A stretch of 64,000 bases of DNA from Candidatus Margulisiibacteriota bacterium (GTDB lineage: Bacteria > Margulisbacteria > Marinamargulisbacteria > JBFWNS01), in the NCBI GenBank assembly GCA_050250935.1, contig JBFWNS010000001.1, positions 288,001 to 352,000 on the forward strand. Reading direction: 5' to 3'. The notes beneath the pieces are model-generated. The model did not search any database. It was given only the letters and a program-made list of their open reading frames with translations, and was not told the DNA's origin. The stretch's first letter is position 1; every line of letters begins with the position of its first letter. The position numbers were made by a program, and so were the translations under genes. Below, one piece after another: positions 1 through 64,000 of this stretch.

Positions 1-826
1 TCATGGTCACATGGGTTTCTAAATGATGCTCCGAGACCTGTCCTTGAAACGTTCCCGAAATAGGGGCGCACAATTTGGGAAAGGCCGAGGCACACAGGGC
101 CACATGGGCTTCGCCGACCGGAACCCCATACGAGGGATCAAATCCCACCCACCCCAACCGAGGCACGTAGATTTCGGTCCAGGCATGAAGCTCGCTGTTT
201 TGGGCTTGCTGGGCGTCATAAATATACCCGCTGACAAAGCGGGCTGCAAACCCCACAGACTGGGCCAGACAGACCATTAACATCGCCGTGTCTCGGCAAG
301 ACCCCACCCCATCTCGAAAGGTTTTTAGGGGGGGATAGGGCCAACCATATTGGCGACTCTCTTTGCGAATTCGGTCGGACAAGCGTTCGTTTAAAACCCG
401 TAAAAAAGGCATGGCCCGATTCCCGGTTTCGGCGAAAATAGCGGTGGCAAAGGCCACCAATTCGGGGTGGGGCAAGCTGTTTTTAATAAAGGGGTCCAAC
501 AACAATTTTTCTTGCTCGGTGTAATAGCTGGTGCTCCACAATTGGTCCATAACAATCGGGGGAAAAAACCAGGGGCGGGTTTCGATCAAGGTATAGGTTT
601 CGAAGGTTAAATAGTCGGACGGGGCTTCAAAGTGAATCCACTCCCAGGTGCTGCCATCAATGGCCATTATGCGATAGCGATAGCTGGGTGCTGGCGACAC
701 ATTCAACCCATAGAGCTTCAGTTTTTGGCGGTCATTTTCCAGGGGCTGCAATCGAACCAAGTGGGGATTAAACGAAACCGGAGCCGTGTACCGGTAGGAC
801 AGGGTATGACAAATCTCTAAACGCAT
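1..826 (-). CDS. Transglutaminase-like protein with bacterial N-terminal domain (3' end runs off the window)
   Basis: Not in the ORF track; translated by hand from ATG at 826: MRLEICHTLSYRYTAPVSFNPHLVRLQP... with catalytic segments GSCRDTA, ARFVSGY and ELHAWTEIYVPRLGWVGFDPS. Frame stays open to position 1. Confidence 0.88.
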   Translation of the reverse strand, partial: MRLEICHTLSYRYTAPVSFNPHLVRLQPLENDRQKLKLYGLNVSPAPSYRYRIMAIDGSTWEWIHFEAPSDYLTFETYTLIETRPWFFPPIVMDQLWSTSYYTEQEKLLLDPFIKNSLPHPELVAFATAIFAETGNRAMPFLRVLNERLSDRIRKESRQYGWPYPPLKTFRDGVGSCRDTAMLMVCLAQSVGFAARFVSGYIYDAQQAQNSELHAWTEIYVPRLGWVGFDPSYGVPVGEAHVALCASAFPKLCAPISGTFQGQVSEHHLETHVTM

Positions 827-835
827 GGTCGAATC

Positions 836-1807
836 CTAACTTTGGCCTGCTTCTGGGATGGGATTGAGAATAAAAAAGGTTTCAAAAATCAGGTCGCCGA
901 TGTCGCTTCCTTTGCTTTGAATGCGGTTTAAATAGTCGTGAAGACCAAATTCAAAAATTTCTTGGATTTCAATGTAGTCCAGGTTGGCCTTAAGCCGGCC
1001 CAAGGCTTTTTCAACAGGAAACTTGAAGGATCGCCTGTCGTTCCCAGTAATGGCATGCAGTGCTTTTTGGGCTTGAATTAAAGAAAAGCGAATAGAACTG
1101 GGAAAACTGGAACTCAGCAGTAAAAATTCGGCAATTTTGATGGGATCGACCAAGCCGTATTCTCTTAAATACATTTCGTAGGCGCCCATGGAACGGAGCA
1201 CCGCTATCCATTGGATGAGCTCGAAGGTATTGGCCACGGATTTGCTTTGGGGCAACAGATAATAGTACTTGGCATCCAAAATGCGGGTCATGTTGTCCAT
1301 GCGTTCCAAAAACATCCCCAAGCGACCAAATTGCCATTCGTCGCTGTGGGAGAGTGTGGCATGGGAAACGCCTAAAATCAGGTAACAGCCTTGTTTGATT
1401 TGGTCATAAAGCAAAAATAAATTTTCGGTGGACCAATCGGGGTTGGCACTGGCCTCTCGAACCGTTAAATAGAGGTTATTCAGGTGCCGCCACACTTCGG
1501 TGGAAATATGCTCGCGAACCGATCGGGCATTTTCTCGGGCGGCTTCCAAACAGACCATCATGGAATTGGGATTAAACCGGTCGAAGGTCATGTATTGGGC
1601 CACGGTTTCTTTAGAGGGTTTGGCATAATTGCGGTTAAACAGGTGTTCGTCGCCCACCGCTTTAATCATGGGTTCCCATTGTTCGGTAAAATCTTGGGGC
1701 AGTTCGAGCATCAGATTCAGGGATACTTCCATAAACCGAGACATATTCCGCACCCGTTCCACATAGCGGTTCATCCAGTAAATCGCATCGGCTACCCGGC
1801 TTAACAT
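836..1807 (-). CDS. Alpha-E domain protein (DUF403-type)
   Basis: MLSRVADAIYWMNRYVERVRN, ARENARSVRE and a second motif GMFLERMDNMTRILD; lies directly after the CP ATP-grasp gene. Confidence 0.92.
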   Translation of the reverse strand: MLSRVADAIYWMNRYVERVRNMSRFMEVSLNLMLELPQDFTEQWEPMIKAVGDEHLFNRNYAKPSKETVAQYMTFDRFNPNSMMVCLEAARENARSVREHISTEVWRHLNNLYLTVREASANPDWSTENLFLLYDQIKQGCYLILGVSHATLSHSDEWQFGRLGMFLERMDNMTRILDAKYYYLLPQSKSVANTFELIQWIAVLRSMGAYEMYLREYGLVDPIKIAEFLLLSSSFPSSIRFSLIQAQKALHAITGNDRRSFKFPVEKALGRLKANLDYIEIQEIFEFGLHDYLNRIQSKGSDIGDLIFETFFILNPIPEAGQS

Positions 1808-3243
1808 GGTTGATCTCCCAAAACCCAGGTGTCTTTACTGCCGCCGCCCTGGGACGAATTGACCACCAACGATCCTTTGCGAAGGGCGACCCGGGTTAAG
1901 CCACCAGGTAACACATGGATATTTTCGCCGTACAGCACATAGGGCCTTAAATCCACATGCCTTCCCTCGATTCCCCCTTCCACAAAGGAAGGGCACCGAG
2001 AGAAATTAAGGGTGGGTTGGGCAATGTAGTTGCGGGGATCGGCCTTAACCTTTTGCCGAAAGGCCTCGTGTTCGGCTTTGGTGGCGTGGGGCCCCACCAA
2101 CATGCCATAACCGCCAGCTTCATTGGCGCATTTCACCACCAATTTTTCGATGTTATCCAAGACATAGCGACAGTCTTTTTCGATGGCACAAATGTAGGTT
2201 TCCACGTTGGGTAAAATAGGGTCTTCGCCCAAATAGTAGCGGATCATTTTGGGCACAAAAGCATAGATGACTTTATCGTCGGCCACACCGGTTCCTGGGG
2301 CATTTAACAGCGCCAATCGGCCCTTTTTATAGACCTCGAACAACCCTGGAATCCCCAACATGGAATCGGGGTTAAACACGGTGGGGTCCAGAAAATCATC
2401 GTCGATGCGGCGATAGAGGGCGTCTACTTTTTGAAAACCCGAGGTCATCCGCATTTGCAAATAGCCATCTTTGACCACCAAATCTTGGGGCTGTAGCAAC
2501 TCGACTCCCATTTGCCTGGCCAAAAACGAATGCTCGAAATACGCCGAGTTGTAGATGCCAGGCGTCAACACCCCAAACTGAACTTTGTCGTTGGACGCCA
2601 CGTGGCGCATCACATCAAAAAGACGGTTGGAATAGTCGGAAATGGGCAGGACATTCAACGATTGAAACAGGGTCGAAAACGCCCGTTTCATGATCTCGCG
2701 GTTTTCCAAAACATAGGCCACCCCAGAAGGGCAACGCAGGTTGTCTTCCAACACATAATATTGGCCATCGGCATCGCGAATTAAATCGGTTCCCGTGATG
2801 TGGCACCAAATACCTTTGGGCGGTTTTAGCCCAATACAAGGCTGTAAAAACCCCTTGCTGGCCAGCACCAACTCTTTAGGAATCACCCCATCATTAAGAA
2901 TTTTTTGGTCGTTATATATATCTTGAATAAACAAATTGAGGGCGGTGATGCGTTGCTTTAGGCCTTTTTCAATGTGCTGCCATTCGTCGTTGGCAATAAT
3001 TCTTGGCAACACATCGACCGGAAAAATACGTTCCGTTCCCTCGTTGTCGTTGTAAACGTTAAAGGTAATCCCCAAAGACAACAACGACTTTTCGACAAAA
3101 TGTTGGCGATCTTGAAGCTGTTTAAAGGAAATGGTTTTAAGGTAGTCGGAAAGGGCTTTGTAGGCCGGGCGAACCCGACCCGATGCATCGAGCATTTCAT
3201 CGTAGATTCCTGCACTGTCGTAGCGGGAAAGTTCGATGCTCAA
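1801..3243 (-). CDS. Circularly permuted type 2 ATP-grasp protein (putative peptide ligase)
   Basis: YDEM, VLEDNLRCPSGVAY, LTPGIYNSAYFEHSFLA, YRRIDDDFLDP, NAPGTGVADDK, VVNSSQGGGSKDTWV. Confidence 0.95.
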   Translation of the reverse strand: MSIELSRYDSAGIYDEMLDASGRVRPAYKALSDYLKTISFKQLQDRQHFVEKSLLSLGITFNVYNDNEGTERIFPVDVLPRIIANDEWQHIEKGLKQRITALNLFIQDIYNDQKILNDGVIPKELVLASKGFLQPCIGLKPPKGIWCHITGTDLIRDADGQYYVLEDNLRCPSGVAYVLENREIMKRAFSTLFQSLNVLPISDYSNRLFDVMRHVASNDKVQFGVLTPGIYNSAYFEHSFLARQMGVELLQPQDLVVKDGYLQMRMTSGFQKVDALYRRIDDDFLDPTVFNPDSMLGIPGLFEVYKKGRLALLNAPGTGVADDKVIYAFVPKMIRYYLGEDPILPNVETYICAIEKDCRYVLDNIEKLVVKCANEAGGYGMLVGPHATKAEHEAFRQKVKADPRNYIAQPTLNFSRCPSFVEGGIEGRHVDLRPYVLYGENIHVLPGGLTRVALRKGSLVVNSSQGGGSKDTWVLGDQPC

Positions 3244-4424
3244 ATCGGGTTTTCCTCCCAGGCTTTTGCAACAGCCGCTGCCACTTTGTGGGCAATGGAT
3301 TTGTCCAAAACCGAGGGAATAATTTCTTCGGGGGTTGGGTTGGGCAACGCTTCGGCCAAAGCAAAGGCCGCGGCCAGCTTCATGTGGCGGGTAATGACTT
3401 TGGCTTTGGCATCGATGGCCCCACGGAATACGCCAGGAAAGGCCAGCACGTTATTCACTTGATTGGGGAAATCGCTGCGCCCTGTGCCCACAATATAGGC
3501 GCCACCAGCCACGGCTTCGTCTGGCATGATTTCAGGAACTGGATTGGCCATGGCCAACACAATGGATTTGGGGTTCATTTTACGGACCATCTCGGGGGTG
3601 ACCACGCCGGCCACACTGACCCCAATAAACACATCAGCGCCGGTCATGGCATCGGTCAACGTTCCATTGCGGTCGAATTTATTGGTTTTGGAGGCCAATC
3701 GGATTTTTTCGGGGAACTCGGCCACATCGTCTCGGGTTTCGCTGATGATGCCTTTGGTGTCGCACACCAAAATGTCGTGAATGGCTTCGTGGTTAGGCGC
3801 TTCAACACCCAAGGCCAACAACAGTTCAGCAATGGCCGTTCCTGCTGCCCCACCCCCATTGATGACGATGGTCATGTCTTTGAGTGATTTTCCTGTTACT
3901 TTTGCAGCGTTAATCAAAGCGGCTAGTACCACAATGGCGGTTCCGTGTTGGTCGTCATGAAACACGGGAATACCCAAATCTTGAAGGGCGGTTTCGATTT
4001 CAAAACAGCGGGGAGAGGCAATATCTTCCAAATTAATGCCCGCAAACACCGGCGAAATATTGCGAATAATGCTGATGAGCTCGATGGTGTTTTGAGATTT
4101 TATGCAAATGGGGAAAGCATCCAGGCCCGCATATTCTTTAAACAACACAGCCTTCCCTTCCATCACAGGAATGGCGGCATGGGCCCCAATGTTGCCCAAA
4201 CCCAACACGGCAGACCCATCGGAAACCACGGCCACAGTGTTTTTCTTAATGGTGAGTTCAGAGGCTTTTTCAACGTCTTTGGCAATTTCTTCACAAACCC
4301 GTGCAACACCTGGGGTGTAGGCCAAAGACAAATCGTGGCGATCGCGGATGGGAACTTTTGAGGTAACTTCTAGTTTTCCGCCCAATTTCTTGTGTAGGGC
4401 GACGGATTCTTCATAAATGGTCAC
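3240..4424 (-). CDS. NAD(P)-dependent malic enzyme
   Basis: LSLAYTPGVA, VSDGSAVLGLGNIG, INLEDI, FHDDQHGTA, TGRSDFPNQVNNVLAFPG. Confidence 0.95.
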   Translation of the reverse strand: MTIYEESVALHKKLGGKLEVTSKVPIRDRHDLSLAYTPGVARVCEEIAKDVEKASELTIKKNTVAVVSDGSAVLGLGNIGAHAAIPVMEGKAVLFKEYAGLDAFPICIKSQNTIELISIIRNISPVFAGINLEDIASPRCFEIETALQDLGIPVFHDDQHGTAIVVLAALINAAKVTGKSLKDMTIVINGGGAAGTAIAELLLALGVEAPNHEAIHDILVCDTKGIISETRDDVAEFPEKIRLASKTNKFDRNGTLTDAMTGADVFIGVSVAGVVTPEMVRKMNPKSIVLAMANPVPEIMPDEAVAGGAYIVGTGRSDFPNQVNNVLAFPGVFRGAIDAKAKVITRHMKLAAAFALAEALPNPTPEEIIPSVLDKSIAHKVAAAVAKAWEENPI

Positions 4425-4523
4425 TAAGCAACTCCTCGTATAGGGCTAAAAAAGGTATTCAAAAAATGGCAATTACTATAGCATTGAGACTCTCAAAATG
4501 CACAGGACTTGTAAAGATAACCC

Positions 4524-6722
4524 ATGAATTTATCCCCTCACCAAGAAGCAGCCCTGGACACCACCCATCATCTGCTGGTGGAAGCCGGGGCAGGATCCGG
4601 TAAAACCACCGTCTTGGTCGAACGAATCATTCGCATTCTTGAAGCGTCTTCAGAGGTTCACCTAAGCCACCTTGTGGCCCTGACCTTTACGGCCAAAGCT
4701 GCTTTGGAACTTCGGGAACGACTTCAAGCCCGATACGCACCTGACTCTCTGGATTCTGCAGAACGCTACCGCCGCCTCAAAGCCATTGCCGCGGCCGATA
4801 TTGGAACCATCCACGATTGGTGTGGTCGGTTTTTACGCAGCACAACCCTAACCACGGGGCTGGATCCACAATTTAGCATTATCGAACGCGAAGAAGCGGC
4901 CCTGCTCTGGCAAGAAGCCGTTGCCCAAACCTGGACCACCTTGTCCGATGGGCAAGATGCAGGCCTTAAAACCCTGCTTAAAGACTTTTCAGCTCCCAAA
5001 ATTCGGGAGATTTTAAAGACCTTGTATCAGCACAAAACCAAGGTGGTCTCCTGGCAAAACCAAGGGAAATTCAATTCGGTTTCGGACCCCTTGCTCCAAA
5101 CCCTTTTGACCCTTTTTTCCCAGTGTTTAACGGCCTTTGAATCGGCCAAGTCTGCCCGGTCTGTTTTGGATTTTGATGGGCTGTTGCTCCAAACCCGCTC
5201 GCTCTTGGAAGCCCACCCCAGTTTGGCCGTTGCCTGGCGAAACCGGGTTCGCCATGTGTTTGTCGACGAGTTCCAAGACACCGATCCCCTGCAATGGGAA
5301 ATTTTGCAATTGTTGTGTTGCGACACCCCCTATTCGGATGGCCACCAAAGCCCTATTAATTTGTTTTTGGTCGGCGATTTAAAGCAGTCTATCTATCGGT
5401 TCCGGGGAGCAGATCCCAGTCTTTTTGCCTCGCTTTTGCCCGTCTATGCCCAAAGTCCTGGCACCCAGGTGGTGCATTTAAGCGATAATTTTCGATCGAC
5501 AGCATCCCTTGTGGGTTTTACCAATGGGCTGTTTGAGGGGCTGTTCAAAACCACCCAAACCTTCTCGATTCCCTTTACGCCAAGCATTGCTCAACGTGCC
5601 GATACTTGCCCAACCCCGGTGCATTTTGTTCTGGTCCCCCCCGATGGGCCTAACGCCGAAACCGAAGCCGTCATTCAACACATTCGCCAGCTGTCCCAGA
5701 TTCATCCTTTTTCGGACATGGCCCTTTTGGCCCGACGGCGCAGCGATTTGGATGCTTGGCAGGCCCTTCTTTCGGCGGCTGGTATTCCCGCTTTTGTATC
5801 CACGTCTCCCGGTTTTTTTCAGAACCAGACCATTATCGAATTGATGGATTGGGTGAAAGCCCTGATCGAACCCGACAATACCTTGGCTTGGGTGGGCGTT
5901 CTTAAAAGTACCCTGTTTGGCCTGAGCGATGATGGCCTATATTGGCTGTTTGAGAAAAAAAACCACACCTTGCCAGACGCCATTGCCCAGGCCGATTTAA
6001 CCCAATCCCCTTTGGGAGCAGCCGATTTGACAAGCTTAAAACACCTTCAAATTCACTTAAGCCGCTGGCTTGAGCGGGCCAAAGCAGAGCCGCTGTCCAC
6101 GGTCTTATCGGGAATTTTAACCGACACCCAAGGCTATGAGCGCTATGCCGCCCTGCCCCACCCCGAGCGTCAACGGCGGTTGATTGGCTTGTTTTTGGAC
6201 CGACTCATGCGGCTCGAAGAAAAACCCTTTCTGGCCCCCTACGACCATTTGCAACTCTTGGACCAAATGAATACCCTGTCCGAAGCCGAAAGCGACTCCC
6301 TCGCGCCTCATATGGACAACGCCATCACCCTGTTAACCGTCCACGCCGCCAAGGGGCTAGAGTTTCCCATCGTCATCCTGCCTCACCTGCATAAGCCATA
6401 CAACGTTGGGGCTTCCGATGTACTGTTGATTTCGCCTACGGCTGGCCTTGGACTCTCCAACCCATCTCCCACCGGCCAAACCCCACAACGACAGGCCGTG
6501 GTAGCAGCCCTGACCCAAGAAACCCTGGAAGAAGAACAACGGTTGTTTTATGTGGCCTGCACCCGAGCCGCCGATCAGTTGCTGCTGTCTGCTGTGTTAA
6601 AAGACCCTCAAAAACCCCTGCCAGACCGGCCCAAATCCTGGCTGGACTTTGTGCTCAGCCAAGGGGAATTGGATGCCGAAAACCGGGTTATTCGCTTTGG
6701 CTGGGGGCAGTATGGGTGGTGA
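4524..6722 (+). CDS. UvrD/AddA-like SF1 helicase without a C-terminal nuclease domain
   Basis: EAGAGSGKT, LTFTAKAA, VDEFQDT, VGDLKQSIYRFRGA, NFRS, TVHAAKGLEF, EEQRLFYVACTRA. Confidence 0.88.
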   Translation: MNLSPHQEAALDTTHHLLVEAGAGSGKTTVLVERIIRILEASSEVHLSHLVALTFTAKAALELRERLQARYAPDSLDSAERYRRLKAIAAADIGTIHDWCGRFLRSTTLTTGLDPQFSIIEREEAALLWQEAVAQTWTTLSDGQDAGLKTLLKDFSAPKIREILKTLYQHKTKVVSWQNQGKFNSVSDPLLQTLLTLFSQCLTAFESAKSARSVLDFDGLLLQTRSLLEAHPSLAVAWRNRVRHVFVDEFQDTDPLQWEILQLLCCDTPYSDGHQSPINLFLVGDLKQSIYRFRGADPSLFASLLPVYAQSPGTQVVHLSDNFRSTASLVGFTNGLFEGLFKTTQTFSIPFTPSIAQRADTCPTPVHFVLVPPDGPNAETEAVIQHIRQLSQIHPFSDMALLARRRSDLDAWQALLSAAGIPAFVSTSPGFFQNQTIIELMDWVKALIEPDNTLAWVGVLKSTLFGLSDDGLYWLFEKKNHTLPDAIAQADLTQSPLGAADLTSLKHLQIHLSRWLERAKAEPLSTVLSGILTDTQGYERYAALPHPERQRRLIGLFLDRLMRLEEKPFLAPYDHLQLLDQMNTLSEAESDSLAPHMDNAITLLTVHAAKGLEFPIVILPHLHKPYNVGASDVLLISPTAGLGLSNPSPTGQTPQRQAVVAALTQETLEEEQRLFYVACTRAADQLLLSAVLKDPQKPLPDRPKSWLDFVLSQGELDAENRVIRFGWGQYGW

Positions 6723-8460
6723 TTTTTCGGAATTGAAGGTCGTATAACCCCCGATACACCCCAGATTTTTCCAACAGCGATTTGTGGGTACCTTGCTCGA
6801 CAATGCGTCCATTTTCCAACACCAAAATGCGATGGGCATTCATGATGGTGGACAGTCGATGGGCAATCACAAAGGTGGTGCGGTGCTTCATGAGTTTTTC
6901 CAAGGCATCTTGAACCAAGGCTTCGGACTGAGAATCCAGGGCCGATGTGGCCTCGTCTAGGATTAAAATCTTGGGGTTTTTAAGAATGGCACGGGCAATG
7001 GAAATCCGCTGTTTTTGCCCCCCAGACAACCGACGACCATGATCGCCAATATTGGCATACAATTGCTTGGGCATCTTTTCGATAAACTCCCAGGCATTGG
7101 CGGCTTTGGCGGCTTCTATTACCTCGTCTTTGGTGGCTGTGGGCCGGCCATAGCGAATGTTGTCCAACACGGTACCCCGAAACAAAATATCTTCTTGAGG
7201 CACAATGGCAATTTGAGACCGAAGCGATTTAAGGCTGTACTCTTTGATCGGCACTTCGTCGATGAGGATGCGGCCTTGGGTGGCATCATAGAAACGTGGC
7301 AGCAAATTCACAAACGTGGTTTTGCCTGCGCCAGAAAGCCCCACCAAGGCAACCGTGTCTCCCGGCTTCACATCCAATTCAATCTCTTTTAAGGCTTCGG
7401 ATTCATCATCATAAGAAAAACTCATGGCATCAAATCGAACAGCGCCATCGATTTTTCGGGTTACAGGTTTGGGTGGCGAAGTCACGGCCACGGGATAGTC
7501 CAACACAAAAAACACCCGATCCGCCGAAGCCAGGGCTTGCTGCAAATTGTTATACACTTTCGAAAGCGTCAAAACAGGGTCCACCAACAAAAAGATCCCC
7601 GTAAAAAACGATACCAAATTCGGACCACTCATGCTGCCTTTGGCAATTTCGTAGCCCCCATACCAAATCACAGCCAAAATCACGACAAACTGCAAATAGG
7701 ACACCAAGGGCTCTACCGTGTTCCGAACTTTGATGCCCTTCATGGTGGTGGTATAGCTTCTCATGTTTTCTTTTTTGAATCGTTTGATTTCCCGGTCTTC
7801 CATGGTGGACGCTTGCACCAATTTGATGTTGGACAAGGTTTCTTGAATGGTGTGGGCAATATCGGCCGAACGCTGCTGAACCTGCCCAGACACCCGTTTA
7901 AGCCGGTCCGCCAAATACATGATAATCCCGACAAACAAAGGCACACTAATCAGGGTAAAGAGGGTTAATTTAACGTTTAAAATCAGCAAATACACCACGA
8001 TGCCCAAAAAGGTAATCACATTGGGCACCAGTTCCCAAAACAACATGGAAATGGCTTCGCGAACTTTTTCAGTATCCGAAGTCAGACGGGTTAAAATGTC
8101 CCCGAGTTTGTACTTGGCAAAAAAATCTTGGGACAACTGCAAAAGCTTGTCATAAAAACTGACGCGGATGTCGATACTCATCAGGTAGCCCACCGAGGTC
8201 ATCAGATAGGATTGATAGTAGGTGCTGCCCAACCGCAACCCATACAACAATGCCGCGTTAAAAATTTGGTTGTTAAAATGCTGAAGGTTTTTGTTTGAAA
8301 TTTCGTTGACGATGTCTCTGGCCAGGGGCAAAAACAAAATATTGGCCCCGGCAAACACCACAGCCAACCCCAACGACAAGGCAATTTGCCACATATAGGG
8401 CCTGGAATAACTGCCAAATACTTTAATCCATTTGAATCGGTTTGAATCCATAATACTCAT
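6688..8460 (-). CDS. msbA: MsbA-like ABC exporter (TMD plus NBD)
   Basis: N-terminal TM domain, GLSGAGKT, LSGGQKQR, ILDEATSALD, IAHRLST. Start placed at ATG 8460 because of an ATGA overlap with the GT9 stop; adjacent to a heptosyltransferase-family gene. Confidence 0.8.
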   Translation of the reverse strand: MSIMDSNRFKWIKVFGSYSRPYMWQIALSLGLAVVFAGANILFLPLARDIVNEISNKNLQHFNNQIFNAALLYGLRLGSTYYQSYLMTSVGYLMSIDIRVSFYDKLLQLSQDFFAKYKLGDILTRLTSDTEKVREAISMLFWELVPNVITFLGIVVYLLILNVKLTLFTLISVPLFVGIIMYLADRLKRVSGQVQQRSADIAHTIQETLSNIKLVQASTMEDREIKRFKKENMRSYTTTMKGIKVRNTVEPLVSYLQFVVILAVIWYGGYEIAKGSMSGPNLVSFFTGIFLLVDPVLTLSKVYNNLQQALASADRVFFVLDYPVAVTSPPKPVTRKIDGAVRFDAMSFSYDDESEALKEIELDVKPGDTVALVGLSGAGKTTFVNLLPRFYDATQGRILIDEVPIKEYSLKSLRSQIAIVPQEDILFRGTVLDNIRYGRPTATKDEVIEAAKAANAWEFIEKMPKQLYANIGDHGRRLSGGQKQRISIARAILKNPKILILDEATSALDSQSEALVQDALEKLMKHRTTFVIAHRLSTIMNAHRILVLENGRIVEQGTHKSLLEKSGVYRGLYDLQFRKITTHTAPSQSE

Positions 8461-9554
8461 TTCAAAAAGGTGTTTAGAAACGCCTGGGATTGTAGCCAAG
8501 CCAGCCCGGGGGTCAACTCTTGGACACAATTGGTTGTTTCAGGACATTGGTGCTCATGAGCAGTGTGCAGGCATGGAGCACAGGGAATGGGTGATTGTAA
8601 AATAAAGGCTTTGTTGGGATCTCCTTTGGGGCCAGTATCGTTGGGATTGACCGAGAAGTACAACCCAATCAACGGGGTTTTGGAGGCTGCAGCCAGATGC
8701 ATGGGGCCGGTATCTCCGCTAATCATTAGGGAGGCCGCTTTAAAAAGGCCCAAGAACGAAAATCCGGTTGTTTTTCCCGCCACATCGACAACCGATAGTC
8801 CGGCTGCTTTTAGCGCTTTGCTTAAGGGCCTTGTCAATTTTTTTTCATAATACCCACCCGTAGTGACAAAAGTAAGGCCTGGGAAGGTATCGGCCATTCG
8901 CTTGCAATAGGCCACAAAATAGTCCAGACGCCAGGCCCGGGAATCGAAGGTCTTTTTTTGAAAAAGGGTGTTGGTGTTTTGGGAATGATTTCCTGCATGC
9001 AACAGCACCACTTTTTGGGTATCCGACACCTTTAACTTTTTACGCCACTTGGCTTCCCATTCGGCTACTACTGCAGGCAAGGTTTCGAAACAATAGGTTT
9101 CGCTGACAATGGGAAGCCCCGCAGCCTCGGTCAGTTGAAGGTATTGCCGGCTGATGTGTGGGCAATCGCCAATGGCGGTTTGAACCACCTGAACCGTGTC
9201 GTCTGATTCCAACGCTCGGACCATGCGATAGGTTTTGGCCGTGCGAACATGTTGGGTATAAAAGTGATGCATTTCTGGCCAGGCATCAAAGTTAAAATGT
9301 AAATCGAAAGAAAGGGGTTTAAGGCGCCTTGCCAATTTCCACTTGGCAAAGCGAGGATGATAGATGTTGTATTCGATTAGGGTGTCCAAGAGGTCGGGGT
9401 AACAGGAGAGAATCCAGAGCCCTCTTGGCGAGACAATGGCGGTGATGTGGGCTTTGGGATAAGCGGCGCGGATGGCACGGAGGGCCGGGACGATGAACAT
9501 GGAATCGCCGAGCATACCAAGTCTAGAAATTAAAATTTTTTTTTGGTAGAGCAT
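8457..9554 (-). CDS. Glycosyltransferase family 9 (heptosyltransferase-like)
   Basis: KILISRLGMLGD, DTGPMHLAAA, C-terminal CAPC. Start placed at ATG 9554; the longer ORF-track extension reads through GC-rich hairpins. Confidence 0.88.
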   Translation of the reverse strand: MLYQKKILISRLGMLGDSMFIVPALRAIRAAYPKAHITAIVSPRGLWILSCYPDLLDTLIEYNIYHPRFAKWKLARRLKPLSFDLHFNFDAWPEMHHFYTQHVRTAKTYRMVRALESDDTVQVVQTAIGDCPHISRQYLQLTEAAGLPIVSETYCFETLPAVVAEWEAKWRKKLKVSDTQKVVLLHAGNHSQNTNTLFQKKTFDSRAWRLDYFVAYCKRMADTFPGLTFVTTGGYYEKKLTRPLSKALKAAGLSVVDVAGKTTGFSFLGLFKAASLMISGDTGPMHLAAASKTPLIGLYFSVNPNDTGPKGDPNKAFILQSPIPCAPCLHTAHEHQCPETTNCVQELTPGLAWLQSQAFLNTFLK

Positions 9555-9580
9555 GTGGGGATTAGAGTATACCCTCCTAC

Positions 9581-9861
9581 GGGGGGGAAGACTAGGGGGG
9601 AACCACGCTGCGCGAGGTGCCCCCCTAGAACCCCCCACCTATGCTTTTCGCTCAAAACTCACCCACGCAGCCTTCGGCTGGATGGGGTTTCGGACATTTC
9701 GCTAATAAGGTTCCCCACCCCCTTCCCCCTCCCGATTGGAGGGGGAACGCAAACGCTGAAGACTAACGCTTAGCGCGGTTTGGGATTGCTTCGCTTCGCT
9801 GGCAATCGATTTATAATCCATTTTTTTAGGCCACTTATCTTTGGAACGGAGTAACCGTTTC
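9581..9861. repeat. Cluster of GC-rich inverted repeats (REP-like hairpins)
   Basis: CTAGGGGGG..CCCCCCTAG (about 9592-9628), CAGCC-TTC-GGCTG, TTCCCCCTCC-CGATT-GGAGGGGGAA (9723-9747), GATTGC..GCAATC (9784-9807), GGAACGG..CCGTTTC (9843-9861). Confidence 0.7.
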
Positions 9862-9884
9862 TCTGGAAAAAGCTGGAACAGGGC

Positions 9885-10024
9885 CGCGCAGCGGGAGGAA
9901 GATTGAACTTGCTTCAATGTTCCGACCCACAAATGCAGTGCATTTGTGATTATAAATTATCGCGCAGCGGGAGCAGTGTTGAATTTACTTCGACGCTGCG
10001 GCCCACAAACGCTTCGCGTTTGTG
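9885..10024 (+). repeat. Two 64-bp structured direct repeats (76-bp period), each with two hairpins
   Basis: 9885-9948 and 9961-10024 share CGCGCAGCGGGAG...TTGAA.....TTC...CCCACAAA...TTTGTG, have identical segment lengths and show compensatory stem changes. Confidence 0.85.
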
Positions 10025-10064
10025 TATTTAATCGGCAGTACCAAAATTACGCCTTGCGTAATTT

Positions 10065-10151
10065 TGGTACCGAGGGCCGGAATCGAACCGGCATGAGATT
10101 GCTCTCACTGGTGTTTGAGACCAGCGCGTCTACCAGTTCCGCCACCTCGGC
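10065..10151 (-). tRNA. tRNA-Leu (anticodon CAA)
   Basis: GCCGAGGTGGCGGAACTGGTAGACGCG-CTGGT-CTCAAAC-ACCAG, long variable arm, GCCGGTTCGATTCCGGC-CCTCGGT-ACCA; 87 nt with encoded CCA. Confidence 0.97.
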
Positions 10152-10298
10152 AAAGGGATTCGAAAGAATCTGGTTGGGACAGTGTAGCATAAACCCAAAT
10201 AGTTTCAACTTGAAGATGTATAAAGGACGCCGTTTGCTTGACTCGGTTTGTTCTATTTTGGTACCCTTGGTAGCTGCTGTATCGTTTGATCCAACCAA

Positions 10299-10330
10299 AC
10301 AAGAAAGTGGGTCCGCCCACTTTTTTTTGT
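10299..10330 (+). promoter_or_regulatory. rimP/nusA-operon leader hairpin (terminator-like attenuator)
   Basis: ACAAGAAAGTGGG-TCCG-CCCACTTTTTTTTGT; resembles the AGTGGG..CCCACT stem plus U-tract seen upstream of nusA operons. Confidence 0.7.
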
Positions 10331-10373
10331 ATATTTCAGCCTTTATCTACCCTATTTAAAAACAGAGGTCATC

Positions 10374-11663
10374 ATGATTTTAATCGAAAATTTTAACCAA
10401 GTTACTGCTCAGATTGAGTCCGAACGTGGGATTTCCAAAGACATTCTTATTTCTGCCATCGAACAAGCGCTAGTGTCTGCTGTTCGTAAAAAGTTTTCAG
10501 AAGAAGCCCTGCTGGAAGGTCACATTAACAGCGATTCTGGCGAGGTTAAAATCTATTTGCGCAAAACCGTCGTTAAAAAAGTGGCTGATGCGGATTTGGA
10601 AATTCTTCTTAAAGAAGCCCAGGCTTTGGATCCTGCAGCCAAGGTTGATGGCACTGTTTTAATCGAAATTGCTTATCCCGAATTTGGTCGCATTGCTGCC
10701 CAAACCGCCAAACAAGTGATTATTCAACGCATTCGCGAAGCCGAGAAAAACGCCATTTTTGATGAATTTATCAGCAAAGAAGGGCAAATGATTACCGGCA
10801 CCGTTCAGCGCATCGAAAATTTGAACTATCTAATTAATTTGGGCCGCGCCGAAGCAATTCTATACGCCAAGGAACAGATTCCTGGCGAACGGTTTTCACT
10901 TAAAGAAAAAATCCGCGTCTTTTTATCCAACATCGACCGCACCGTTCGCGGCCCTGTTTTGAATATTTCTCGGGCCCATCCCGGCATGTTGAAATGTTTG
11001 TTTGAAGCTGAAGTTCCTGAAATTCAGGATGGCATCATCGAAATCATGAGCGTAGCCCGGGAAGCTGGAAAACGGTCTAAAATTGCCGTTAAAAGCAACA
11101 ACCCTTCGATTGGTGCTGTTGGCACTTGTGTGGGCCATATGGGCGCCCGTATTCAAGCGGTTACCAAAGAGCTTGGCGCCGAAAAAATTGATATTTTGGA
11201 ATGGAACGAAAATCCCAAGGTTTTCATTGGCAATGCTTTGAAACCTTCTAAAATTACTGAAGTCATTATCACCGACGAAGCGGCCAAAACAGCCATTGTG
11301 GTGGTCCCCAACGACCAATTGTCTTTGGCCATCGGCAAAAGCGGGATCAATGTTCGGCTTTCTGTTCGGCTAACCGGTTGGAAATTGGACATCTTCAGCG
11401 AAGACGAATACAGCAAAAAAGAAGTTGAATTACGCCAAAAAAGCCATTTGTCCATTGTTGAAAAAATTCAATTGGACAAAGAAAAAGAACGCCAAAGCCA
11501 AAGCGATAGTGCAAGCGAAAAAATCAAGGTTTCTGATCTTGCCAAAGAACTCGGAATCAAGTCTAAGGAACTGGTGGAAAAGGCTGCCGAATTGGGCATT
11601 GCCGTTAAAGGGGCAACCAGTTCGCTAAACCAAGACCAAGCCACCCAATTAAGGAATGCCTAA
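10374..11663 (+). CDS. nusA: Transcription termination/antitermination factor NusA with C-terminal extension
   Basis: FGRIAAQTAKQVIIQRIREAE, EVPEIQDG, AREAGKRSKIAV, QLSLAIGKSGINVRL. Confidence 0.97.
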   Translation: MILIENFNQVTAQIESERGISKDILISAIEQALVSAVRKKFSEEALLEGHINSDSGEVKIYLRKTVVKKVADADLEILLKEAQALDPAAKVDGTVLIEIAYPEFGRIAAQTAKQVIIQRIREAEKNAIFDEFISKEGQMITGTVQRIENLNYLINLGRAEAILYAKEQIPGERFSLKEKIRVFLSNIDRTVRGPVLNISRAHPGMLKCLFEAEVPEIQDGIIEIMSVAREAGKRSKIAVKSNNPSIGAVGTCVGHMGARIQAVTKELGAEKIDILEWNENPKVFIGNALKPSKITEVIITDEAAKTAIVVVPNDQLSLAIGKSGINVRLSVRLTGWKLDIFSEDEYSKKEVELRQKSHLSIVEKIQLDKEKERQSQSDSASEKIKVSDLAKELGIKSKELVEKAAELGIAVKGATSSLNQDQATQLRNA

Positions 11664-13622
11664 GTGAAAGTACAAGACCTCGCCAACCAACTTAAAATCA
11701 CCACCAAAGATCTGCTTCGGTTCATGTCCGAAATCGACGTGAAAGCCAAGTCCGGTTCCACCAAACTGGAAAACGACACGGTGACCTTGGTGCGAGATCT
11801 GTACAACGAAGCCAACAAAAGCACCCCTGTTTCCGAAGATCCGGCCCAGTGGCGCAACGTGACCATCAGCGAACAGCAAATTTCTTTGCAAGACCTGGCC
11901 AAAAAAATCGAGGTTAAGCTTTCCGAAATCATGAAGGCGGTGTTGAATCGCGGGCAATTGTTGAACTTAAACTCCATTATCAGCGCCGAATTGGCCATCG
12001 AATTGGCTGGCGAACTGGGTGTGGCACTGGAAGTTGAAGGCATCGAAAAATCGGGCTCTGACATCAAGGCCATGCTCAACAAAATCGAAGAGCAAGAAAT
12101 TGACGAAGACTTAAAATCCTTGGTGGAACGGCCTCCCGTTATTACCATTATGGGTCACGTTGACCACGGTAAAACCATGTTGCTGGATACCATTCGCAAA
12201 ACCAACGTGGTGGCCAAAGAATCCGGTGGGATTACCCAGCACATTGGCGCCTATCAGGTTAAAGTTCGGGATCGTCTTTTAACCTTTTTGGATACCCCTG
12301 GCCACGAAGCCTTTACCGCATTGCGTGCCCGAGGCGCTCAAGTAACAGACATTGCCATTTTGGTGGTTGCTGCCGACGAAGGCATTAAACCCCAAACCAT
12401 TGAAGCCATTCACCATGCCCAAGCTGCTGGTGTCCCCATTTTGGTGGCCATCAACAAAATGGATAAGCCTGGGGCCAATCCGGACACCGTTAAACAACAG
12501 TTGGCCGAGCACAACCTGATGGCTGAAGAATGGGGTGGAAAAACCATCATGGTGCCAGTGTCGGCAAAAGCAGCCCAAGGTATCGAGGATTTGTTGGACA
12601 TGATTGTGCTGACTGCTGACATGCTCGAGCTTAAAGCCAACCCCAAAGCCCTGGCCAAGGGGATTGTTATTGAATCCCGTTTATCCCGCAAAAAAGGGCC
12701 GGTTGCCACCGTTTTGGTTAAAACTGGAACCCTACGCATTGGCGACAATTTCGTCATTGGAACCACCATGGGGAAAGTTCGCGCCTTGCTCAACGACCTT
12801 GGCGATTCGGTTACTGAAGTTGGCCCCGGCACCCCTGCCGAAATTTTGGGGATCTCTGAAGTACCAAGACCCGGCGATATGCTGGAAGTTATGGCCACGG
12901 AAAAAGAGTGCCGCGAGATTGTTGAAACCCGCATCAATGCCGAAAAAGCCGCAAAATCGGTTCAACAACCATTGACGCTACAAGCGTTGTCTCAGCAAAT
13001 CGAAAAAGGTCATGTTAAAGCCTTGAACGTGATTGTTAAGGCCGACGTTAACGGCTCTTTGGATGCCATCGTGGCATCGATTGGCCAAATTCAAACCCAC
13101 GATATTTCGATTCATGTCATTCACTCTGCCACAGGTCCCATCAACGAAAACGACGTGATGTTGGCCATGGCCTCGTCTGCCATTGTGATGGCCTTCCATG
13201 TTGGCATCTCTGGCGAAGCCCAAAAACTGGCTGAAGACGAAGGGGTTGAATTCAAAACCTATCAGATTATTTATGAACTGGTCGACGACATTCAAAAGGT
13301 TGCCGATGGGATGTTCGAACCTGAATTCGAGGAAGTTGAAACCGCACGAATTGATGTTCGCCAAATGTTTAAATTTTCTAAAGTGGGCTCGATTGCGGGG
13401 TGTTATGTTCAGTCTGGCAAGATTTTTCGGAACCATCAGGTCCGCGTTTTCCGCGGAAAAGAAGCCGTTTACACCGGCAAAATCGACTCGCTCAAGCGGT
13501 TCAAAGAAGATGTTCGCGAAGTGGCCACTGGCTTTGAATGCGGCATTGTTTTGGATAAATTTGACCCTGCCATTGGAGACGTTATTGTCGGGTTCGAATT
13601 GAAAGAGAAAAAGCGGATCTAG
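11664..13622 (+). CDS. infB: Translation initiation factor IF-2
   Basis: RPPVITIMGHVDHGKT, GGITQHIGAY, DTPGHEAF, NKMD, SLKRFKEDVREV; GTG start immediately after the nusA stop. Confidence 0.98.
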   Translation: MKVQDLANQLKITTKDLLRFMSEIDVKAKSGSTKLENDTVTLVRDLYNEANKSTPVSEDPAQWRNVTISEQQISLQDLAKKIEVKLSEIMKAVLNRGQLLNLNSIISAELAIELAGELGVALEVEGIEKSGSDIKAMLNKIEEQEIDEDLKSLVERPPVITIMGHVDHGKTMLLDTIRKTNVVAKESGGITQHIGAYQVKVRDRLLTFLDTPGHEAFTALRARGAQVTDIAILVVAADEGIKPQTIEAIHHAQAAGVPILVAINKMDKPGANPDTVKQQLAEHNLMAEEWGGKTIMVPVSAKAAQGIEDLLDMIVLTADMLELKANPKALAKGIVIESRLSRKKGPVATVLVKTGTLRIGDNFVIGTTMGKVRALLNDLGDSVTEVGPGTPAEILGISEVPRPGDMLEVMATEKECREIVETRINAEKAAKSVQQPLTLQALSQQIEKGHVKALNVIVKADVNGSLDAIVASIGQIQTHDISIHVIHSATGPINENDVMLAMASSAIVMAFHVGISGEAQKLAEDEGVEFKTYQIIYELVDDIQKVADGMFEPEFEEVETARIDVRQMFKFSKVGSIAGCYVQSGKIFRNHQVRVFRGKEAVYTGKIDSLKRFKEDVREVATGFECGIVLDKFDPAIGDVIVGFELKEKKRI

Positions 13623-13626
13623 CACC

Positions 13627-13986
13627 ATGACCCTTCGCCACGAACGGATGGCTTCTGTCATTCAACAGCACATCCCCACCATTATTCGCCGAGAAATTAA
13701 CAGCAGTGGGATTGGGTTTATCAGCATTACCGAAGTTAAAGTCAGCGAAGATTTCTCCAAAGCCTTGGTCTATTACAGCGAAATTGGCAGTGACGAACAA
13801 AAAAAGAAAACCCGACGCGCCTTGTCCAAAGCGTCTAAAACCATCAAATTTCATATGGGGCGGGTGCTTCAAACCCAATCGATTCCCCACCTTATTTTTT
13901 TATTCGACGAATCGGTAGAACGTGGTGTGGATTTGGTCAACAAGATCAATGCCCTTTCCAATGCTGATGAAGATCCCACCCCTTAA
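13627..13986 (+). CDS. rbfA: Ribosome-binding factor A
   Basis: RHERMAS..ISITEVKVSEDFSKALVY..IPHLIFLFDES; follows infB. Confidence 0.93.
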   Translation: MTLRHERMASVIQQHIPTIIRREINSSGIGFISITEVKVSEDFSKALVYYSEIGSDEQKKKTRRALSKASKTIKFHMGRVLQTQSIPHLIFLFDESVERGVDLVNKINALSNADEDPTP

Positions 13987-14908
13987 AGCGTCCTTACAAG
14001 CCGCCAAACACTGCCTGGTGGTGGTTCATCGGGATCCCGATTTGGACGCCATTGGCTCGATGTTGGCTTTTCACAAACTCTTGGAAGCGCTGGGTGTTTC
14101 CCACACGTTGCTTTGCCAAGATTTAAATCCCGATTTGTTTGCATTTTTGCCTTTTTTGGAGGTCATTCACACCACTGCACCCGCTGCAGATTTTTACGAT
14201 ACCATTGTCAGTTTGGATTGTTCGGACAAGAGTCGGGTGTATCAGCACCAAACTTTGCCTTGGGCCGACAAAACCGTCATCAACATCGACCACCACCATG
14301 ACAATACCCGATTCGGGGCCCTGAATTGGGTGGAGGCGATTTCCTCGGTTGGCGAGATGATGGTGAACCTCTATAGCCATTGGGATATTCCCTTAAGCCA
14401 AGATGTGGCCACCTGTTTATTCGCCGCCATGTCTTTTGATACGGGTCGGTTTTCGTTTTCGAATGTCACCGCCGACACCTTTCGGGCCGGGGCCGCCTTG
14501 GTCGAATCTGGGGCAGATCCCCACACCTTGTCCAAATTGATGTACGAACAACTGTCGATGGGCGCTTTTGACCAACTCAAACAAGGGCTGGATCATTTGG
14601 TGATCGACGACAGACTGGGGCTGGTTTACACCACCCTGTCCCAGGCCAATCCCACCGAAGAGATCAAATTGATCGATTGGATTCGGCTGTTGAAGGTGGC
14701 TCGGGTTGCGGTTGTGTTTCGCGAAACCCAAATTGGGGAGATCAAGATCAGCTTTCGCTCCAAAACCAACTTCGATGTCAGTGCTTTTGCTGCCAAATTT
14801 GGGGGCGGCGGACACAAAAAGGCGGCTGGGCTGATTTTAAATTTGCCCCTCCACGAGGCCGTCAACGCCGTTATCTCGGTATTAAAAAAAGATCTGGCAA
14901 CTGCGTGA
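13961..14908 (+). CDS. nrnA: DHH/DHHA1 phosphoesterase (NrnA-like oligoribonuclease/pAp phosphatase)
   Basis: HRDPDLDAIGS, NIDHH, DTGRF, SFRS, GGGHKKAAG; usual rbfA-DHH-truB order. Start uncertain (13961 or 13967). Confidence 0.85.
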   Translation: MLMKIPPLKASLQAAKHCLVVVHRDPDLDAIGSMLAFHKLLEALGVSHTLLCQDLNPDLFAFLPFLEVIHTTAPAADFYDTIVSLDCSDKSRVYQHQTLPWADKTVINIDHHHDNTRFGALNWVEAISSVGEMMVNLYSHWDIPLSQDVATCLFAAMSFDTGRFSFSNVTADTFRAGAALVESGADPHTLSKLMYEQLSMGAFDQLKQGLDHLVIDDRLGLVYTTLSQANPTEEIKLIDWIRLLKVARVAVVFRETQIGEIKISFRSKTNFDVSAFAAKFGGGGHKKAAGLILNLPLHEAVNAVISVLKKDLATA

Positions 14909-15615
14909 TCGAGGGGTTTTTGCTGGCCAATAAATCGGTTGGTATTTCCTCGTTTAAGGTGGTTCGCAAGGTCCGTGCCATTACCCGAACCCAACGGGTG
15001 GGCCATGCGGGAACCTTGGATCCCTTTGCTTCGGGGTTGTTGGTTTTGGCCTTGGGCCGGCCGTTTACCCGCCAAATTGAAACTGTTCAGGCCCTGCCCA
15101 AAACCTATCGGCTCACCTGCCGGTTGGGGCAAACCACCCCTTCTTTGGATCCCGAAACCGACGTGTCTAGAACCGATTTGGATTGGGCCTTTCAAATGCA
15201 AAACAACCCCGACTTTGAGCATCAGCTCAAAACCGTTGTGGCCGGGTTTGTGGGCAGCTACGATCAAATTCCGCCCATGTATTCGGCCAAACAACAACAA
15301 GGCCAACGGTTGTACGATCTGGCCCGGGCTGGCAAGGAAATCGAGCGAAAACCCGTGTCTGTAACCCTGTATCGCATCGATTGGGAAGGGTTGAATTGGA
15401 AAGACGGTTTTCCAGAGGTTTCGCTTGGGGTCACCTGTTCTAAAGGAACCTATATGCGGTCCTTGGCCAACGACATTGCCCAACAACTGGGGACTGTGGG
15501 CTATGCCACGGCCTTGGAACGCAGCGCAGTTGGCGACCTTGCCCTTAGCGATGCCCTTGGCTATGATGATTTGTCCCTCGATTCTATTTTAGCAAAACTT
15601 AAACCCACGTTATGA
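14905..15615 (+). CDS. truB: tRNA pseudouridine(55) synthase, short form without a PUA tail
   Basis: VGHAGTLDPFASG, QIPPMYSA, CSKGTYMRSLA; GTG start overlaps the DHH stop (GTGA). Confidence 0.93.
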   Translation: MIEGFLLANKSVGISSFKVVRKVRAITRTQRVGHAGTLDPFASGLLVLALGRPFTRQIETVQALPKTYRLTCRLGQTTPSLDPETDVSRTDLDWAFQMQNNPDFEHQLKTVVAGFVGSYDQIPPMYSAKQQQGQRLYDLARAGKEIERKPVSVTLYRIDWEGLNWKDGFPEVSLGVTCSKGTYMRSLANDIAQQLGTVGYATALERSAVGDLALSDALGYDDLSLDSILAKLKPTL

Positions 15616-16448
15616 ACACCCCCCGCCCCACCATTGGTCTTGGCGTTTTTGATGGCATGCACCTGGGCCACCAAGCCATTGCCAATTTATGCGACATGAT
15701 TGTGACCTTTTCGCCGCATCCGGATCGGGTTTTGGGCAAAAACCCCACCCTGCAATCCTTGACCACCGTGGCCGAACTCAGGCATCTGTTTCCCAAAGTC
15801 AAAGCCATTCGCTTTACCAAAGCCCTTTCCACCTTATCGGCCACGGACTTTTTGGACACCATTATTTTAAAACGGTTCAACCCCAAAGCCATTGTAATTG
15901 GCTATGATTTTTCGTTCGGGCAAGGGCGACAAGGAACTTTGGACACCCTTAAGGCTTGGGCTGCACCCAAGGGCATTGCCATTACGGTGATTCCAGAGGT
16001 TCAATTGGGCACAACACCGGTTAAAAGCGCTTTGATTCGCGAGGCCCTACTTGGCGGCGATTTTACGTCTGCCCGCGAACGACTGGGACATTCGTATGTG
16101 ATTACCGGCACGGTGGTTCAAGGGGAGCAACGGGGCCGAACCCTGGGGTTTCCCACGGCCAATTTGGTGGTCCCAGCGACTAAACTGGTCCCCAGTAACG
16201 GGGTTTATAGCGGCACCTGCTTGGTCAACCACGCCCACCACAATGCCATGATTTATATTGGCCGAAAACCCACCTTTGGCGGCAAAACCGCAGCCGTAGA
16301 AGTGCATCTCTTGGATGCGTCACCCACCCTCTACGGCAAAACCATCACCGTGTTTATGGACCGCAAAATTCGGGGGGAAATGACCTTTGGGTCTGCAGAA
16401 GAGCTGGTGGCGCAGATTCGCAGGGATATTGTTGAGGCGTTTGGGTAA
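15612..16448 (+). CDS. ribF: Riboflavin kinase/FAD synthetase
   Basis: GVFDGMHLGHQ, GYDFSFG, GRTLGFPTAN, EVHLLD. Confidence 0.95.
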   Translation: MNTPRPTIGLGVFDGMHLGHQAIANLCDMIVTFSPHPDRVLGKNPTLQSLTTVAELRHLFPKVKAIRFTKALSTLSATDFLDTIILKRFNPKAIVIGYDFSFGQGRQGTLDTLKAWAAPKGIAITVIPEVQLGTTPVKSALIREALLGGDFTSARERLGHSYVITGTVVQGEQRGRTLGFPTANLVVPATKLVPSNGVYSGTCLVNHAHHNAMIYIGRKPTFGGKTAAVEVHLLDASPTLYGKTITVFMDRKIRGEMTFGSAEELVAQIRRDIVEAFG

Positions 16449-16451
16449 GGC

Positions 16452-17588
16452 CTAATACTGCCTCAAACTAGAATCGATTTCTTGGGCCCAGGCATTGATG
16501 CCGCCGGCGAGGTTTCGAACATTGTTAAAGCCGCTGTTGAGCAAATGTTGGGTGGCACGGGCACTGCGGCCGCCAGACTTGCATTGCACAATAATCAAGG
16601 CGTTGGGATCGAGTTCTTGGGTGCGGTTGGCCAATTCGCCCAGGGGAATGTGGACAGACCCTTCGATGGTGCAAATGTCGCGCTCGAAATCTTCTCGGAC
16701 ATCCACCAAAACATGGGGGACTTGGTTGTTTCTAAGGTCGCTGTACTCGTGGACGGATAGTTCTGGAATCATGGTTGTGGTCTCCGTTGTAATGCCGCAA
16801 AACACCTGATAGTCGATCAGGCCAGTTTGGGTAGGATGGTCTGAGCAAAGGGGGCAATCCGGGTCTTTGCGCAGTTTTAGCTCGCGAAATTTCAAACTCA
16901 AGGCGTCGATCATCAGCAGGCGGCCGGACGCTGGCTTGCCAATTCCCAACAGCACTTTTAGGACTTCATTGGCTTGGATGGTGCCGACCATACCGGGCAG
17001 AACCCCCAAAACGCCCCCTTCTGCACAAGACGGTACCAACCCTGGCGGCGGCGGCGAGGCATACAAACACCGATAACAAGGACCGCCATCATGATTAAAC
17101 ACCGACACCTGGCCTTCGAACCGAAAAATCGATCCATACACATTGGATTTTCCGGTTAACACACAGGCGTCGTTGACCAAATACCGGGTTTGGAAATTGT
17201 CAGTGCCATCGGCAATCACATCGAAGTCTTTGAACAGATCCAGGGCATTGTCGGCGGTTAAGGGGCCTTCAATGGCTTCGATGGTGATATAGGGGTTTAA
17301 ATCCAAGAGCCTGGCCTTGGCACTGGCCAATTTGGTTTGCCCAAGACTCGAGGTTCCATGCACAATTTGGCGCTGCAAATTCGAATCATCGACCACGTCA
17401 AAATCGATAATCCCAATGCGGCCCACGCCAGCAGCGGCCAAATAAAGGGCCAAGGGAGACCCCAGCCCCCCGGCTCCGACCAAAAGTACGGAACTGGCTT
17501 TGAGTTTTTCTTGGCCAGCCAACCCCACTTCGGGCAAAATCAGGTGGCGGGAATAGCGGGCCAATTCGGCTGGAGACAGCTTGCTCAC
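16452..17588 (-). CDS. moeB: MoeB/MoeZ-type E1-like adenylyltransferase with C-terminal rhodanese domain
   Basis: RYSRHLILPEVG, GAGGLGSP, SNLQRQ, PCYRC, PSCAEGGVLG, rhodanese CKSGGRS. Confidence 0.92.
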   Translation of the reverse strand: MSKLSPAELARYSRHLILPEVGLAGQEKLKASSVLLVGAGGLGSPLALYLAAAGVGRIGIIDFDVVDDSNLQRQIVHGTSSLGQTKLASAKARLLDLNPYITIEAIEGPLTADNALDLFKDFDVIADGTDNFQTRYLVNDACVLTGKSNVYGSIFRFEGQVSVFNHDGGPCYRCLYASPPPPGLVPSCAEGGVLGVLPGMVGTIQANEVLKVLLGIGKPASGRLLMIDALSLKFRELKLRKDPDCPLCSDHPTQTGLIDYQVFCGITTETTTMIPELSVHEYSDLRNNQVPHVLVDVREDFERDICTIEGSVHIPLGELANRTQELDPNALIIVQCKSGGRSARATQHLLNSGFNNVRNLAGGINAWAQEIDSSLRQY

Positions 17589-17866
17589 TGACGACCTCCT
17601 GCAATCGAAGGCACAATGGACAACACATCCCCGTTTTTCAGGGATGAAGCTGGGCCTTGCAAATAGCGCACATCCTCGTCGTTTAAATACACATTGATGA
17701 ACTTTCGCAGCTGACCGGCATCATCAAACAGGTGTTTTTGAAGGGCGGGGTGGGCTGTGGCCAAAGCGGCCAATTGATCGCCAACCGTGGCTTTGGTGTC
17801 TTGGACCAGTTCGTCCTGACCGCCAACAAAGCCGCGCAGTGGGGTTGGAATGTGGATGGTTACCAT
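17585..17866 (-). CDS. Ubiquitin-like sulfur carrier (MoaD/CysO/SAMP-like)
   Basis: IPTPLR, INVYLNDEDVR, IVPSIAGG followed by RQ; coupled to moeB. Confidence 0.9.
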   Translation of the reverse strand: MVTIHIPTPLRGFVGGQDELVQDTKATVGDQLAALATAHPALQKHLFDDAGQLRKFINVYLNDEDVRYLQGPASSLKNGDVLSIVPSIAGGRQ

Positions 17867-17923
17867 GGCAGTATCCTTTTTTTGGTTTTTTAATGTGAGC
17901 TAAGAGTATATACTATTCACCCT

Positions 17924-18616
17924 ATGAAGACCATTTTAATTGCCCTGGTTCTGGCCTTTTCTATTGGAAACCTGTACCCAGTTGTTGCTCTGGAAAAACC
18001 CATTGCCTTGTCCCCGCTTAGCGAGTGGCAACCGGTGACCTTTCGGCGCATTCCAAAACCCACCCAGTTTTTGGTACAACCCGATGGCAGTTTGCTGATT
18101 CGGGCCGAAAAATCGGGGGCCTCGGGGCTGACCCACAAAACTGCCTTCGAGGTTCATCAAACCCCCCTTTTTAGCTGGGATTGGCGGGTTGAGCAGGTGT
18201 TTGAACATGGGGAATTGGGCAAAGAGAAAAGCAACGACGCCCCCCTGCGTGTTGTGGTGATTTTTGATTATGATCCGAAAGCCGCTACTTTGCTTGAGCG
18301 GTGGATGTATGGGGTGTATCACAAGGTGTATCACCGCTATCCCCCTTTTCGCAGTTTGAATTATGTCTGGGGCAATGGCCCCGAAACCTTGGGCTTGATG
18401 ACGGACAATCAGCCCCTCAAAACCCGGGTGTTTATCTTAAAAACCGGACCGTCTAAAACCTGGGACAGCCGCACCATCGACATCGAGGCCGACTATCAAA
18501 AAGCATTTGGCCGAAAAGCGCCCCGTTTTGCCCGCATTGGGTTAATGAGCAACGGCGACAATACGGGCGAAACCGCCATTTCCTTTGTCAGACATCTTCG
18601 TGTCCACTCTCGGTAA
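17924..18616 (+). CDS. Exported protein, DUF3047-like
   Basis: Signal peptide, then P.FSWDWRV, DAPLRVVVIF, LNYVWG, ADYQKAFG, MSNGDNTG. Confidence 0.7.
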   Translation: MKTILIALVLAFSIGNLYPVVALEKPIALSPLSEWQPVTFRRIPKPTQFLVQPDGSLLIRAEKSGASGLTHKTAFEVHQTPLFSWDWRVEQVFEHGELGKEKSNDAPLRVVVIFDYDPKAATLLERWMYGVYHKVYHRYPPFRSLNYVWGNGPETLGLMTDNQPLKTRVFILKTGPSKTWDSRTIDIEADYQKAFGRKAPRFARIGLMSNGDNTGETAISFVRHLRVHSR

Positions 18617-20042
18617 GGTCTTTTTGGTTGGGGCCGGCCCCGGAGACCCCGATCTTATTACCGCCCGAGGGATTGCGCTTTTGAAAAAAGCCGATGTCGT
18701 GCTTTACGATTTTTTGGTGCATCCGAATTTGTTGCTGCATTGTAAACCCGATGCGATTCGGGTCTGCGTGGGCAAACGCAAGGGGTTTCACCAAGCCACC
18801 CAAGCCGAGATTCACGACCTGCTGGCACGCTATTCCCGCGACTTTACCCGAATCGTTCGACTTAAAGGGGGGGACCCTTTGCTGTTTGGACGGGGTGGGG
18901 AAGAAATGGCCTTTTTGCACGATGCAGGCATTGACTATGAAGTTGTGCCCGGGGTTTCGTCGGCCTTTGCTGTGCCAGCCTATGCGGGGATTCCCCTAAC
19001 CGATCGGGACCGGTCTCGGTCGGTGGCCTTTGTCACGGGCAGCCCCAAAGCAGGGGATTCCCTGGCCACCTTGCCCATGCCCAAAGCCGATACCCTGGTC
19101 TATTTGATGGGCGTGTCGCATTTGGAAGCCCATTGTACCCGTTTGCAAGACGAGGGATGGCCAGACACCACCCCAGCCGTTTTGATTTCGAAAGGCACCT
19201 GGGCCGCCCAACAAACCGTGGTTGGCACCCTTAAAACACTGGTAAGCGAGTACCAGAAAAACCCCATCCCCACCCCCGTTTTGATGGTTGTGGGTCGGGT
19301 TACAGAACGGCAGGCGGATTTGGCTTGGCGCCACACCCTGCCCTTGTCGGGACAGCGGGTGATTCTGACCCGTGCCCTCGACCAGGTTCAGCCTTGGTAC
19401 GAGGCTTTTCGGGATTTGGGAGCCGAGGTGGTGCTCATGCCCACCATTGCCATTCGTCCTGTGGACTTTTCTATACCTGACACTCCCCCCGATTGGTTGG
19501 TTTTTACCAGTGCCAATGGGGTTCGTTGCTTTGTCCAAGGCCTGCTAAGCCAAGGCCGAGACCTTCGTGTGTTTGGCACCTGTCGAATCGCCAGCGTGGG
19601 GCCTCAAACCACAGCGGCCTTGGCTGCATTTGGCCTGAAAGCCGATATCGACTCGGCCGGTGGGGATAGTGCAGCCTTGGCATCGGCATTGCCCCCCTCG
19701 CTTTCTAACTCGACGGTTTTGTTGCCTGGTGCTGTGCACCGCAATCTCGAGCTGGTCAGCGCCCTTCAAGCCCGAGGGGCCACCGTGACGCTATTGGCCG
19801 TCTACGAAACCCAGGCCATCGCGCCACCCAGCATCGACCTGGTTGCCTCGGATATCGTTGTCTTTTCCAGTGGATCGACGGTACACTCGTTCTATCGACA
19901 CCCCCGACCCGCATTGCGGACCCTGTGTTTGGGTAAAACCGCGGTGGATGCACTGGCCCAGCAGGGCCTTTTGCCTTGGCGGGTGGCCTCGGCTCCGACT
20001 TTGGAGACCCTTATTTCCGACCTCTTAAAGGACCTATCATGA
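18585..20042 (+). CDS. cobA: Uroporphyrinogen-III C-methyltransferase / uroporphyrinogen-III synthase fusion (CobA-HemD)
   Basis: VGAGPGDPDLIT, RLKGGDP, GRGGEE, VPGVSS, then HemD motifs FTSANGV, VGPQT, VYET. Confidence 0.92.
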   Translation: MSDIFVSTLGKVFLVGAGPGDPDLITARGIALLKKADVVLYDFLVHPNLLLHCKPDAIRVCVGKRKGFHQATQAEIHDLLARYSRDFTRIVRLKGGDPLLFGRGGEEMAFLHDAGIDYEVVPGVSSAFAVPAYAGIPLTDRDRSRSVAFVTGSPKAGDSLATLPMPKADTLVYLMGVSHLEAHCTRLQDEGWPDTTPAVLISKGTWAAQQTVVGTLKTLVSEYQKNPIPTPVLMVVGRVTERQADLAWRHTLPLSGQRVILTRALDQVQPWYEAFRDLGAEVVLMPTIAIRPVDFSIPDTPPDWLVFTSANGVRCFVQGLLSQGRDLRVFGTCRIASVGPQTTAALAAFGLKADIDSAGGDSAALASALPPSLSNSTVLLPGAVHRNLELVSALQARGATVTLLAVYETQAIAPPSIDLVASDIVVFSSGSTVHSFYRHPRPALRTLCLGKTAVDALAQQGLLPWRVASAPTLETLISDLLKDLS

Positions 20043-21052
20043 CCCCACTTAAACTGAATATTCTGGCAGAATCCTTCATTGGAAAAGCCAATGGCGTGTA
20101 CACCGCTTTTGTCGAAGCGGTTGAAAATCTCAAAAAAGAGCCCTCCATCGACCTTACCATCAATGGCAAAGGCCACGATTTCGATGTGATTCACTCTCAT
20201 ACCATCGGGCTGTCCTATATTCGCTATGCCCTGGGTCGCCGCAAAAAAATGATTGTTTCCGCCCACGTGGTTCCCGATTCGTTTATTGGCAGTTTGATTT
20301 TTTCGACGTTGTGGCAACCGCTTGCTGCTTTGTATTTGAAATGGGTGTACAACCTGTCGGGCATGGTGATTGCTGTGTCGCCCGTTGTTAAAACCGAGCT
20401 CGAAAAACTGGGGGTTCGGGGGCGAATCGAGGTCTTGTGCAACAGCGTTAACCGCGACAAATTCAAAGTAAACGTTTTGCTTCGAAAACAATTTCGCGAA
20501 AAATGGGGCCTTCAAGACAAAGACTTTGTTGCCGTCTGTGTGGGACAAATTCAACCCCGAAAAGGCGTGGAGGATTTTATTAAGACCGCCAAACAATGCC
20601 CCGACATTCGCTTTGTGTGGGTGGGTGGCCGTCCCTATGGCCGCCTGACCGCCGATTACGCCACCATGACAGACCTGGTCGACAATGCCCCTGCCAATGT
20701 TATTTTTACCGATGCGGTGGAATTTGAAGACATGCCAGGGTTTTATGCCATGTCCGATGTCTATTTTTTCCCGTCCTATCAGGAAAATTTCGCCTTTGCC
20801 ACCATCGAAGCCAGTGCCGTGAAATTGCCCTTGGTTTTGCGGGATAATCCCGAATATCCCAGCTCGCTGTTTACCCACTATCTTAAAGCCCAGGGGCCAG
20901 ATGGGTTTGCCAACTGTCTTCAAAAACTGCATCTCGATCCTGCATTTTTTCAAAAATGGCGTCGGGAATCGGATCTCTTGGCCCAACAGTACGAAATTAA
21001 AACCTACATGAAGCGCCTCATCCAATTTTACCGCGATGTCGCTGGCCACTGA
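20039..21052 (+). CDS. Glycosyltransferase family 4 (glycolipid synthase, CpoA-like)
   Basis: GVYTAF, HSHT, HVVPDSFIGS, GQIQPRKGV, FPSYQENF..IEA; ATG 20039 overlaps the upstream stop (ATGA). Confidence 0.82.
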   Translation: MTPLKLNILAESFIGKANGVYTAFVEAVENLKKEPSIDLTINGKGHDFDVIHSHTIGLSYIRYALGRRKKMIVSAHVVPDSFIGSLIFSTLWQPLAALYLKWVYNLSGMVIAVSPVVKTELEKLGVRGRIEVLCNSVNRDKFKVNVLLRKQFREKWGLQDKDFVAVCVGQIQPRKGVEDFIKTAKQCPDIRFVWVGGRPYGRLTADYATMTDLVDNAPANVIFTDAVEFEDMPGFYAMSDVYFFPSYQENFAFATIEASAVKLPLVLRDNPEYPSSLFTHYLKAQGPDGFANCLQKLHLDPAFFQKWRRESDLLAQQYEIKTYMKRLIQFYRDVAGH

Positions 21053-22349
21053 TCCTCAAAAAATTCTGATTGCCCGGGGCGATATGCTGGGCGATGTGGT
21101 GTTGGCCACCCCAGTTATTGAAGCCCTTCACAATCGCTATCCCAAGGCCCAGTTGTACCTGTTGGTTCAAGATGGATTTCGGAAGCTTTTTTCCCAAGAC
21201 CCTCGGATTGCCGGGTGTTTAATCGATCCTTTACCCTACCAACTGCGTCGCCAAGACTGGCCTGCTTTTTTTAAGCTGGTGTCCCAAATTAAAGCCGAGG
21301 GATTTGATTGTTTTATCGGGCTTTGGGAACGGCCCCGCTATGCCTTGCTCTCGGCGCTGGCCAGGATTCCGCTGCGGGTTGGCCATGGGTTTCATTGGCT
21401 GAACCGGCTTTGCTACCACCGCAGCACCACTTTTGGGCAGTTTATGCGCCACCAAGCCAAATGGAATTTGTCTGTTGCAGCCCTGGTGGCCCCGGTGACC
21501 TTTCAAGAACCCGCCCAATTGTTTCCTGCCACGACTCCCCTCATTTTTCCAACATCCTCCTATCTGATTTTATCCCCAGATTCCAAATCCACCCAAAAAC
21601 GCCTCACCGAAGCCCACTATGTCCACGCCGCCCAATGGGCTTTGAATCACACGGATTTAACCCTGGTTTTGGTTGGCGAAACGGCCAATATGGACCCTTG
21701 TCCCACCTTGCTTGATTTGTTCAAAGCCAACCCAAACCGATGCCTCGACTGGACCAACCAATTGAACTTGGACACTCTGGTTGCCCTTACCTCGAAAGCC
21801 GAGTTGGTGTTTGCTGCCGATGCCGGGCTGGTCCACATTGCTGCTGCGCTCCAGCGCCGGGTGTTAACCTACTATTTGAACCGAACCCAAAATGTCCTAC
21901 GATGGGGTCCCTGGCAAACCCCGCATCGGGTCTTAATCTCCCAACACGATTGCACCGATAAATGCGATTCTTTGAGCTGCAAAAAATGGGATTGCCGCCT
22001 GCCCATTCCCAGAACCGAGATCGAAACTGCCCTTCAGGATCTGTTGCAAGATGCCCCCTTACCGGCCCCAAGTGATTCGGCGTATCGCTTGGAAAAAGGT
22101 CTTATAATCGGTCTTTTTAGACGAGATTTTAAACATTTTGAGGCTGAGCTTCAGAATCGTCACCTCCGGTATTTTGTGTTGGAAGAGCCCTATACCTTGT
22201 CCCGACTTTGTCGCCACATTAACAACCACAACTGCATGGTCTGGGTTTACCGATCCCCCTGGTCTTGGGCGAAACTGGCCATTGCCCGGGAAATCACCTC
22301 GAATCACAACGCGTTTAAACTGGTGATTCGGACCCAGCTTCCCATTTAA
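21036..22349 (+). CDS. Glycosyltransferase family 9 with C-terminal extension
   Basis: KILIARGDMLGDVVLATP, DAGLVHIAAAL, RWGPW, Cys-rich segment. Confidence 0.85.
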   Translation: MSLATDPQKILIARGDMLGDVVLATPVIEALHNRYPKAQLYLLVQDGFRKLFSQDPRIAGCLIDPLPYQLRRQDWPAFFKLVSQIKAEGFDCFIGLWERPRYALLSALARIPLRVGHGFHWLNRLCYHRSTTFGQFMRHQAKWNLSVAALVAPVTFQEPAQLFPATTPLIFPTSSYLILSPDSKSTQKRLTEAHYVHAAQWALNHTDLTLVLVGETANMDPCPTLLDLFKANPNRCLDWTNQLNLDTLVALTSKAELVFAADAGLVHIAAALQRRVLTYYLNRTQNVLRWGPWQTPHRVLISQHDCTDKCDSLSCKKWDCRLPIPRTEIETALQDLLQDAPLPAPSDSAYRLEKGLIIGLFRRDFKHFEAELQNRHLRYFVLEEPYTLSRLCRHINNHNCMVWVYRSPWSWAKLAIAREITSNHNAFKLVIRTQLPI

Positions 22350-22406
22350 CCCCTTCTTTGATAGGATGGGCTTCCTTTATTTTGAGGTCCGATTGGAGAA
22401 GCCGAC

Positions 22407-23021
22407 ATGAAACTTGCCAAAGAGAGCTATCCCTTCCTCCTGCCCTTGTTGGGCTTTTTTCTGATTTCTTTCGTCTTAAAATGGACCTTTTTAGCCGGTC
22501 TTTTTTTGGTTTTATTGGCCTTTGTCGCCTATTTTTTTAGAGATCCCAACCGAAAAACCCCCGACGAACCCGCTGTGATTTTTTCCCCAGCCGATGGCAC
22601 TGTCACCAAGGTTCAAACCGTCGAAATTGACGGTGTCCACCACCACCATGTGGTGATTTTTTTATCCCCACTGAATGTTCACATCAACCGCATTCCTTTT
22701 GCGGGAAAAGTGGTTAGCGTTCAACACACCCCTGGGGCTTTTCATGCCGCCTACCGGGACGATATTGCCAACCTGAACGAACGCACCGAAACCCGTCTTG
22801 AAACCGAAAAAGGCCCCATGCGCATCATTCAAATTGCCGGCTTTGTGGCCCGCCGCATTGTGAACTACCTTCAACCCGACCAAGTGGTGAAGGCCGGGGA
22901 TAAATTTGGCATGATTAAATTCAGCTCCAGAACCGACCTGATTTTTCCCATCGAGGCCCGGGTCTTGGTTCATGTTGGCGACAAACTCGAAGGTGGGGTT
23001 ACCCGACTGGCCGCTTTCTAG
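22407..23021 (+). CDS. psd: Phosphatidylserine decarboxylase proenzyme (short type)
   Basis: FFRDPNR, SPADG, IFLSPLNVHINRIP, NER, QIAGFVARRI, GMIKFSSRTD. Confidence 0.9.
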   Translation: MKLAKESYPFLLPLLGFFLISFVLKWTFLAGLFLVLLAFVAYFFRDPNRKTPDEPAVIFSPADGTVTKVQTVEIDGVHHHHVVIFLSPLNVHINRIPFAGKVVSVQHTPGAFHAAYRDDIANLNERTETRLETEKGPMRIIQIAGFVARRIVNYLQPDQVVKAGDKFGMIKFSSRTDLIFPIEARVLVHVGDKLEGGVTRLAAF

Positions 23022-23032
23022 TTTTAAGAACG

Positions 23033-24697
23033 CTAGATCAGGGATTTAACTTTTAGTTTGATTTCGGCCGGCACCAAATGCCGATGGGCTTTGACCATGG
23101 CCTTAAGCCCCCGAATGTAGGGCGACCGCATGCCTTTTGGCAAAACAGAAAAAGCGGAAATTAATCCCGACAAGGTCTGCCAATACATGGCATCGTGGCG
23201 GGCATGGGTCAGGGCTGTTTTGAAGGCGGTTTCGGCTTTGTCGTAGTGCTTTAGATGCACCAAACTAATGGCCAAAGAGGTTTGGGCAATGGGGCTGTGG
23301 GGGTTCACCAACAGGGCTTTTTTAAGCACCTCCACGGCTTTTCGGTGGTCTGGCTGTTGCTGAAACACCCATCCCAGCAGCAAATAGGCATCAAAGGCCA
23401 GGGGGCCATACACGGCAATCATTTGTTTACAAATTTCCAAAGACGCGGCCAGCAACCCATCTTGATACAGCAACGAGGCCAATCCCCTCAGTAAATAGTA
23501 GTCGAGTTGTTCTTCGTCGGTCAGGGTCACTAAAATTTCGCCGATTCCCGACACTGTTTCGGGGGTCCAGGATTTGCTGTCGATGTCGTCTAGGACAATC
23601 CCGATGCGTTTGGCCAGGTTTTCAGAAAACTGAGCCTTAAAAACAGCGACCAATTCGGGAACTGGGGTTTTGGATTTGTGGTACAGGGCATCTTGGGTTT
23701 GATCGCCTTCAAAGGCTGTGATCTGGCTGGAAAAGCCGAGTTTTTCGGCATGGTACTGCACATAAGGAAAAGCCACGGCATAAAACTGGGTAGCCCCATA
23801 TCCCGAAACCAGATAGGGCAAGGGTTGATCCAACATCGTGGTTGCAAAGCCAAAATCCGAACAAAAATAGGCGCCATTGGGCTTAAGCAGTTCATGAACC
23901 TTCGCCAAATGCTGGGGAATGTGATGGGACACATTAAAGCTCAGGGAAGAAGGCAGGTCGTTTTTGTCCAAATACCACATCCAAAACGCCCGAAGATCTT
24001 GCTGATCGGCCTGGGTCCAAGCATCGATGGATTGGGGCTCAAACGCTTCGTCCAAACAGCCCATAATGCGGTGGCTAAGCCCCTTGCGATTGTCAAACGG
24101 CTGGCGCAGCTGATGATACACATCTGTCTCATCCAAAAACACGGGTTTTCCCGCCACAAAACTGGGGAAAATGGCATCTGTTTTTAAGCAGGTTTTAACC
24201 CGTCCTTCAAAAAACGCTTTGTTTTCCCACACCACATGCCGGGCGGGAAAGGTGTCCAACAAATAGGTGCTAAACACAAAGTGAAAACTGCCGGCAACCT
24301 CCGGGGCGGTGGCATCGGTGGTTAAAAACACCAATTTCTCGTCTTTAAACCCCGATTGACTGTAAAAAGCCGTTAATTCGGGGCGAATGTCCGAGACAAA
24401 AAGCGTGGTTTTTTCATAAAGCGCTGGGGCCTGTTCTTTAAGGCTTTTCAGTACAAAATGGGACAACAATCCCAAGCCTGCCCCCAATTCCAAAAACCGA
24501 AAGTCTGTTTCTTTGGGAAACAACTTGGCCACTTCGATTATCAAAGCCACGATGCGTTTGGCTTGGGCCGGCCCGTTTCGGGTTGAAAACGGCACTTTCT
24601 CGTTAAAAAAAACCGAGGATCCCAAGGCCCAAATGTCTTCGGCCAATTGCATGCGAACCGATTTTGGGCGAGACACAAAGCCTTGTAGTTTAATCAT
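23033..24697 (-). CDS. SAM-dependent methyltransferase (MidA/NDUFAF7-like) with C-terminal TPRs
   Basis: LELGAGLGLL, YLLDTFP, SDFG, TPR-like helices at the C-terminus; paralog at 48677-50239. Confidence 0.65.
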   Translation of the reverse strand: MIKLQGFVSRPKSVRMQLAEDIWALGSSVFFNEKVPFSTRNGPAQAKRIVALIIEVAKLFPKETDFRFLELGAGLGLLSHFVLKSLKEQAPALYEKTTLFVSDIRPELTAFYSQSGFKDEKLVFLTTDATAPEVAGSFHFVFSTYLLDTFPARHVVWENKAFFEGRVKTCLKTDAIFPSFVAGKPVFLDETDVYHQLRQPFDNRKGLSHRIMGCLDEAFEPQSIDAWTQADQQDLRAFWMWYLDKNDLPSSLSFNVSHHIPQHLAKVHELLKPNGAYFCSDFGFATTMLDQPLPYLVSGYGATQFYAVAFPYVQYHAEKLGFSSQITAFEGDQTQDALYHKSKTPVPELVAVFKAQFSENLAKRIGIVLDDIDSKSWTPETVSGIGEILVTLTDEEQLDYYLLRGLASLLYQDGLLAASLEICKQMIAVYGPLAFDAYLLLGWVFQQQPDHRKAVEVLKKALLVNPHSPIAQTSLAISLVHLKHYDKAETAFKTALTHARHDAMYWQTLSGLISAFSVLPKGMRSPYIRGLKAMVKAHRHLVPAEIKLKVKSLI

Positions 24698-25536
24698 AAA
24701 AGAGACTCCTCGTAGAATTTAGCCAAGGTTGTTGTGCCGGCTTTGGAGTACAAATGGGCATAGCCTTCAACATGGGCAACCGGGATAATGCCCCCCACAG
24801 CGTTGGTTAAAAAAATCTCGTCCATATCGCCCAATTCGTCGCAGTGAATGGGCCTTGAGGTGCAGGGTAAAGGCCCCGGTGTCTTCAACAACCAATGTCG
24901 AACCGTTCCTGGCAAAATAACATCGGATTCTGGGGTAATCGCCACCCCACCTTGCAGAAACCAGAGGTTACTGACGGTTGTTTCTTGAACCCAGCCATTG
25001 GCATCCACCAACACCACATCGTCCAAGCGGGTGCGTTGTTTTTCGACAATGGGACGCAGGTATCCCAAGGTTTTGTGGGCATCGGTGGCGGTTCGAATCC
25101 AACAATCTTGGCGCAGTTCCAGCTGTTGGGGGGCCGGTTTATGGAAAGTTCTGGCCAACCCTTCTACTCTGGGTGGACCTATCTGAAGCCGGCCCTTTTC
25201 GATTCGCCGGTCGCCACCCGTCACATAGACATTCACCACCACCGTTGGGGCTGGCTCTGATGTTGACCATTGGCCCAAAGCCGACTCGAATTCAGCCAAA
25301 GACAGGGGACAGGGGATGTCCAAAAAAGCCAAAGAAGCACTCAATCGCTCGAAATGTTCGGCCAACAGTACGGGTTTTTGGTTCACCACCAAAACGGTTT
25401 CAAAACAGCCAAATCCGTATAAAAACCCAGTATCGCTCAAGGGAATTTGGGGCATGGGGGCTGCTGTCATGTCCTCATCAAAACATTCTTTTTTTTGCGG
25501 CACAAGTTCTAGCCTCTTTTTTACGATTTTAAGCAT
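24694..25536 (-). CDS. Aminotransferase class IV (aminodeoxychorismate lyase/BCAT-like)
   Basis: GFLYGFGCFET, HFERL, HKT, ETTVSNL, ILPGTVR, EIFLTNA. The true start may be the internal MTAAP. Confidence 0.85.
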   Translation of the reverse strand: MLKIVKKRLELVPQKKECFDEDMTAAPMPQIPLSDTGFLYGFGCFETVLVVNQKPVLLAEHFERLSASLAFLDIPCPLSLAEFESALGQWSTSEPAPTVVVNVYVTGGDRRIEKGRLQIGPPRVEGLARTFHKPAPQQLELRQDCWIRTATDAHKTLGYLRPIVEKQRTRLDDVVLVDANGWVQETTVSNLWFLQGGVAITPESDVILPGTVRHWLLKTPGPLPCTSRPIHCDELGDMDEIFLTNAVGGIIPVAHVEGYAHLYSKAGTTTLAKFYEESLL

Positions 25537-25601
25537 TGAGATGTTGTGGCAATCGGACTACTATAAACAGTCTTAAAGAATCGACAACTTAGGAATCAAC
25601 G

Positions 25602-26885
25602 ATGGGTATCGGCATTACACCAGGTGGATTGGGCGCAAATAGTCAGGGATTAAATGTCCCCCGGGTTGCCCCTGTCGGAAAACCCCCAGAAACCGAAAAT
25701 GCCCAACGCTCGGCCATTAATGTCAGTTCAACCTCGTCTGCCCCGGCACCAGCCAGCACCCAAGCGGTTACGCAGACAGCACCGGCCACCGAAACCAAAC
25801 CCGCACAACCCACCAAACCCCAGTCCGAAGTTGTTCCCATGTCTCGGTCCGATTTGGTGGCCCATGCCATGCAACTTCAGGTTCAGACCAGTGCCACCAA
25901 TTTGCAAATTCTCGAAACCATGGTGCAACACAATTTGGCCCCTTCGAAAGAGAATTTCGACCAAGTGGCCCGGGTTTTAAAAGGGAATACCGGCATTACG
26001 GATATCGAAGCTGCGGTTGTCACCGTTGAAAAGGGATTGGGCAGCAACAACCGAAGTGCGGAATCGGTCTCTTCTTTTCTGACCAATATGGCCAAAATGA
26101 CCGAACAATTTCAAACCACACAAACCGCCCTTTCCCAACTCAAAAGCATCATTCAAAACAACCAACAACTGATCGGTTCTGGTTTGGTGGCCAGTATCTC
26201 GGCCTTGGCTGGCAGCATGGATGATGAAATTCAAAAATTGCTTAAAAAATCCTCGGATTCCGAAGATCAATTAAATTTACAAATTTTCGATCGTGGCAAA
26301 TGGGTTTCCGATCTGGAAGCCATGCGTGGGTTTATGGCCGGTCTTGAAAAAAATGTGGATAAAGCCGAATCCAACGCCGTGCCAGCCTCCCTCAAAGAAA
26401 GTCTTCAGTCGGTTCAAAAACAACTGACAGGTCTGACCAACACCTTGGTCTCGCAACTGGTTCTTTCCAAAGAAAGTCCCTTTGTAACCTTCGGTAAAGA
26501 CACCTATATGTACTGGCAAATTCCCAATCCTTTTGTGGCCAAACCCAGCAACATCGACATCCTGATCAAGCGTGACCCCAAAAAACGCAAGGGCGTGGAC
26601 CCCCAAAAAACCAAGCTGGCCATTAAGCTAGAAACCCCCGATTTGGGCGAAGTGGCCATCGTTGTCGAGCTGTCTGACCAGCGGGTGTGGTATATTTTTA
26701 ATACCGACAACGAAGAGACGCGCCAAGAAATCACCCGAATGAATGTGGATTTGAAAGAAAGAATGAAGTCGTTGAATTTGGATTTGGTTGGCTTTAAAAC
26801 CGCCTTCAAAAAATTGGATATCAAAAAAATGCTTATGCCCGTTGTGAATTTGGATTCGATTGTCCGCATCCAAGCCGAGGTCTAG
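25602..26885 (+). CDS. FliK-like hook/needle length-control protein
   Basis: Pro/Thr/Ala-rich N-terminus; C-terminal FliK-type domain LAIKLETPDLGEVAIVVEL...LKERMKSLNL; precedes a FlhB-C homolog. Confidence 0.65.
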   Translation: MGIGITPGGLGANSQGLNVPRVAPVGKPPETENAQRSAINVSSTSSAPAPASTQAVTQTAPATETKPAQPTKPQSEVVPMSRSDLVAHAMQLQVQTSATNLQILETMVQHNLAPSKENFDQVARVLKGNTGITDIEAAVVTVEKGLGSNNRSAESVSSFLTNMAKMTEQFQTTQTALSQLKSIIQNNQQLIGSGLVASISALAGSMDDEIQKLLKKSSDSEDQLNLQIFDRGKWVSDLEAMRGFMAGLEKNVDKAESNAVPASLKESLQSVQKQLTGLTNTLVSQLVLSKESPFVTFGKDTYMYWQIPNPFVAKPSNIDILIKRDPKKRKGVDPQKTKLAIKLETPDLGEVAIVVELSDQRVWYIFNTDNEETRQEITRMNVDLKERMKSLNLDLVGFKTAFKKLDIKKMLMPVVNLDSIVRIQAEV

Positions 26886-26887
26886 CC

Positions 26888-27241
26888 ATGGCCAAGATTA
26901 AACCCAAGAAAATTCGGCGTTTTTTAAGTGATCTGGAACTTCCAGAACGCAGTCAACTTAAGGCCATTGCCATCAAATACGATGTCCACAAGGATCATGC
27001 GCCTAAAATTACGGCCACAGGTCGCGGGGCCATTGCCGAAGAAATCTTAAAAGTTGCCGAAGAAAATGGGATTCCCTTCTACGAAGATCCCAGTCTGGCA
27101 GCCCTTTTGGCCAAACTTGAACTGGACGTCAACATTCCCGCCGAACTTTATACCCTGGTGGCCGAGGTCTTGGCCTTTGTGTATCAGTTGGATAAATTGG
27201 CCAAAAAACGCAACGCCATTCGCAAAAAATTCGTGCGATGA
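26888..27241 (+). CDS. Stand-alone FlhB C-terminal-like switch protein (EscU/YscU/YlqH family)
   Basis: AIAIKYD..APKITATGRGAIAEEILKVAEENGIP..IPAELYTLVAEVLAFVY. Confidence 0.92.
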   Translation: MAKIKPKKIRRFLSDLELPERSQLKAIAIKYDVHKDHAPKITATGRGAIAEEILKVAEENGIPFYEDPSLAALLAKLELDVNIPAELYTLVAEVLAFVYQLDKLAKKRNAIRKKFVR

Positions 27242-28044
27242 GGATCGTCTTGATCCTGGCCATGATAGGCTTTTTGCTGACCTGGGGGTCCATTTCCTTT
27301 GCCCAGGAAATCAATCAACCGCCAAACCCCACTTTTGCCATCGACCCTGCCCTTAAATACACCATGCAAGGCATGCGTGGCATTCGGACAGCCTATGCCA
27401 TGAACGTTCTGTATACCACCAACACCGACGTTCCGGGTTATATCGAAACCTATACTTACGTTAGCCGCATCAAAAACAACCTTCAAATCGAGCCCTACTA
27501 CAAATGGGGTAGGGTCAGCCGTCTTCAAGAAACGAATCGGCCTTTGGACATCTATATCGATGCCGATGCCCGTGGTTTTCTTCAAATTCAATTGCCTTTT
27601 GCCATTGGTTATACCCGGGATGGGCGCATGACGCTTGGTGAAAACAACCAATTGGTCACCCTTGCGGGTCATTACCCCATTTTGGGGGAAGAGGGCTTCA
27701 TTTTCTTGCCGCCCGGCGATATTGCCATTTCAAAATCTGGGGTTATTTTTGTGAATGGAAACCGAATTGCCAAGCTCAAAATCGCGGTAATGCCCAAATC
27801 CAGCCTGGGACGGATGATCGGTATTAATGGGGTGGTTTTTATTGCCAACGGCCCCGACGATTTGGCCTTGCTTAAAGACGAAACCCTCTATGGCATTCGC
27901 CAAGGCTTTTACGAAGATTCTACCGTTATGAAAGAAGCGGCTGGGGAGAGCATGTTTAATCAACAATCCTGGATGGCCATGCTCAAAGCCGTTAAAACCC
28001 TTAACAAAACCATGCGAAGCAGTGCTCATTTGGGCAGTGAATAA
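27238..28044 (+). CDS. FlgF/FlgG-family rod protein paralog 1, with N-terminal signal peptide
   Basis: MRIVLILAMIGFLLTWGSISFA|QE; NTDVPGY, ETNRPLD, YTRDG, G.PILG, QGFYEDSTV. Confidence 0.8.
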   Translation: MRIVLILAMIGFLLTWGSISFAQEINQPPNPTFAIDPALKYTMQGMRGIRTAYAMNVLYTTNTDVPGYIETYTYVSRIKNNLQIEPYYKWGRVSRLQETNRPLDIYIDADARGFLQIQLPFAIGYTRDGRMTLGENNQLVTLAGHYPILGEEGFIFLPPGDIAISKSGVIFVNGNRIAKLKIAVMPKSSLGRMIGINGVVFIANGPDDLALLKDETLYGIRQGFYEDSTVMKEAAGESMFNQQSWMAMLKAVKTLNKTMRSSAHLGSE

Positions 28045-28049
28045 GGACC

Positions 28050-28078
28050 TTGCCAAAAAATTGACTTCCCTCTATCAT
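28050..28078 (+). promoter_or_regulatory. Putative sigma70 promoter inside the flagellar-like cluster
   Basis: TTGCCA-17 bp-TATCAT in the gap between the two FlgF-like genes. Confidence 0.5.
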
Positions 28079-28112
28079 TTTTTCACTTTGGACTTTATTC
28101 CTCTTGTCTAGG

Positions 28113-28913
28113 ATGTTTATGGGTATACGATCTTGGCTTGGGGGATTCTTTTTACTGCTGCTGGCCACCAGCGTTTATCCCCAATACGACAACAAAAATT
28201 TGCCTGTCATGGACTTTGCGTTGCGGCAGAACCTGCAAAACATGAGGGCCCAACAAACCCAGTACACCACCTTCGTGTTTTATACCATTAATATGGACAC
28301 CCCAGGCTATATCGAGCATGCGTTCTACAACGCCAGGGAAAATGGCATTATCCGTGGAAAAGCCTTCCCACGGTGGCGGGAAAGTGGGGTTAAAGAAACC
28401 AATCGACAACTCGACTTTCTGATCGACGCCGAAAGCCGGGGCTTTTTTACCATTCTTCTGCCCTATGGCATTTTGGGCTACACCCGAGATGGCCGTTTCA
28501 AATTGGGTGAAAATGGGCATTTGATTACCTTTGCAGGGGGATACCCTGTTTTGGGAGAAGAAGGAGAAATCTATTTGCCTATTGGCGACATTGCTGTTTC
28601 AAAATCTGGGGTCCTTTCGGTAAACAGCGACCGGGTTGCCAAGCTTCGTATCGCCGTCATGCCCTCTAAAACCTTGGACCGTATGGTCGAAATCAATGGT
28701 TCTGTGTTTTATTTGTCTGGCAAAGAACCTGTAGAATTGCTTGAAGGAGAGCAATATTATGCAGTTCGACAAGGGTTCCTTGAAGAATCCAACGTGTTAA
28801 AAGCGCTGAATGGTGATATTTTAATCGTTAAGCAGTCCTACGAGGCTTCGACCCGTGCTGTGAAAAGTTTGACCAAGACCATGACCTCGTCGTTCCAAAT
28901 TGGAACCCCCTAG
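28113..28913 (+). CDS. FlgF/FlgG-family rod protein paralog 2, with N-terminal signal peptide
   Basis: MFMGIRSWLGGFFLLLLATSVYP|QY; NMDTPGY, ETNRQLD, YTRDGRF, QGFLEESNV. Confidence 0.82.
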   Translation: MFMGIRSWLGGFFLLLLATSVYPQYDNKNLPVMDFALRQNLQNMRAQQTQYTTFVFYTINMDTPGYIEHAFYNARENGIIRGKAFPRWRESGVKETNRQLDFLIDAESRGFFTILLPYGILGYTRDGRFKLGENGHLITFAGGYPVLGEEGEIYLPIGDIAVSKSGVLSVNSDRVAKLRIAVMPSKTLDRMVEINGSVFYLSGKEPVELLEGEQYYAVRQGFLEESNVLKALNGDILIVKQSYEASTRAVKSLTKTMTSSFQIGTP

Positions 28914-28940
28914 ACCCCCTTATATCAAAGGAGCTCAACC

Positions 28941-29744
28941 ATGATCCATCAGTTATTTATCGCCAAGTCCGGGATGTTCGCGTTTCAACGAAAAATGCAG
29001 GTCATTACCGACAACATTGCCAATGCACAAACACCAGGGTTTAAAGGCAGCCGAACCGAAATGGAGAGTTTGTTCCCCTATATCATGGAACAAACCATTA
29101 CCGAGTTCGAAGACTCGTCGATTCCTGTGGGCGAAAAACGTAAAAAATACATGCAATACGGCCAAGGGGTTCGGGTTAACGATGTGTCCCGGGATCTTCG
29201 CCAAGGTGTTATTGAAATTACCAACCAACCCCTGGACATGGCCATCGAAGGGGTGGGCTTTTTCCAAGTTCGGATGCCCGACGGGACTTTGGCTTACACC
29301 CGTGCTGGCAACTTTAAATCAGACAATCAGGGAACCATTGTGGATCCAAACGGTCACCCACTGGAGCCCTCAGTTCGACTGCCCAACAACATGACGGACA
29401 TTGCCATCACCGACGATGGAAAAATCATGGTCTATGTGAACAACGAAGCCGTCCCTCGCGAGGCCGGACAACTGCTCTTGGCGAAATTCCAAAACCCAGC
29501 CGGCATGAAGTCTGTCGGACAAAACCTCTATGTCGAATCCCCTGCCTCCGGGGAACCCGTTTTTGAAAACCCTGGCCGGAACGACATGGGCCGCATCCGA
29601 GAACGGGCCCTGGAATTCTCCAATGTGGATATTATCGATCAGCTGACCTCGATGATTTTGACCCAGCGTTCTTTCGAGTTGATTATTAAATCGACCAGCG
29701 CGGGTGATGCGATGCTTAAAGCTGCTAGTGATATCGGCAAATAA
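28941..29744 (+). CDS. flgG: Flagellar distal rod protein FlgG (no signal peptide)
   Basis: AKSGMFAFQRKMQVITDNIANAQTPGFK, TNQPLDMAIEG.GFF, YTRAGNF, LEFSNV; RBS AAGGAG. Confidence 0.93.
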   Translation: MIHQLFIAKSGMFAFQRKMQVITDNIANAQTPGFKGSRTEMESLFPYIMEQTITEFEDSSIPVGEKRKKYMQYGQGVRVNDVSRDLRQGVIEITNQPLDMAIEGVGFFQVRMPDGTLAYTRAGNFKSDNQGTIVDPNGHPLEPSVRLPNNMTDIAITDDGKIMVYVNNEAVPREAGQLLLAKFQNPAGMKSVGQNLYVESPASGEPVFENPGRNDMGRIRERALEFSNVDIIDQLTSMILTQRSFELIIKSTSAGDAMLKAASDIGK

Positions 29745-30450
29745 AGCCTGGTTATTCTTTCTGCTATGCTGGGCCAGTTGCACACCGCTTTTTGGGGTTG
29801 CTGTGCCCGATTTTCGCAGCGCGTTGGATCAGCAGTTGTTGGGACATGTTTTGGCGTCGGATTCTCGGCTTACCAGCGAGTCTGTTCGCATTCGGTATAC
29901 GCTTAGCCCCCTTCAAACCCAGCGCATTCAATCGGCGAAAACGGTAACCCTGACCCTCCCCCCAGAAGCCTCTTTGATTGGCAAAACCACCCAAACCCTT
30001 AGCCTAACTCTTGAAACCGAAACCGTGCCGCTTCCCTTGTCGATCGAAATCGACGCTTATGCCCATTTTCTGAAAGCAGCCAGAACCATTCCAGCCAGAA
30101 CCCTCATCGCCACGTCCGATGTTTATGTCGACTTTGAATCGGTTTACGGAAAACCCAAACAGACCTTCGAAAACCCAGCTCAAATTGTGGGTAAACAAAC
30201 CATTACAGTAATCCCAAAATATGCTATAGTGGCGTCGTGGTTTTTACAGGAAAAACCCCTTTTCCTTTCAGGAAAAACCATAACCGTCATCGTCAAAGGA
30301 AAACAAATTTCCATTTCACTACCTGGGATTGCCCTCAACGATGGTTTCAAAAACAAGTCCGTCAAAATCAGAACAAAAGCATACCCTGACAAACTCTTGG
30401 AAGGTGAAGTATTGGATGAAGATCATGTTCAAGTCCTTATTCGCGATTAG
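29728..30450 (+). CDS. flgA: P-ring formation chaperone FlgA
   Basis: Signal peptide, SAF-like AARTIPARTLI..SDV, G.AL.DG; sits between flgG and flgH. Start uncertain. Confidence 0.78.
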   Translation: MISANKAWLFFLLCWASCTPLFGVAVPDFRSALDQQLLGHVLASDSRLTSESVRIRYTLSPLQTQRIQSAKTVTLTLPPEASLIGKTTQTLSLTLETETVPLPLSIEIDAYAHFLKAARTIPARTLIATSDVYVDFESVYGKPKQTFENPAQIVGKQTITVIPKYAIVASWFLQEKPLFLSGKTITVIVKGKQISISLPGIALNDGFKNKSVKIRTKAYPDKLLEGEVLDEDHVQVLIRD

Positions 30451-31030
30451 TTTGGTCTTTTTTTCAGCCTCCTTCTGCCAGGCTGATTCTCTTTGGACCA
30501 CCGGCTCTACGTCGATGTTTGTGACACCCAAAAACAGCACCAAGGTTGGGGACATCATCACAATTCGCATTTCGGAAAGCACCACGGCTCTGCAAGAAGC
30601 CACCACCAAAACTCAGAAACAGTCCGAGCTGGATGCCCAATTGCTCTCTAACTGGGATCAGGTCGCCAACATTTTGGGCAGTGAATCGATTCGAAAGGGC
30701 TATGAGCTCGACATCAAAGGCAACGACTCCTACAACGGTACCGGCCAAACCTCGAGACGAAGCCGGGTGTCCGCCACCATTACAGCCATTGTGACCGAGG
30801 TTTTGGATACTGGGATTTTTTATATCGTTGGTGAACATAAGGTTAAGGTGAATGACGAAGTCGAAACCATCCGTATTTCTGGTTTTGTTCGACCCGAAGA
30901 TGTTAAGCCAGACAACAGCATTGCGTCTTCTCAAATTGCAAAAGCAGAAGTCTCCGTTATTGGGGCAGGGGTTGTTGGGTCGAAACAAACACCCGGTATT
31001 TTAACCAAAATGTTCAACTGGTTCTTTTAA
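30416..31030 (+). CDS. flgH: L-ring protein FlgH
   Basis: DSLW, VGDIITIRISE, ITAIVTEVL, RISGFVRPEDV..DNSI.S.QIA.A, GILTKMFNWFF. Confidence 0.92.
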   Translation: MKIMFKSLFAISLVFFSASFCQADSLWTTGSTSMFVTPKNSTKVGDIITIRISESTTALQEATTKTQKQSELDAQLLSNWDQVANILGSESIRKGYELDIKGNDSYNGTGQTSRRSRVSATITAIVTEVLDTGIFYIVGEHKVKVNDEVETIRISGFVRPEDVKPDNSIASSQIAKAEVSVIGAGVVGSKQTPGILTKMFNWFF

Positions 31031-31031
31031 C

Positions 31032-32129
31032 ATGAAAAAAACAATCGTTCTTTTTTTAATTATTGCGTTGTTAGCCCCTTCTTTTTCGCTTTTTGCCCAG
31101 GACGGAGGCCCAACGGTTCGCCTGAAAGACATCAGTCGAATTCTGGAGGCCAGAGACAATCAATTGATGGGGTTTGGATTGGTTATTGGTCTTCGGAATT
31201 CTGGAGACTCCAAAAACACGGTCTTTACCGATGCAGCTTTAACCAACATGCTCAAAAAAATTGGCTTGCCCACGGGGCCCAAAGAATTTTCTTCGCGCAA
31301 CGTCGCTGCGGTTATGGTCACTGCGACCTTGCCCCCTTTCATCAAAAAAGGACAAAAATTGTCGGTTACGGTTTCGTCTTTGGGGGATAGCACCAGCTTG
31401 GTGGGTGGCACCCTTATTATTACCCCACTCCAAGGGGTCAATGGCAAAATTTATGCGGTTGCCCAAGGAACGGTTTTGGTGGGCGGCTTGGATGGCAGCT
31501 CTCAACAAGGGCGTTTATATCGCAACGAAACCACGGTGGGACGTATCCCAGAAGGGGCCATTGTTGAAGATGTGGTGCCCGTTACCTTTACTGACCAACA
31601 CAACATTACCATTGTAATGCACAACTCGAACTTTATTACGGTTTCCCGGGCCACAAAAGCCATTCAGGATAATGGGTTTCCCGGCGCCAAGGCCATCGAC
31701 GCCAACATGATCAAAGTCCCCTTGTCCGATCTTAATTCTTCCGATTTGGTCAGTACCATTGCCAAACTTGAAAATATTGCAGTTGTTCCCGATTCTTCCT
31801 CCAAAATTGTGGTTAATTCCCGAACTGGAACCGTGGTTATTGGCGATATGGTTCGGCTTTTCCCAGTGGCTGTGACCCATGGCAACATCTCCATTCGCAT
31901 CAGCGACAGCGACAATGGGGGGTTGGCTGCCCTTCAAGGTGGGGGCGCTCAAGAACCCATTCGGGTTGATGAGCCTCAACCTAAAATTATTTTCTTGAAC
32001 CCCAATTCAACCTTGTCTAGCTTGGTGAATGCCCTTAACGAAATTGGGGCTTCACCCAAAGACCTTATCTCGATTTTGCAAGCACTCAAAGAATCTGGTT
32101 CCCTTATCGGAGACCTTGAGGTCCTCTGA
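31032..32129 (+). CDS. flgI: P-ring protein FlgI
   Basis: RLKDI, NQLMGFGLVIGL.NSGD, NVAAVMVTATLPPF, RTGTVV, DLISILQALKESG. Confidence 0.96.
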   Translation: MKKTIVLFLIIALLAPSFSLFAQDGGPTVRLKDISRILEARDNQLMGFGLVIGLRNSGDSKNTVFTDAALTNMLKKIGLPTGPKEFSSRNVAAVMVTATLPPFIKKGQKLSVTVSSLGDSTSLVGGTLIITPLQGVNGKIYAVAQGTVLVGGLDGSSQQGRLYRNETTVGRIPEGAIVEDVVPVTFTDQHNITIVMHNSNFITVSRATKAIQDNGFPGAKAIDANMIKVPLSDLNSSDLVSTIAKLENIAVVPDSSSKIVVNSRTGTVVIGDMVRLFPVAVTHGNISIRISDSDNGGLAALQGGGAQEPIRVDEPQPKIIFLNPNSTLSSLVNALNEIGASPKDLISILQALKESGSLIGDLEVL

Positions 32130-32527
32130 TGCAGCAGTGGATTTTCTGGGCCTTTCTTTTGTCTTTACTTCCCTCGGTTCTTATCGCACAAGATTTCTCT
32201 AGCATGATGCCCATGGATCCCATGGCGATTCAACACCAGAAGTTGAGCCGAAAAGAAAAAAAAGACATCCTGGTTACCTTCGAAGCCCAGATTATCAAAG
32301 AAATGTTTTTAAAACAGTGTATGATCCAAAATATCAGCTTCTTGGACGAAGAAGAAAAGGCCGAAGATGCCGCATTGTTGCAGCAATTCGATATGCAAAA
32401 CGACTACTTCACCGATGCCATGGCCTTAAAACTGGCCAAGCAGGATATTTTTAAGCTCAAAGCCTACTTTAAACGCCGAGGAATCAACCCTGAACAAGCA
32501 CAAAAACAATCAACAGCAAGAAATTAA
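32129..32527 (+). CDS. FlgJ-like rod-binding protein (no muramidase domain) with signal peptide
   Basis: Follows flgI. MQQWIFWAFLLSLLPSVLIA|QD; FEAQIIKEM and DAMALKLA resemble the FlgJ N-terminal rod-binding motifs. Confidence 0.55.
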   Translation: MQQWIFWAFLLSLLPSVLIAQDFSSMMPMDPMAIQHQKLSRKEKKDILVTFEAQIIKEMFLKQCMIQNISFLDEEEKAEDAALLQQFDMQNDYFTDAMALKLAKQDIFKLKAYFKRRGINPEQAQKQSTARN

Positions 32528-32588
32528 TATTTCGAAGCTGCAACACCAGGAAATTCATCAAACCCGAACCGTTATTACAGACGAGTTT

Positions 32589-33266
32589 GTGGCAGAGCAC
32601 ATGTCCATAGTCGAGGCCATTGCCTCCAACATTGCTGGCAGTGGGCGAATTCCCCCTTGCATTGGATTTGACGACTTGGTCAGCTGGGGCATCGAAGGGC
32701 TGATCAAGGCCCACCGCAACTACAAGTCGGACAAAGGGTCTCAGTTCAAAACCTATGCGTTTTACCGCATTCGGGGCGAGATTTTGGACCGAATTCGAAG
32801 CGAATGGCAATACCGAAACCCCCACGAGTACACCGATTACCGCAAAAAACTTCAGGATCGTATTGCCGAAATTGCCGAAGAAGCCTTGGAAGATCCTGCT
32901 CTGGCCGAAAATTCGGCAGCAGCCTACGAGGAAGCGGTTCAAAGCATTGTGGCCAACTCGGCCATTTCTTGCCTGATTTCTTCCGATTCCATCGATATCG
33001 AATCCCATATGGCCGGCACCCGAAACCCTGAAACCGAGTTTTTCGAGGAAGAAGAAGCCTCTTACCGGTTGTTATGGAGCGAAATTAATACCCTAGATGC
33101 CGAAGAAAAAGAATTGGTGGAATTGTTTTATGTTAAAGGGCTCAAACAAAAAGAAATTGCAGCCAAGCTTAATTTTTCCAACAGCAAGGTGTGCCGTTTG
33201 CACATGAAGATTTTGGACAAACTGCGTCGCCGCATGTCCAAAAAAATGACGGAGCCCCAAGCATGA
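32589..33266 (+). CDS. FliA/WhiG (sigma-28)-like sigma factor
   Basis: DDLVSWGIEGLIKA..FKTYAFYRIRGEILD.IR (region 2); GLKQKEIAAKLNFSNSKVCRLH (region 4). Frame is open upstream, so the start may be earlier. Confidence 0.88.
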   Translation: MAEHMSIVEAIASNIAGSGRIPPCIGFDDLVSWGIEGLIKAHRNYKSDKGSQFKTYAFYRIRGEILDRIRSEWQYRNPHEYTDYRKKLQDRIAEIAEEALEDPALAENSAAAYEEAVQSIVANSAISCLISSDSIDIESHMAGTRNPETEFFEEEEASYRLLWSEINTLDAEEKELVELFYVKGLKQKEIAAKLNFSNSKVCRLHMKILDKLRRRMSKKMTEPQA

Positions 33267-33640
33267 AAGTCGTTTTGATGGGCTTATTAATGGCCTTGTT
33301 ATGTCTCGAACCCCTTCAAGCCAAAGCCATCGACCGTGTTTTGTTTGACGATGTTCACGACCATTTGGCAACGGCCATTAATGGCGCAGCCGAAAAACAA
33401 AGCATGTTTTCGTACAACATCGCCAACGCTTCGACCCCTGGGTTTCGACCCGTTTTGAGCCCCGAAGACAGTCTCGAATTTCGAAACCTTGTTCCCGCCA
33501 ATCACCAAGATTCGGACATTATGATTGAATATTTTATGGCCAAATTAACCGAAAACAGGTCTCATCAAAGTGCCTACATTAAACTGTTTACAACAAAAAT
33601 GGGTATTTTGCGCCAGGTTGCGACCTTGGGTAAACGCTAA
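33263..33640 (+). CDS. flgB: Proximal rod protein FlgB with N-terminal signal peptide
   Basis: ATGA overlap with the sigma stop; MKVVLMGLLMALLCLEPLQA|KA; NIANASTPGF; precedes flgC. Confidence 0.85.
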   Translation: MKVVLMGLLMALLCLEPLQAKAIDRVLFDDVHDHLATAINGAAEKQSMFSYNIANASTPGFRPVLSPEDSLEFRNLVPANHQDSDIMIEYFMAKLTENRSHQSAYIKLFTTKMGILRQVATLGKR

Positions 33641-34083
33641 TGAAAAAGGCCGTCGTTCTTTTTTTACTGCTGACACTTGCTTCTCCACTTCTAGCCCAGG
33701 GCTTGGATGATGCGTTTAAAATCAGCATGTCTGGCATTGCGGTTCAAAAATTTCGCCTGCGCCTGATTGCGGAAAATATCGCCAACGTCGCGACGTTGAA
33801 AACCGAAACCGGCCTGCCCTATCAGAAACAGTATGCTGTTTTGCAGCAGCATAAATTTGGGGTTCGGGTTTTGCGGGTTGAAAAAAGCAACGAACCCTTC
33901 CCCATGTACCCCGACGGCGCGGTGATTCAAGCCGACGACGGAGGTTTTGTCCATTGGCCCAACGTTAACCTTCCCGACGAGTACGTGGATTTGGCCTTTA
34001 CAGAAGCCATGTTCGAAGCCAACGTTACGGCTTATAAATCGGCCAAGGCTATGTATCAACAAACCTTGGAAATCTTGAAATAA
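33640..34083 (+). CDS. flgC: Proximal rod protein FlgC with N-terminal signal peptide
   Basis: MKKAVVLFLLLTLASPLLA|QG then LDDAFKISMSG..Q..RL.LIAENIAN, PY, ADDGGFVHWPNVN, FEANV..K.MYQQTLEILK. Confidence 0.9.
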   Translation: MKKAVVLFLLLTLASPLLAQGLDDAFKISMSGIAVQKFRLRLIAENIANVATLKTETGLPYQKQYAVLQQHKFGVRVLRVEKSNEPFPMYPDGAVIQADDGGFVHWPNVNLPDEYVDLAFTEAMFEANVTAYKSAKAMYQQTLEILK

Positions 34084-34096
34084 AGGAGGCTCTTTT

Positions 34097-34738
34097 ATGA
34101 TTGGAAACGTTTCAACAGCTGCAGCATCCGCTTCTTCTGGCCCAGCCATACCAAAACCCTCGCTGGCCGATCTGGATGGCCCTTCTTTTCAAGAAGTTTT
34201 GGACGAAAAAACAGCCAAACAACCCGACCATTCCAACACACAAAATCCGATTCAACACCTGACAAAAGCCGTAGCCGGACCTTCTGCAATTGCCCAATCC
34301 AATTTGGTTGCCCAGGCATTATCCGACGAAATTACCAAGCCTCAACGCAAGTTTCAGGCCGCCAAAAAAGACATCAACGACAACACCCTTTTGGCCCAAG
34401 CCCCAGACAACAACTACGAAAACTGGCAGGCTCAACTTTTTGACAACGCCCCAGCTGCCGTTACCCCTAAAAACGTCGTTAATGAAGCCCAAAAAAGTAA
34501 TAAATTGGATGTGACGCCCTTCCAATTGTTCATGGACAAAGCGGTTGATGCCCTCGAAAATATCAGCCAGATGGAATTTAAGGTAAACGACTTGATCGAC
34601 GGCTATATTCAGGGTAAGGTTTCTATTGATGAAGTGACCATCGCCGCTTCAAAATTAAGCCTCGCTGTTTCCTTTATTACAACTGCCGTCACCACGGCCA
34701 CCCAAACCTTAAAAGAACTTCAACAAATGCAAATTTAA
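34097..34738 (+). CDS. fliE: FliE-like protein with long N-terminal extension
   Basis: C-terminus FQLFMDKAVDAL..GKVSIDEVTIAASKLSLA..KELQQMQI is typical of FliE; lies between flgC and fliF; RBS AAAGGAGG. Confidence 0.8.
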   Translation: MIGNVSTAAASASSGPAIPKPSLADLDGPSFQEVLDEKTAKQPDHSNTQNPIQHLTKAVAGPSAIAQSNLVAQALSDEITKPQRKFQAAKKDINDNTLLAQAPDNNYENWQAQLFDNAPAAVTPKNVVNEAQKSNKLDVTPFQLFMDKAVDALENISQMEFKVNDLIDGYIQGKVSIDEVTIAASKLSLAVSFITTAVTTATQTLKELQQMQI

Positions 34739-34762
34739 CCCTTTCACAGATAAGGACACCCT

Positions 34763-36385
34763 ATGGCCGAAATGGACTTTGACAACGAAAACGATCTTGA
34801 TATTGGCGAACCCCCAAAACCTGCTTCTGGGTTCTCGTTTCGTCGTATTTTTACAACCTTGGCCGTTGTCGCAGGTGTGGTTGCTTTGGGGGCCACGGTT
34901 TACAATTATGTGATTAAAGACGACAGCATTAGCGCCATCAAAGCCAAGGCCCCAGCCACTGCTGAAGCCCCTGAAAAAAAGGAAAAATCTGGTGGTTTTT
35001 TCAGCTCTTCAGATAAAAAGAAAAAAGTAAAATATACCGTTTTATACACACAGTTGTCTCCCGACATCACCACCAGTGCTTTGCGGGAACTCAGCTTTTC
35101 AGACATTCCTTTCGAAACCAAACAAAACGGGAAAAACTTCGATTTGTTAATCGATGAAGACCGCATTGACGAAGCCAAAAACCTGCTGGCCCTCAAGGGA
35201 ATTCCGGGTGGTGAAATTAAAGGCTATCAATTGTTGGACGATTCCCAAACCCTTGGGGTAACGGAATTCGACAAACGGGTTCGGTTTGTAAGGGCCCTTT
35301 CTGGGGAATTGGAAAAAGCCATTACCAAGCTCGATATGGTTGAAGATGCCAAGGTTCAAATTGTATTGCCCGAACAGCGTTTGTTTGCCGTTACCCAACC
35401 CCCCGTCACGGCCTCGGTTTTGATTCGCAAAACCCAGGATGGGGTTCTAACCGACGATGTGGTGTTTAGCATCATTCAAATGGTGGCCAACTCTGTGGAA
35501 AACCTTCAACAAGAAAACATTACGGTTGTGGACACCGAAGGACACGTGTTGTCCGAGGGTATCTTCGAACGCATGGCAGCCAGACGAGCTGGACGCATTG
35601 TACCCAAGCGCCCAACAGCAGCTGTCGAAGAAGCCGTTTCCCCCACCGAAAATGTGGCTCCATCGGCCAATACAGGCCCAACTTTTGCCTCGATTTCCGA
35701 TCTGAATAAATGGTATGCACTTAAAGAACAGTACGAAAAAGACCTGGCCAAGCGGGCCATGCGCCAGTTGGTGGGCATTTTACCGATGGGCAGCTACAAA
35801 GTGGTGATTGCTGCTGATATTTCGCCTGTTATTAAAGACGGCCAAATCGAAGTCCGCCGTCTGACCACCAGCATTGTCGTAGACAGTAGCCGAAACGACA
35901 TTTATTTGGATATTTTAACCAAAAAACAAATCTTCAATACCATTGCAGGTGCCATTGGCTATGTGAAGGGCCGGGACACGATTCAGCTGAACAAGGCCGA
36001 CTTTAGCCTTCTTTCGGCTGCGGAACGCCAACAGATTATGGACGTTTTCATCGACAAAAATTGGAAATATTATTTAAAACTCTATGGCAAATACTGGCCG
36101 TTTGTGGCCGTTCCTGTTGGGGTGTTTGTGGTATACAGCCTTCTGGCAAGCTTGGTGCGCCGGATTCGAGAACGCTTTAAACGCAATGCCGAGGAACTCG
36201 AGGATGATGACGATAACGAAGACCCCGAAGAAGGGGAACCTGACTTTGCCGAACTTCATCAAGAAGTGAATCCTGCCAGGTACACCGAACAAATTAAAAC
36301 CACAGCTGAAAGCAACCCCCAAGTCATCGCCCAATTAATGGAAGAATGGCTTGAAAACGACCAAGAAGAAGAGGTGCCTGCCTAA
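34763..36385 (+). CDS. fliF: MS-ring protein FliF, with shortened RBM3/beta-collar
   Basis: TM1, YTVLYTQL, GYQLLD..LGVTEF..RALSGELEK.I, AKVQIVLPE..F, TASV, second TM helix, NPQVIAQLMEEWL. Confidence 0.9.
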   Translation: MAEMDFDNENDLDIGEPPKPASGFSFRRIFTTLAVVAGVVALGATVYNYVIKDDSISAIKAKAPATAEAPEKKEKSGGFFSSSDKKKKVKYTVLYTQLSPDITTSALRELSFSDIPFETKQNGKNFDLLIDEDRIDEAKNLLALKGIPGGEIKGYQLLDDSQTLGVTEFDKRVRFVRALSGELEKAITKLDMVEDAKVQIVLPEQRLFAVTQPPVTASVLIRKTQDGVLTDDVVFSIIQMVANSVENLQQENITVVDTEGHVLSEGIFERMAARRAGRIVPKRPTAAVEEAVSPTENVAPSANTGPTFASISDLNKWYALKEQYEKDLAKRAMRQLVGILPMGSYKVVIAADISPVIKDGQIEVRRLTTSIVVDSSRNDIYLDILTKKQIFNTIAGAIGYVKGRDTIQLNKADFSLLSAAERQQIMDVFIDKNWKYYLKLYGKYWPFVAVPVGVFVVYSLLASLVRRIRERFKRNAEELEDDDDNEDPEEGEPDFAELHQEVNPARYTEQIKTTAESNPQVIAQLMEEWLENDQEEEVPA

Positions 36386-37032
36386 TGTTGACTGGAAAAC
36401 AAAAAGCCCAAATTCTGTTGTCCCTTTTGGGTTCAAAAGCCCAAGACGTTCTAAGCTTATTGTCCCCCGAAAAAGCCCAACTGTTGACCACCATTATTGA
36501 GGACGCCCCAGAACCCAGTGCCAAAGAATTAAGCGCTTTGTCCGACGAAATTACCCAACGGGTTGGTGGAAACAAAAAGCCCATGCTTACGGGCGACTTG
36601 TCCAGCTCGTCATCTTCTCTTTTTTCTGGAGAAAGTTCGTTTGGGGCCTTTGATGCCGCACCCGAAGCCGAAGAACCAGAATCCCCTGTGGAATCCGGTC
36701 CCAAATTGCGCCCACTACCCGAAGTGGCTGCCCTGCTTTCCAAAGAAAAACCCCAGTTGATTGCCTTTATTTTGGGCAAAGTTGAAGAGCCCATCAAAGA
36801 GGAATTGCTCTCGTATTTACCCGACTATGTGTTGGCCGAAGTGCAAGCTCGCTCTGTGGATTCTTTCCCGCTTTCAGATGCGGTGTTTAAACAATTGTAC
36901 GACGCTATTTTTTATGCCCCAGAGATCCCCGAAGGCGAAGAGGCGCCAGCCGCAGAATCCAGTTCTACGGACTCGCCTTTTGCGTCCTCCTCGTCTTCGT
37001 CTATGTTTGATAGCGCACCGCTATTTAGCTAG
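36385..37032 (+). CDS. Truncated FliG-like protein (N and M domains only)
   Basis: LTGKQKAQILLSLLG (FliG-N) and LLSKEKPQLIAFIL (EHPQ-type M motif); only 215 aa, ending in a Ser-rich tail. Confidence 0.78.
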   Translation: MLTGKQKAQILLSLLGSKAQDVLSLLSPEKAQLLTTIIEDAPEPSAKELSALSDEITQRVGGNKKPMLTGDLSSSSSSLFSGESSFGAFDAAPEAEEPESPVESGPKLRPLPEVAALLSKEKPQLIAFILGKVEEPIKEELLSYLPDYVLAEVQARSVDSFPLSDAVFKQLYDAIFYAPEIPEGEEAPAAESSSTDSPFASSSSSSMFDSAPLFS

Positions 37033-37068
37033 GACTTTTCAGGGCCTCATTTTTAGAGAAGGAGTTTG

Positions 37069-38001
37069 ATGATGGAAAACGTTATTATTATCGGGTCTGG
37101 ACCCGCTGGGCACACTGCGGGCATTTATGCTGGGCGTGCCAACCTGAATCCCCTGATGTTTGAAGGGGAAATGGCCGGAGGTGTTGCCGCCGGCGGGCAA
37201 TTAACCACCACCACTGAAATTGAAAATTTCCCAGGCTATACCCACATTGGTGGATTGGAATTGATGCTGAAATTGCGGGAACAATCCGAAGCTTGTGGAA
37301 CCCGAATTGTCACCAAAACTGTCGACGAAGTGGATTTGTCTTCCCAGCCATTCAAGGTTCGGGTAGGCGACGAGATCCTCGAGACCAAAAGCCTGATTAT
37401 CGCAACCGGGGCCACGGCCAAACGCATGGGCATTCCCGGCGAAGATCTCCTTTGGCAAAAAGGGATTTCGGCTTGTGCGGTCTGCGATGGGGGCTTACCC
37501 ATTTTTCGAAATAAACCCTTGGTTGTGGTTGGCGGAGGCGACACCGCTTGCGAAGAAGCCACCTATTTGACCAAATTTGCCAGCGAGGTTTATTTGTTGG
37601 TGAGATCTGACAAAATGCGGGCCTCTAAAGTGATGCAAGACCGAACATTGGCCAACCCCAAAATTAAAATCTTGTGGCACACCATTGCACTAGAAGCCAT
37701 CGGCGAAGGGGTTCTGACCCACCTCAAAATCAAAAATACCCAGACCGGCGAAGAATCAACCTTGGCTGCCAATGGGTTGTTTTATGCCATTGGCCATACG
37801 CCCAACACCTGGTTTTTAAAAGATCAGCTGGATGTGGATGATGCCGGCTATATCCGTACAGTTCCGGGAACCACCCAAACCAGTGTGCCCGGTGTGTTTG
37901 CTGCAGGGGATGTTCAAGACCGGGTTTATCGCCAGGCCATTACCTCGGCAGGGACCGGTTGTATGGCGGCTTTGGAAGCCGAACGGTTTTTGGCGCACTA
38001 G
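37069..38001 (+). CDS. trxB: Thioredoxin reductase
   Basis: IIGSGPAG, GGQLTTTTEIENFPG, CAVCDG, GGGDTACEEA, AAGDVQD..RQAITSAG. Confidence 0.97.
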   Translation: MMENVIIIGSGPAGHTAGIYAGRANLNPLMFEGEMAGGVAAGGQLTTTTEIENFPGYTHIGGLELMLKLREQSEACGTRIVTKTVDEVDLSSQPFKVRVGDEILETKSLIIATGATAKRMGIPGEDLLWQKGISACAVCDGGLPIFRNKPLVVVGGGDTACEEATYLTKFASEVYLLVRSDKMRASKVMQDRTLANPKIKILWHTIALEAIGEGVLTHLKIKNTQTGEESTLAANGLFYAIGHTPNTWFLKDQLDVDDAGYIRTVPGTTQTSVPGVFAAGDVQDRVYRQAITSAGTGCMAALEAERFLAH

Positions 38002-39356
<1,355 letters not shown>

Positions 39357-39357
<1 letters not shown>

Positions 39358-40289
39358 TGTCGACTCAGATTTTTATCACAGGGGCGACGGGTTGCATTGG
39401 GCATTATGTCCTGGATCTGCTTAAGGACGACCCTAGCCTGACCCTACATTTGCTGTTGCGAGATCCGAAACGGTTGCGGTTTAATCCGGCCGACTACCCC
39501 AACATTCATCTGCATGTTGGCAATCTGGAAACCATCGAGAACCACGAAGCCATTTTAAAATCCGTGGATTATCTGATTCATATTGGCACCGATTGGAGCA
39601 ATTCCGACTATGCCATTAAGCTGAATGTCGAAAAAACCCATCAACTGTTTTCCTATTGTCACGAGGGGGTTTGTCAACGCATGGTGTATTTCTCAACGGC
39701 CAGCATTTTGGGCAAAAACAACCGCCCCATCCCCGAAGCCGAACGCTTTGGAACCGGCTATGTTAAATCGAAATACCTGGGCTACCAACACCTGCAAACC
39801 GCCCCCTACAAAGACAAGGTCGTCACCGTTTTTCCAACCTTGGTGTTTGGGGGAGACGCCCAACATCCATATTCGCACATCAGTTCTGGGGTGGTGCCCA
39901 ATGTACACTATTTGAACCTGTTGCGCTTTATTTATATGGACGCCCGCTTCCATTTTTCACATGCCAAAGACATCGCCGCTGTGGCCAAACATGTGCTCCT
40001 GAACCCCACCCCCAAACACGATTATGTGCTGGGCAATCCGGTGTTAACCGGCAAAAAAGCCATTGAAATTTTATGCAAAACCTTTGGGTATCGGATTTGG
40101 TTCCGCATTAAAATCAGTTTGGTTTTTGTGTTGAAACTGGCCCAATGGTTCCGAATCGAAGTGGGGCCTTGGGATCGGTTTTGTTTGGAAAACCCCTATT
40201 TTGAATACGAGACCGTTACCCCAGCCAGCTTTGGGCTTACCACGGCTTTTCCAACCTTGGAATCCGTGTTGGCCGACCTGAAGGCATGA
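39357..40289 (+). CDS. NAD-dependent epimerase/dehydratase (extended SDR)
   Basis: ITGATGCIG, YFSTAS, YVKSK (YxxxK), PTLVFGG. Confidence 0.82.
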
Positions 40290-41647
40290 GGGACTGGCAA
40301 AGCCGCCTCCTCCACGTGCTGGGCCCCTGTGTCCACTTTGACGAAAAGACCTGCCTTCGCTATGCCACCGATAAAAGTCCTGGGCTTTCGTATCGCCCGG
40401 AAGCGGTCGCTCTTCCTCAAACCCCTCTTCAGGTTCAACAGCTGCTGGACTTTGCCAACGCCGAAAATATGCCCTTGATTCCCCGGGGTGCCGGAACCGG
40501 AACCACCGGTGGTGCCTTGGCTGCCCACGGTGGCATTGTGGTGTCGATGGAAGCGATGAATCGGATTGTGGAAATTGATCCGATTAACCGTGTGGGGGTG
40601 GTAGAACCCGGGGTGATTACCGGCAATTTTCAGGCTGCTGTGGAAGCCCAAGGGTTGTTTTACCCCCCCGATCCGGCCAGTTTGGCCAAGTGCAGTTTGG
40701 GGGGCAATGTGGCCGAAAATGCTGGAGGACCACGGGCCGTTAAATATGGGGTTACCGGACAGTTTGTGTTGGGCCTGGCTGGTTTTTTTGGAGACGGTAC
40801 CCCCTTTCGTTTGGGCGGGAAACGCCTCAAGGATGTGGCCGGTTACGATATGATGCGCCTGTTGATTGGCAGCGAAGGAACCTTGGCCATTTTAACCGAA
40901 ATCACCTTTAAACTGCTGCCTTTCCCACCTTTTCGTCGGGTTTTCTTGGCAGGGTTTGAGGCCTATTCCGATGCCCTTTCGGCCCTGGCTTTGCTTCAAA
41001 AAACCGTTCAACCCTCGGCCATCGAACTGACAGACCAGCGGTGCCTTAGGGCTGTCGAAACCCAGATGGGACGACCCCTGCCCGGCTCTCAAACCCGGGT
41101 TCAATTGTTGATCGAGGTTGATGGATTTGATGAAAATCAAGTTCAAACCCATCTGACTACGGCTCTGGATTTAGCCAAAGCGTCCAATGCCACCGTGTTG
41201 GAACCCGCCCATTCCGAGGCCGATACCCAAGCCTTTTGGGCCCTAAGACGGGGGATTTCGGAGGCGCTTAAACAGCTTTGTCCGGCTAAGATTTCCCACG
41301 ACATTACCGTGCCCATTTCTGAAATTGAAGCCACCATGGCCTATTTGGAAACCCTCGAAACCCGCTTTGGGATTCCAGTGTTGGGCTATGGGCATTTGGG
41401 GGATGGCAATTTACACATTAATATTTTGCCCCAAAACCCCGAAACCGATCCGGTATATGCTGTTGTCGAGGCCTTGTTTGCCCATGTGGTGAAGGTGGGT
41501 GGAACCTTGTCTGGAGAACACGGCATCGGCTTATCCAAAAAGGCGTTTATGCCCTTGATGTTTTCCACAGAGATCTTGCAAAAAATGCAGGCTCTAAAAA
41601 CGGTTTTTGACCCAAAAAACATTTTAAATCCGGGCAAACTATTATAG
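40286..41647 (+). CDS. FAD-linked oxidase (GlcD/D-lactate dehydrogenase family)
   Basis: PRGAGTG, YPPDPAS, GGNVAENAGG..KYG, GSEGTL, HLGDGNLH, SGEHGIG, ILNPGK. Confidence 0.92.
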   Translation: MRDWQSRLLHVLGPCVHFDEKTCLRYATDKSPGLSYRPEAVALPQTPLQVQQLLDFANAENMPLIPRGAGTGTTGGALAAHGGIVVSMEAMNRIVEIDPINRVGVVEPGVITGNFQAAVEAQGLFYPPDPASLAKCSLGGNVAENAGGPRAVKYGVTGQFVLGLAGFFGDGTPFRLGGKRLKDVAGYDMMRLLIGSEGTLAILTEITFKLLPFPPFRRVFLAGFEAYSDALSALALLQKTVQPSAIELTDQRCLRAVETQMGRPLPGSQTRVQLLIEVDGFDENQVQTHLTTALDLAKASNATVLEPAHSEADTQAFWALRRGISEALKQLCPAKISHDITVPISEIEATMAYLETLETRFGIPVLGYGHLGDGNLHINILPQNPETDPVYAVVEALFAHVVKVGGTLSGEHGIGLSKKAFMPLMFSTEILQKMQALKTVFDPKNILNPGKLL

Positions 41648-41734
41648 ACTAAAGCGGTTCCCGACCGACATCCTTTTCAGACCAACCCGGACCCACCCAA
41701 GCCCAGCTGTTGGGCATCGTCCAGGCTCCCACAC

Positions 41735-44700
41735 ATGAAGTCAAAAGCAAAACAAACCCTCTCTTTTCTTGCCAAATATTCCACTTGGCTTATTTTGTCG
41801 CTGCTCTTTGCAACCCTAACTTTTGGGGCGTTTGTGTATCAAACTCAGATTCCCCAAGAAACCATTCGAAAATTGGTTCAAAAAGAGCTTAGTCGACAAT
41901 TCAAACGCGAAGTCACCATCGACCGTGTGTCTGGCAATTTGCTGTTCTCGGCAACATTAAAGGGCATTCGTTTTGCAGACAAAGACCGGGTCAAAAACGG
42001 TGTGGGTCTCGAAATTGGTGAATTAACGGCTCACTATAATTTGATTTCGGCGGTTCAACACAACGGCGATTTTGCAGCGGCCTCTTCGAAAGTAATGGTC
42101 AAAAATGTGATTTTGTTTGTCCACAGACAAGCCAATGACGACTGGAACGTGTTTCATTTTTTCCCTCCTCCAGAACCCCACATGCCACCGGGCGTCCCCA
42201 CTTTTACAGGGATTTTATTTGTGAACAATCTGGCCTTTAAATTTCAAGACGACAAAGGTTGGGGGGAAACCCAGCTTCAGAAACCCTTTACCGAAACCTT
42301 TGGCCGGTTCAAAGGGAGTTTTAATTTTTCTCATTTAAAACGGGTTCAACTTTCTTTAACCGGCGAAACGGCCAGCAACGAAGCCCCCATGACCCTTCAA
42401 GGGGTCTTTAATGCCTTTAATGGGCAATACGATTTAATGTTTAGCTTAACGCCAAAACTCGACCGATGGGCACCTTACGTGTTGCCCTATTCTGGGTTTT
42501 CGATTACCCAAGAAAGTCCGTTTATTGTGGGCCATGTTAAATCCAAAGAATTGGCAGATCCCGCCGAAATTCCATTTTGGTACGATTTGACGGTTCATTT
42601 GGACAACAACACCCTTAAACTCGCCGCAGTCCCCTTACCCATTACCCAACTTAAAGCCGATGTTCATTTGTATAACAACCAATTGGATCCCTTGGATTTG
42701 AATGCCGTGGTTTCCGCCGAGGAGGCAACGTCGCTGATCTCTCGGTTAAAGGCCTTAAGGGTTTTAAACCAAGATGGCCGGCTGCTGCGCTACAAACTGG
42801 CCGAATTAAAAGACCTTCCGCTTTGGAAAAGCCTTCTGTCTTCTGAACAACAAAAAGCCATTGTTCACCGTCTGGTTTTCAGTAAAGGTCATATTGATAT
42901 CCAATCGGCATCGGGAAAAGTGGATGCCATTCCGCTTCAGGCCCAGGGGAGTTTATATGCCGAAAGCCAATCCATTAGTCTGAATATTAAGGCCAAGGCC
43001 TTTGATCTGGAGGCCCTTAAGCGGGTTTTCCCGGCTTTGAATCGCTATACCTTTTCGGGCCGAGGGGAAAGCCAATTTCGCTTGAACGGCCGTTTGGATG
43101 ACCCCAAAATCAGTGGCGCGTTGGATCTGTATACAGCCGAGATTTATACAGTGAGTGTTCCGTCTGCCAAGGTTCATTTCGAGTTTGGGTCCTCCCTATT
43201 TCAATTCAAAACAGACCCCGTTGCCTGTCTTTCGGGGCAAGCAAAAATTGAAGGGCGCTTTTATACAACTGGGGCCAATAACATGAGTCTGACGGCCACT
43301 GGGCAACACCTGTCTGTTGCTGATCTTGGGCTGCGCCAGATTCCCATTTCTGGGTTTGCCGATGTGAACCTGACCCTGACCCAGGGCCAAGAAGGGTACA
43401 CGGTTGCCTTCAAAACCACCTTACCCGATGTCCGGCTTTATCAACAAAATCTGCAACACCTGTCTGGAACGCTTCTGCTGAGACCCGATGATAGTCTGAT
43501 TATTTCTGGACTGGATCTGGGCCTAAACGACACCGGGGTTTTGCACCTGTCTGGCTCGCTTCAACCCAACAACGCTTTTACCCTTCAGTTTCAGGGTCAG
43601 GGCATCCCCCTTAAGGATGTAGATCCCACACACGAGCACAACAAATCAGGGCTGCTAACCCTTAAGGGGCAACTTTCTGGGGTTTTAAATCAGGCCTTCT
43701 GGGCGAATCCCTGGGAAAACCTTCAGGGAAGTGTTCAATCCAACCTGACGGATTACCGGTTCTTTGAACAACCCATCGATACCCTGGATTTGGATCTGTC
43801 TTTTGCCAACCACAGCATCGTTGTCCGAGAGTTTAGGGCCAAACACGGTCCAGAACTTTTGGCCATTACCGGAGACTTCGAAGGTCTAGAACCCAGGTCC
43901 ATTTCGGTGGTGGTTCAATCGTTGAATTTGAATCGATCCAAATGGATTCAACGGCAGCTGCCAGACGTGATCAAACCCTTTGGTGGCGACATCAGTGCCA
44001 AACTGTCCATTACCAAAAAATCCAGGCCCGGAACCGCTGTAGCCAATTGGCATTGGATGGGGCGCTATGCCATTCAAGGTCAGGCCTCTTTAACCCATAC
44101 CCTGTTCCAAAGCCAACCGCTTTCAACCCTGAACGCCACCTTGAACTGGGATGGCAATGCCTTGACCCTTTCGGATGCGATGCTTAAACACGGGAAATCC
44201 ACCATTTTGTTGGCTGGCCGAATCCAAGCTGATCAACGTTTGGATTTAACCCTTCGCCCTGGCTCTGTGGTTGTGTTGGATGATTTTCCAGTGCTGACCT
44301 CGAGTTTTGGGTATTTTTCTGGGCAAGTGGCCGTAGACGGTCGTCTCTCTGGCACCTGGCGCGATCCTGATGTTGAACTTAATATTGTTGGAAAACAGCT
44401 TCACACCAATCACATTGTCCTTGACGAGGCCGTGGGCAAAATTGTGTACAACCGCCACAAATTGTCTTCGCCACAGTTCACCCTTAAGCGAGGGGATAAC
44501 GACTATGGATTTAGCGGTTATATCGACCTGAGTCCCCTTCTGTTTGGCCGTAACTTGGGCCCTCAAGCTTGGGACTACAAATTGTCTGTTGGGGTCAACA
44601 AAGCCGATTTGGGAATCTTGTCCGAACTGATCGAATCGATTTACAAAGAGGTTAAAAGCCACCGAGAAGCCCCAGCCATAGCCACCGAGGCCATTCCCAA

Positions 44701-46969
44701 TGCCAACACCACCCCGGCTACTGGAATGGTCATCACCTCGCCGTTGCAAAAAGATCCCTTAACGCCATTGTACAGCTTGGTGAATACGGGAGCCGTTTCG
44801 GCTTACTATCAGGCTTTGGCCAACAAAAAAACGTCCGAAGACAACCCCGAAGAATTGGGACTCAAAAACCTGATCCGTGGCAGCCTAAGCGGGACTTTTG
44901 TGATGGAGTCTCATCAACAACTCACCCCCACTTTGACGGCCGACCTGTCCTTAACCGACGCCTCGATTTCATTTTTATCGGCTCAAAAACTCGAGCTCAC
45001 CATTCACAGCGATGGGTCGGGCACCCAATGGACCTTGGGGATGGACAACGGCCGTATTGGGGCCAAAGATTTCCAGAATTTTTCGGGCAATGGCACCTTT
45101 GATCAGAACGGGGTTCTGTTTATTCAAAAAGGCAGCATCACGGCCGACCAACGGCCAAACCCCCGGTTTCTTCAGGGTCGAATCCCCTTGGCCGGACTTT
45201 GGGACAAAACCAGAGCCGAGGATCTGATGTCGGTTGAAGTGGTCTTAGAGGGGAATAACATCAGTGTTTTGACCTTGTTTAACGACACCGTTAAAGACAT
45301 TACCAACGACGGACGTGTGGTGTTGGATATTGGGGGGAGTTTGGCCAAACCCCTGATTAGCGCCCGGGAAATCACCCTAAAAAATGCCGCCATCACCTTT
45401 AGCGAGGATACCTATATGCGATCGCCATTGCGCATCGCTCAGGCCTCTTTAACCCTGGTGAACAACCACCTGATGATTCCAGCCACCACCATCGAGTGGC
45501 GTGGGATCGATACCAAATTTTTCCTGACTGCCCAAGAACGGCTAAACACCTTTGTGGTTTCTGGGGCCGTGGATTTTAACGATTTAACCTTAATTGATCC
45601 CGAACAACTTCGAATTGGCCTGGACTTGGCGCTTCAAGATACGTTTATTACCTTGAACTTTCCAAAGGTGTATAACGGCGATGTGAAATTGTCGAACATT
45701 CGGGTTAAAGGCATTTATACCGTCGGCATTTCAGACACGGCCAAGCTGGCTTTGCGCAAACAGCTGCAAACCGAAAGGGAATCGGGACCTGTGATCTCTG
45801 GCTATATTGAGCTTAGTACCGGCGAAGTCATTTTGCCTTCTGTGGGCAGCAAGACCCTGAAACCGCCCTTTATGTTGGATTTAACCTGTATGGTTCGAAG
45901 CAGTATTTATGTGGGGGGCAGCTTGTTGGGAGAAGGCTTTTTTGAAGGGGTCGCCAATTCGTTTAATCTGGCCCTTAACGAAACTTCGGATCCCCTTTTG
46001 GTTGGCGGAACCATTAATGCCCCACGAATTCGCAATAAAATCACCTTTAGCGATGGGGGGGTTAATTTGTTTAACCGAGGCTTCGATTTGTTAACCACGG
46101 ACCGCCAACGCCTGTTTTATTCCGAGCAATACCGCATTCATCCCAATACCCTGTCTTTTGTAACCCGTACCGAGAAAAACTCGGAAAAACTGGAACTGAT
46201 TCCGATGTTGGATATTGTGGCGATCTCTGTGATTCCGCCCTATCAAAAATCCAGCACGGTCTCGGACAACACCCAAGTCGGTCCCAAACCTGCCGACACC
46301 TATAAGGCCGTCTTGGTCTCGTTTAATGGGTCGGTGTACAACCTAGACACCATTGCCTTTGAAGAATACAACATGACGGCAGAAGACCCCTTTCAGGGAT
46401 CGCCCAAATACCAAAATACCTATACCATCAGCGGCTCGTCTGGAGCCTCCAAAGACCTGTCTTCTGTGGTTCGACTTTTGTTTCCCAATCTGGTTCAAAG
46501 CAGTACCGATAGCCAAGAGGCCGAAGGGGATCAAAAAACCAAACGCATCATCAACGAAGTGGGCGAAAATCAAATTAACACCCTGGTGCGGCGGCAATTT
46601 TTACGCCCCATAGAAAAACAAATCGCCAAAAATGTGGGACTCTACGACTTGCGGGTCGACTATAATGTTGGGGGCGCCCTGCTTAAACAGGTGTCAAATG
46701 TCTCGGGGTATTCGGGCTTGGGATCAGACCAAAACAACGTGGCCGTGAACATGATTAGCCAGCTGTCTGAACCCTTGTTTTTGCGGGTTCGCACCGACTT
46801 CGATTCTTCGGCCGATAACCGTGTGGCCAAAAATGCCCTTCGTGTTTCAGAGGTTGAATTGACCTATTATTTGCTTCGAAATCTGACCGTGAACTATGCC
46901 AATATTCAGGACCCCGTGGACCTTACCATTCGACCCAAGGTTTCGGTAAAATACAGCTATGAATTTTAA
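41735..46969 (+). CDS. TamB/AsmA-like large periplasm-spanning protein
   Basis: 1744 aa, N-terminal TM anchor, repetitive beta-strand pattern, C-terminal VKYSYEF; overlaps an Omp85 gene. Confidence 0.75.
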   Translation: MKSKAKQTLSFLAKYSTWLILSLLFATLTFGAFVYQTQIPQETIRKLVQKELSRQFKREVTIDRVSGNLLFSATLKGIRFADKDRVKNGVGLEIGELTAHYNLISAVQHNGDFAAASSKVMVKNVILFVHRQANDDWNVFHFFPPPEPHMPPGVPTFTGILFVNNLAFKFQDDKGWGETQLQKPFTETFGRFKGSFNFSHLKRVQLSLTGETASNEAPMTLQGVFNAFNGQYDLMFSLTPKLDRWAPYVLPYSGFSITQESPFIVGHVKSKELADPAEIPFWYDLTVHLDNNTLKLAAVPLPITQLKADVHLYNNQLDPLDLNAVVSAEEATSLISRLKALRVLNQDGRLLRYKLAELKDLPLWKSLLSSEQQKAIVHRLVFSKGHIDIQSASGKVDAIPLQAQGSLYAESQSISLNIKAKAFDLEALKRVFPALNRYTFSGRGESQFRLNGRLDDPKISGALDLYTAEIYTVSVPSAKVHFEFGSSLFQFKTDPVACLSGQAKIEGRFYTTGANNMSLTATGQHLSVADLGLRQIPISGFADVNLTLTQGQEGYTVAFKTTLPDVRLYQQNLQHLSGTLLLRPDDSLIISGLDLGLNDTGVLHLSGSLQPNNAFTLQFQGQGIPLKDVDPTHEHNKSGLLTLKGQLSGVLNQAFWANPWENLQGSVQSNLTDYRFFEQPIDTLDLDLSFANHSIVVREFRAKHGPELLAITGDFEGLEPRSISVVVQSLNLNRSKWIQRQLPDVIKPFGGDISAKLSITKKSRPGTAVANWHWMGRYAIQGQASLTHTLFQSQPLSTLNATLNWDGNALTLSDAMLKHGKSTILLAGRIQADQRLDLTLRPGSVVVLDDFPVLTSSFGYFSGQVAVDGRLSGTWRDPDVELNIVGKQLHTNHIVLDEAVGKIVYNRHKLSSPQFTLKRGDNDYGFSGYIDLSPLLFGRNLGPQAWDYKLSVGVNKADLGILSELIESIYKEVKSHREAPAIATEAIPNANTTPATGMVITSPLQKDPLTPLYSLVNTGAVSAYYQALANKKTSEDNPEELGLKNLIRGSLSGTFVMESHQQLTPTLTADLSLTDASISFLSAQKLELTIHSDGSGTQWTLGMDNGRIGAKDFQNFSGNGTFDQNGVLFIQKGSITADQRPNPRFLQGRIPLAGLWDKTRAEDLMSVEVVLEGNNISVLTLFNDTVKDITNDGRVVLDIGGSLAKPLISAREITLKNAAITFSEDTYMRSPLRIAQASLTLVNNHLMIPATTIEWRGIDTKFFLTAQERLNTFVVSGAVDFNDLTLIDPEQLRIGLDLALQDTFITLNFPKVYNGDVKLSNIRVKGIYTVGISDTAKLALRKQLQTERESGPVISGYIELSTGEVILPSVGSKTLKPPFMLDLTCMVRSSIYVGGSLLGEGFFEGVANSFNLALNETSDPLLVGGTINAPRIRNKITFSDGGVNLFNRGFDLLTTDRQRLFYSEQYRIHPNTLSFVTRTEKNSEKLELIPMLDIVAISVIPPYQKSSTVSDNTQVGPKPADTYKAVLVSFNGSVYNLDTIAFEEYNMTAEDPFQGSPKYQNTYTISGSSGASKDLSSVVRLLFPNLVQSSTDSQEAEGDQKTKRIINEVGENQINTLVRRQFLRPIEKQIAKNVGLYDLRVDYNVGGALLKQVSNVSGYSGLGSDQNNVAVNMISQLSEPLFLRVRTDFDSSADNRVAKNALRVSEVELTYYLLRNLTVNYANIQDPVDLTIRPKVSVKYSYEF

Positions 46970-48680
46970 ACACCGCTTCTTTTTTATGCTTGGTTTTGTT
47001 CTTTGGGTCATGGTCATCGACCCTGTGGCTGTCCTGGCCCAAACCGATTTTAATCACCCCGTATTTGCCATTCGACTGCCTGGGCTTACCGCTGTTTCAG
47101 AAAATGCCCTTATCCCCTCTTTAAGCACCAAAGTAGGCCGAAAAACCAATGCCTTTAACCTAAAACGGGATATTGAAACCTTGTTTTTAACAGGATTATT
47201 TCGCCAAGTTGAAGCCAACCCTGTGGTGTCTAACAATGTTCTGACCCTCGATTTTGTGGTGAATGAAAACCCTACCGTATCGGCCATTGTGTTTGAGGGA
47301 AACACGGTTTTTTCAAGTGAGACTTTACGGCCGCTGATCCAAAACCGTCCCGGCATGGTTTTGAATATTCGCTCGATTGAAACCGATAAGACGGCTCTGG
47401 AAACCTGGTACCGTGACCACGGCTACGACCTGTTTGTTGTGGTAGATATCAGTTTGGATGCCGATCGGGTGTTGCATTATCATCTGCAAGAAGGCCGTAT
47501 TGGAAAAATTTTGTTTGTGGGCATCGATCAAGTCCGGGCCTTTGTGTTGGATCGGGAATTGGTCACCCAACCCGATACTGTATTTAATTCCAAAACCTTG
47601 CGGGAAGACCGAGACCGCTTGCTGCGTTTGGGCTATTTTTCGGATGTTTCCCCGCCCATTTTGCAAGAAAGTTTGGATAAAACCAAACCCAATATTGTGT
47701 TTAAAGTCCAAGAAAAAAAGCTCAATTTGATGGATTTTGGGATAGAACAAGAGCGGGACATCGTGGTTGCCTTTGCAAAATTGGACCTTCAACAACGCCT
47801 GATTCCCAGCGATTTTACCCGGCTTAAAGTTCAGTCCGACTATCAATATGGCCGTGTCGGCATTCGAAGCTATTCCTTAAGTTATCTGCAACCTTGGTTT
47901 TTGAATTGGATCCCCGTTAGCTTTGCCACCGATGCTTGGAACGAACTTAAACAAGAATATTTGGTTGATAAATCCACCAATACACGAAGCTTGAAGGACA
48001 ACAAACGCACGGGCTACGACGTGATCTTGGGTGTACCCCTGATTCGAGACCGCATGACCCTGAGCTCCAAGTTCAAAAGTGAGTCTGTTTCTATTATTCA
48101 AAGCGATGGCTCCTATGCCCCCTACTACGATATTCGAACCTTGGGCTTGGCCTTAAGCTATCGTCAATTGGACGACAAAAACAACCCTAAATCGGGACTT
48201 GCTTGGAGCCTCGAAGGCGAAAAAGGCGGCTACATTGCTGGGCTCAATTTGGGGGGACTCACCTTTACCCGGACCAGTGCCGAAACCATTTTGTTTTTGA
48301 AACAGTCCGATGTGGATACCTTGGGATTTCATTTGGCCGGGGGCATGATTTTTGGAGCTTCCTCGATCAGCACTTTCGAAACCGATAGTTTCGAGCTGGG
48401 GGGTGCCGCATCGTTACGGGGCTATAAAGAAACCAATCCCTTTACAGGTAGCCGAAAGATTTTGGCCAATATCGAATACCGCCACGATTTTAACCCCGTT
48501 ATTCAAGGGGTTCTGTTTTATGATGTGGGGCAGGCCTTTTCGACAGGGGCTGTTCCGTATCCCCTACACCAAGGCTATGGGTTTGGCACCCGGTTTTTTA
48601 CCCCCATTGGCGCCTTAAGATTCGATCTGGCTTGGGGTGAGGCCTTTATGATCCATTTTGGATTGGGCCAAGTTTTCTAG
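46959..48680 (+). CDS. Omp85-family (TamA/BamA-like) outer-membrane protein
   Basis: Signal peptide, POTRA-like repeats, LGGAASLRGY, GYGFGTRFFTPIGALRFDLA, terminal GLGQVF. Confidence 0.9.
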   Translation: MNFKHRFFFMLGFVLWVMVIDPVAVLAQTDFNHPVFAIRLPGLTAVSENALIPSLSTKVGRKTNAFNLKRDIETLFLTGLFRQVEANPVVSNNVLTLDFVVNENPTVSAIVFEGNTVFSSETLRPLIQNRPGMVLNIRSIETDKTALETWYRDHGYDLFVVVDISLDADRVLHYHLQEGRIGKILFVGIDQVRAFVLDRELVTQPDTVFNSKTLREDRDRLLRLGYFSDVSPPILQESLDKTKPNIVFKVQEKKLNLMDFGIEQERDIVVAFAKLDLQQRLIPSDFTRLKVQSDYQYGRVGIRSYSLSYLQPWFLNWIPVSFATDAWNELKQEYLVDKSTNTRSLKDNKRTGYDVILGVPLIRDRMTLSSKFKSESVSIIQSDGSYAPYYDIRTLGLALSYRQLDDKNNPKSGLAWSLEGEKGGYIAGLNLGGLTFTRTSAETILFLKQSDVDTLGFHLAGGMIFGASSISTFETDSFELGGAASLRGYKETNPFTGSRKILANIEYRHDFNPVIQGVLFYDVGQAFSTGAVPYPLHQGYGFGTRFFTPIGALRFDLAWGEAFMIHFGLGQVF

Positions 48681-50239
48681 GTTTGTGCTGAAACCGTTTC
48701 GATAATCGACAAACAGGTGTTGATGTCTTCTGGAGCGCTGTAGATGAGGGCTTTTCTAAACAGGCTTAAGGCCTCGGGCTTGGACCGGTTTAAAACCACC
48801 ATGCCCAAAGACAAATACCCCACCGAAAGTGTTGGACACACCATGATAACCGTTTGAAAACACTGACTGGCCATCGACAGTTCATTTTGTTTTTGATACA
48901 CCCAGCCGGCTATCAAAAAGCCCCAGACTGCACATTCTTTATAGACATCCAGCAATTGTTCGGCCACCGCCAAAGCTTGGTCTAAATACCCAGCCTGAAA
49001 CAAGGTTACCCCCAAATTTTTCAGAAAAAAGTGATCTTGCCGATCGTGTTGAGACAAGGGTTCGCAAAGCTGATCGATCTTATCCAAATACCCAGGGTCT
49101 TCGGGGGACAAGGCATTTAATTCGTCCAGGGCATCGCCAATGCGATCCGAAATGGGGTCGGTGGAAAGCTCGAACAGTGGCGATACAGCCTCGATACTGG
49201 CCTGGTCTTTGGCCATGAGCCACTCTTGGGTGGTTCCCGGTTTTCGAAGGGTGTGCCAACACTGTCCCCCCCATTCCAAAACCCTATCCGTTGCCAACTG
49301 AAATTGAACCCCGTGGAATTGGGCCATGCCATAGGTAGTCATTAACTGTTTAACAGGACAGGGAGCGACAGACACCCAACCAAAATCGCTGACACAATAC
49401 ACCCCTTTGGGATGTAACCCTGCCCAAACCGACGCCAAATGGGTGTCCAATTCTGGAATCACATTCACGGTGCATCCCTCCCACTCGGGATGGCTGGCCA
49501 AACTGTTTTTTAGGCTATCGCGTTGCTGTTGGGTCCAGTGGCTGGCCGTTTCGACCGGCACTTCGGTATAGGTTTCTTGAATAACGGCTGCCAACTGTGG
49601 GGCCAGCAGTTGGGTTTTGGGGTTGGAAAAATCGGCCAAAAGGGCCACCAGCTCGTCCATGGGAATGGGCTTGGGTTCTGGGCGACTGACATCGACCACC
49701 ACGGGCTCGGCTATCCATTCGGTTTGGACCACGATTTCAAAGAAACGTCCTTGGCGAACCACAACATGTCGGGTGGGCAGGGCATCCCACAAATAGCTGC
49801 TTAAACAAAACAAAGCCGGCTCTGGAAGCTGCCAGTCGGGATCCATCACATTGGCGATTTCAAAGCGCAGTTTTTCCCGGTGATCTGCAAACTGCGGGGA
49901 CTGGGCCCATTGATCCACCATGGCCTGAGACCCTTCCACCAAATGCCAAACCAGTTTGGCATAGACACCGGGGTAATCCTTGGCCAGAGCATCCAAGGCA
50001 AAACGACTGAGCAACCCCATTCCCGCACCCAAATCGTAGACATGGTACTGGGCATCTTCGACTTGGGCGGCCACCGCTGCAATGGCCTTGGCTATTTTTT
50101 CGGCAAAAGCCGGCCCATTACGGCCAGCAAAGGGGATTTTCTGGGTAAAAAAAGCATCGGTCCCTTTTTTCCACGTCAACTGGGCCAAGTGGGCACGCAC
50201 ACTCTCGGGCCGGGGAACGAACGATTGAACCAGGGACAT
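48677..50239 (-). CDS. SAM-dependent methyltransferase (MidA/NDUFAF7-like) with C-terminal TPRs, paralog 2
   Basis: YDLGAGMGLL, YLWDALP, SDFG; shares the N-terminal FV.RP.SVR..LA..W and PF..RNGP motifs with 23033-24697. Confidence 0.65.
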   Translation of the reverse strand: MSLVQSFVPRPESVRAHLAQLTWKKGTDAFFTQKIPFAGRNGPAFAEKIAKAIAAVAAQVEDAQYHVYDLGAGMGLLSRFALDALAKDYPGVYAKLVWHLVEGSQAMVDQWAQSPQFADHREKLRFEIANVMDPDWQLPEPALFCLSSYLWDALPTRHVVVRQGRFFEIVVQTEWIAEPVVVDVSRPEPKPIPMDELVALLADFSNPKTQLLAPQLAAVIQETYTEVPVETASHWTQQQRDSLKNSLASHPEWEGCTVNVIPELDTHLASVWAGLHPKGVYCVSDFGWVSVAPCPVKQLMTTYGMAQFHGVQFQLATDRVLEWGGQCWHTLRKPGTTQEWLMAKDQASIEAVSPLFELSTDPISDRIGDALDELNALSPEDPGYLDKIDQLCEPLSQHDRQDHFFLKNLGVTLFQAGYLDQALAVAEQLLDVYKECAVWGFLIAGWVYQKQNELSMASQCFQTVIMVCPTLSVGYLSLGMVVLNRSKPEALSLFRKALIYSAPEDINTCLSIIETVSAQT

Positions 50240-50251
50240 GCAGCTTTTCCT

Positions 50252-51364
50252 TTAGCGGTTTTTCAAGTTTCGAATATACTCGGCACGTTTCTCGAGGTAT
50301 TCTTGGCGTTCGGCCTGACTGGGTGGACTAACCGAAATGGTGGTCGGTGCCACATAGTCTCTGGGATTGTAATGGTGATATCGGGGTCTTGGCCAGTAGA
50401 CGGGCGGGGGCGGCGAATAGGCAGCAGGGGTAATGTAGGTGGTTTCTTGGATCACAGTGGTTGAGCCCGAGGGCGCGGGTTCTGAAAAACCAGTTTCGTT
50501 TTGTTGTTTTTGCTGCAAAAAGGTTAACTCGGTTTGGGCTTCGGCGATTTTTTTGTCGAGCTCTTTGATTTTTTTCTCGTAGTAGACGGTTCTGCGAAAG
50601 TCTTTTGCAAATTCGGAATTGGTCTCGATGTTCGCTGTGGCCAAGGATTCGCCCTGTTCATAAAACGCATCCACTTTGGCCTCGAGCTGGGCCCGCTTTT
50701 CTTTCATTTCATACATTTCAGATTGCAGCTGTTGAATTTGAAGGGCAGTGGCATCGATTTTAGGTCGGGTGGCTTGGGCTGGTTTGGGCTCTTTAATGGG
50801 AATGGTAAAGCCCATGCCAATGGTTAAACCCGAGGTGTTGGTGTTGGTTGCATTACTAAAGAAAATGGGGGGAACAAAGGCCTTGGTGTATTCCAGATTC
50901 AGATAGAAATGTTCCAAAAAATTAAATTTTACACCGCCCAAAGCATGGAAACCAAATTTGGTCCCGGTCTCGAGAACCCCATAGGTGTTGTTTTGAAATC
51001 CATAAAAATAGGCCCCTGCCCCTGCCCCAAAATAGGGCTGAATCAAATTCGTGGCAGGACCCACATGATAGAGCAACGAAACGGTTAAAGGCGTCAATTC
51101 GAATCGAAAATCCTTCCCAATGTCCAAGGGATTGTGGCTGATGTCCGAATAGCGGCCCAAATTGCCCCGAATTTCAAAGCCTGTTTTTTCGTCCAAAAGC
51201 CCCAAACTGCCTTGAAAAATGGTGTTTTTTCCAAAGGATTCCTGAAATTTGGGATCACTGTCGATAGTCATGCCACCCAATCCCAGACTCAAATCCACCG
51301 ACGCGGCTTGTGCGGTGCTGGTCACCATTAGGGCGATAACAACCCAGATCCATGTGCTTTTCAT
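50252..51364 (-). CDS. Outer-membrane beta-barrel (OmpW/OmpA-like) with C-terminal coiled coil
   Basis: MKSTWIWVVIALMVTSTAQA| signal peptide; IQPYFGAGAG, FGFHALGGVKF..LNLEY strands; then heptad-rich and Pro/Tyr-rich regions. Confidence 0.7.
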   Translation of the reverse strand: MKSTWIWVVIALMVTSTAQAASVDLSLGLGGMTIDSDPKFQESFGKNTIFQGSLGLLDEKTGFEIRGNLGRYSDISHNPLDIGKDFRFELTPLTVSLLYHVGPATNLIQPYFGAGAGAYFYGFQNNTYGVLETGTKFGFHALGGVKFNFLEHFYLNLEYTKAFVPPIFFSNATNTNTSGLTIGMGFTIPIKEPKPAQATRPKIDATALQIQQLQSEMYEMKEKRAQLEAKVDAFYEQGESLATANIETNSEFAKDFRRTVYYEKKIKELDKKIAEAQTELTFLQQKQQNETGFSEPAPSGSTTVIQETTYITPAAYSPPPPVYWPRPRYHHYNPRDYVAPTTISVSPPSQAERQEYLEKRAEYIRNLKNR

Positions 51365-51418
51365 GTGTTTTACCTCGTCTTTTAGACGTTCCACAGATCC
51401 AAAAAGTTCCAGACTCGG

Positions 51419-51494
51419 TGGTGCGCCCGGAGGGAGTCGAACCCCCAACCTTCTGATCCGTAGTCAGATGCTCTATCCATTAAGCTACGGGCGC
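51419..51494 (-). tRNA. tRNA-Arg (anticodon ACG)
   Basis: GCGCCCGTAGCTTAATGGATAGAGCATCTGACTACGGATCAGAAGGTTGGGGGTTCGACTCCCTCCGGGCGCACCA, 76 nt. Confidence 0.97.
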
Positions 51495-51659
51495 GGTTAA
51501 AAAAGTCTAGAAACTGTACCACGATTCAAGGCTTTTTCCAATTGCACGCCATGATCTTGATCATCACAGCGGCTTTGCTACTCCTGACCTCTTCAGCTCT
51601 CCAGTAGAGGGGTAGGTTTTTGGACAGGTTTGTGGCTTTTCCTGTCTACAAGTGGTTCT

Positions 51660-51688
51660 ATTATAAGCAATTCTTGTGGGTTTTTCAA
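51660..51688 (-). promoter_or_regulatory. Near-consensus sigma70 promoter
   Basis: Minus strand TTGAAA-17 bp-TATAAT. Confidence 0.65.
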
Positions 51689-51701
51689 ACTTTTGGAAAA
51701 A

Positions 51702-52214
51702 CTAAAGCATCCCCTGGGTTTCGCGAATTTTTTGAACGAGGCTTGTGGTCGAGCAGCCTGGGTGGAAGGGTAAAATCACCACTTTTCCCCCGTAGGCTTT
51801 CACGATGGGGTATTCGGGCAGGGTTTCTTTGACATAGTCCCCGCCTTTGACGTGGATGTCCGGCTTTAAGGCTTCGATTAAGTCCACTGGGGTTTTATCT
51901 TCAAACAGAATCACATGGTCTATCATCGATAACCCCGACAACACAGCGATGCGGTTGTTTTGGGTCATGAGGGGTCGGGTTGGACCTTTGTTTTCTTGGA
52001 CCGAGCGATCGGAATTGATGCCCAGTACCAGAATATGCCCCAACTGTTTGGCCGCATACAAATAGTGAACATGACCGGCATGAATGAGGTCGAAACAGCC
52101 ATTGGTAAACACCACTTTTTGACCGGCTGTTTTATAGGCCTTTCGCTTTTTAAGCAAGGCTTCTAGCCCGATTTCTTTTGAAAACGGGATATCGTCGTAC
52201 GCCGACCTATCCAT
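51702..52214 (-). CDS. rfaE2: Heptose-1-phosphate adenylyltransferase (RfaE domain II)
   Basis: VFTNGCFDLIHAGHV, GINSDRSV..KGPTRP, VKGGDY, STT. Confidence 0.93.
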   Translation of the reverse strand: MDRSAYDDIPFSKEIGLEALLKKRKAYKTAGQKVVFTNGCFDLIHAGHVHYLYAAKQLGHILVLGINSDRSVQENKGPTRPLMTQNNRIAVLSGLSMIDHVILFEDKTPVDLIEALKPDIHVKGGDYVKETLPEYPIVKAYGGKVVILPFHPGCSTTSLVQKIRETQGML

Positions 52215-53199
52215 GGGCAATATCGTGCCGAATTTCGTCGAAGGTGGCCGTAGCAGTACCCATTTTGCCCACCACAATTCCAGCAGCATGGTTGGCAATG
52301 GCTGCGGCAACTTCCATGGATTTGCCAGCGGCCAAGGCCACGCTAAAGGTGGCAATGACGGTATCTCCAGCGCCTGTGATGTCGAAGACCTCTTTGGCTT
52401 GGGTGGGGATGTCGATTTTGGTACCGTTTTCCAAGACCAAAGACATGCCTTTTTCGGAACGGGTAATCAGAAGAGCCGGCAAGTTAAGCTTTTTAATCAG
52501 TTTAACGGCTTCGGTGCAAATCTCGTCTTCGTTTTGTGTTTTTTTGCGGATCGCGGTTTCGAATTCCCCAAAATTGGGGGTCAAAATGGTGGCCCCTTTG
52601 TATTTGCTGTAGTCGTCGCCTTTGGGATCGACGATAACGGGAATACCCTGTTTTCGCGCTTTGGTGATGACGGCCCGAATGAGGCCCGGGGACAGGGTTC
52701 CTTTTAAATAATCCGACAAAATAATGGCTTTAACCTGACCCAAAACCCCATCTACTTTTTTGAGAATTTCGGCTTGAACGGTTTTGGGCAATTCCCCCCC
52801 GTCTTCTCGGTCCAAACGAACCACATGTTGATGATGGGCAATGATTCGGGATTTTAAAATGGTGGGCCTTTCAGGGGTTTGAACCAAGGACTGGGTCGGA
52901 ATATGGGCTTTTCCCAGTTCTTTTTTAAGTTTTTCACCGGTGCTATCCGTCCCCAACACCCCCACTAAAATCGGGGTATTGCCCAAGGTTACCACGTTGG
53001 CTGCAACGTTGGCGGCACCCCCAGGAACCAAGGTTGTTTTTAAGACCTTGCAAATCGGCACAGGGGCTTCTGGGGAAATGCGCTTAACCTCGCACCAATG
53101 GTATTCATCGAGCATGATGTCCCCAATGATGAGAATGGATTCGGGCTTGCAGGTGGCCAAGGCATCCAAGAGTTCTAGCGAGCTAATCATGGACGTCAT
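52207..53199 (-). CDS. rfaE1: Heptose-7-phosphate kinase (RfaE domain I)
   Basis: GDIMLDEY, RISPEAPVP, GGAANVA, SDYLKG, TPNFGE, DITGAGDT. Confidence 0.94.
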   Translation of the reverse strand: MTSMISSLELLDALATCKPESILIIGDIMLDEYHWCEVKRISPEAPVPICKVLKTTLVPGGAANVAANVVTLGNTPILVGVLGTDSTGEKLKKELGKAHIPTQSLVQTPERPTILKSRIIAHHQHVVRLDREDGGELPKTVQAEILKKVDGVLGQVKAIILSDYLKGTLSPGLIRAVITKARKQGIPVIVDPKGDDYSKYKGATILTPNFGEFETAIRKKTQNEDEICTEAVKLIKKLNLPALLITRSEKGMSLVLENGTKIDIPTQAKEVFDITGAGDTVIATFSVALAAGKSMEVAAAIANHAAGIVVGKMGTATATFDEIRHDIAHG

Positions 53200-53203
53200 A
53201 GTA

Positions 53204-54676
53204 TCAATAAAAGCGGCGTTTTTGAAACAGGACCAGCGCAGCCATACAAAGCCAGACAATCCAATCCCCCAAGAGGACATAGGGGGTGGTGGGCTGGGCA
53301 GCATAAACGGTGGCAAACAAAATAGCCCGGGTATCGAGTTGGGCCTCTCGCAAAATGCGGCCTCGGGGATGGACCACCACCGAGATTCCCGTATTGGCGG
53401 CTTGGATCAGATAGCGGTTGGTTTCGACAGCCCGAACGACCGACAGTTGTTTGTGTTCATAAGCGGCCGAGGACTCGAAAAACCAGGCATTGTTCACCAA
53501 AACCGCCAAAACATCGGCATGGTCTTTGGCCAGGGTTCGATAAAAATCGGGGTAAATCGACTCCAAACACACCCCAACCCCCAAACGGTAATCGTCCAGA
53601 GGCAGGCAAGCCAAGGTGGTGGCCGGGGAAAAATCTTGGGGCGGCAGTTGGGCTTGGACCCATTGGGGCAGAAGGGGTCTGAAGGGAATGTATTCGCCAA
53701 AGGGCATCAGGCGGTTTTTACGATAGACTTCGGGCAAAACTCCCCGAGAACCGGCAACCGCCACCCCATTATAAAAAACCTGATTGTCCCGAACTGGGGT
53801 GCCAAACACGACCTTGGTGTTCCCGTCACGACAAAGGGTTGTCAGCATGCGTAAAAAATTCGGTTTCTCCAAATTAAAGGAGGGGGTAATGGTTTCTGGC
53901 CAAAACACCCAATTGGGTTTGTTGATGGCCACTTGCTCGGTCAACCGCAAATAGTCGAGGCGAATTTGGGCCCAAAACAAGGGATCGAATTTATCGCTTT
54001 GTGGGTGATTTCCTTGAATAACCGCCACACGAATAGGGTCCGTTTTTAAAACAGGACTCCAAAGCCGATAGCCACCATAGAGCGCCACACAGGCCCACAG
54101 TCCAAAAAGCAAGGTTGCATTAAACCGAATGGTCGTGGTGCCCCAAGGCTTTTTCGGCTGAGGCCATTGTTTAAAAAACCGCATCAGCAGTCGGTAGAGC
54201 AGGACATTGGACAATACACAAACCAGGGTAATCCCATAGACCCCAGCCAAAGAGGCCACCTGCAAGGCCAGCAGATTGGGGGTTTGGGAATAGCCAAGGG
54301 CCCCAGCTGGATTTCCAAAAGGCCCACAGCCTTTTAGCCATTCCAACACCACCCACACCGCCGGAATGCCCACAAGCAACCCCACCCGATGCCGAAGTGC
54401 CCCATAAAGGGCCAATCCTCCCCCATAAAATACACCCAACAAGGCCGCGTAGGCTGCCCAAAGCAGGACCAACCAATACCAAGGCACCCAGGCCCGAAGT
54501 TCGAGAATCCAGAGGTGGAAATAGCCCATAAACAAGGCGCCATACACCCAGCCTTTTTTAAAATATTGCTTGGCCCTGGCCTGCCAAGACAGGTGGGCAC
54601 TGTGCTCGATATCCCACAACAAGGGAATTAAGGCCACAAAAGCCAAAGGCCATACCCCAATTTTGGGAAAGGCCAA
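53204..54676 (-). CDS. lnt: Apolipoprotein N-acyltransferase
   Basis: LGYSQ, VIQGN, WPE, KNRLMPFGEYIP, VCLES, NNAWF, RAVE, ANTGIS. Start codon uncertain: the frame stays open upstream without a canonical start. Confidence 0.92.
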   Translation of the reverse strand: MAFPKIGVWPLAFVALIPLLWDIEHSAHLSWQARAKQYFKKGWVYGALFMGYFHLWILELRAWVPWYWLVLLWAAYAALLGVFYGGGLALYGALRHRVGLLVGIPAVWVVLEWLKGCGPFGNPAGALGYSQTPNLLALQVASLAGVYGITLVCVLSNVLLYRLLMRFFKQWPQPKKPWGTTTIRFNATLLFGLWACVALYGGYRLWSPVLKTDPIRVAVIQGNHPQSDKFDPLFWAQIRLDYLRLTEQVAINKPNWVFWPETITPSFNLEKPNFLRMLTTLCRDGNTKVVFGTPVRDNQVFYNGVAVAGSRGVLPEVYRKNRLMPFGEYIPFRPLLPQWVQAQLPPQDFSPATTLACLPLDDYRLGVGVCLESIYPDFYRTLAKDHADVLAVLVNNAWFFESSAAYEHKQLSVVRAVETNRYLIQAANTGISVVVHPRGRILREAQLDTRAILFATVYAAQPTTPYVLLGDWIVWLCMAALVLFQKRRFY

Positions 54677-54702
54677 AGCCGTTAAAAAAGCAGAAAATAA
54701 AA

Positions 54703-55449
54703 CTAAAATACCTCGGCCTCCACACTTAAAATATCCGCTTGTGCATCCAGGTCTGTGTCTTGGACATCTTGTTTTAGCCCTGGCCGGGACCTGGCCACCG
54801 CATCGATGGCGTAGTTTTGATCCAACACGTCTTGGAGCACCCCGGTCTGAGAGCCCACAGGCTCGTCATTGCTGCGTTTGGCCGTTGCCACTGTAAAATA
54901 GATTTTGGGCTTGGTATTGGACATGACATCCAAGGGAAAGGTGATGATGATTTTATTGCCCACAATGGTTAGATCCTGTTGCAAGGGATACACGGTGCTG
55001 TATTGTTCGTTTACGGTGGTGGTGGCCTCGAAATTGAGGGCATCGGATTTGAAAAACTGAACGGTGTTGGTCGATCCTAGCAAAACCGCATAATCGGTCC
55101 AAGACGAGAAAAAATTTCGGTAATAGTAGTTGATCCCAATGTTATCGGATGGGGTTTGATGGGAAGCCACTTCCAAATTGCCCACATTAAAGGGAAACCC
55201 AGGGGTTGGAAAATAAGGGTGGGTTTGGGCATCGGGCATTAAAATAGGGTCGGACAATTGGGTGGCGTCTTTGCGGTTAAACACCAAATAGTACCGATAC
55301 AAACTGGGTTGTGGGGTTCCGCGTAGGGTTAGGGTCACCCGCATTCGCAAGACCACATCTTTGGAGCTGGCCACCCGGGCGCAACCGGTGCAGACTGTCA
55401 GTGCCAGGATCAAGGCCATCACCGCGAGGTGTTTGGAGATCGGCGTCAT
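54703..55449 (-). CDS. Hypothetical lipoprotein
   Basis: MTPISKHLAVMALILALTVCTG|C lipobox-like signal; ATG two bases after the lptD-like stop. Confidence 0.6.
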   Translation of the reverse strand: MTPISKHLAVMALILALTVCTGCARVASSKDVVLRMRVTLTLRGTPQPSLYRYYLVFNRKDATQLSDPILMPDAQTHPYFPTPGFPFNVGNLEVASHQTPSDNIGINYYYRNFFSSWTDYAVLLGSTNTVQFFKSDALNFEATTTVNEQYSTVYPLQQDLTIVGNKIIITFPLDVMSNTKPKIYFTVATAKRSNDEPVGSQTGVLQDVLDQNYAIDAVARSRPGLKQDVQDTDLDAQADILSVEAEVF

Positions 55450-55450
55450 G

Positions 55451-57835
55451 CTAGAACCGCTCCTGAGACGATTCGTCCAACACGCCTTCAAGCTTGTAAA
55501 ATTCTTTGCTCTTAACAAAGCCAATGGGGTTTTTGGGAAAAGCATCGATGGTGTATTGAAACCGAAATTCATCATTCGTCTTATTGTAGCTGATGGTGAT
55601 GCGCCTGCAATGCTCATTTTTGGTGAGGCTGTAGGTTTGAAGCTCGTAACGGTGGGTCTCCCAGGTTCGGGTTGGGCCGGTTTGAACGTTGTAAATGAAC
55701 ACCCCTTCCGCTTCCCATTGATAGTCTTGGTCCTGCCCAAACACCCATTTTAGCCTCAGATTACTGTTTTGAATCACCCCTAAATTCAAGTTATTGGCCA
55801 TGTCCACCCGAACCGACATGGACGAAGTTGGGGACACAATAAAAACCGATTGCAGGTTATCCCAAACCCCCGCATACAGATCGCGACCTGTAACGGCGTT
55901 GTATTCCACCACAGGTGTCGGTTTAATCAGGATGCTGGTCGAATATTTTTTCCAGCGATCGATGGCCCAATCGTAGCCAAAGGAATGGCTCCAGCGGTAT
56001 TGCTTTTCGTCTTGATAGCTCAGCGATAGGGTTTGGTTTAATTCGTTGGTTCTGCCCGTTAGTTCTTGGTCGAATTGGTTAAACGGGGTATTGGACTCTG
56101 CGGGGACATTGGCCCAATTGTATTGGGTAGAACTGGACAACCAACCATTTACTTTCCAATCGTATTGGGGGGAAAAATAGAGTTTGTACAAGGCATCGCC
56201 TTCGAACAGGTTTCGTCCCGGGGTCTGAAACACAAATTGGTTGTACCCACCCTGAAGATTAAAGGTGCCGTCCAAAGGCATGCCCGTAAACGTTCGGCTG
56301 GCATTTTGTTTAAAAATATAGGTGTTGGGCGCCAGTCCAAAATCTTCGTTGGGCGGTGCAATTCGGGTTTTTAGCTTGGTATTGTCGTAGCGGTTTTCTT
56401 GGTATCGGGCAATGATGGTGTCGTGGGTTAACTTAAACGAAGCCACATCGGGTTGTTCCAAATGCAGGTTAAATTCCGGTAATTTGTAAAAATAGTCATA
56501 GTCGTTCGAAGTGATGGCCGTTTTTTGGTTTCGGATATCAAAAATACTGCTGAGTTGGATTTGCCAAAAATTCGCTCCTCCCAAGGATTTTCTAAGGGTT
56601 GGGCTCCATTTGACCCATTCGATATCGGGATCGTTGCCGAATCGGTTGTAAAAGCCAACATCATTGGTTAGTGCAAAATCGTCGGGAAGACGATTAACCG
56701 TTCTGAGGGTACTACGTTTGGTGATTTCATTCAGATAGAAGTTTTCGTCTTGGGCAAAGGTAAAGGTGATGATGTCTTGGCCGTTGAAGGTTCTTCGGAC
56801 GTTCAGCCGGCCTTGTTTAAGGTTGGATTGATAGATTTGATTTTCTCGGGTGGATAAATCGTAGCGGTCCCCCAAATTGTCATAGGCGTAGATGAGGGAT
56901 TTTTGTTCTTCTCTTTGGCGACCCGAACTGTTTAAGCGCTCGGCATCCACACTGCTGTAGTTGACGCTGACCCGGCTTTCTGGCGACAGGGTAAAGCCTT
57001 GGTCAATGCTGCGTTTTTCGTTCAAACGACCGGTATCGGCCTCTTCCAAACGATAATAATAGACAGAGCCTGGCTGGCCTTCGATGTCATAGGCATGTCG
57101 AACACCCATCCCAATGCCTTTGTTTTGATAATAGTCTCCATAAACCGTGGTTTCCTTGCCATCGTCGTGTATATAGTCCACCGCATTTTGAACAAACCAT
57201 CCCCAACCAGGGGTTTCTTTTCGGCCAATCACTGGCATATTCCAAATGATTTTCCGCTTCCCCAATTCATAAAAATACACGGGGGTAAAAAACCCAAACG
57301 GAATAAAAAAAATGGGGGTATACACAAAGGTTCCATACCCTATCAGACGCTTTTCGGGCTGATATTCAAACTGAGCCGACCAAATAAAATAGTGGGGATC
57401 GGCCAGGGTACAACTGGTCATAAACCCCCCGTGACCATATTTAATCCCATTCTGACTGACAAAATCGTCGGCATAAAACTGCATAATCTTGGCACTGTCT
57501 GGGGATTTCATGGCAAAATGAAGCTTTTTTAAGGTTAGGGTATCGTCGTCCAAATCGAGCTTTACCGCGTCGGCTGTCATTTGTTCGGCCCCTTGCTCGA
57601 TGCGAATGTTGGCCGTTCCCGAAACGACATTTGCACTGGTGTCATACACCAACTTGTCGGCTTTAATGCTGCCCCCAGCGTGGGTTAAGACCACATTCGA
57701 TGTGGCCACGATGGTGTTGGTGGCTTCGTTGCTGACCAGCCCATCAGCCTTGATGGTGACCGTTTCTTGGGCCGCTACCGGCAGCCCGAACACAATGGCA
57801 GCGATCAGTCCGACTGCCCAACCCCTTTGTTTCAT
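55451..57835 (-). CDS. lptD: LptD/OstA-like LPS assembly outer-membrane protein
   Basis: Signal peptide, OstA jelly-roll repeats (IKAD.L), MTSCTLADPHY motif, aromatic-rich barrel, late HCR motif. Confidence 0.75.
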   Translation of the reverse strand: MKQRGWAVGLIAAIVFGLPVAAQETVTIKADGLVSNEATNTIVATSNVVLTHAGGSIKADKLVYDTSANVVSGTANIRIEQGAEQMTADAVKLDLDDDTLTLKKLHFAMKSPDSAKIMQFYADDFVSQNGIKYGHGGFMTSCTLADPHYFIWSAQFEYQPEKRLIGYGTFVYTPIFFIPFGFFTPVYFYELGKRKIIWNMPVIGRKETPGWGWFVQNAVDYIHDDGKETTVYGDYYQNKGIGMGVRHAYDIEGQPGSVYYYRLEEADTGRLNEKRSIDQGFTLSPESRVSVNYSSVDAERLNSSGRQREEQKSLIYAYDNLGDRYDLSTRENQIYQSNLKQGRLNVRRTFNGQDIITFTFAQDENFYLNEITKRSTLRTVNRLPDDFALTNDVGFYNRFGNDPDIEWVKWSPTLRKSLGGANFWQIQLSSIFDIRNQKTAITSNDYDYFYKLPEFNLHLEQPDVASFKLTHDTIIARYQENRYDNTKLKTRIAPPNEDFGLAPNTYIFKQNASRTFTGMPLDGTFNLQGGYNQFVFQTPGRNLFEGDALYKLYFSPQYDWKVNGWLSSSTQYNWANVPAESNTPFNQFDQELTGRTNELNQTLSLSYQDEKQYRWSHSFGYDWAIDRWKKYSTSILIKPTPVVEYNAVTGRDLYAGVWDNLQSVFIVSPTSSMSVRVDMANNLNLGVIQNSNLRLKWVFGQDQDYQWEAEGVFIYNVQTGPTRTWETHRYELQTYSLTKNEHCRRITISYNKTNDEFRFQYTIDAFPKNPIGFVKSKEFYKLEGVLDESSQERF

Positions 57836-60244
57836 TTACTTCTCGACCAGGGCTTCTAGGGCTTCAAACAAGGGGGCTGGCAAGGGGGTTTCTTGAACCC
57901 AAAACCACCGATCCAAATCGACATCGGCACTTAAATAGGCCACCCTCTGGGTCAGCAAATGCCGCAACACGCCTTGCTGTTGGCACATAAACCAATGGGT
58001 GTAGGCCGTTCTACACATGCGTTTTTGGATGTACAAATCCCCCATCAAGACCTGACAAAGCAAATGGTGGGGGTTAATGGCCAACACGTGTTGCAAATGG
58101 GTTAAGGCTTCGTCCACCAGATTCTTTTTACAAGCAAACACCGCTTTCAAAAAATGGGTATGATCCATCTTGGCATCCAATCCCCCAGCTTCGGATAGCG
58201 CTTCATAGGCCTTGTCGGTTTTTCCCATTCCCAAATACATCAGGGCCCGATTGGCCTTGGCCACATAAAAATCGGGGTCCAATTGCAAAGCCAACTGAAA
58301 CTCGTCCAAGGCGGCCGCCCATTGGTGTTTCAGGGCCAGATCCACCCCTTGGTTGTTTTGAACATAGGCGAAGCTGAGTTTTTGGGTATCACCATCTTGA
58401 TTCTGGGTATGACCAAAAACGGCCAGCTGCATGGGTGAAGCTTCGTCTTCTTCCCAACTCCCGAAAGCCAACAACTTGCCCTTGGTTTCGGAGGCCGGCC
58501 TTTTTTTAAAATGATCGTAAATAGGCTGGACACCCAAAAACCGCATGTCGGTCTGCAAAATGGTGTCGAAGCTTTGCAAGGCATCGCTGATACAGCCCAA
58601 TTGTAATTGGGCAACGCCCATCCAATACCGGACCTGATTCTGCTGTTCTTTGCTCGTCATGGCTGACACGCTGCGATTGAACTGTAACAAAGCCAAATCG
58701 CTGCGCCCCGATTCCAAAAAACAACGCCCAATCAACACCTGAGACACCGCATAATCGGCAGCATCTGCCCCGATTTTTTGGAAGGCTTCGATGGCGGACT
58801 GCCATTTGCCCAAATCCATCCAAGCCAGCCCTTGGTTCAATAAGGTATTTTCGCCATCGATTTGGGCTGCCACAACGGCCTGTCGTTGCTTTTGGAAAAA
58901 CGTCTGAAGCGCATCGTGTAGTTTCCACTGCAAGGGATGGTGAACCAAGGCCTGAAGCAAACAGGCATAGCCCGAGGCCAAAGAGTCGGTTCGGCGGATC
59001 AGCTCGGCTTCGACGATCCAGGCATCGGTATTCAATTCGGTGTATTTTAAGCGCTCGCAAGTCGCCTTGGCTTTGTCCGAAAGACCAAAGGCCACATACA
59101 CCTTGGCCAACACCAAGATCAATCGGTCTGTCCATTCTGGGGACAACTGGGTCAAGGTTTGAATCAAGGCTTCGAGTCGCGCTTCTTGACCCGGAACGGG
59201 TGGTGTTTCTGATTCATTTTGAAGCAAGGCATCGGCCCAACGTTGCACCATTAAAATGGCTCTTGAAGGGCTTTGGATATAGATAAAACTGTTCATCAAC
59301 AACTCGGCTGCGGCCACTTGCCAAGGCACCTCTGCAATGACACTTTCCAACACCGGAATAAAGGTTTCGCATAAATCGGGCATGGCCTCGTAAACCCGGG
59401 TCAGACAATCCACCCCTTCTGCATATTGCCCGGCCTGAACCAAGAGCCGTCCCAATGCAGACAGCACCTCGATATTGTCCGGGTACAACCCCAAACTGTC
59501 TTTGCAAATTTTAATGTGGGTTTCCACTTCCCCAGGCTCGAGGGCCGCCAGAGCCACCAAATGCAGGGCCGATTTTTCGGGGCTGAACGACTTCATATGC
59601 AGGGACACCAGCAAGTGGTGAATAAAAATAGACTCGGGCATCAGGGAGCTTAACCGTTCACAACGGCGGGCGATGTTGCCTACCGTAGCTGGCGATAGCT
59701 GGGCAACCCCTTCGTACAAGCGCGCCGCATCCTCGTAGCGTCCGGCCCGGGTATACAGTTCGGCCAAGGTATAGTGATAGTGCAAAATGTCCGGCTGAAC
59801 CTCGATGAGGCGTTGATAAAACGCAATACTTTTGTCGATGGCCTGCTCTTCCAAATAAAGCTTGGGCAGTAAATCGATAATGGCAGAATCAAAAATATCT
59901 TGCTCGAAGGCTTGTTCAAAAATGCGTTTAATGTGCCGGTTGTTTCTGGCCTTGGCATAAATTTTGCCCAATAACGCATAGGTCTGGGTACAGGTTGGGT
60001 CCTGCTCCACAATGTCGGTTAACTCGTCCAAGGCTTCGTTATAGGCCTTGGCAGACACCAATACCTCGGCCACCAAGAGTCGAAGGTTTAGGGCCTCTTT
60101 TCGGGCCAAGCGTTTGTACAGGGGAATCAGAACATCGGCCAACCATGCGGGTTCTTCGGCCAACAACAACTTGAACTTTTCAAGGGCATCCACCAACAAC
60201 CCTTTTCGAACCAACAAAAACCCTTGCCGGTACAAATGGCTCAT
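57836..60244 (-). CDS. Large tetratricopeptide-repeat protein
   Basis: Many TPR-like helical pairs (LAELY..AG.YEDA, LGRLL..AG.YAE); no signal peptide seen. Confidence 0.8.
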   Translation of the reverse strand: MSHLYRQGFLLVRKGLLVDALEKFKLLLAEEPAWLADVLIPLYKRLARKEALNLRLLVAEVLVSAKAYNEALDELTDIVEQDPTCTQTYALLGKIYAKARNNRHIKRIFEQAFEQDIFDSAIIDLLPKLYLEEQAIDKSIAFYQRLIEVQPDILHYHYTLAELYTRAGRYEDAARLYEGVAQLSPATVGNIARRCERLSSLMPESIFIHHLLVSLHMKSFSPEKSALHLVALAALEPGEVETHIKICKDSLGLYPDNIEVLSALGRLLVQAGQYAEGVDCLTRVYEAMPDLCETFIPVLESVIAEVPWQVAAAELLMNSFIYIQSPSRAILMVQRWADALLQNESETPPVPGQEARLEALIQTLTQLSPEWTDRLILVLAKVYVAFGLSDKAKATCERLKYTELNTDAWIVEAELIRRTDSLASGYACLLQALVHHPLQWKLHDALQTFFQKQRQAVVAAQIDGENTLLNQGLAWMDLGKWQSAIEAFQKIGADAADYAVSQVLIGRCFLESGRSDLALLQFNRSVSAMTSKEQQNQVRYWMGVAQLQLGCISDALQSFDTILQTDMRFLGVQPIYDHFKKRPASETKGKLLAFGSWEEDEASPMQLAVFGHTQNQDGDTQKLSFAYVQNNQGVDLALKHQWAAALDEFQLALQLDPDFYVAKANRALMYLGMGKTDKAYEALSEAGGLDAKMDHTHFLKAVFACKKNLVDEALTHLQHVLAINPHHLLCQVLMGDLYIQKRMCRTAYTHWFMCQQQGVLRHLLTQRVAYLSADVDLDRWFWVQETPLPAPLFEALEALVEK

Positions 60245-61359
60245 TTACGCCATCCTTGATAGACCAGAACCCCAGACGCAGCCCCCAAATAGACAAGATT
60301 GGGCATCCAAACCGCCAACCAGGGCGAGAGAGCCCCTTCTTTTCCCCAAGCCCGAAACAAGGCCACCATAAAAAAATAAAATCCAACCGTTAAAACCGCC
60401 AAACAAATGGCAATCACAACCCCCCACAAATCTTTGGTCGATTTTACAAACACCATGCAAAACGCCACCCCCACCACCCCAAACACAAAACAGGCCAGGG
60501 GGATACTCCATTTCATTTGGTACTCGACTTGAAGGTCTTTGGGATTAATGCCGCCGTCTTTGAAGGTTTTAATTTTCGCCTTCAGTTCTTGGGTATTCAT
60601 TTGGGAGGGGACTTTGTCGGTATTTAAAAAGGCCCCCAGGGGTTGATCCACATGGATGGTCATGGTGTCGAAGGTGCTGGCATATTGCAAATCGCCGGTG
60701 TCTTCGATGTCGTAAATGCGACCCCCTTTGAGGGTCCAAGACAGGTTTTTCCAGGTGGCCGTTTTGGCCGTTAAAATTCGGGGGAAGGCTGTTCCGGGTT
60801 CAAACACCAAAATGTCTTGCATTATGGCCGTACCAGGCTGCACATATTTGACATAGAAATAGCGATTGTCGCCATCTTTGAAAACCACATTTTCAATGAT
60901 GCTTGGCGGCGGCTTTTTTTCAATTTGCTGGCGCATGATGGTGTCAAACCCCAAATTGGCCCAGGGCACCACCCGTTCGTTAATCCAAAACGACAACAGT
61001 GTTGTGCCAAACGTCACCACCAATAGGGGCAGAAACAGGCGCCAAAGCGGCACACCCGAACTGCGCAACACGGTAATTTCGTTGTCTTTGGCCATGCGTA
61101 CCAACAGGAGCATGACCGAAAACAAGACGGCCATCGGAAAAAAAATGACCGTAACCCCTGGCAGCTTGTAAAGCAACATCTGCACGATGGTGCCCACAGC
61201 CACGTGGGAAAGAACACTTAACTCTACCAAATAAAACAACACGTCCACCACACCAATAATAGCGAATCCGGCCACTCCCAAAACGAAGGGGCCCAAGAAT
61301 TCGCTGATGATGTATCGATCTAGAACAGATAAAACAGCGGCATTGATCCTATAGGTCAT
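60241..61359 (-). CDS. LptF/LptG family permease
   Basis: LDRYIISEFL.PF, PMAVL, DNEITVLRSSGV, periplasmic beta-jellyroll region, AVWMPN. Confidence 0.92.
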   Translation of the reverse strand: MTYRINAAVLSVLDRYIISEFLGPFVLGVAGFAIIGVVDVLFYLVELSVLSHVAVGTIVQMLLYKLPGVTVIFFPMAVLFSVMLLLVRMAKDNEITVLRSSGVPLWRLFLPLLVVTFGTTLLSFWINERVVPWANLGFDTIMRQQIEKKPPPSIIENVVFKDGDNRYFYVKYVQPGTAIMQDILVFEPGTAFPRILTAKTATWKNLSWTLKGGRIYDIEDTGDLQYASTFDTMTIHVDQPLGAFLNTDKVPSQMNTQELKAKIKTFKDGGINPKDLQVEYQMKWSIPLACFVFGVVGVAFCMVFVKSTKDLWGVVIAICLAVLTVGFYFFMVALFRAWGKEGALSPWLAVWMPNLVYLGAASGVLVYQGWRK

Positions 61360-61546
61360 CCGCTTGTTGCTGGATTCGGGTCCGGCGTTTGGCTGCTTTT
61401 GCCTTGCGCTTTTTCAAGTCGGAAGGTTTTTCATAAAACTCACGTTTGCGAAGCTCTTGCAAAATCCCCTCGTTTTTAATTTTACGCTTGAACTTTCGAA
61501 GTACCGAATCGATAGACTCTCCGGGTTTCTTTTCTTGAACTGCCAT
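61349..61546 (-). CDS. rpsU: 30S ribosomal protein bS21
   Basis: ESIDSVLRKFKRK..GILQELRKREFYEKPS; RBS AGGAGG. Confidence 0.95.
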   Translation of the reverse strand: MAVQEKKPGESIDSVLRKFKRKIKNEGILQELRKREFYEKPSDLKKRKAKAAKRRTRIQQQADDL

Positions 61547-61583
61547 AAACAACCTCCTAAAAAATCATAAGAAAACAGCGGCC

Positions 61584-61925
61584 CTATCCGGGCGGCCAGG
61601 TCAAAGAACGTCGTCCCAAAACATGAAAATGGACATGGTCTACAGTCTGCCCGCCATCAGGTCCGGTGTTGGTTACAACCCGAAACCCAGACTCGGCAAC
61701 ACCCGTTTGTCGGGCCACAGTTTGAATGGCCTGCATCAGGTCGCCGAACAGTGTAGCATCATTTTGACCAAAGTCTAACAGGGAGGCCCTGTGTTGTTTG
61801 GGAATCACAAGAACGTGGACGGGGGCTTGGGGGTTCACATCTTCGAAAGCAAGGATGGAGTCTGTTTCCAAAACGACCTTAGCAGGAATGGTTTTGGATG
61901 CAATTTGGCAAAAAATACAACTCAA
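61584..61925 (-). CDS. Histidine triad nucleotide-binding protein
   Basis: CIFC, DVNPQAPVHVLVIPK, GQTVDHVHFH, WPPG. Confidence 0.95.
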   Translation of the reverse strand: MSCIFCQIASKTIPAKVVLETDSILAFEDVNPQAPVHVLVIPKQHRASLLDFGQNDATLFGDLMQAIQTVARQTGVAESGFRVVTNTGPDGGQTVDHVHFHVLGRRSLTWPPG

Positions 61926-61980
61926 GTTTCACCTCCGGGTGCTAACCTCATTGCCAGATATCACAAGCAGATCGATGTGG

Positions 61981-62829
61981 CTACAAGCCGATAAACAATT
62001 GCTCCAAATGAAGCCGCAAATTGAGATTATACGTCATTTGCGAAATATTTTCGATGATTAAATCCATGTTCCGTGTTTGGGTGCGGTTCATCCCCTGAAG
62101 ATGCTTAAAGTCATAGAGCCATAACATCAAAAACAGGGTGGCTTTTTGCTTGTCGGTGGCCAGTTGTCCCGCCAATTCGAGGCGCTGATTCAACGACCAG
62201 GTCAAAAATTCGGCGTAAGGCACAGCAGGAAAATCGGGCTCTGTGTTGGTTTCCAACAAATAGGCAATCAGTTCGGTGGCGTTGGGATGGGATTCGTAAA
62301 ACCCCTGCAAAACAGGGACTGTTCCCAAAACGGGCAACCAATCTTCAGCATGGGCAGGATTCAGGACCACTTCTTGAACACGGGACCTGATGGTGGGCAA
62401 CAGAGAAAACCGCTGGTGGGTTAACAACATAAAACAAACCCCTTGAGGCGGTTCTTCCAGGGTTTTCAAAAAGGCATTGGCCGCTTCGGTGGTCATTTGG
62501 TCGGCATCGTGGATGATGCACAACAGGTGTTTGGCATAGGTGGGGCCAAAGCGAACCCGTTCTTGGATGTTTCGAACGGTTGCAATGGCAATTTTCCCCT
62601 CGGGTTGAACCCGAAAAAAATCGGGATTGGTCTCTTTGGCAATCGACAAACAGCCATGGCAAAGGCCACAAGGTTTTTCGGTTTCGTGTTGGCAGAACAC
62701 CCTTTGGGCCACGTGGGTCGCCGCATCTGCCAAAAAAGACCCCCAAGGCCCCGACAACACATAGGCATGGGAGAGCTCTCCGGCAAAAAGACCGTCCAAT
62801 AAGCTTTTATTGCGCTGGGACAGAACCAT
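61981..62829 (-). CDS. holB: DNA polymerase III delta-prime subunit
   Basis: HAYVLSGP, CGLCHGC, ANAFLKTLEEPP, LPTIRSR. Confidence 0.9.
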   Translation of the reverse strand: MVLSQRNKSLLDGLFAGELSHAYVLSGPWGSFLADAATHVAQRVFCQHETEKPCGLCHGCLSIAKETNPDFFRVQPEGKIAIATVRNIQERVRFGPTYAKHLLCIIHDADQMTTEAANAFLKTLEEPPQGVCFMLLTHQRFSLLPTIRSRVQEVVLNPAHAEDWLPVLGTVPVLQGFYESHPNATELIAYLLETNTEPDFPAVPYAEFLTWSLNQRLELAGQLATDKQKATLFLMLWLYDFKHLQGMNRTQTRNMDLIIENISQMTYNLNLRLHLEQLFIGL

Positions 62830-63371
62830 TAGTGAATAATAATACCCATCGTTCCCGCCACGGCAATGGCCAACCACATGTACCAGTGTTGGGATTCATT
62901 GTCTTTTTTGAGAGCGGCAACGGTTTCGGTTAGGCTGGCATTTTGAGAGGCCAGTTGCTGATTGGATTCTTTAAGTTGTGCATAGCCTGCCAACAACGCT
63001 TTTTGATCGCCATCCAAGACATTCACATTGTTTTTGAGGCGATTTTGACTGACTTCGGAATCGGCCAAATATTGTTTAAAGGTCTTGGCCAACCAGGTTA
63101 AATCTTCGATTTGAGCGGCGGTTAGCAAGGGATTTTGGGTTTCCAAAGTTGTATTCAATTTATCCAAAGCCAAGGCCAATTCTTTGCGGCTTACGGCTTG
63201 GTTGGACTGAAAACTATTGTCGCCATACAAAGACAAATACCCTTCGTCCACCGATCTTTTAACAGCCCCATAGGCTGCATCGGTTTTGGGAACATCGCGA
63301 ATCACCGTTTCGGCCTGAAGACCACTCCCACAACAGACCAGCACCACCAAACCCACTAAAATTCTTTTCAT
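62829..63371 (-). CDS. SLH-domain protein with coiled coil and C-terminal membrane anchor
   Basis: Signal peptide; DVPKTDAAYGAV..GYL..YGDNSFQSNQAVSRKELA (SLH); heptad region; hydrophobic C-terminus. Confidence 0.78.
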   Translation of the reverse strand: MKRILVGLVVLVCCGSGLQAETVIRDVPKTDAAYGAVKRSVDEGYLSLYGDNSFQSNQAVSRKELALALDKLNTTLETQNPLLTAAQIEDLTWLAKTFKQYLADSEVSQNRLKNNVNVLDGDQKALLAGYAQLKESNQQLASQNASLTETVAALKKDNESQHWYMWLAIAVAGTMGIIIH

Positions 63372-63375
63372 GTGA

Positions 63376-64000
63376 TTACTCCTTAACCTTATTTTCTGTT
63401 ACAGATTGCCGAAGTGGGTTGAGTTCCCATTCGGCGATAACACGGCTCTCTGCATCTTTAAGCACCACTGTGGTGGATTGTTGATCCATGGGTTTGAAGG
63501 CCCATTGAGCCACCCGGTATTTGCCCGGTTGAAGGGGACTTGAGCTCCATTGAATCGAATCGGTCTTGGCCCCGCGAATTTGTTGGACAGGCAGGGCATC
63601 ACCTGGCAAAAAGACGATGGATTCCAAGGACGCATTGCGCCATTCCAATCGAAAAGGGCCAACCCGTTGAGGTTTGTCCACTTTAACCGACCAAAACCCA
63701 ACCCAATAACCTTTTTCAAAAAACCACTCCAGTCTCTGGGCAGGCTGTTGGGCCACCACAGACAAGGGCGTAACCACCGGATCGGCCTTGGCACCAGGGG
63801 CTTTGGTTGTCACCACCAGGTTAGCCGATGAATTTTCTGCAACGGTTTTCAAGGTCCAATTGATGTTTATAAAATCTCCACGTTGCAAGACGGGAATCAC
63901 CTTGGTTTTGGGCTCGAAAAACGGCAACTCAAGTCCAGAAGGCGGCTCCAGCGTGATACTGACTGGGCTGACTGTAAAATTAGAGGGATTCAACACCGAA
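63376..64000 (-). CDS. Hypothetical protein (5' end outside the window)
   Basis: Frame open to the window edge; co-oriented and 4 bp from the SLH gene. Confidence 0.6.
   Translation of the reverse strand, partial: SVLNPSNFTVSPVSITLEPPSGLELPFFEPKTKVIPVLQRGDFININWTLKTVAENSSANLVVTTKAPGAKADPVVTPLSVVAQQPAQRLEWFFEKGYWVGFWSVKVDKPQRVGPFRLEWRNASLESIVFLPGDALPVQQIRGAKTDSIQWSSSPLQPGKYRVAQWAFKPMDQQSTTVVLKDAESRVIAEWELNPLRQSVTENKVKE

Follow-up and report, generated by a model that had tools for sequence, protein, structure and literature searches.

A phylum-conserved basal-body operon of a Margulisiibacteriota bacterium probably specifies the ring and rod components of a second type III machine, apart from the flagellum

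Results

The window analysed here is a stretch of 64,000 nucleotides from contig JBFWNS010000001.1. Between its positions 25602 and 37032 lie 15 open frames on the + strand, with trxB next. Coordinates and family matches confirm the co-oriented basal-body cluster of 15 genes followed by trxB that an earlier note had described:

25602..26885, +, FliK-like ruler, 427 aa (PF02120 at residues 330-398)
26888..27241, +, FlhB C-terminal-only protein (FlhX-like), 117 aa (PF01312; TIGR00789 below cut-off)
27238..28044, +, FlgF-like rod protein 1, signal-peptide-like N-terminus (PF22692, TIGR02490)
28104..28913, +, FlgF-like rod protein 2, signal-peptide-like N-terminus, lineage-specific duplicate (family match)
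28941..29744, +, FlgG distal rod protein, canonical, without signal peptide (passes TIGR02488)
29704..30450, +, FlgA P-ring chaperone, start codon uncertain (PF13144, TIGR03170)
30416..31030, +, FlgH L-ring protein, likely start 30416, longest frame from 30329 (PF02107)
31032..32129, +, FlgI P-ring protein (PF02119, E 1e-107)
32129..32527, +, 132-aa protein at the flgJ site, signal-like N-terminus, putative rod cap (position only)
32589..33266, +, FliA-like sigma factor (TIGR02479 below cut-off)
33263..33640, +, FlgB proximal rod protein, signal-like N-terminus (PF00460)
33640..34083, +, FlgC proximal rod protein, 20-residue signal-like extension (TIGR01395 match from residue 25)
34097..34738, +, FliE with long N-terminal extension (PF02049, weak, residues 129-213)
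34763..36385, +, FliF MS-ring protein without beta-collar (PF01514; alignment to flagellar FliF)
36385..37032, +, FliG limited to N and M domains, torque domain absent (PF14842, PF14841)

The fliK-like gene precedes flhB-C in most of the loci compared, and the score of both FlgF-like proteins is confined to the D1 domain. The likely start of flgB overlaps the fliA stop, its longest frame beginning at 33191. The gene after flgI had been called flgJ-like; homologues of its 132-aa product do occupy the equivalent place in other loci, but a family model search found no match to flagellar families. The extended FliE is likewise present as described, but its length ranges from 99 to 241 aa across loci, and the long form, together with the second flgF, is lineage-specific and not a general feature of the system.

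All five N-terminal extensions claimed for this cluster (on both FlgF proteins, the 132-aa protein, FlgB and FlgC) were found, and the same score gave no such hydrophobic extension on FlgG or FliE; the signal peptides are predictions from a heuristic score. Aligned with homologues that have no signal, the extensions on the rod proteins end at the position where those homologues begin, and those on FlgC, FlgF and FlgB are clade-specific, being absent in 11 of 41 loci. The idea of a partly Sec-assembled machine agrees with the position of these ends but could apply only to part of the rod and to some clades, and since a complete type III gate, ATPase and short hook are kept, Sec export would serve only that part of the rod. 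If rod proteins do carry signal peptides, they would be an exception to the rule under which axial flagellar proteins leave solely by the type III gate.

Alignment to two flagellar FliF proteins from the same phylum bears out the loss of the FliF collar. In the family models, RBM1-2 match strongly, and the C-domain is matched only at model positions 91-147 of 147. FliG proved to lack its torque domain, as proposed, with N and M domains matched and no C domain, and measures 153-271 aa in every locus where it was detected.

This genome encodes a larger system, of which the operon makes up half. Outside the cluster, the genome (1.95 Mb, 95.85% complete) encodes the export gate (FliPQR, FlhAB and FliO), the ATPase complex (FliH, FliI and FliJ), and FliM and FliN, which with the FliG-NM of the operon amount to half a C-ring. 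The reported lack of hook, stator, fliH/fliI and gate genes therefore holds for the cluster, but counterparts of all of them lie elsewhere in the genome. Whole-genome family searches, in each of which controls matched, recovered the hook, MotAB, FliHI and the gate but not flagellin, FlgK, FlgL, FliD, a full FliG or a chemoreceptor. The system combines the flagellar hallmarks of rod, L/P rings, MS ring and hook protein with the type III export set (FlhA/SctV, FlhB/SctU, FliPQR/SctRST, ATPase, FliH, FliJ and FliN/SctQ), and lacks the flagellin filament with FlgK/FlgL junction and FliD cap, and the full-length FliG with a charged torque helix, by which a flagellum is recognised. The hook protein, cut down to about 285 aa, shows two separate matches to FlgE models, the middle part missing; in 10 of 20 gate loci its gene stands before fliM, in the place of flgE. 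No secretin, the SctC of injectisomes, turned up when genes of the three operons were scanned; one secretin gene does occur in a different operon, on contig C5 at a distance of 15 kb from the gate cluster.

Across 146 genomes of the phylum, FlgI matches occur in 136 and FlhA matches in 135; Flagellin_N is matched in only 15, leaving 131 without. The single-contig genomes G129 and G085 hold the system without matches to flagellin, FliD, FlgD, MotB or chemoreceptor. All 13 flagellated relatives (G057-G069) have two FlgI and at least two FlhA matches, as well as two ATPases in the four tested, and hold the system as a second copy beside a normal flagellum; a phylum search found canonical FliG in these genomes only. 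The comparison of relatives for which the earlier note had called showed the gene set, collar-less FliF and half FliG to be general to the system across loci, and the extensions to be clade-specific.

In FlhA and ATPase trees, the system lies between all sampled flagella and all sampled injectisomes; its FlhA groups with SctV and its ATPase with SctN, as a clade of its own (support 99-100). An origin by duplication of the phylum's own flagellum was rejected (p-AU 0.006). Flagellar models score higher than Sct models for both FlhA (760 against 642 bits) and the ATPase (652 against 597 bits), and the curated injectisome models stay below their cut-offs (hrcV 642 < 692; SctN 597 < 605).

Discussion

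We consider it probable that the products of this operon are ring and rod components of a second type III machine that differs from the flagellum and is conserved in the phylum. This machine is likely static, and its likely function is protein export by way of a short hook and a needle-like filament, the latter being predicted. What is new here is the needle-like operon, the tree position and the signal-peptide pattern of this second machine.

A conserved operon adjoining the short hook gene encodes an 87-residue protein whose predicted structure is a helical hairpin; a second hairpin protein has 108 aa. In language-model feature matching, 22 of 30 Atlas matches of the 87-aa protein are to PF09392, the best at 0.93 with 205 of 256 features, on a scale where shuffled proteins reach 0.9 in 4-10 of 100 trials; no needles were returned for it by the Atlas structure arm. 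Foldseek places needle or inner-rod entries from a single injectisome at ranks 1, 2, 4, 6 and 9, with E-values of 0.9 or worse. The 87-aa hairpin may thus resemble the injectisome needle subunit SctF, and we regard it as a predicted needle. The apparatus could instead end at the short hook, secreting to the medium or tethering the envelope, with the hairpins as chaperones or substrates. Such an arrangement would suit the lack of family or significant structural SctF matches among the hairpins: PF09392 matches none of 25 aligned hairpins and 30 further small proteins and passes its cut-off in none of 55 class genomes, no PDB sequence match was found, and the 108-aa protein has no Atlas match of 0.9 or more. 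Filament-less flagellar basal bodies are, moreover, known from Buchnera. We nevertheless think this arrangement unlikely, as the top feature and fold matches of the 87-aa protein converge on needles, in 12 of 13 loci of the same class the hairpin operon ends with the short hook gene, the o280 marker of that operon occurs in 123 of the 146 genomes, and the three tandem hairpin copies in G025 suit a polymer subunit. The products o862, o280 and o595 have no family match and, in this genome, no clear membrane helix; no candidate translocon, tip or effector was recognised among the operon genes.

Whether the machine turns is a related question. The earlier proposal that it is non-rotating agrees with the half FliG, but this genome does encode MotA, MotB with a plug motif, and a FliG C-domain, the last fused to a secreted membrane protein outside the operon. 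The fusion gene adjoins motA in 13 of 17 fusion loci, L/P rings serve as bearings in flagella, a 350-aa FliG paralogue with its charges retained occurs in some class members, and one 91-aa hairpin shows a weak Flagellin_C match (E 0.045), so that one might picture a stator turning the ring in lineages with the fusion and MotAB, and a minimal flagellin-like filament made of hairpins. This picture seems to us still less probable than an ending at the hook: the torque charges are gone from 16 of the 17 fusion copies, the MotA arginine that matches them is mostly replaced, and neither a chemoreceptor in the genome nor a torque domain in the operon FliG was found. Plug matches to MotB occur in 59 of 146 phylum genomes and FliG_C in 64, and a MotB match is absent from 81 of the 136 FlgI-positive genomes, 43 of them high quality. 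The second machine likely does not rotate.

Decay of a flagellum, which the 1.95 Mb genome, divergent rod proteins and truncated FliG might suggest, is refuted by conservation across the phylum, with gene order and truncations identical in 20 of 20 loci across classes, the system kept in 70 of 72 high-quality genomes, a second copy beside an intact flagellum in 13, and a clade of its own; here the view of a repurposed flagellum-derived machine has stood.

The best reading, for which we hold fairly good though not decisive confidence, remains a static type III export machine with a rod and L/P rings in place of a secretin. In its assembly, the gate would seed the collar-less FliF ring. In signal-peptide clades, Sec would carry FlgC, FlgF and often FlgB to the periplasm, where they would dock from the side onto FliE and the gate, a docking that the lack of a collar would permit; FlgG, FliE and the short hook would still pass through the gate. 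The L/P rings would supply the outer-membrane passage, as the secretin does in the injectisome, and after the FliK/FlhB switch the 87-aa and 108-aa hairpins would polymerise as a thin needle. The likely use would be to contact a host or partner cell and deliver into it; we identified no substrate or target of the machine. PMC6784892 describes thin tubes that join one phylum member to its host vacuole. That nearly all genomes carry the system points to contact with a host or partner as a basic trait of the uncultured phylum.

Among living systems, this one may be the nearest relative of the injection needles that pathogens use, and long-branch attraction may have produced its tree position. We put forward only tentatively, as somewhat short of an even prospect, that it forms a third class among type III machines and is the extant sister group of all injectisomes, in which filament and motor were lost and a needle gained before a secretin replaced the rod and L/P rings, and that in part of the phylum the proximal rod proteins have since moved from type III to Sec export. 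A system with rod and rings kept, a subunit like that of a needle, and a place beside SctV/SctN in the trees allows the order of steps from flagellum to injectisome to be tested in extant genomes.

With the bacterial flagellum, the system shares FliF, FliE, the FlgB/C/F/G rod, the FlgA/H/I rings, FliK, the FliA-like sigma factor, FliM/N/O/P/Q/R, FlhA/B, FliH/I/J and gene order. It differs in lacking flagellin, FlgK, FlgL, FliD, FlgM/N, FliW and a recognisable FlgD, in its hook of about 285 aa, its FliG without torque domain and its FliF without collar, in its signal-like rod extensions, and in forming a clade apart from the flagellum of the same cells. Buchnera aphidicola also keeps flagellar basal-body and export genes without a filament, and an export role has been proposed; its hook-basal body is the remnant of its only flagellum, whereas the present system, a paralogue found across the phylum, exists alongside a full flagellum and includes new parts of its own. 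Features in common with the injectisome are a homologous gate and ATPase that group with SctV/SctN, an inner ring that, like SctJ, has no collar, a small hairpin predicted to be SctF-like, and the lack of a filament and of an obligatory stator, but the operons of the system have no identified secretin, SctD, tip or translocon. In PMC3459982, the inferred injectisome ancestor has a needle subunit and no secretin, and the earliest branch is already without rod, FliE, FliG and FlgH. Compared with the secretin-less Myxococcales system as described there, the machine encoded here keeps what is lacking there: rod, FliE, FliG-NM, L/P rings and hook.

Results

The 15 intact, co-oriented genes that the earlier note had claimed at window positions 25602-37032 are confirmed by open frames there, and their identities are supported by family matches except at the flgJ position, which has none. 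The window spans C1:288001-352000 of the source genome (1.95 Mb in 17 contigs), which is 95.85% complete and 0.16% contaminated. Among 146 genomes sampled from the phylum, 72 of them of high quality, FlgI is present in 136 (70 of high quality), FlhA in 135 (70), FliG_C in 64 (29), the MotB plug in 59 (27) and Flagellin_N in 15 (11). Of the 15 genomes with Flagellin_N, 13 (G057-G069) carry FlgI in duplicate, FlhA matches numbering two or more, and a canonical FliG of 333-339 aa; export ATPases number two in all four flagellated genomes tested versus one in all eight unflagellated ones. The remaining two, G007 (C64, L013) and G126 (C4:62270), have single flagellin-type matches and no other sign of a second, flagellar gene set, and these lone matches may represent contamination or remnants.

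The gene order flgG-flgA-flgH-flgI-x-fliA-flgB-flgC-fliE is found in 20 of 20 fetched loci, picked for long contigs and spread across families. FliG of this system is 153-271 aa in every locus where it was detected. In FliF, the stretch that joins both strands of the third ring domain measures from 0 to roughly 30 residues in all 10 copies of this system that were compared, against about 75-100 residues in two flagellar copies. The window operon is a conserved second machine: its conservation across the phylum rules out decay and, with the second copy beside the flagellum, bears out the earlier proposal of repurposing. FlgH of the window (30416-31030) is short, about 200 aa, and lacks a clear lipoprotein box, as does the flagellar FlgH of G069, one of the flagellated genomes (L418:12549-13148). 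In the genuine flagellar operon of that genome, the interval from flgC to fliF (L415:8878-9448) has no gene call of fliE size.

Further components encoded elsewhere in the source genome
C5:117578-128544, gate cluster: two unassigned genes (fliK/flgD positions), fliM, parA-type ATPase, fliN, fliO, fliP, unknown gene, fliQ, fliR, flhB, flhA, second sigma factor
C1:411627-414366, fliH, fliI, fliJ
C5:143274-144137, short hook, 287 aa, matched by FlgE models in two pieces
C2:21674-23258, motA and motB
C6:12967-14445, FliG fusion, 492 aa: signal-like start, FliF-ring-like part, membrane helix, FliG M and C domains
C5:133123-139374, hairpin operon: proteins of 87, 108, 862, 280, 89 and 595 aa

The whole-genome search proposed earlier thus located fliHI, the gate, a hook and motAB outside the window, but returned no flagellin (no Flagellin_N match in the family search), FliD or FlgD, and for FlgK only a weak cross-match to FlgG. 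Chemoreceptors were likewise not found in the genome, nor did FlgK, FlgL, FlgN, FlgM, FliW, CsrA, FlhF and FliL of G069, read from position and sequence, match anything there as queries. Since the ATPase gene lies directly behind the short fliG in four other genomes (G085, G145, G129, G069), the operon was split in the lineage of the source genome. The short hook, searched with one query (E 1e-25), occurs in 84 of 146 genomes, and its gene lies directly 5' of fliM in 10 of 20 gate loci.

Several neighbours of these genes were also recorded. The ParA-type ATPase between fliM and fliN (C5:120336-121085; L006:5336-6085) is present in six of six gate loci of the same class and absent from the other classes. 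A 328-aa protein between fliP and fliQ (C5:122438-123424; L006:7438-8424), with a signal-like start and no family match, recurs in many loci. A short secretin of 350 aa (C5:102198-103250; L005:2198-3250) belongs to another operon, 15 kb away from the gate cluster. Large orphan coiled-coil proteins, encoded in a run just upstream of that cluster (C5:109480-116430; L005:9480-16430), are candidate substrates.

The fusion holds the only FliG C-domain match in the source genome, and its FliF-ring-like part is a weak match (best E 8e-4, against 12 FliF). In 13 of 17 fusion loci the gene adjoins motA or lies one gene away; in the source genome the two are on different contigs (L022 and L011). Together, the fusion and motA-motB form a separate module (L419-L431). 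Relative to flagellar FliG of the same phylum, 16 of 17 fusions have other residues in place of the charged ones of the torque helix (R281, D288/D289 and R297 by E. coli numbering). Opposite these residues, MotA of the source genome has a histidine instead of arginine (R90); this arginine is also exchanged in the majority of fusion-linked MotA, whereas MotA of flagellated genomes mostly keeps it. MotB had no match in 81 of 136 FlgI-positive genomes, including the single-contig G129 and G085, indicating that the core machine needs no stator. The suggestion of a non-rotating machine is likely right and agrees with the lost torque charges of the fusion, but the source genome does encode MotAB and a FliG C-domain, and the module may be an independent ring-and-stator device. 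Additional FliG paralogues, roughly 350 aa long and with some torque charges kept, occur in unflagellated members of the class, often beside further motAB pairs (L057-L059, L061, L062, L066, L068-L070, L072); none was detected in the source genome.

The signal peptides reported on rod proteins were surveyed in 41 loci (the window and 40 others) by a heuristic score and alignment, with FlgH and FlgI scoring as positive controls. By the heuristic, hydrophobic extensions occur on FlgC (16-61 residues) in 30 of 41 loci, on FlgF in 22 of the 33 where it was detected and, patchily, on FlgB in 20 of 40; FlgG and FliE gave three borderline scores and no accepted extension. In the alignment they mostly end in small residues, exactly where signal-less homologues start. 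The original observation thus stands as signal-like extensions, predicted signal peptides, which on FlgC, FlgF and FlgB occur in part of the loci. In the other 11 loci FlgC starts only 1-2 residues ahead of the core; all fall in families f38-f50, which make up one of the two branches at the earliest division within this system in the FlhA tree, so that a single gain or a single loss accounts for the FlgC and FlgF extensions. Because the FliF collar is lost in groups with and without the FlgC extension alike, we infer that its loss may permit sideways docking of Sec-exported subunits. Among the papers retrieved, titles and abstract openings gave no report of rods with FlgC or FlgB signal peptides or Sec dependence.

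Of 13 loci from the same class, 12 have the hairpin operon continuing into the gene of the short hook, and the 87-aa protein was detected in 10 of the 13; the profile of this protein matches 29 of 146 genomes, all within the class. The 280-aa protein, used as operon marker, is found in 123 of 146. Among 20 loci of other classes, 18 have the 595-aa gene after the marker, and most have a small gene or two (74-140 aa) upstream of it. In many f38-f50 genomes the marker is split into two adjacent frames (L401-L413), the second of which appears to take in the 89-aa neighbour. The 87-aa protein is a predicted helical hairpin (pLDDT 68) for which needle subunits rank first by Atlas features (0.93; 22 of 30 matches). 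Needle or inner-rod chains take Foldseek ranks 1, 2, 4, 6 and 9 for the model, at E 0.9 or worse, and HMM and PDB sequence searches gave no support for needle identity. The operon likely encodes a needle.

Discussion

Phylogenetic trees bear on the origin of the machine. For the FlhA tree, 79 rows were chosen by hand from the 137 collected, and the root was taken from PMC3459982. This system and the flagellar FlhA of the phylum form separate clades in it, each with support 100. A further branch (support 99) has 47 flagellar rows on one side and, on the other, this system together with eight rows of SctV, the injectisome counterpart, of which that of Archangium is deepest. Smaller sets recover the branch with support 97 and 90, the ATPase tree (58 rows) with 90, and the two genes combined (29 rows, 1111 columns) with 98, a value kept once the fastest 30% of columns were dropped. 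Eight conserved columns set this system and Sct proteins apart from flagella; the phylum's flagellum shares none with this system and three with Sct. However, both stems are long, removal of either group leaves the other joined to the tree at about the same deep point, where resolution is poor, and only 4-9 injectisome rows, none chlamydial, were included. We give a sister-group relationship with injectisomes slightly under an even chance. Grouping with the phylum's own flagellum was rejected on FlhA and ATPase together (p-AU 0.006), although not on FlhA alone (p-AU 0.122).

According to PMC3459982, injectisomes arose once, from a flagellum, through an ancestor that possessed SctF but not a secretin. 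In the Myxococcales system, the earliest to branch off, FlgBCDEK, FliEG, FlgH, MotAB and SctF are all missing. In PMC6349859, the principal genome study of this phylum, the main text does not contain "flagell", "secretion", "motil" or "pili", and the available text of PMC6784892 describes thin tubes of 'R. eludens' reaching the host vacuole, with flagella or T3SS unmentioned. Titles and abstract openings of papers outside subscription yielded no published description of this system.

In conclusion, this is a real phylum-wide type III machine with a flagellar body and likely injectisome parts. Compared with known systems, it shares its body with the flagellum and likely some parts with the injectisome, yet tests of membership place it in neither.

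Follow-up and report, generated by a model that had tools for sequence, protein, structure and literature searches.

Signal-Peptide-Like Extensions on Proximal Rod Proteins of Margulisbacteria Suggest a Flagellar Rod Partly Delivered by the Sec Pathway

Introduction

In the accepted view, every axial part of the bacterial flagellum travels unfolded along a type III channel and joins the tip in a set sequence. Assembly of the P and L rings proceeds from the periplasm, around the rod. The inner rod of the injectisome, SctI, is a type III substrate.

Among the closest described systems, the proximal rod of Salmonella (7BIN, 7CGO, 8WKK) is composed of FliE-FlgB-FlgC-FlgF-FlgG. [quoted passage not shown] The solved basal body shows residues 58-82 of FlgB packed on the FliF beta-collar, whose loops fit between FlgB, FlgC, and FlgF (10.1101/2020.12.05.413195, in part). 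Early subunits of the flagellum rely on a hydrophobic signal at the N-terminus, set at a distance from a gate motif (passages of PMC8983047); in Salmonella, FlgB F45 is critical for secretion and FlgC F49 is not (passages of PMC9307174).

The Sec pathway generally serves FlgH, FlgI, and FlgA, which are rings or chaperones outside the axial lattice. A preliminary description of the DNA analyzed here held that only these three use Sec; while signals are indeed usual on them, the excerpt of PMC12403130 also gives FliP a cleavable signal peptide, so that "only" has to be dropped. Two other systems offer partial parallels. Lysobacter enzymogenes OH11 likewise has flagellar export genes without a flagellum, and the excerpt of PMC7688988 describing it does not mention signal peptides. 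The injectisome is likewise flagellum-derived, with an inner ring devoid of beta-collar (SctJ is among the fold matches of the FliF model obtained here), and it does not rotate, as is probably true of the present machine.

The locus reported here lies in a window of 64,000 nucleotides (positions 288,001 to 352,000 of contig JBFWNS010000001.1, assembly GCA_050250935.1) from a Candidatus Margulisiibacteriota bacterium. It shares with Salmonella the rod protein families and their gene order, as well as FliE, FlgG, and the FliPQR/FlhAB/FliHI export apparatus. Unlike in Salmonella, FlgB, FlgC, and FlgF bear signal-like extensions, the F45-equivalent is lost in the window's clade, the collar-binding insertion of FlgB and the beta-collar of FliF are absent, and flagellin, FlgK, and FlgD were not found in the window's genome. 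The anatomy of these extensions resembles that of the Sec signals of the same loci, but here the axial subunits themselves appear to be Sec-routed. Unlike in L. enzymogenes OH11, rod, P/L-ring, and FliK-like genes are conserved phylum-wide (FlgC in 131 of 146 genomes, a flagellin domain in 15) and, unlike the injectisome, the machine retains FlgB/C/F/G and the P/L rings. A literature search covering titles and abstract openings, mostly of open-access literature, returned no published report of Sec signals on rod proteins; the part of PMC6349859 consulted holds no passage with 'motil' or 'secretion', and its listing no 'flagell'.

The Gene Cluster and Its Genome Context

The cluster runs in the order given in Table 1. 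The FlgJ label rests on gene position, as the encoded protein has no Pfam match; a Pfam scan of the nearby unknown ORFs also gave no match over the cut-off. The N-terminal helix motif of FlgF is eroded, which could mean a changed role.

Table 1. Features of the flagellar cluster (positions in the window).
Feature	Position	Strand	Remark
FliK-like protein, first cluster gene	25602..26885	+	
Stand-alone FlhB C-terminal domain protein	26888..27241	+	
flgF-like copy 1	27238..28044	+	Signal-peptide-like extension, predicted cut after Ala22
flgF-like copy 2	28113..28913	+	Signal-peptide-like extension; ATG 28113, TTG 28104 also possible
flgG	28941..29744	+	Canonical N-terminus, no signal peptide
flgA (P-ring chaperone)	29704..30450	+	Usual signal peptide
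flgH (L-ring)	30416..31030	+	Signal peptide without lipobox
flgI (P-ring)	31032..32129	+	Usual signal peptide
flgJ-position gene, 132 aa	32129..32527	+	Signal-peptide-like extension
FliA-like sigma factor	32589..33266	+	Stop overlaps flgB start
flgB, 125 aa	33263..33640	+	Signal-peptide-like extension; without the collar-binding insertion (~37 aa) of canonical FlgB
FlgB predicted Sec/SPI signal peptide, residues 1-20	33263..33322	+	Alternative cut after residue 22; from sequence and orthologue survey
FlgB Ser66 at the place of the type III gate-recognition Phe (Salmonella F45)	33458..33460	+	Signal-less orthologues retain Phe
flgC, 147 aa	33640..34083	+	Signal-peptide-like extension
FlgC predicted Sec/SPI signal peptide, residues 1-19	33640..33696	+	Gln20 at the place of canonical FlgC Met1
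fliE	34097..34738	+	Long N-terminal extension, no signal peptide
fliF (MS ring)	34763..36385	+	RBM3: 13-residue turn (about 35795-35884) replaces beta-collar
fliG	36385..37032	+	N and M domains only, without torque domain

Elsewhere, the window's genome (G000, 95.85% complete) encodes FliM/N/O/P/Q/R, FlhA/B, FliH/I, MotA/B, and a 287-aa FlgE/G-like protein, together with SecA and signal peptidase I. As the export gate and ATPase genes (FliPQR, FlhAB, FliHI) are intact, loss of the gate can be discarded as a cause of rerouting. No match to flagellin, FlgK, or FlgD was obtained in this genome, and blastp searches with E. coli queries did not find FlgL, FliD, or CheR. At the scale of the phylum, FliG_C occurs in 64 of 146 genomes, compared with 131 for FlgC, and 13 of the 15 genomes with a flagellin domain belong to two groups, C and D (defined below), in which a second, canonical flagellar locus is present in the eight genomes inspected for one.

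A 328-aa secreted protein encoded between fliP and fliQ was considered as a dedicated rod chaperone and set aside, its distribution being what spoke for it: a single-protein query detected it in 38 of 146 genomes and in none of the sister group W, and 6/6 loci were syntenic. Its fold look-alikes are widespread and unnamed, and a homologue search returned one relative.

N-Terminal Extensions of FlgB and FlgC

Both proteins can be assigned to the rod families from their domains, their full-length homology, and their place in a flgB-flgC-fliE-fliF operon. The Pfam matches are weak (Flg_bb_rod at 34-62 of FlgB, Flg_bbr_C at 103-144 of FlgC), but a FlgC-family profile of 24 sequences aligns end to end with solved FlgC chains, with E values of 6e-34 to 1e-22. 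FlgB retains the NIAN motif and the C-terminal helix.

Re-reading of the sequence returned the N-termini that had been announced, MKVVLMGLLMALLCLEPLQA-K for FlgB and MKKAVVLFLLLTLASPLLA-Q for FlgC, as well as the two overlaps said to support the starts: ATGA at 33263-33266, where the flgB start overlaps the stop of the sigma-factor gene, and TAATG at 33638-33642, which couples flgB to flgC. This stop-start coupling and the orthologues rule out a wrong-start artefact, and the upstream GTG at 33191 sits within the sigma gene. The preliminary description also had a normal FlgC N-terminus begin directly at the cut. This is right in substance, although the mature protein would begin at Q20-G21, two residues ahead of LDDAF. 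Residue 2 of the solved chain 12du_W is matched by profile position 21; Gln20 thus replaces the canonical initiator Met, and the 19 preceding residues are a pure add-on. For FlgB, the cut is ambiguous between LQA|K, favored by the orthologue register, and AKA|I, chosen by the heuristic script.

Distribution of the Extensions

Of the 146 genomes of the phylum, 131 yielded a FlgC match, and loci were taken from most of the matches listed, with 31 further matches outside the survey. Starts were picked by codon, ribosome-binding site, and coupling, and signals were scored with a purpose-written heuristic. Before counting, five rows were removed: a second FlgC fragment, and four named loci from genomes already counted. 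Groups were defined by family number and correspond to clades on the tree, group A being the window's class; group W we take to be Saganbacteria/WOR-1.

FlgC passes the heuristic in 45/49 loci of group A, 1/1 of B1, 7/7 of T, 2/2 of E35, 11/12 of C, and 1/1 of D, while none passes in the sister group W (0/47), in the canonical second loci of C and D genomes (0/8), or outside the phylum (0/26). Visual inspection reveals a hydrophobic leader in each of the five misses of A and C. The corresponding FlgB counts are 40/47 (A), 1/1 (B1), 7/7 (T), 1/2 (E35), 0/11 (C), and 0/1 (D), against 0/46 in W, 0/8 in the canonical second loci, and 0/25 outside the phylum. Two of the class FlgB misses (G028, G054) show a hydrophobic leader by eye, and five are truly signal-less. 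Group W has the same gene order and translational coupling as the signal-bearing loci, yet no FlgB or FlgC extension. The expectation that orthologues would bear the extensions is, therefore, borne out by this survey by taxon, and the phenomenon is broader than first claimed, since both FlgF copies and the FlgJ-position protein are also extended as judged from sequence. FlgF passes in 33/48 class rows, about nine of the 15 misses being FlgG duplicates labelled into the FlgF row, and in 0/40 of W. The FlgJ-position gene has a hydrophobic start in 30/36 loci of A, 3/6 of T, 0/11 of C, and 0/46 of W.

The controls behave in opposite ways: FlgG (0/154) and FliE (0/118) never pass, while FlgH (147/162) and FlgI (148/168) usually do. 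The heuristic also makes false passes, for example on the N-terminal helices of FliG (39/73), and it passes 302 of the 1640 ORFs of the window's genome (18%), so that two neighbours would both pass by chance about 3% of the time. The recurrence in 45/49 FlgC and 40/47 FlgB of the class, against none in FlgG or FliE, speaks for more than coincidence. With extensions on both FlgF copies and the FlgJ-position protein but on neither FliE nor FlgG, the rerouting would affect a part of the rod and not the whole. Among 30 class sequences each, the extensions are 25-26% identical, versus 35% for the mature part of FlgB and 51% for that of FlgC; the extension keeps its character, not its sequence.

The Extensions as Predicted Signal Peptides

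Lys or Arg is found within the first eight residues in 48/49 FlgB and 64/67 FlgC. The median extension length is 20-21 residues (21 for FlgI), and the median 19-residue hydrophobicity is 1.91 for FlgB and 1.87 for FlgC, compared with 2.09 for FlgI and 2.92 for the FliF membrane helix. In length, charge, and hydrophobicity, the extensions resemble the FlgI/FlgA/FlgH signals of the same loci. A near-absent lipobox (1/49 FlgB, 0/67 FlgC) and the lack of any Tat motif (0/49, 0/67) rule out lipoprotein and Tat signals. Ala occupies position -1 in 51/63 FlgC and 29/40 FlgB, a preference partly built into the cut-site scoring. The distance from cut to anchor is 28-29 in 35/63 signal-bearing FlgC, and that from Met to anchor is 26 or 29 in 45/51 scored signal-less FlgC. 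Starts lie at most 15 nt from the upstream stop in 38/47 FlgB and 55/66 FlgC. Taken as predictions, the FlgB and FlgC extensions are very probably Sec/SPI signal peptides, the proteins being exported by Sec and cleaved.

Decay of the FlgB Gate Motif

Of the 115 FlgB sequences in the system, 65 of the 66 without a signal and 15 of the 49 with one have an intact F45-type motif; conversely, degraded motifs are found in 34/49 of the signal-bearing and 1/66 of the signal-less sequences, by a rule fixed after the sequences had been inspected and under which 13 of the 34 degraded cases retain a Phe or Tyr nearby. Most of the 34 come from one clade, which includes the window's genome, and the Fisher value (3e-16) thus overstates the association. 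All 33 canonical FlgB keep the motif. The only FlgB with neither signal call nor motif, that of G028, has an upstream hydrophobic stretch and looks like a mis-called start.

In a five-protein FastTree, W is sister to all lineages with a signal on FlgC (0.999). Since the closest outgroup, L065, also has no signal, a single gain on FlgC is enough. Reading the signal and motif pattern on the tree by eye, FlgB without signal occurs in four separate places inside the signal-bearing clade, each retaining the motif, and FlgB without motif is seen up to four times, always together with a signal or a likely one.

The MS Ring Collar and Periplasmic Access

The FliF collar insert measures 4-43 residues in 99/99 sequences of the system, versus 73-109 in 10/10 canonical ones. 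A FliF model has a short hairpin at the collar site (pLDDT 88.5), and its fold matches include FliF as well as SctJ chains. The matching insertion of FlgB is also absent: its tail measures 65-93 residues (group medians 65-72, n = 115), versus 100-113 in canonical FlgB (n = 33). Without a beta-collar on FliF, the proximal rod is probably accessible from the periplasm. Both losses are also found in the signal-less group W, so that they precede the signals and are at most enabling; for the same reason, collar loss as a consequence of the signals can be ruled out.

A collar could nonetheless be supplied in trans by a FliF-FliG fusion protein of the window's genome (C6:12967-14445), whose parts are a signal peptide, an RBM3 domain bearing a collar-like hairpin, a membrane helix, and FliG M/C. 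It adjoins the cluster in G042 and lies a few kb away in G039 and G040. Against this, FliG_C is limited to 64/146 genomes; the fusion was not found in most W and T genomes, and a PDB sequence search with the fusion domain gave no significant match.

Proposed Assembly and Alternative Readings

Signal-peptide-like extensions make Sec delivery likely, with addition from the periplasm instead of through the machine's own channel. In the proposed scheme, FliE would be exported by type III and open the FliPQR gate, while FlgB, FlgC, both FlgF copies, and the FlgJ-position protein would take the Sec route and be cut by signal peptidase I. Once mature, FlgB, FlgC, and FlgF would reach the tip by diffusion through the periplasm and join it there, the collar-less MS ring leaving it open. 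FlgG and later subunits, inside the P/L rings and beyond periplasmic reach, would come through the channel. Sec would, thus, bring those subunits (FlgB, FlgC, FlgF, and the cap) that join the rod as long as its tip lies exposed in the periplasm. On the available sequences, a hybrid rod of this kind, with FliE and FlgG via type III and FlgB/C/F/J via Sec, is probable, and so, to the same degree, is rod assembly from the periplasmic side, as the preliminary description had proposed. A separate and weaker proposal, towards which we lean with some reserve, is that the machine is a non-rotating, filament-less export or contact device and not a swimming organelle.

Among the alternatives, the proteins may use Sec but have left the channel-lining rod, either to form a brace or adaptor on the outside of a FliE-FlgG core or to do some other periplasmic job. 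The eroded helix motif of FlgF and its duplication in the window's genome, the shortened FlgB, and the duplication of FlgG in about nine class genomes, which could supply a type III-only rod, are all consistent with such a role. Nevertheless, FlgC aligns over its whole length with solved rod FlgC, FlgB keeps its NIAN motif and C-terminal helix, and gene order and translational coupling are the same as in the signal-less group, which makes this reading unlikely.

It is quite improbable that the extension represents a hydrophobic type III signal that has become larger, or that dual routes exist, the rod still being built through the channel. Early subunits do use a hydrophobic N-terminal signal (PMC8983047, as excerpted), the export gate and ATPase are intact, and 15 signal-bearing FlgB keep the gate motif; but the extensions have the full n-h-c anatomy, the cut restores the canonical FlgC start, FlgG and FliE are never extended (0/154 and 0/118) despite using the same gate, and the gate motif decays on a signal-bearing background.

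An internal start could yield a signal-less form that builds the rod via type III, the long form being a side product. In-frame ATG, GTG, or TTG codons do occur near the canonical position in 33/49 FlgB and 26/67 FlgC, including a TTG at Leu22 in the window's FlgC. Against this, a ribosome-binding site precedes the internal start in 1/49 FlgB and 3/67 FlgC, versus 26/49 and 35/67 for the upstream start, no codon position is conserved, and the decay of the gate motif would be left unexplained. A true start downstream of the hydrophobic stretch, which the preliminary description had named as a possible objection, is not what these counts indicate, since there is no conserved internal start with a ribosome-binding site, and this reading is very unlikely.

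Finally, uncleaved membrane anchors tethering the rod to the inner membrane are hardly credible: the hydrophobic cores of the window proteins do reach 2.8-3.3 over nine residues, but 19-residue hydrophobicity is FlgI-like and well below that of the FliF membrane helix, small residues occupy -1/-3, and FlgC and FlgF are far from the membrane in the rod order FliE-FlgB-FlgC-FlgF-FlgG (10.1101/2020.12.05.413195, in part).

Cases Beyond the Phylum

Searching 1.84 billion representatives with a profile gave 6859 matches; among the 150 listed, 23 pass the heuristic, five of them outside the main clade. Two of these, P0166 and P0178, led to an alphaproteobacterial set in which, among 120 of 542 homologues listed, 25/29 sequences of at least 148 aa pass, compared with 1/91 shorter ones. 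While a first metagenome scan found nothing, two metagenome loci out of 80 (L261, L262) have flgB and flgC both extended, followed by fliE without extension. The FlgC cluster of L261 includes 'FlgC [Rickettsiales bacterium]' (MDA0781711.1). As the Rickettsiales-like FlgC is about 55% identical to ordinary alphaproteobacterial FlgC, an independent gain of the FlgB/FlgC signals in this lineage is likely from sequence comparison, the accompanying 135-column tree being weak; horizontal transfer would be the other explanation. P0042 and P0046 nest among signal-less canonical FlgC (0.88) and may represent a third gain, and P0039 and P0051 fall within the Margulisbacteria system.

The chances are evenly balanced that the rerouting from type III to Sec is a repeated event, having taken place once at the root of most Margulisbacteria, a second time in a Rickettsiales-like lineage, and perhaps a third in P0042/P0046, and that the Margulisbacteria machine is phylum-wide, collar-less, and filament-less, with a shaft built from two directions and a FlgB that always carries at least one of the two export signals.

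Significance

If rod proteins do carry cleavable Sec signals, the proximal rod can be fed from the periplasm, against the textbook rule of assembly, and the export role of early type III signals would be separable from their assembly role. Were the rerouting indeed a repeated event, the inside-out rule would be, for the rod, a lineage habit and not a physical necessity. The finding bears on how flagella and injectisomes split their parts between two export routes, and indicates that the sister group of Cyanobacteria has a phylum-wide machine not yet described.

Export and base components

The genome containing the window (G000) encodes, on contig C6, a single protein combining FliF- and FliG-type parts (see table), with matches in 62 of the 146 phylum genomes; its gene adjoins the cluster around flgB-flgC-fliE-fliF in one other phylum genome (G042), and lies close by in two more (G039 and G040). 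A secreted protein is encoded among the export genes on contig C5, and its gene keeps its position between fliP and fliQ in all six loci. It is present in 38 of the 146 genomes searched, none of them in group W, the sister group with signal-less rod proteins. The FlhB autocleavage motif is usually NPTH, and reads NPIH in G000. The ORFs bordering the export genes, for which a Pfam scan gave no matches above the cut-off, are candidate substrates. The FlgE/G-like protein is possibly a short hook.

Coordinates of the features in G000 and in other loci
Feature	Position	Description
FliF RBM3/FliG fusion	G000 C6:12967-14445 = L223:7968-9446	492 aa; carries a signal peptide, an RBM3/collar-like domain of FliF type, a membrane helix and the M and C domains of FliG
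Secreted protein	G000 C5:122438-123424 = L003:14439-15425	328 aa
FlhB	G000 C5:124509-125582
Bordering ORFs	G000 C5:109480-116430 and C5:133078-139374	Immediately 5' of export genes, long ORFs of coiled-coil and proline-rich character; downstream, five further ORFs
FlgE/G-like protein	G000 C5:143274-144137, minus strand	287 aa; without signal peptide
Related ORFs	window 23033-24697 and 48677-50239	554 and 520 aa; on either side of region
flgB and flgC	L261:9552-10465 and L262:9594-10468	Rickettsiales-like; signal-peptide-like extensions on both
FlgF	window 27238-28913	Signal-bearing; two tandem copies in G000
FlgH	window 30416-31030	Lipobox lost
FliE	window 34097-34738	213 aa

Neighbouring genes and rod proteins

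The related flanking ORFs, alike at their N-termini (FVSRPKSVR and FVPRPESVR), appear methyltransferase-like when their sequences are judged by eye. Loci such as L047 and L051, which do not belong to the window's class, carry a gene of 112-134 aa, presumably resembling the aspartate decarboxylase PanD, inside the cluster between flgA and flgH.

Outside the Margulisbacteria system, the signal-bearing FlgC homologues P0042 and P0046 are placed inside canonical, signal-less FlgC. In L261, five small lipoprotein-like genes follow fliE-fliQ in a row.

The window's FliE, with a long, low-complexity N-terminal part, is about twice as long as that of other groups. In other genomes of the window's class, FlgG, instead of FlgF, is duplicated. 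As the FlgH lipobox is kept in just 3 of 95 proteins of this system, its L ring is likely to lack a lipid anchor.
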